From Candidatus Bathyarchaeia archaeon (GTDB taxonomy: Archaea; Thermoproteota; Bathyarchaeia; Bathyarchaeales; Bathycorpusculaceae): a DNA stretch of 11,317 bases. The position numbers were made by a program, and so were the translations under genes. Below the pieces are notes generated by a model that was not told the origin of the DNA, ran no database searches, and saw only the letters and a list, made by a program, of their open reading frames with translations. The stretch is taken from positions 1 through 11,317 of the forward strand of contig JBMFOB010000029.1 in NCBI GenBank assembly GCA_049969855.1, written 5' to 3'. Position 1 is the stretch's first letter. Each line of letters starts with the position of its first letter. Below are positions 1 to 11,317 of the stretch, one piece after another.

Positions 1-1
1 G

Positions 2-223
2 TGTGCGATTCAGAATATTTTGTTGGCTGCAACAGCAGAAGGTTTAGGAAGCTGCATATACACATTCTACAACATAGAAGAAGAGCGACAGATAAAACAA
101 ATCTTGGAAGTGCCAGAAAATTACCGAATTGCAACTATAATTCAGTTAGGATATTCAGTAACGGAACCACCAAAACCATCAAGAAAAGCGCTCAAAGAAA
201 TAGTATCATACCAACACTTCTAA
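2..223 (+). CDS. Nitroreductase-family (FMN-dependent) protein, C-terminal part; 5' end lies outside the window
   Basis: The frame is open from base 2 and reads CAIQNILLAATAEGLGSC...ILEVPENYRIATIIQLGY...RKALKEIV. This matches the nitroreductase xQNxxLAAxxxGLGSC motif and the typical GY...RK C-terminus. Stop TAA at 221-223. Confidence 0.9.
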   Translation, partial: CAIQNILLAATAEGLGSCIYTFYNIEEERQIKQILEVPENYRIATIIQLGYSVTEPPKPSRKALKEIVSYQHF

Positions 224-234
224 CATACTGTAAC

Positions 235-247
235 TTTTTATAAAAAA
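235..247. terminator. Possible bidirectional T-tract terminator (TTTTTATAAAAAA)
   Basis: T5 on + lies 11 nt after the nitroreductase stop, and T6 on - lies downstream of the convergent trio. Archaeal termination at oligo-T tracts is established; use of this site is inferred. Confidence 0.35.
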
Positions 248-298
248 CCATTGCATAATAATAAGAAAAGCTTAACAACCACTTATGTGACAACCCAC

Positions 299-344
299 AA
301 AAACCTAGAGAGGAGCTATCAATTTAACAGTTGAAACTTCCCTA
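299..344 (-). terminator. Imperfect hairpin followed by a T-tract, downstream of the winged-helix trio
   Basis: The minus strand reads TAGGGA-AGTT-TCAA-ctgttaaa-TTGA-t-AGCT-cc-TCTCTA followed by GGTTTTTG. Pairing was done by eye and includes G-U pairs and bulges. Confidence 0.3.
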
Positions 345-374
345 AAATAAACATTCACAAACCCAAAAAGTAGG

Positions 375-887
375 TTATCCACCTATTTTCGCTCTTATCC
401 GTGGAACAATTTCTTTCCGTATCTGTGTTATGCCAAATGTTGTAACCTTGTATTTGTCTTCGGCAATTTTTGCAACCATGTTGCTTTTGACAAGTTCGCC
501 TAATCGTGTGCTGGTAATTTTTCCACTCTTGCCCAACTTTGCTTGTAACTCTTCTTTAGAAACTGCTTCACTTCCAACCAAGCCCAACTGAAAACCAATA
601 TAATTGGCTAAAAGCCACAACAATAGAGTTTCATTATCCGTAAGCTTATCCTTAGAAACAAGCAAATTAGCACCTTCCTTAGAAAAGGCAATCAAACCCT
701 CACATTCTTTGACAAGCCCCTGCAAATCCACGCTAAGCACAAGCCTCTTTGCAATATCAAAGGAAGGAAGAAACTCGCCGAAAAACTTGTTTAAGCCAAG
801 CCAAACCTCTTCTGGGGCGCCACTAAATGTTTTTTCAACATCCCCAAACTTAACTTGAACCGTAATCTTATCCATTTCACCACTCAA
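375..887 (-). CDS. Hypothetical protein with a predicted C-terminal winged helix-turn-helix (trio member 3)
   Basis: 170-aa ORF. The TTG start overlaps the upstream stop (TTGA) and has GGAG 9 nt upstream; an alternative ATG is at 875. The C-terminus SKEELQAKLGKSGKITSTRLGELVKSNMVAKIAEDKYKVTTFG has a wHTH pattern (HTH, then a beta wing ending Y-x-V-T-x-x-G). Confidence 0.8.
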   Translation of the reverse strand: MSGEMDKITVQVKFGDVEKTFSGAPEEVWLGLNKFFGEFLPSFDIAKRLVLSVDLQGLVKECEGLIAFSKEGANLLVSKDKLTDNETLLLWLLANYIGFQLGLVGSEAVSKEELQAKLGKSGKITSTRLGELVKSNMVAKIAEDKYKVTTFGITQIRKEIVPRIRAKIGG

Positions 888-1354
888 GCCATCTTACTCC
901 TAAGCCTACTCAAAACCTCATCTTCAACCCATCTTTCGCCCTGAATAGTCAACTTAAACTCTGGCTTAGCCGGGTCTGGCTTAAACACTTGACCGCGCTT
1001 AGTCATCTCATTCAAGCGTGCGGGAACCATACATTTTATTCCGCTGGACTCCAGAAGCTTCTGTATCTGCGAAGCCGTATTCTTACGTTCATCAGAGGCG
1101 TATAAAACCAAACCTATGGCTTCATAATGCGTAAGATTCTCACGGGTTACCACAACAGGACCTTCAGTGGTGAATTCCACTATACCCTTAAGCTGAGCTG
1201 TTGAAGGAACAAGCCTGCTTGAAACAGCATTTGAAATCTTCTCCATGAAATTCTCTGGAAAATTCTCCAACATGCTGAGGATTTCCTGCGGATTTTCGCC
1301 CTCAACTATAATTTCGCCGAAAGGAGTTTTAATGCGGGCTTTAACCTTCTTCAT
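884..1354 (-). CDS. Hypothetical protein with a predicted C-terminal winged helix (trio member 2); paralog of 375..887
   Basis: ATG at 1354 has GAGGAG 9 nt upstream; the alternative TTG at 1375 overlaps the upstream stop. The C-terminus TASQIQKLL...VPARLNEMTKRGQVFKPDPAKPEFKLTIQGERWV is a wHTH pattern. Confidence 0.8.
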   Translation of the reverse strand: MKKVKARIKTPFGEIIVEGENPQEILSMLENFPENFMEKISNAVSSRLVPSTAQLKGIVEFTTEGPVVVTRENLTHYEAIGLVLYASDERKNTASQIQKLLESSGIKCMVPARLNEMTKRGQVFKPDPAKPEFKLTIQGERWVEDEVLSRLRSKMA

Positions 1355-1371
1355 TCCACGTTTCTCCTCTT

Positions 1372-1863
1372 TCAAGTTATGGCTTCCTTTTCTGCGAGGA
1401 TATAAACGTAACCAGCATCAGTCTTCCAATGCCTAACCAAACCCTTCTTAACAAGCCCCATCAAAACCCTCGCTACGCTGCTTCCAGGATAAGAAAGCCC
1501 ATTAGCCTTTAACGCTTCTTTCAACTCCTCAACCGTTCGCGGACGCCACTTCCCCCAATCTGTTTCAAGAATCCGCAAAATAGCCTCATCACACTTTTCA
1601 GTTTGCTGAATTTTCGGATACTTCTGCATTAACGCTTCTTCCTTTACACCTTCAGCCGCCGCCTTCACCGTCAGCGTCGCCACAGTCTTAGGCTTCAAAC
1701 CCTCAAAAGCCCTATGCAAGTTAGCAGCCAAACCAGGCAAATCCTCAATAGTCTTTAAAACTTCGTCTCGGGTTCCGCAAATTTCAACCTCATACTCGCC
1801 GGTTCTCAAACGGAAAACAAAATTTCTGGGCATATCTCCAACCCTTTTATCCTTCACTTTCAT
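1372..1863 (-). CDS. Hypothetical protein with a predicted C-terminal winged helix (trio member 1)
   Basis: 163-aa ORF with an alternative ATG at 1833. The C-terminus EAILRIL...RPRTVEELKEAL...SSVARVLMGLVKKGLVRHWKTDAGYVY fits a wHTH (LxxLVKKGLV followed by a wing). Confidence 0.8.
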   Translation of the reverse strand: MKVKDKRVGDMPRNFVFRLRTGEYEVEICGTRDEVLKTIEDLPGLAANLHRAFEGLKPKTVATLTVKAAAEGVKEEALMQKYPKIQQTEKCDEAILRILETDWGKWRPRTVEELKEALKANGLSYPGSSVARVLMGLVKKGLVRHWKTDAGYVYILAEKEAIT

Positions 1864-1995
1864 CCCCTACTATAGAAAGTGTCCTGTGCTTTTAGAATTT
1901 ACGGGTTTTGATATATTTCGGAAAAGGAAATATAATATTAAATATTAAGATACACTATTAGTTTATGCGTAACAAACATAACCAGAGGAATCCCC
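1864..1995. promoter_or_regulatory. Divergent promoter region
   Basis: 132-bp AT-rich spacer between head-to-head genes. It has a minus-strand TATA-like AAATTCTAAAAG (1889-1900) about 30 nt before ATG 1863, plus-strand AT-rich boxes at 1931-1950, and an SD-like GAGGA at 1985-1989 before TTG 1996. Confidence 0.5.
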
Positions 1996-2622
1996 TTGTC
2001 TAAAAAGGGAATAACCGTATGGCTTTTCAGTTCCCTAACCTTCATAGCCCTCATACACTTAATCGAAGCAGTCTCAGTTCTAATCTTCAACAATGAAATC
2101 CGCCTTCTTCAAATATATCCATTCATAGGCGAAAAACTGCAAACCATAACCCCACTAACATATTTTATAGCAAGCGCTACAGCAACCCTTGTCTTTTGGG
2201 GGATAACATGTGCAGCCGCCTTCACAAACCCAGTGGAAACATTCCTAAACAAAATCCTCTCGGATGCCAAAAAACAAAGTTCCGTAGAAACTCAAATGTT
2301 AGAAGACAAAAGCGAAATTCTCGATGTCATGAACGAAACAATTGAGTCAAACAATGAAATCCTCGCTCAAGTTAGAGACATGATATACAATGTAAGAACT
2401 GAGGTTAAAGAGATCCAACCATTAAAAGAGGGAATAGAAAAAATGAAAACAGAAATAAGCGTTTTAAGGAAGGAAGTTAAAAGGCTGGAAGAAAAAGTTC
2501 ACTTTTCGAACCTTTGCCCTGCATGTGGAAAACCATTACTACCAGAGTTCAAAATCTGTCCATATTGTGGCGAAAACATAAAACTTCTGCCAGAAAAGGT
2601 TGTTGCAATTAAAGAATACTGA
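1996..2622 (+). CDS. Membrane protein with two N-terminal TM segments, a coiled coil and a C-terminal C4 zinc ribbon
   Basis: Hydrophobic stretches ITVWLFSSLTFIALIHLIEAVSVLIF and LTYFIASATATLVFWGITCAAAF; a heptad-like E/K-rich region (IEKMKTEISVLRKEVKRLEEKV); CPAC-x10-CPYC. TTG start with a GAGGA SD. Confidence 0.85.
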   Translation: MSKKGITVWLFSSLTFIALIHLIEAVSVLIFNNEIRLLQIYPFIGEKLQTITPLTYFIASATATLVFWGITCAAAFTNPVETFLNKILSDAKKQSSVETQMLEDKSEILDVMNETIESNNEILAQVRDMIYNVRTEVKEIQPLKEGIEKMKTEISVLRKEVKRLEEKVHFSNLCPACGKPLLPEFKICPYCGENIKLLPEKVVAIKEY

Positions 2623-2725
2623 TGAACACGTTGCGCTCTTCTTTGGTGGAAAGGTACAGAAAATTTTCAAAAAAGAAAAATGAATTAAAAATTCTGTTTA
2701 TTTGAAAATCGAGCAATTTAATAGG

Positions 2726-2740
2726 GCAAAATTTTAAATA
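2726..2740 (+). promoter_or_regulatory. Archaeal BRE/TATA promoter of the ABC transporter operon
   Basis: GCAAAA (BRE-like, 2726-2731) is followed by TTTAAATA (2733-2740). This predicts a TSS near 2762-2766, upstream of the AGGTGA SD at 2780-2785. Confidence 0.65.
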
Positions 2741-2764
2741 GGTTAAGCTAAGAAAATGTAATGT

Positions 2765-2780
2765 TGTGTTTATAAACACA
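2765..2780. promoter_or_regulatory. Perfect 16-bp palindrome TGTGTTTATAAACACA, candidate operator
   Basis: The sequence equals its own reverse complement over 16 bp and lies between the predicted TSS and the SD. The operator role is inferred from its position. Confidence 0.55.
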
Positions 2781-2793
2781 GGTGAAAAATAAA

Positions 2794-4632
2794 ATGGAAA
2801 GAATTGAAATTGCAATAGTTGTTTTAGTGTTGATAGGCATTATAGTTTCAAGCAGCACCATGTACTACACAACTACTGTAATAAACAATGTATCTACATT
2901 GTCTGGAGATATGTCTAAATTGACAGAGAACGTGTTAAACCTTACATCTAATGTGAGAGACCTGGCAACTATAACTGGAACCCTAGCCGAAGCCATGGGC
3001 GAATTCACCCAAACACTAGCCGACTTGGAGACGAGACTGGCGGCAATAGAAGCAACTCTGGCAGCAAAAGCAAAAGAGACGCTAATCGTTGGAACAACGG
3101 ATTCTGTTGAGAACACACTTGATCCTGCTCAAGCGTACGATTATTTCGGATGGTGTATACTGCAACAAATAAGCGGCACACTAGTCAGCGTTAAGCCCAA
3201 TTCAACGACTGGATCTGATTTTCTCCCAGAGTTGGCTGAAAGCTGGAATTTCAGTGATGATCTGATGGTTTGGGACTTTAACTTGAGGCAAAACGTAAAG
3301 TTTCCGGATGGAACGATATTTAATGCTACGCATGTTAAGTATACTTTTGACAGAGCCATAGCGCTCATACCTAGCATTCCAGAAGGAGCGCCAGCTGGTT
3401 TAGGCTACGACGCTATTTTTAATCGAACAGAAGTTCTTGACACATACAAAGTGAGGTTTTATCTGAACTTCCCATTCAGTCCGCTGTTAGGAATTCTAGC
3501 TTGCAGAGCCTCAGCCATTGTAGATCCATCCTATGCTCCGTTGGAACAAATAAACTATACCGCTGGGGATGCGCGTGCAAGCACGCCAGTAGCCTTTGTT
3601 GGTCCATATTACCTGTCAAAGTGGGAGCGTGTTGGTGACAGGGACATTGAGATAAGATTAGACAAGAATCCATACTACTGGAATGCAACAAGCGGTTATC
3701 CGAAGACAAAGACTATAATATTTAGGTTTTACAGGGACGCATCGACACTTAGGTTAGCAATAGAAGCAGGCGACGTAGACATGGCGTTTAGGCACATATC
3801 ACCTACAGATGTTCTTGACCTTGAAAACAATCCAAACCTTAAGGTTTGGTGGGGCACCGGCGCATTCATTCAATACATGTGCTTCCAAGAAGCGCATCCA
3901 CCATTCAACGATAGTAGAGTGAGAAGGGCCATTGCTGCAGCATTAAACAGGTCAGCTGTTTGCGAGACCGTCTTCCTAGGTCTATCGAAGCCCTTGTATA
4001 GCATAATACCTCCTGGCATGTTGGGACATACTGAGGCGTTTAAGGAGCTTGGAGACGCAAACTATTCGCTCACAAGAAGCCTCCTTGCTGAACTGGGCTA
4101 CAATGAGACTAATAAGCTAACATTTGATTTGTGGTATGAATCTTCAGGGCATTATCCAATGAGTGCCGAACAAGCTCTTCTTTACAAAGAAGCCTTAGAA
4201 GCCAGCGGTGTCATGTCGGTGACGCTGAAATCTGCAGACTGGTCCAGCTACAGACAAAACAGAAACCAAGAGATAATGGATGTCTACGTGTACGGTTGGT
4301 ATCCTGATTACGTTGATCCAGACGATTATTCGTTCCTATACTGGGCTGCATGGCTTCACACAAACTACTATAACGAAACCATCAACGGTGTACCCAATCC
4401 CTCTTACAGTGCTTATTTGCAGCAAGCCGCCCTATACGATCAAGCCCGTGCAACAACCAACCTAACGCTTAGAGAAGAGCTTTATGCACAAATAGATTCA
4501 ATTGCCGTAGAACAATGCTCAATTGTTCCACTTTATGTGAGCAGCGCTTGGGCTGTGACAAAACCAACGATCGAGGGAATCTACTTAGACATAACGCAAG
4601 ACATGCGTTACTGGCTAATATACTTCAAGTAG
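2794..4632 (+). CDS. dppA: ABC transporter substrate-binding protein, family 5 (DppA/OppA/NikA-like), with N-terminal membrane anchor
   Basis: Motifs LIVGTTDSVENTLDPAQAYD, PELAESW...FNLRQNVKFPDGTIFNATHVKYTFDR, PFNDSRVRRAIAAALNR and GWYPDYVDPDDY. ATG 2794 is preferred over GTG 2782 because AGGTGA lies 8 nt upstream. The symbol is a family-level label; the substrate is unknown. Confidence 0.92.
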   Translation: MERIEIAIVVLVLIGIIVSSSTMYYTTTVINNVSTLSGDMSKLTENVLNLTSNVRDLATITGTLAEAMGEFTQTLADLETRLAAIEATLAAKAKETLIVGTTDSVENTLDPAQAYDYFGWCILQQISGTLVSVKPNSTTGSDFLPELAESWNFSDDLMVWDFNLRQNVKFPDGTIFNATHVKYTFDRAIALIPSIPEGAPAGLGYDAIFNRTEVLDTYKVRFYLNFPFSPLLGILACRASAIVDPSYAPLEQINYTAGDARASTPVAFVGPYYLSKWERVGDRDIEIRLDKNPYYWNATSGYPKTKTIIFRFYRDASTLRLAIEAGDVDMAFRHISPTDVLDLENNPNLKVWWGTGAFIQYMCFQEAHPPFNDSRVRRAIAAALNRSAVCETVFLGLSKPLYSIIPPGMLGHTEAFKELGDANYSLTRSLLAELGYNETNKLTFDLWYESSGHYPMSAEQALLYKEALEASGVMSVTLKSADWSSYRQNRNQEIMDVYVYGWYPDYVDPDDYSFLYWAAWLHTNYYNETINGVPNPSYSAYLQQAALYDQARATTNLTLREELYAQIDSIAVEQCSIVPLYVSSAWAVTKPTIEGIYLDITQDMRYWLIYFK

Positions 4633-4633
4633 C

Positions 4634-4666
4634 AATAAGCTTATTTCCGCCCCTCCTATTTTTCTT
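4634..4666 (+). terminator. Post-SBP element: 12-bp palindrome plus pyrimidine/T tract, possible partial terminator or mRNA end
   Basis: AATAAGCTTATT (4634-4645, self-complementary) is followed by TCCGCCCCTCCTATTTTTCTT directly after the SBP stop. Confidence 0.4.
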
Positions 4667-4705
4667 ATAAAATTGGAGCCATAACTAAGATTAGGGTGTA
4701 AGTTT

Positions 4706-5968
4706 ATGGGTTTACGTACATACGTCCTCACTAGAATATTGTTAACGATACCTACACTACTATTGCTTCTCTCATTGGTTTTCTTAGTCATGCGAGTTCT
4801 GCCCGGCGATCCGGCAGATCTTCATTTTGAAAAGAAAGCCACACCAGAACAATTAGCTGAAATGAGACAAAAATTGGGAATGGATAAGCCGTTATGGCAG
4901 CAATACATCGATTACCTCTGGGGAATAGTCGACATTGGATATTTAATGGAGCATGGGTATCCTAACTTAGGCAAGTCTATGCAAAATTATGAGGAAGTTG
5001 GAGGACAGATTTTTTCAGCTTTCCCAGCGACACTTGAACTGGCTATTTACTCAATGATAATAGCGTCTATTATTGGAGTGCTTCTCGGAGTAGTTTCATC
5101 CAAATCGTACAATTCTGTACTGGATCATTTACTAAGAGGTTTCGGAACAGTTACGTATGCAATTCCAGTTTTCTTTCTAGGGATAGTTCTTCAGTTGATT
5201 TTTGCAGTTTATCTTCATTGGCTTCCAACAGGTCTTCGACTTCATCCCGAAGTTTCTCCTCCCGTAGGTTTAATCATACCTTTGAACCCGTCTTCAACAG
5301 ATTTCTTTCACAATTTCTTATTATCATCCATTGCTGGAGTAGTCTGCGCCGCCTCATGCATTGCATTAATGAAAATGAAGCGTGTAAAATTCAAGTTTAA
5401 AGGAATTATCATTTCTATTGCAGTGTTCTTTGTTTGCTGGATTGCCTACGCATATTTGTCATGGTATTTTATATGTTTGGGACGATTTCAAATAACCACG
5501 GGCTTATATACGATTGACAGCCTTCTGGAAGGAAACCTCTACAAGTTTTTCGAATCTTGTAAGGCTCTTCTGCTGCCTTCTCTCACTCTTGGAATTATTC
5601 TCTCCGGCGTATTTTTAAGATTAACAAGAACTAACATGCTTGAAACTTTAAGACTTGATTTTGTAACTGCTGCTAGGGCAAGAGGTTTAAGTGAAACCAC
5701 AGTGACTTATGGTTACGCCTTGAGGAACGCTTTTCTGCCAATACTCACAATGATGGGGTTGCAGTTCGCCATGCTCCTAGGCGGAGCGATCCTTACCGAA
5801 ACCACTTTTTCATGGCCTGGGCTTGGAACGTACATAGTTTCCAGAATCAATTATAGGGATTATACAGCCATCCAAGGCGCAGTAGTAATGTTCGGCTTGT
5901 TTGTTGCAATAGTAAGCCTGGTTGTGGACATTTTGTACGCATACCTTGACCCAAGAATAAGACTGTAG
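4706..5968 (+). CDS. dppB: Peptide/nickel ABC transporter permease, DppB/OppB type, with an internal insertion
   Basis: N-terminal YVLTRILLTIPTL...LPGDPA...LGMDKPLWQQY, FPATLELA, EAA loop DFVTAARARGL, ETTFSWPGLG and C-terminal YAYLDPRIR. GGGTG SD at 4694-4698. Confidence 0.95.
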   Translation: MGLRTYVLTRILLTIPTLLLLLSLVFLVMRVLPGDPADLHFEKKATPEQLAEMRQKLGMDKPLWQQYIDYLWGIVDIGYLMEHGYPNLGKSMQNYEEVGGQIFSAFPATLELAIYSMIIASIIGVLLGVVSSKSYNSVLDHLLRGFGTVTYAIPVFFLGIVLQLIFAVYLHWLPTGLRLHPEVSPPVGLIIPLNPSSTDFFHNFLLSSIAGVVCAASCIALMKMKRVKFKFKGIIISIAVFFVCWIAYAYLSWYFICLGRFQITTGLYTIDSLLEGNLYKFFESCKALLLPSLTLGIILSGVFLRLTRTNMLETLRLDFVTAARARGLSETTVTYGYALRNAFLPILTMMGLQFAMLLGGAILTETTFSWPGLGTYIVSRINYRDYTAIQGAVVMFGLFVAIVSLVVDILYAYLDPRIRL

Positions 5969-5979
5969 GAGAAATAGAA

Positions 5980-6864
5980 ATGACCGAACCAAAAATCAAG
6001 CGAATTTTTCCCATCCATTTAATATCCAGCTTCACTTCATTAACTAAAAGGGGGTCCTCAGGGTGGATGGTTGTTCTTGGCTCCATAATCGTTTCAGCAT
6101 TAGTCATAATGACAGCGATTGGGCCATGGGTTGCGCCTTACAGCCCAACTAAATATGGCGTTGGTCCAATAAGATCGCCTCCAAGTCTCCAGTATCTAAT
6201 GGGCACAAACCACATAGGCCAAGACATGTTCAGCAGAATTCTGGTCGGAGGATCACTGATGTTACAAATTTCGGCTCTTTCCGTTCTTATTTGTTTTGTC
6301 ATAGGTGTACCTTTAAGTCTTTTCTCCTCTTACATAGGCGGTTTTTTTGATAGCGTTGTTTCGCTGGTAATAGATGCTATTTACGCTTTTCCCGGTTTAG
6401 TCATAGCTATCGCTATAGCAGCCATGCTGGGTCCAGGAGTAATTAACATGGCTCTTTCAATTGCAGTCGTTTATATCCCATCATACTTCAGAATTGTTCG
6501 AAGCCAAGTTTTAAGTATAAAAGAGTTAACCTATGTAGAAGCAGCCAAAGCAGCTGGCGCAAAATGGCACACAATCCTATATCGTTACATCTTTCCTAAT
6601 GTTATTCCCTCAATAGTTGTGGTAGCTACAATAAACTTTGCAGACGCCGTTCTAACTGCCGCAGGCTTAACATTCATAGGATTAGGAGTAACATATGATA
6701 TACCTGACTGGGGATGGGACCTAACAAATGGAAAAGCTTATCTTGCAAGTGGGGCATGGTGGATCATCTTTTTCCCCGGTCTCATGATAGTTCTTCTCGC
6801 ACTTGGTTTCACACTCATAGGGGAAGGCCTAAGCGAACTAATAAACCCAAAGCTTCAACGTTGA
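5980..6864 (+). CDS. dppC: Peptide/nickel ABC transporter permease, DppC/OppC type
   Basis: PPS...MGTNHIGQDMFSRILVG, EAA loop YVEAAKAAGA, LTFIGLG...PDWG, WWIIFFPG and GEGL. AGGAG SD overlaps the dppB stop. Confidence 0.95.
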   Translation: MTEPKIKRIFPIHLISSFTSLTKRGSSGWMVVLGSIIVSALVIMTAIGPWVAPYSPTKYGVGPIRSPPSLQYLMGTNHIGQDMFSRILVGGSLMLQISALSVLICFVIGVPLSLFSSYIGGFFDSVVSLVIDAIYAFPGLVIAIAIAAMLGPGVINMALSIAVVYIPSYFRIVRSQVLSIKELTYVEAAKAAGAKWHTILYRYIFPNVIPSIVVVATINFADAVLTAAGLTFIGLGVTYDIPDWGWDLTNGKAYLASGAWWIIFFPGLMIVLLALGFTLIGEGLSELINPKLQR

Positions 6865-6874
6865 GGTGACACAT

Positions 6875-7849
6875 TTGCCCTTACTAGAAGTTAATTCGTT
6901 GGCTGTTGAGTACCGAACCAGCAGAGGAACCGTCCGTGCCGTTGAGGATGTCTCCTTCTCCATGGAAAAAGGCGAAACGCTGGGATTAGCCGGCGAATCT
7001 GGTTCAGGAAAATCCACACTTGGACTTTCCATAATTCGCCTTGTTCCCTACCCAGGCATCATAGCCAAAGGCAGCATAAAAATAGAAGGAAAAGAAATTT
7101 TGAAACTACGAGAAAACGAGATGCGCCTCTTAAGAGGCAAGAAAGTGGCTTACATTTTCCAAGACCCCATGATTTCCTTGAATCCGGTTAAAAAAATAGG
7201 CGACCATTTCACTGAGTTAATACATACGCATGAGCCCAAGACAAAAAAGGAAGAGGCAATTGAACGCGCCAAAGACTTGCTAAAAAATTTGGGAATATTA
7301 CCTGAACGTATAAACGATTATCCCCACCAGTTCAGCGGCGGAATGAGACAACGCATAATGATAGGCTTAGCAATCGCTTTAAATCCAGCCTTAGTAATAG
7401 CTGATGAACCCACCACAGCCTTAGATGTCATAGTTCAAGCAAAAATACTGGACTTACTTGAAGATCTACGCAAAGTGTATGGAATGGCACTTATTTTAAT
7501 TTCACACGACTTAAGCATACTATTAGAGAGATGCGACAAAATCATTGTCATGTACGCAGGACACATGATGGAATATGCGAACAGCACAGAACTTTATAAG
7601 AACCCTAAGCATCCATACACTCAAGGGCTACTTCAAAGCATCCCCAACATAGAATTAGAAGACCAAAAACTGTCAGCAATTCCAGGCTCACCCCCAGACA
7701 TGCATAACCCACCAAAAGGCTGCCGCTTCTGGCCACGCTGCTCCTACGCCACAGAAAATTGTCATTTAAAAGAACCTCCTCTAATTGATGTTGGAAATGG
7801 CCATTTTGTGCGATGCTTCTTATATGGCGAGAAAGGTGCACAACAGTGA
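6875..7849 (+). CDS. dppD: Peptide ABC transporter ATP-binding protein, DppD/OppD type
   Basis: Walker A GESGSGKST, signature FSGGMRQR, Walker B VIADEPTTALD, HPYT and a C-terminal Cys cluster. TTG 6875 is preferred over GTG 6866 because GAGGTGA (6863-6869) lies 5 nt upstream. Confidence 0.95.
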   Translation: MPLLEVNSLAVEYRTSRGTVRAVEDVSFSMEKGETLGLAGESGSGKSTLGLSIIRLVPYPGIIAKGSIKIEGKEILKLRENEMRLLRGKKVAYIFQDPMISLNPVKKIGDHFTELIHTHEPKTKKEEAIERAKDLLKNLGILPERINDYPHQFSGGMRQRIMIGLAIALNPALVIADEPTTALDVIVQAKILDLLEDLRKVYGMALILISHDLSILLERCDKIIVMYAGHMMEYANSTELYKNPKHPYTQGLLQSIPNIELEDQKLSAIPGSPPDMHNPPKGCRFWPRCSYATENCHLKEPPLIDVGNGHFVRCFLYGEKGAQQ

Positions 7850-8826
7850 GTGAAATTGTAAAAGTTGAACATTTAAAAAAATATTTTCCAGTTCAGAAAA
7901 GTTTTCTCGAACAACTTTTTACGAGAAAGCTCAGCTACGTTAAAGCTGTTGATGACGTAACCTTCTCAATAAAAAGGGGAGAAATCTTCACTCTCGCTGG
8001 AGAAAGTGGTTGTGGAAAAACAACAACTGGGAGACTCATCTTGAAACTTGCTACACCCACATCGGGCAAAATCTACTTTGAAGGCGTCGACGTAACAAAC
8101 CTTAAAGGCGAAAAGCTTCGACTCATTAGAAGAAGAATGCAGATGATTTTCCAAGACCCTTATGCATCGCTTAACCCGCGGATGAAAATAGGCGATGCGG
8201 TTGGTCATCCGCTTGAAATCCATGGTCTAGCCAAGGGAGAGGAGAAAAAGAAAATGGTTTTGGAGGTGCTTGAGAAGGTTGGTTTAACCCCTCCAGACCA
8301 ATTTGTTAATTTGTATCCGCATCAACTTAGTGGTGGCCAAAGGCAACGAGTCGCTTTGGCAAGATCTATCATTTTAAAGCCAGAGTTCATTGTTGCCGAT
8401 GAACCTGTTTCCATGATTGATGTTTCTCTCAGAACAACAATTATTGATTTAATGCTAAATTTCAGAAAAGAGTTAGGGTTAACTTACTTATTCATAACTC
8501 ATGACTTAGCGGTTGCAAAATACATTTCCGATATGATTGCCATAATGTATCTCGGAAAAATAATAGAAATGAGCAGTAAAGAACGTCTCTTTTTGAAACC
8601 TCTCCACCCCTACACACAATCTTTGCTGTCAGCCATCCCCGTTCCAAACCCGAAGAGGAAAAGAAAAATTTTAGAGCTTAAGGGAGAAGTTCCCTCTGCA
8701 ATTAATATTCCCTCTGGCTGCAGATTTCATCCACGCTGTCCATATGAAAAACTGGAATGCGCAAAAAAGGAGCCAGAGTTGGTGGAGGTTGAAAAGGGTC
8801 ATTTTGTAGCTTGCAGCTTCCTTTAG
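7846..8826 (+). CDS. dppF: Peptide ABC transporter ATP-binding protein, DppF/OppF type
   Basis: Walker A GESGCGKTT, FQDPYASLNPR, LSGGQRQR, IVADEP, HPYT and CRFHPRC. GTG 7846 overlaps the dppD stop (GTGA) and has an AGGTG SD at 7834-7838. Confidence 0.95.
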   Translation: MSEIVKVEHLKKYFPVQKSFLEQLFTRKLSYVKAVDDVTFSIKRGEIFTLAGESGCGKTTTGRLILKLATPTSGKIYFEGVDVTNLKGEKLRLIRRRMQMIFQDPYASLNPRMKIGDAVGHPLEIHGLAKGEEKKKMVLEVLEKVGLTPPDQFVNLYPHQLSGGQRQRVALARSIILKPEFIVADEPVSMIDVSLRTTIIDLMLNFRKELGLTYLFITHDLAVAKYISDMIAIMYLGKIIEMSSKERLFLKPLHPYTQSLLSAIPVPNPKRKRKILELKGEVPSAINIPSGCRFHPRCPYEKLECAKKEPELVEVEKGHFVACSFL

Positions 8827-10730
8827 TGCTTTGTTATTTGTTCTAGTTTCTTTTTTAGTATTTCGCTGACTAGTGTGGCGTTTGCTTTGCCTCTAACTTC
8901 TCTCATGATTATGCCGAGGATTATTCCGTGAGCTTTTTCCTTTTGTTCCTTAATTAAGTTTTTATTGGCTTCTATTGTGGCGTCTATGATTTTTTCAATT
9001 TCCTCTTTTGTGAGCATTTTTAAGCCAATATTGTTTATGGCTTCTTGTATTGTTTTGTCTTCGTGTTTGGAAAGCCAGCTGATGATTTCTTGTATTGTCT
9101 CTTTTGTTATTTCTCCGGAGCTTAGTTTTTTGAAGATTTCTCTCATTTGATTTTCTGAGATTTTTTCTGTTTGGATTCCTTCACGTTTTAATGCCTTCAG
9201 GGTTTCTGTTAAAAATGCTGCCACTGTTGTTGGTGAGACTCCGCTTTCTTTTACTATGGTTTCGAATGTTTCGCTGTATTCTGAATCCAGTATTTGTTTT
9301 GCTAATTTTTGGTTTAGTTTGTAGTTTTCTATTAGGCGTTTGAGTTTTTGTTCTGGAAGTTCTGGAAGATTAGCGCTAATTTTCTCCAGCATTTCTTTTG
9401 TTATTTGTGTTGGTGGGATGTCTGTTTCTGGGTACATGCGGGCTGCTCCTGGGCGTGGGCGCATGTAGCGTGTTGTGGCGTCTGGGTTTGCGGCGCGGGT
9501 TTCTTCTGGTACGCCTTTTAGGGTTTCTTTTGCTCTTTCTAAAACAGCTTTTAATGCGTCTTTTGCGTTTTCTGGAGCGTCTGCAACGAAGACTATTGCG
9601 TCTTCTTCGCTTGCCCTTACCGCCTTTTTTAGTTCTTCAATTTCTTCTGCGGTTATTCCGTAGGCTGGCATTTCGTCTGTGTGGAAGATTCCGCCTACGC
9701 GTCCCCAGAATTTTGCGTGGTCTGCCATTTCTGTTCCTAGGCGAAGGTTTGGTATAAGCTCTCTTTTGAGGAAACCCTTGAATTTTGGTAGTTTTAGTGC
9801 GAATACTTTTTGGTTTTTGTTTAGGGCTTTTTGGATGACTTTGCATTTTGTTTGTTTGAAAACTTCTGTTACGTCGTAATATTCTTCTTTTAGTTCTTCT
9901 TCTTTTGCGCCTGTCGCTTTTAGTTCTTGGGTTATTTTTGTTAGGTTTAGTTGGCGTTGGACTTCGTATTCTACAACCAGCGGTAATAGTTCTAGTTCTT
10001 GGACGCCCTTTATTTCTGTTAGGGCTCCGTTTGGGATGGATATGTTTAGGTCTTGGCGTATTGTTCCTAATCCGCGTTTGACTTTTCCTGTTGCCCTTAG
10101 GATTTTTCCTATTGCGAGTGCGACTTCTCCTGCTTCTTTTGGGGCGTTTATGACCGGGGCTGTGGCTATTTCTATTAGTGGTATGCCCAGTCTGTCTATG
10201 CGGTAGCGTATTATGTTGTTTTCTTCTTCGCCCATTTTTCGGGCTGCGTCTTCTTCTAGGCTTATGTGTTGGATGGGAATGGTTTTTTCGCCGATTTTTA
10301 TTTTTCCGTTTAGGGCTATGACGCATGTTCGTTGGAAGCCTGTTGTGTTTGAGCCGTCTATTACTGTTTTGCGCATTACGTGGATTTCTTCGACGGGTTT
10401 TGCGTTTAGCATTAGAGCCACTGTTAGGGCTATTTCTACGGCTTCCATGTTTAGCGGGTGGGGTGGTTCTTCGTCCATTTCTACGAGGCATGATGTTTGG
10501 CTGTTTGCCTCATAGAGGATTTTTGTTCCTTTTTGGAATTCGAAGTATGCTGCTGGGTCTATTTGGCCTAGTTCGCCTTGGGTTGGGCGTAATCTGCGTA
10601 TAAAAGTGATTTCTGGTTCTTCTTTGAATAGTTCTGGTTTGCATTGGCAGAAAAGTTTAGCCTTTGTGTCTAGTTGTTGGTGGATTTCTAAGCCTACTTT
10701 TAATCCGAGTTTTTCGTAGTTAATTTGCAT
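8823..10730 (-). CDS. gatE: Glu-tRNA(Gln) amidotransferase subunit E
   Basis: GLKVGLEIHQQL...KLFC, MRKTVIDGSNTTGFQRT, LEEDAARK, DRLGIPLIEIAT, RGLGTIRQDLNISI, the AspRS-like insertion (GGIFHTDEMPAYGI), RPRPGAARMYPETD and a YqeY-like tail GIIMREVRGKA; 635 aa. Confidence 0.98.
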   Translation of the reverse strand: MQINYEKLGLKVGLEIHQQLDTKAKLFCQCKPELFKEEPEITFIRRLRPTQGELGQIDPAAYFEFQKGTKILYEANSQTSCLVEMDEEPPHPLNMEAVEIALTVALMLNAKPVEEIHVMRKTVIDGSNTTGFQRTCVIALNGKIKIGEKTIPIQHISLEEDAARKMGEEENNIIRYRIDRLGIPLIEIATAPVINAPKEAGEVALAIGKILRATGKVKRGLGTIRQDLNISIPNGALTEIKGVQELELLPLVVEYEVQRQLNLTKITQELKATGAKEEELKEEYYDVTEVFKQTKCKVIQKALNKNQKVFALKLPKFKGFLKRELIPNLRLGTEMADHAKFWGRVGGIFHTDEMPAYGITAEEIEELKKAVRASEEDAIVFVADAPENAKDALKAVLERAKETLKGVPEETRAANPDATTRYMRPRPGAARMYPETDIPPTQITKEMLEKISANLPELPEQKLKRLIENYKLNQKLAKQILDSEYSETFETIVKESGVSPTTVAAFLTETLKALKREGIQTEKISENQMREIFKKLSSGEITKETIQEIISWLSKHEDKTIQEAINNIGLKMLTKEEIEKIIDATIEANKNLIKEQKEKAHGIILGIIMREVRGKANATLVSEILKKKLEQITKH

Positions 10731-11316
10731 TGGTTTTCGCCTCTTCTGGTGTTGTTCTTGGCGTTATTTCGCCTGCTATGTTTGTTTTTAGCATTTGTTT
10801 TGCTTCTTCTGGGTTTTGGGTTTGGGCGAGGGTCCACATGAGTTTTACTAGGGCTGTTTCTGGCAGCATATCCTCAAGCGGGATTACGCCTAATGCGAGT
10901 AGGTCGCGTCCTGTGTCGTATACGTTCATGTTTACCCTTCCCCATATGCATTGGGATGTCATGGCGATTATGATGTTGTTGTCTATTGCTTTTTTTATGG
11001 CGTTGAAGCAGTAGTTGCCTATATGCCCTAAGCCTGTTCCTTCTAGGATTATTCCTTTGTAGCCGTTTTCCATGTGCCATTCTATTATGGCGGGGTTCAT
11101 GTTTGGGTAAAACTTTATTAGGGCTGCTTTTTCGTTGAATTGGGGTTTCAGCGTGAGCGTTCTTTTTTTGTCTCTTGGCGTGTAATTGTCTGTTAGCATT
11201 GTTATTTTTTGGTCTTGTACGCGGGCGATGGGCTGGGCATTTATGCTTCTGAAGGCGTCGCGTCTGCTTGTGTGGCATTTGCGGACTTTTGTTCCGCGGT
11301 GTATTGCGATTGTTGT
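10720..11316 (-). CDS. gatD: Glu-tRNA(Gln) amidotransferase subunit D, C-terminal part; 5' end lies outside the window
   Basis: The frame stays open to the window edge (TTIAIHRGTKVRKCHTSRRDAFRSIN...), then reads GIILEGTGLGH, MTSQCIWGRVNMNVYDTGRDLL and DMLPETALVKLMW. These are asparaginase-like GatD motifs. It overlaps the gatE start by 11 nt. Confidence 0.97.
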   Translation of the reverse strand, partial: TTIAIHRGTKVRKCHTSRRDAFRSINAQPIARVQDQKITMLTDNYTPRDKKRTLTLKPQFNEKAALIKFYPNMNPAIIEWHMENGYKGIILEGTGLGHIGNYCFNAIKKAIDNNIIIAMTSQCIWGRVNMNVYDTGRDLLALGVIPLEDMLPETALVKLMWTLAQTQNPEEAKQMLKTNIAGEITPRTTPEEAKTNAN

Positions 11317-11317
11317 G

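Follow-up and report, generated by a model that had tools for sequence, protein, structure and literature searches.

An Unnamed Family of Predicted Winged-Helix Paralogs Linked to NurA-HerA in Bathyarchaeia

The Locus

The window, i.e., the whole stretch of 11,317 nucleotides analysed here (contig JBMFOB010000029.1 of assembly GCA_049969855.1), stems from a Candidatus Bathyarchaeia archaeon. It contains three small co-oriented genes, here called A, B and C. An earlier note, made from the sequence alone, had described them as an operon of three winged-helix proteins, and an ORF check found the three frames and the quoted peptides where that note had placed them (longest frames of 163, 163 and 170 aa, all on the minus strand). 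The features are the following.

1372..1863, minus strand: gene A, 163 aa; Fur/BlaI-like winged helix behind a beta-beta-alpha-alpha module and a disordered linker
884..1354, minus strand: gene B, 156 aa if started at ATG 1354; the longest frame begins at 1375 (ORF 884-1375)
375..887, minus strand: gene C, 170 aa if started at TTG 887, 166 aa if at ATG 875
1886..1905, minus strand: conserved element upstream of A, core CGTAAATTCTAAAAG
1905..1924, no strand: imperfect palindrome centred on ATATAT, in the spacer that separates the operon from the divergent gene
1996..2622, plus strand: divergent neighbour with two hydrophobic segments, a coiled coil and a C-terminal zinc ribbon
8823..11199, minus strand: gatE and the 3' part of gatD

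The winged helix of A carries a conserved W-G-x-x-x-P-R-T motif. In B, the beta-beta-alpha-alpha module is followed by a helix plus beta-hairpin and a PadR/MarR-like winged helix, and C is built like B according to profile comparison. The start of C overlaps the stop of B. A TTGA overlap had been noted at both junctions. It is indeed there between the longest frames, but the one between A and B is not conserved: the A-B gap ranges from -14 to +24 across 28 loci. B most likely starts at ATG 1354, 17 nt past the stop of A, since the resulting 156 aa are the length of most homologues. The B-C junction, in contrast, is a 4-nt overlap in 22 of 28 loci; for this count the start of C was placed manually at the overlapping TTG in four loci, one of them that of the window.

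The surroundings differ in constancy. The gatDE genes are a conserved chromosomal anchor, gatE being present in 17 of 40 class-wide loci. The zinc-ribbon gene is divergent from A in about half of the family's loci and shares the intergenic palindrome; it is a neighbour conserved within the family only and probably lies outside the module. Further along (2782-8826, plus strand) there is a peptide ABC transporter operon. Its peptide-binding protein has an N-terminal membrane anchor and a coiled coil, and its first permease (420 aa) looks longer than usual because of an inserted hydrophobic stretch. At the other end (20-223, plus strand), the contig start truncates a nitroreductase gene, whose remaining 3' part is convergent with C; a congener has a different gene there.

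Paralogy and Fold

Sequence comparisons confirm that A, B and C are paralogs and that their shared architecture reflects homology. In single-sequence BLASTP, B matches C (E 4e-8), while A matches neither of them. Profile comparisons connect all three: 95.8% for A-B, 99.7% for B-C and 82.6% for A-C. The N-terminal modules, aligned with hhalign, reach 84-97%; taken alone, the three pairs score 46.7, 39.2 and 25.6, whereas 30 column shuffles of each never exceeded 15.6, 17.1 and 14.1, respectively. The likeness of these modules, which the earlier note had pointed out, is thus one of homology by profile and not a matter of unrelated folds. In a tree of 114 members the A-like, B-like and C-like groups are apart, and C splits into two types.

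The AlphaFold model of B (pLDDT 90.3) consists of two strands, two helices, a linker of low confidence and a winged helix. That of A (pLDDT 79.5, linker below 50) has the same sequence of a beta-beta-alpha-alpha module, linker and winged helix. An extra helix and beta-hairpin ahead of the winged helix are present in B and C and absent from A. Three helices followed by a beta-hairpin wing, which define the winged helix-turn-helix superfamily, are seen in the models of A and B, with VIA matches at Z of about 10; C is placed there through its profile identity with B. On this basis the C-terminal winged helix that had been proposed for all three is well supported in A and B and probable in C.

Beyond the superfamily the searches yield little. 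Whole-model structure searches with A and B are filled by generic winged helices with tied Z scores of 9-11. Foldseek gave no match at E 0.001 for either model, and PDB sequence searches gave nothing below E 0.04. In the ESM Atlas, B finds unnamed Bathyarchaeota clusters and one Nitrososphaerota cluster at 0.83; residues 1-55 of C find no usable named match there. The N-terminal module may resemble the beta-beta-alpha oligomerisation modules of Lsr2 or ZapA.

Comparison with Known Families

For A, B and C of the window, no model of Pfam, NCBIfam or PADLOC exceeds its cut-off, and alignment members give scattered weak helix-turn-helix matches. The trio thus still lacks a named family, as had been stated before. 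A reaches 20.9 bits with Penicillinase_R (BlaI/MecI, PF03965), versus a cut-off of 22.6, and covers profile positions 13-63 of 115 only; 11 of 44 members match at E 0.01. BlaI and MecI have an N-terminal winged helix and a C-terminal dimerisation domain, whereas the winged helix of A is C-terminal, with nothing beyond it. Among regulators of the PadR/MarR/ArsR type, the B model matches QsrR, F93 and MftR (Z 10.3-10.8, rmsd 2.0-3.0 over 79-83 residues); among those of the Fur/BlaI type, the A model matches Fur (Z 10.3, rmsd 1.8 over 68). In all these comparisons only the C-terminal half aligns, and the extra domain of the trio is N-terminal, not C-terminal.

Other small archaeal winged-helix proteins are pNOB8 AspA, which matches the B model at Z 9.3, and Sso10a and Lrs14/Sul12a, which give weak profile matches in 1-2 of 67 C members (E 0.003-0.008). 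The Sso10a, Lrs14 and Sul12a models of NCBIfam do not match B or C of the window; for A, Sta1 appears at E 0.16. In Sso10a, Lrs14/Sul12a and AspA the winged helix comes first, and dimerisation is achieved through the C-terminal part. The domain order of the trio is the reverse, and the trio is tied to a nuclease-motor pair (see below).

Such likenesses permit a chromatin role: the paralogs could be nucleoid proteins of the Sso10a, Lrs14 or Lsr2 kind, abundant and binding DNA largely irrespective of its sequence. Their N-terminal module would then polymerise or bridge DNA, and the link to nurA-herA would merely be old gene order. Bridging nucleoid proteins consist of an oligomerisation module, a flexible linker and a DNA-binding head, which is also the layout of the trio. 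The three proteins are small and, in this genome, basic (pI 8.7-8.9), and the structural matches that tie include Sso10a, AspA and linker histone H1/H5. These matches are, however, generic, with many ties around Z 10, and over their whole families B and C have a median pI of just 6.8-6.9. The conserved palindromes suggest sequence-specific binding instead, and A/D and C have been lost together with NurA-HerA twice. For the family as a whole we regard a chromatin role as improbable; for B alone it may apply.

An ESCRT-II-like tandem winged-helix arrangement was considered and discarded: the models of A and B have one winged helix per chain, and Vps4 or ESCRT-III are not among the recurring neighbours. 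In PADLOC, A, B, C, D (the fourth paralog, see below) and NurA match 0 defence families, and HerA matches generic ones only. Near-universal occurrence and a fixed site beside gatDE speak for a core locus rather than a defence system. A description of the paralog family was not found in full-text searches of the literature, including the accessible parts of 10.1101/2024.02.06.579148, PMC7554672, PMC5797428 and PMC13748450; arCOG-level tables in supplements or subscription papers may list the genes.

Distribution and Gene Order

B is the best-conserved of the paralogs, and its named homologues belong to Candidatus Bathyarchaeia. B is matched in 53 of 61 relatives and, at E 0.001 and including weak cross-matches to its paralogs, in 128 of 151 genomes of the class; that it is so widespread and outlives the other members would suit a nucleoid protein. 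The B profile finds 293 clusters at 50% identity. The C profile has strong matches (E <1e-24) in about a dozen families of other classes and weak ones elsewhere, 301 genomes of the phylum having been sampled.

The order A-B-C is kept in 26 of the 30 best (close) loci, so the conserved synteny that the earlier note had looked to is there; A is missing in two of the 30 and C in two. Across the class the membership varies: B; A-B; B-C; A-B-C; B-C1-C2; B-C1-C2-A. This variability speaks against a fixed complex. A fixed A-B-C heterotrimer is unlikely, and the heteromer with three different heads, as it had been envisaged, does not fit. In two families an unannotated gene of 230-244 aa lies on the opposite strand within the paralog cluster (L032:4146-4877, L033, L034, L065); it has no Pfam match.

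Variable membership and order would also be expected if the paralogs were independent homodimeric regulators, born of tandem duplications and still adjacent, that form no mixed complex. The loci without A or C, and nine genomes in which B is alone, fit this idea. It does not sit well, however, with the stop/start overlap of B and C that most loci keep, with paralog classes that are old and lie side by side across classes, or with the N-terminal module being the part best conserved between A and B/C. We give such independence a small chance.

Association with NurA-HerA

The archaeal HerA-NurA end-resection system is known from an operon of herA, nurA, mre11 and rad50, and the main text of a 2026 review on NurA contains neither 'winged' nor 'Bathy' (PMC13748450).

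In the class-wide survey, the paralog family lies beside nurA-herA in 25 of 40 loci, with two NurA-HerA types, and in 18 of 20 loci of other classes, the latter chosen by C score. The genome studied here has one HerA (PF01935) and one NurA (PF09376, 21.1 bits, just above the cut-off) by family search, both on contig C18. The linked pair shows what characterises canonical HerA-NurA, i.e., adjacent genes and catalytic motifs: Walker A/B of HerA and the acidic and His motifs of NurA are kept, with counts of 29, 33 and 38 of 55 under strict patterns. It differs from the canonical herA-nurA-mre11-rad50 set in being accompanied by 2-4 winged-helix paralogs. The one-operon layout is not seen either: the pair is followed by unrelated genes on C18, and Mre11 is on contig C10. 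In several other lineages Mre11 adjoins nurA-herA.

Next to this only nurA-herA pair lies the fourth paralog:

C18:2 to about 356, minus strand: gene D, divergent from nurA-herA; cut by the contig end

Its closest paralog is A (99.9% in profile comparison), and D faces away from nurA in 20 of 20 loci (L073-L092) picked for herA near the cluster. In a congener (G002) the order is herA-nurA|D, a pepF-like gene, C-B-A, the zinc-ribbon gene and the peptide-binding protein, and herA-nurA|D is 4 kb away from B. The 593-aa gene between D and C-B-A we take to be an oligoendopeptidase F. It was not found in the present assembly, and the ends of contigs C18 and C29 do not overlap. Among 49 relatives holding both genes, B is less than 10 kb from herA in 20, further away on the same contig in 7 and on a different contig in 22. 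The decisive context, D and nurA-herA on another contig, was outside the window and hence invisible to the earlier note.

The linkage could be physical. The paralogs might be partners of HerA-NurA that form a heteromeric adaptor on DNA ends or special structures and load or license the nuclease-motor, partly replacing Mre11-Rad50. In many lineages B-C1-C2-A-nurA-herA is a single co-oriented run with touching or overlapping ends, and 3 to 7 winged-helix genes per locus are many for one promoter. A scan of 14 long B-profile matches revealed the hairpin and winged-helix half of B/C as a portable C-terminal domain (P0152, P0155, P0161, P0190, P0202, P0210). It is fused to a HerA-like ATPase (P0152) and to AAA ATPases (P0190, P0210), but also to AbiTii, CAP12-type TIR and kinase proteins. 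Since the domain is portable, the HerA fusion says little in favour of an adaptor. Moreover, five genomes of other Thermoproteota families have NurA and, at most, weak C matches, and C accompanies two HerA types that are only about 22% alike. The co-loss described below, in which Mre11 stays, fits an adaptor well. All in all, we consider it a plausible but rather doubtful option.

Control Elements

The element at 1886..1905 is matched in 24 of 27 upstream regions of relatives; it probably combines the BRE of the operon with a non-canonical TATA box and would then be the basal promoter. In a genome that lacks A (G180), the element stands directly before B. A close copy precedes an MFS gene of the same genome as the window (G000:C13:20121-20140, minus strand; score 21.5 versus 23.3). 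The palindrome at 1905..1924 is a possible operator; it occurs in 9 of the 27 upstream regions, chiefly in those flanked by the zinc-ribbon gene.

A different palindrome, TTGTGCA-N9-TGCACAA, lies between D and nurA behind a TATA box and is found in 20 of 21 D upstream regions. In this genome it is unique (score 37.0, the next other site 18.5). In other classes weak versions are the best D-nurA site in 8 of 20 loci, with scores of 3-15 that do not rise above background. Genome-wide profiles of this palindrome and of the one at 1905..1924 yielded no convincing second site and no regulon. The D/nurA palindrome is absent from the window, and the trio is convergent with D and outside the nurA-herA transcript. 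Nothing therefore ties A, B and C directly to that operator.

Operon-leading B-type genes of other lineages are preceded by arrays of (A/T)ACGT(A/T): 50 sites in 44 regions, 22 of which have at least one, versus 12.5 sites in shuffles (maximum 22 in 200 shuffles). The motif was chosen after inspection of the regions and does not form an array in the window.

Co-Loss with NurA-HerA and Retention of B

At thresholds of E 1e-25 for C and E 1e-60 for this HerA type, 77 of 151 genomes have both, 9 have HerA only, 7 have C only and 58 have neither; all 7 with C only hold another HerA-family gene. The table overstates the association, since 39 of the 58 'neither' genomes belong to two related families; the independent losses are two. 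In the four inspected loci of these families, A-B is accompanied by the other NurA-HerA type and by five small winged-helix genes. In L037 (3282-4696) and L038-L040, the five stand-alone genes are situated between A-B and the second NurA-HerA type, in families without C.

The two losses are instructive. In genus g17 (90-99% complete), 7 of 8 genomes are without this HerA and without C and A/D matches; the same holds for 2 of 4 genomes of genus g48, one of them closed and 97% complete. The A/D profile does find D in G183. NurA was not found in the six co-loss genomes tested out of nine, and Mre11 is present in five of five tested. Other PF01935 ATPases are still encoded in the two g48 genomes. 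All nine have B, with identities of 69-77% (g17) and 54-59% (g48); in sister genomes where the system persists, the values are 79% and 64%.

Since adjacent genes can go in one deletion, the co-loss partly reflects position. B, however, sits between A and C, and its survival required separate deletions on both sides. A/D, C and this HerA are all gone, whereas B and Mre11 persist. On this evidence A, C and D appear to serve NurA-HerA specifically, and B seems to have a role of its own, independent of the pair. High-quality Bathyarchaeia genomes with Mre11 and without detectable NurA are those of L068 (G180) and L031 (G052). The assumption that family f37 lacks NurA turned out to be wrong; NurA is present.

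Proposed Role

We favour the view that A, B, C and D, an unnamed family of predicted winged-helix proteins, form mixed DNA-binding oligomers for the dedicated transcriptional control of the lineage's NurA-HerA. We put its probability at roughly 0.4, above that of a loading adaptor, of chromatin proteins and of independent regulators. That two kinds of paralogs were lost with NurA-HerA and a third was kept makes a control module likelier than general chromosome packing. Among the options of the earlier note, the combinatorial regulatory complex is the best match. Were the role one in the nucleoid at large or in partitioning, the loss of A/D and C with NurA-HerA would be unexplained.

The mechanism might be as follows. 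The two-strand hairpin and helices of the N-terminal module can hardly bury their hydrophobic face alone, which suggests that the modules pair, and they would do so into mixed oligomers. B and C, probably coupled in translation, would be the core pair, and A and D the sequence-specific heads. D would act as a repressor at the D/nurA palindrome. B could also work alone as a homo-oligomer, which would explain why it survives the losses. Two facts disagree with transcriptional control as the common function: a single operator in the genome would give four proteins very little to regulate, and nine genomes keep this HerA without C.

To our knowledge, HerA-NurA has been regarded as a minimal machine with Mre11-Rad50 as its sole requirement. 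A bolder combination can be imagined: a mix-and-match winged-helix heteromer as Mre11-Rad50-independent loader of HerA-NurA in Bathyarchaeia and related Thermoproteota, built on B, which would double as a stand-alone chromatin or global DNA-binding protein. This is conceivable but unlikely. If loading were the true function, an undescribed accessory layer of archaeal end resection would emerge. Be it control or loading, a missing layer of this kind is suggested by an unnamed family that accompanies HerA-NurA, and disappears with it, across an abundant uncultured class and in other families of Thermoproteota. The natural losses map the subunits that would depend on the machine (A, C, D) and the one that would not (B). 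As the parts are small and a candidate operator is defined, binding and reconstitution are directly approachable. In L059 (2-3236), one HerA is flanked by two NurA types beside a four-paralog cluster.
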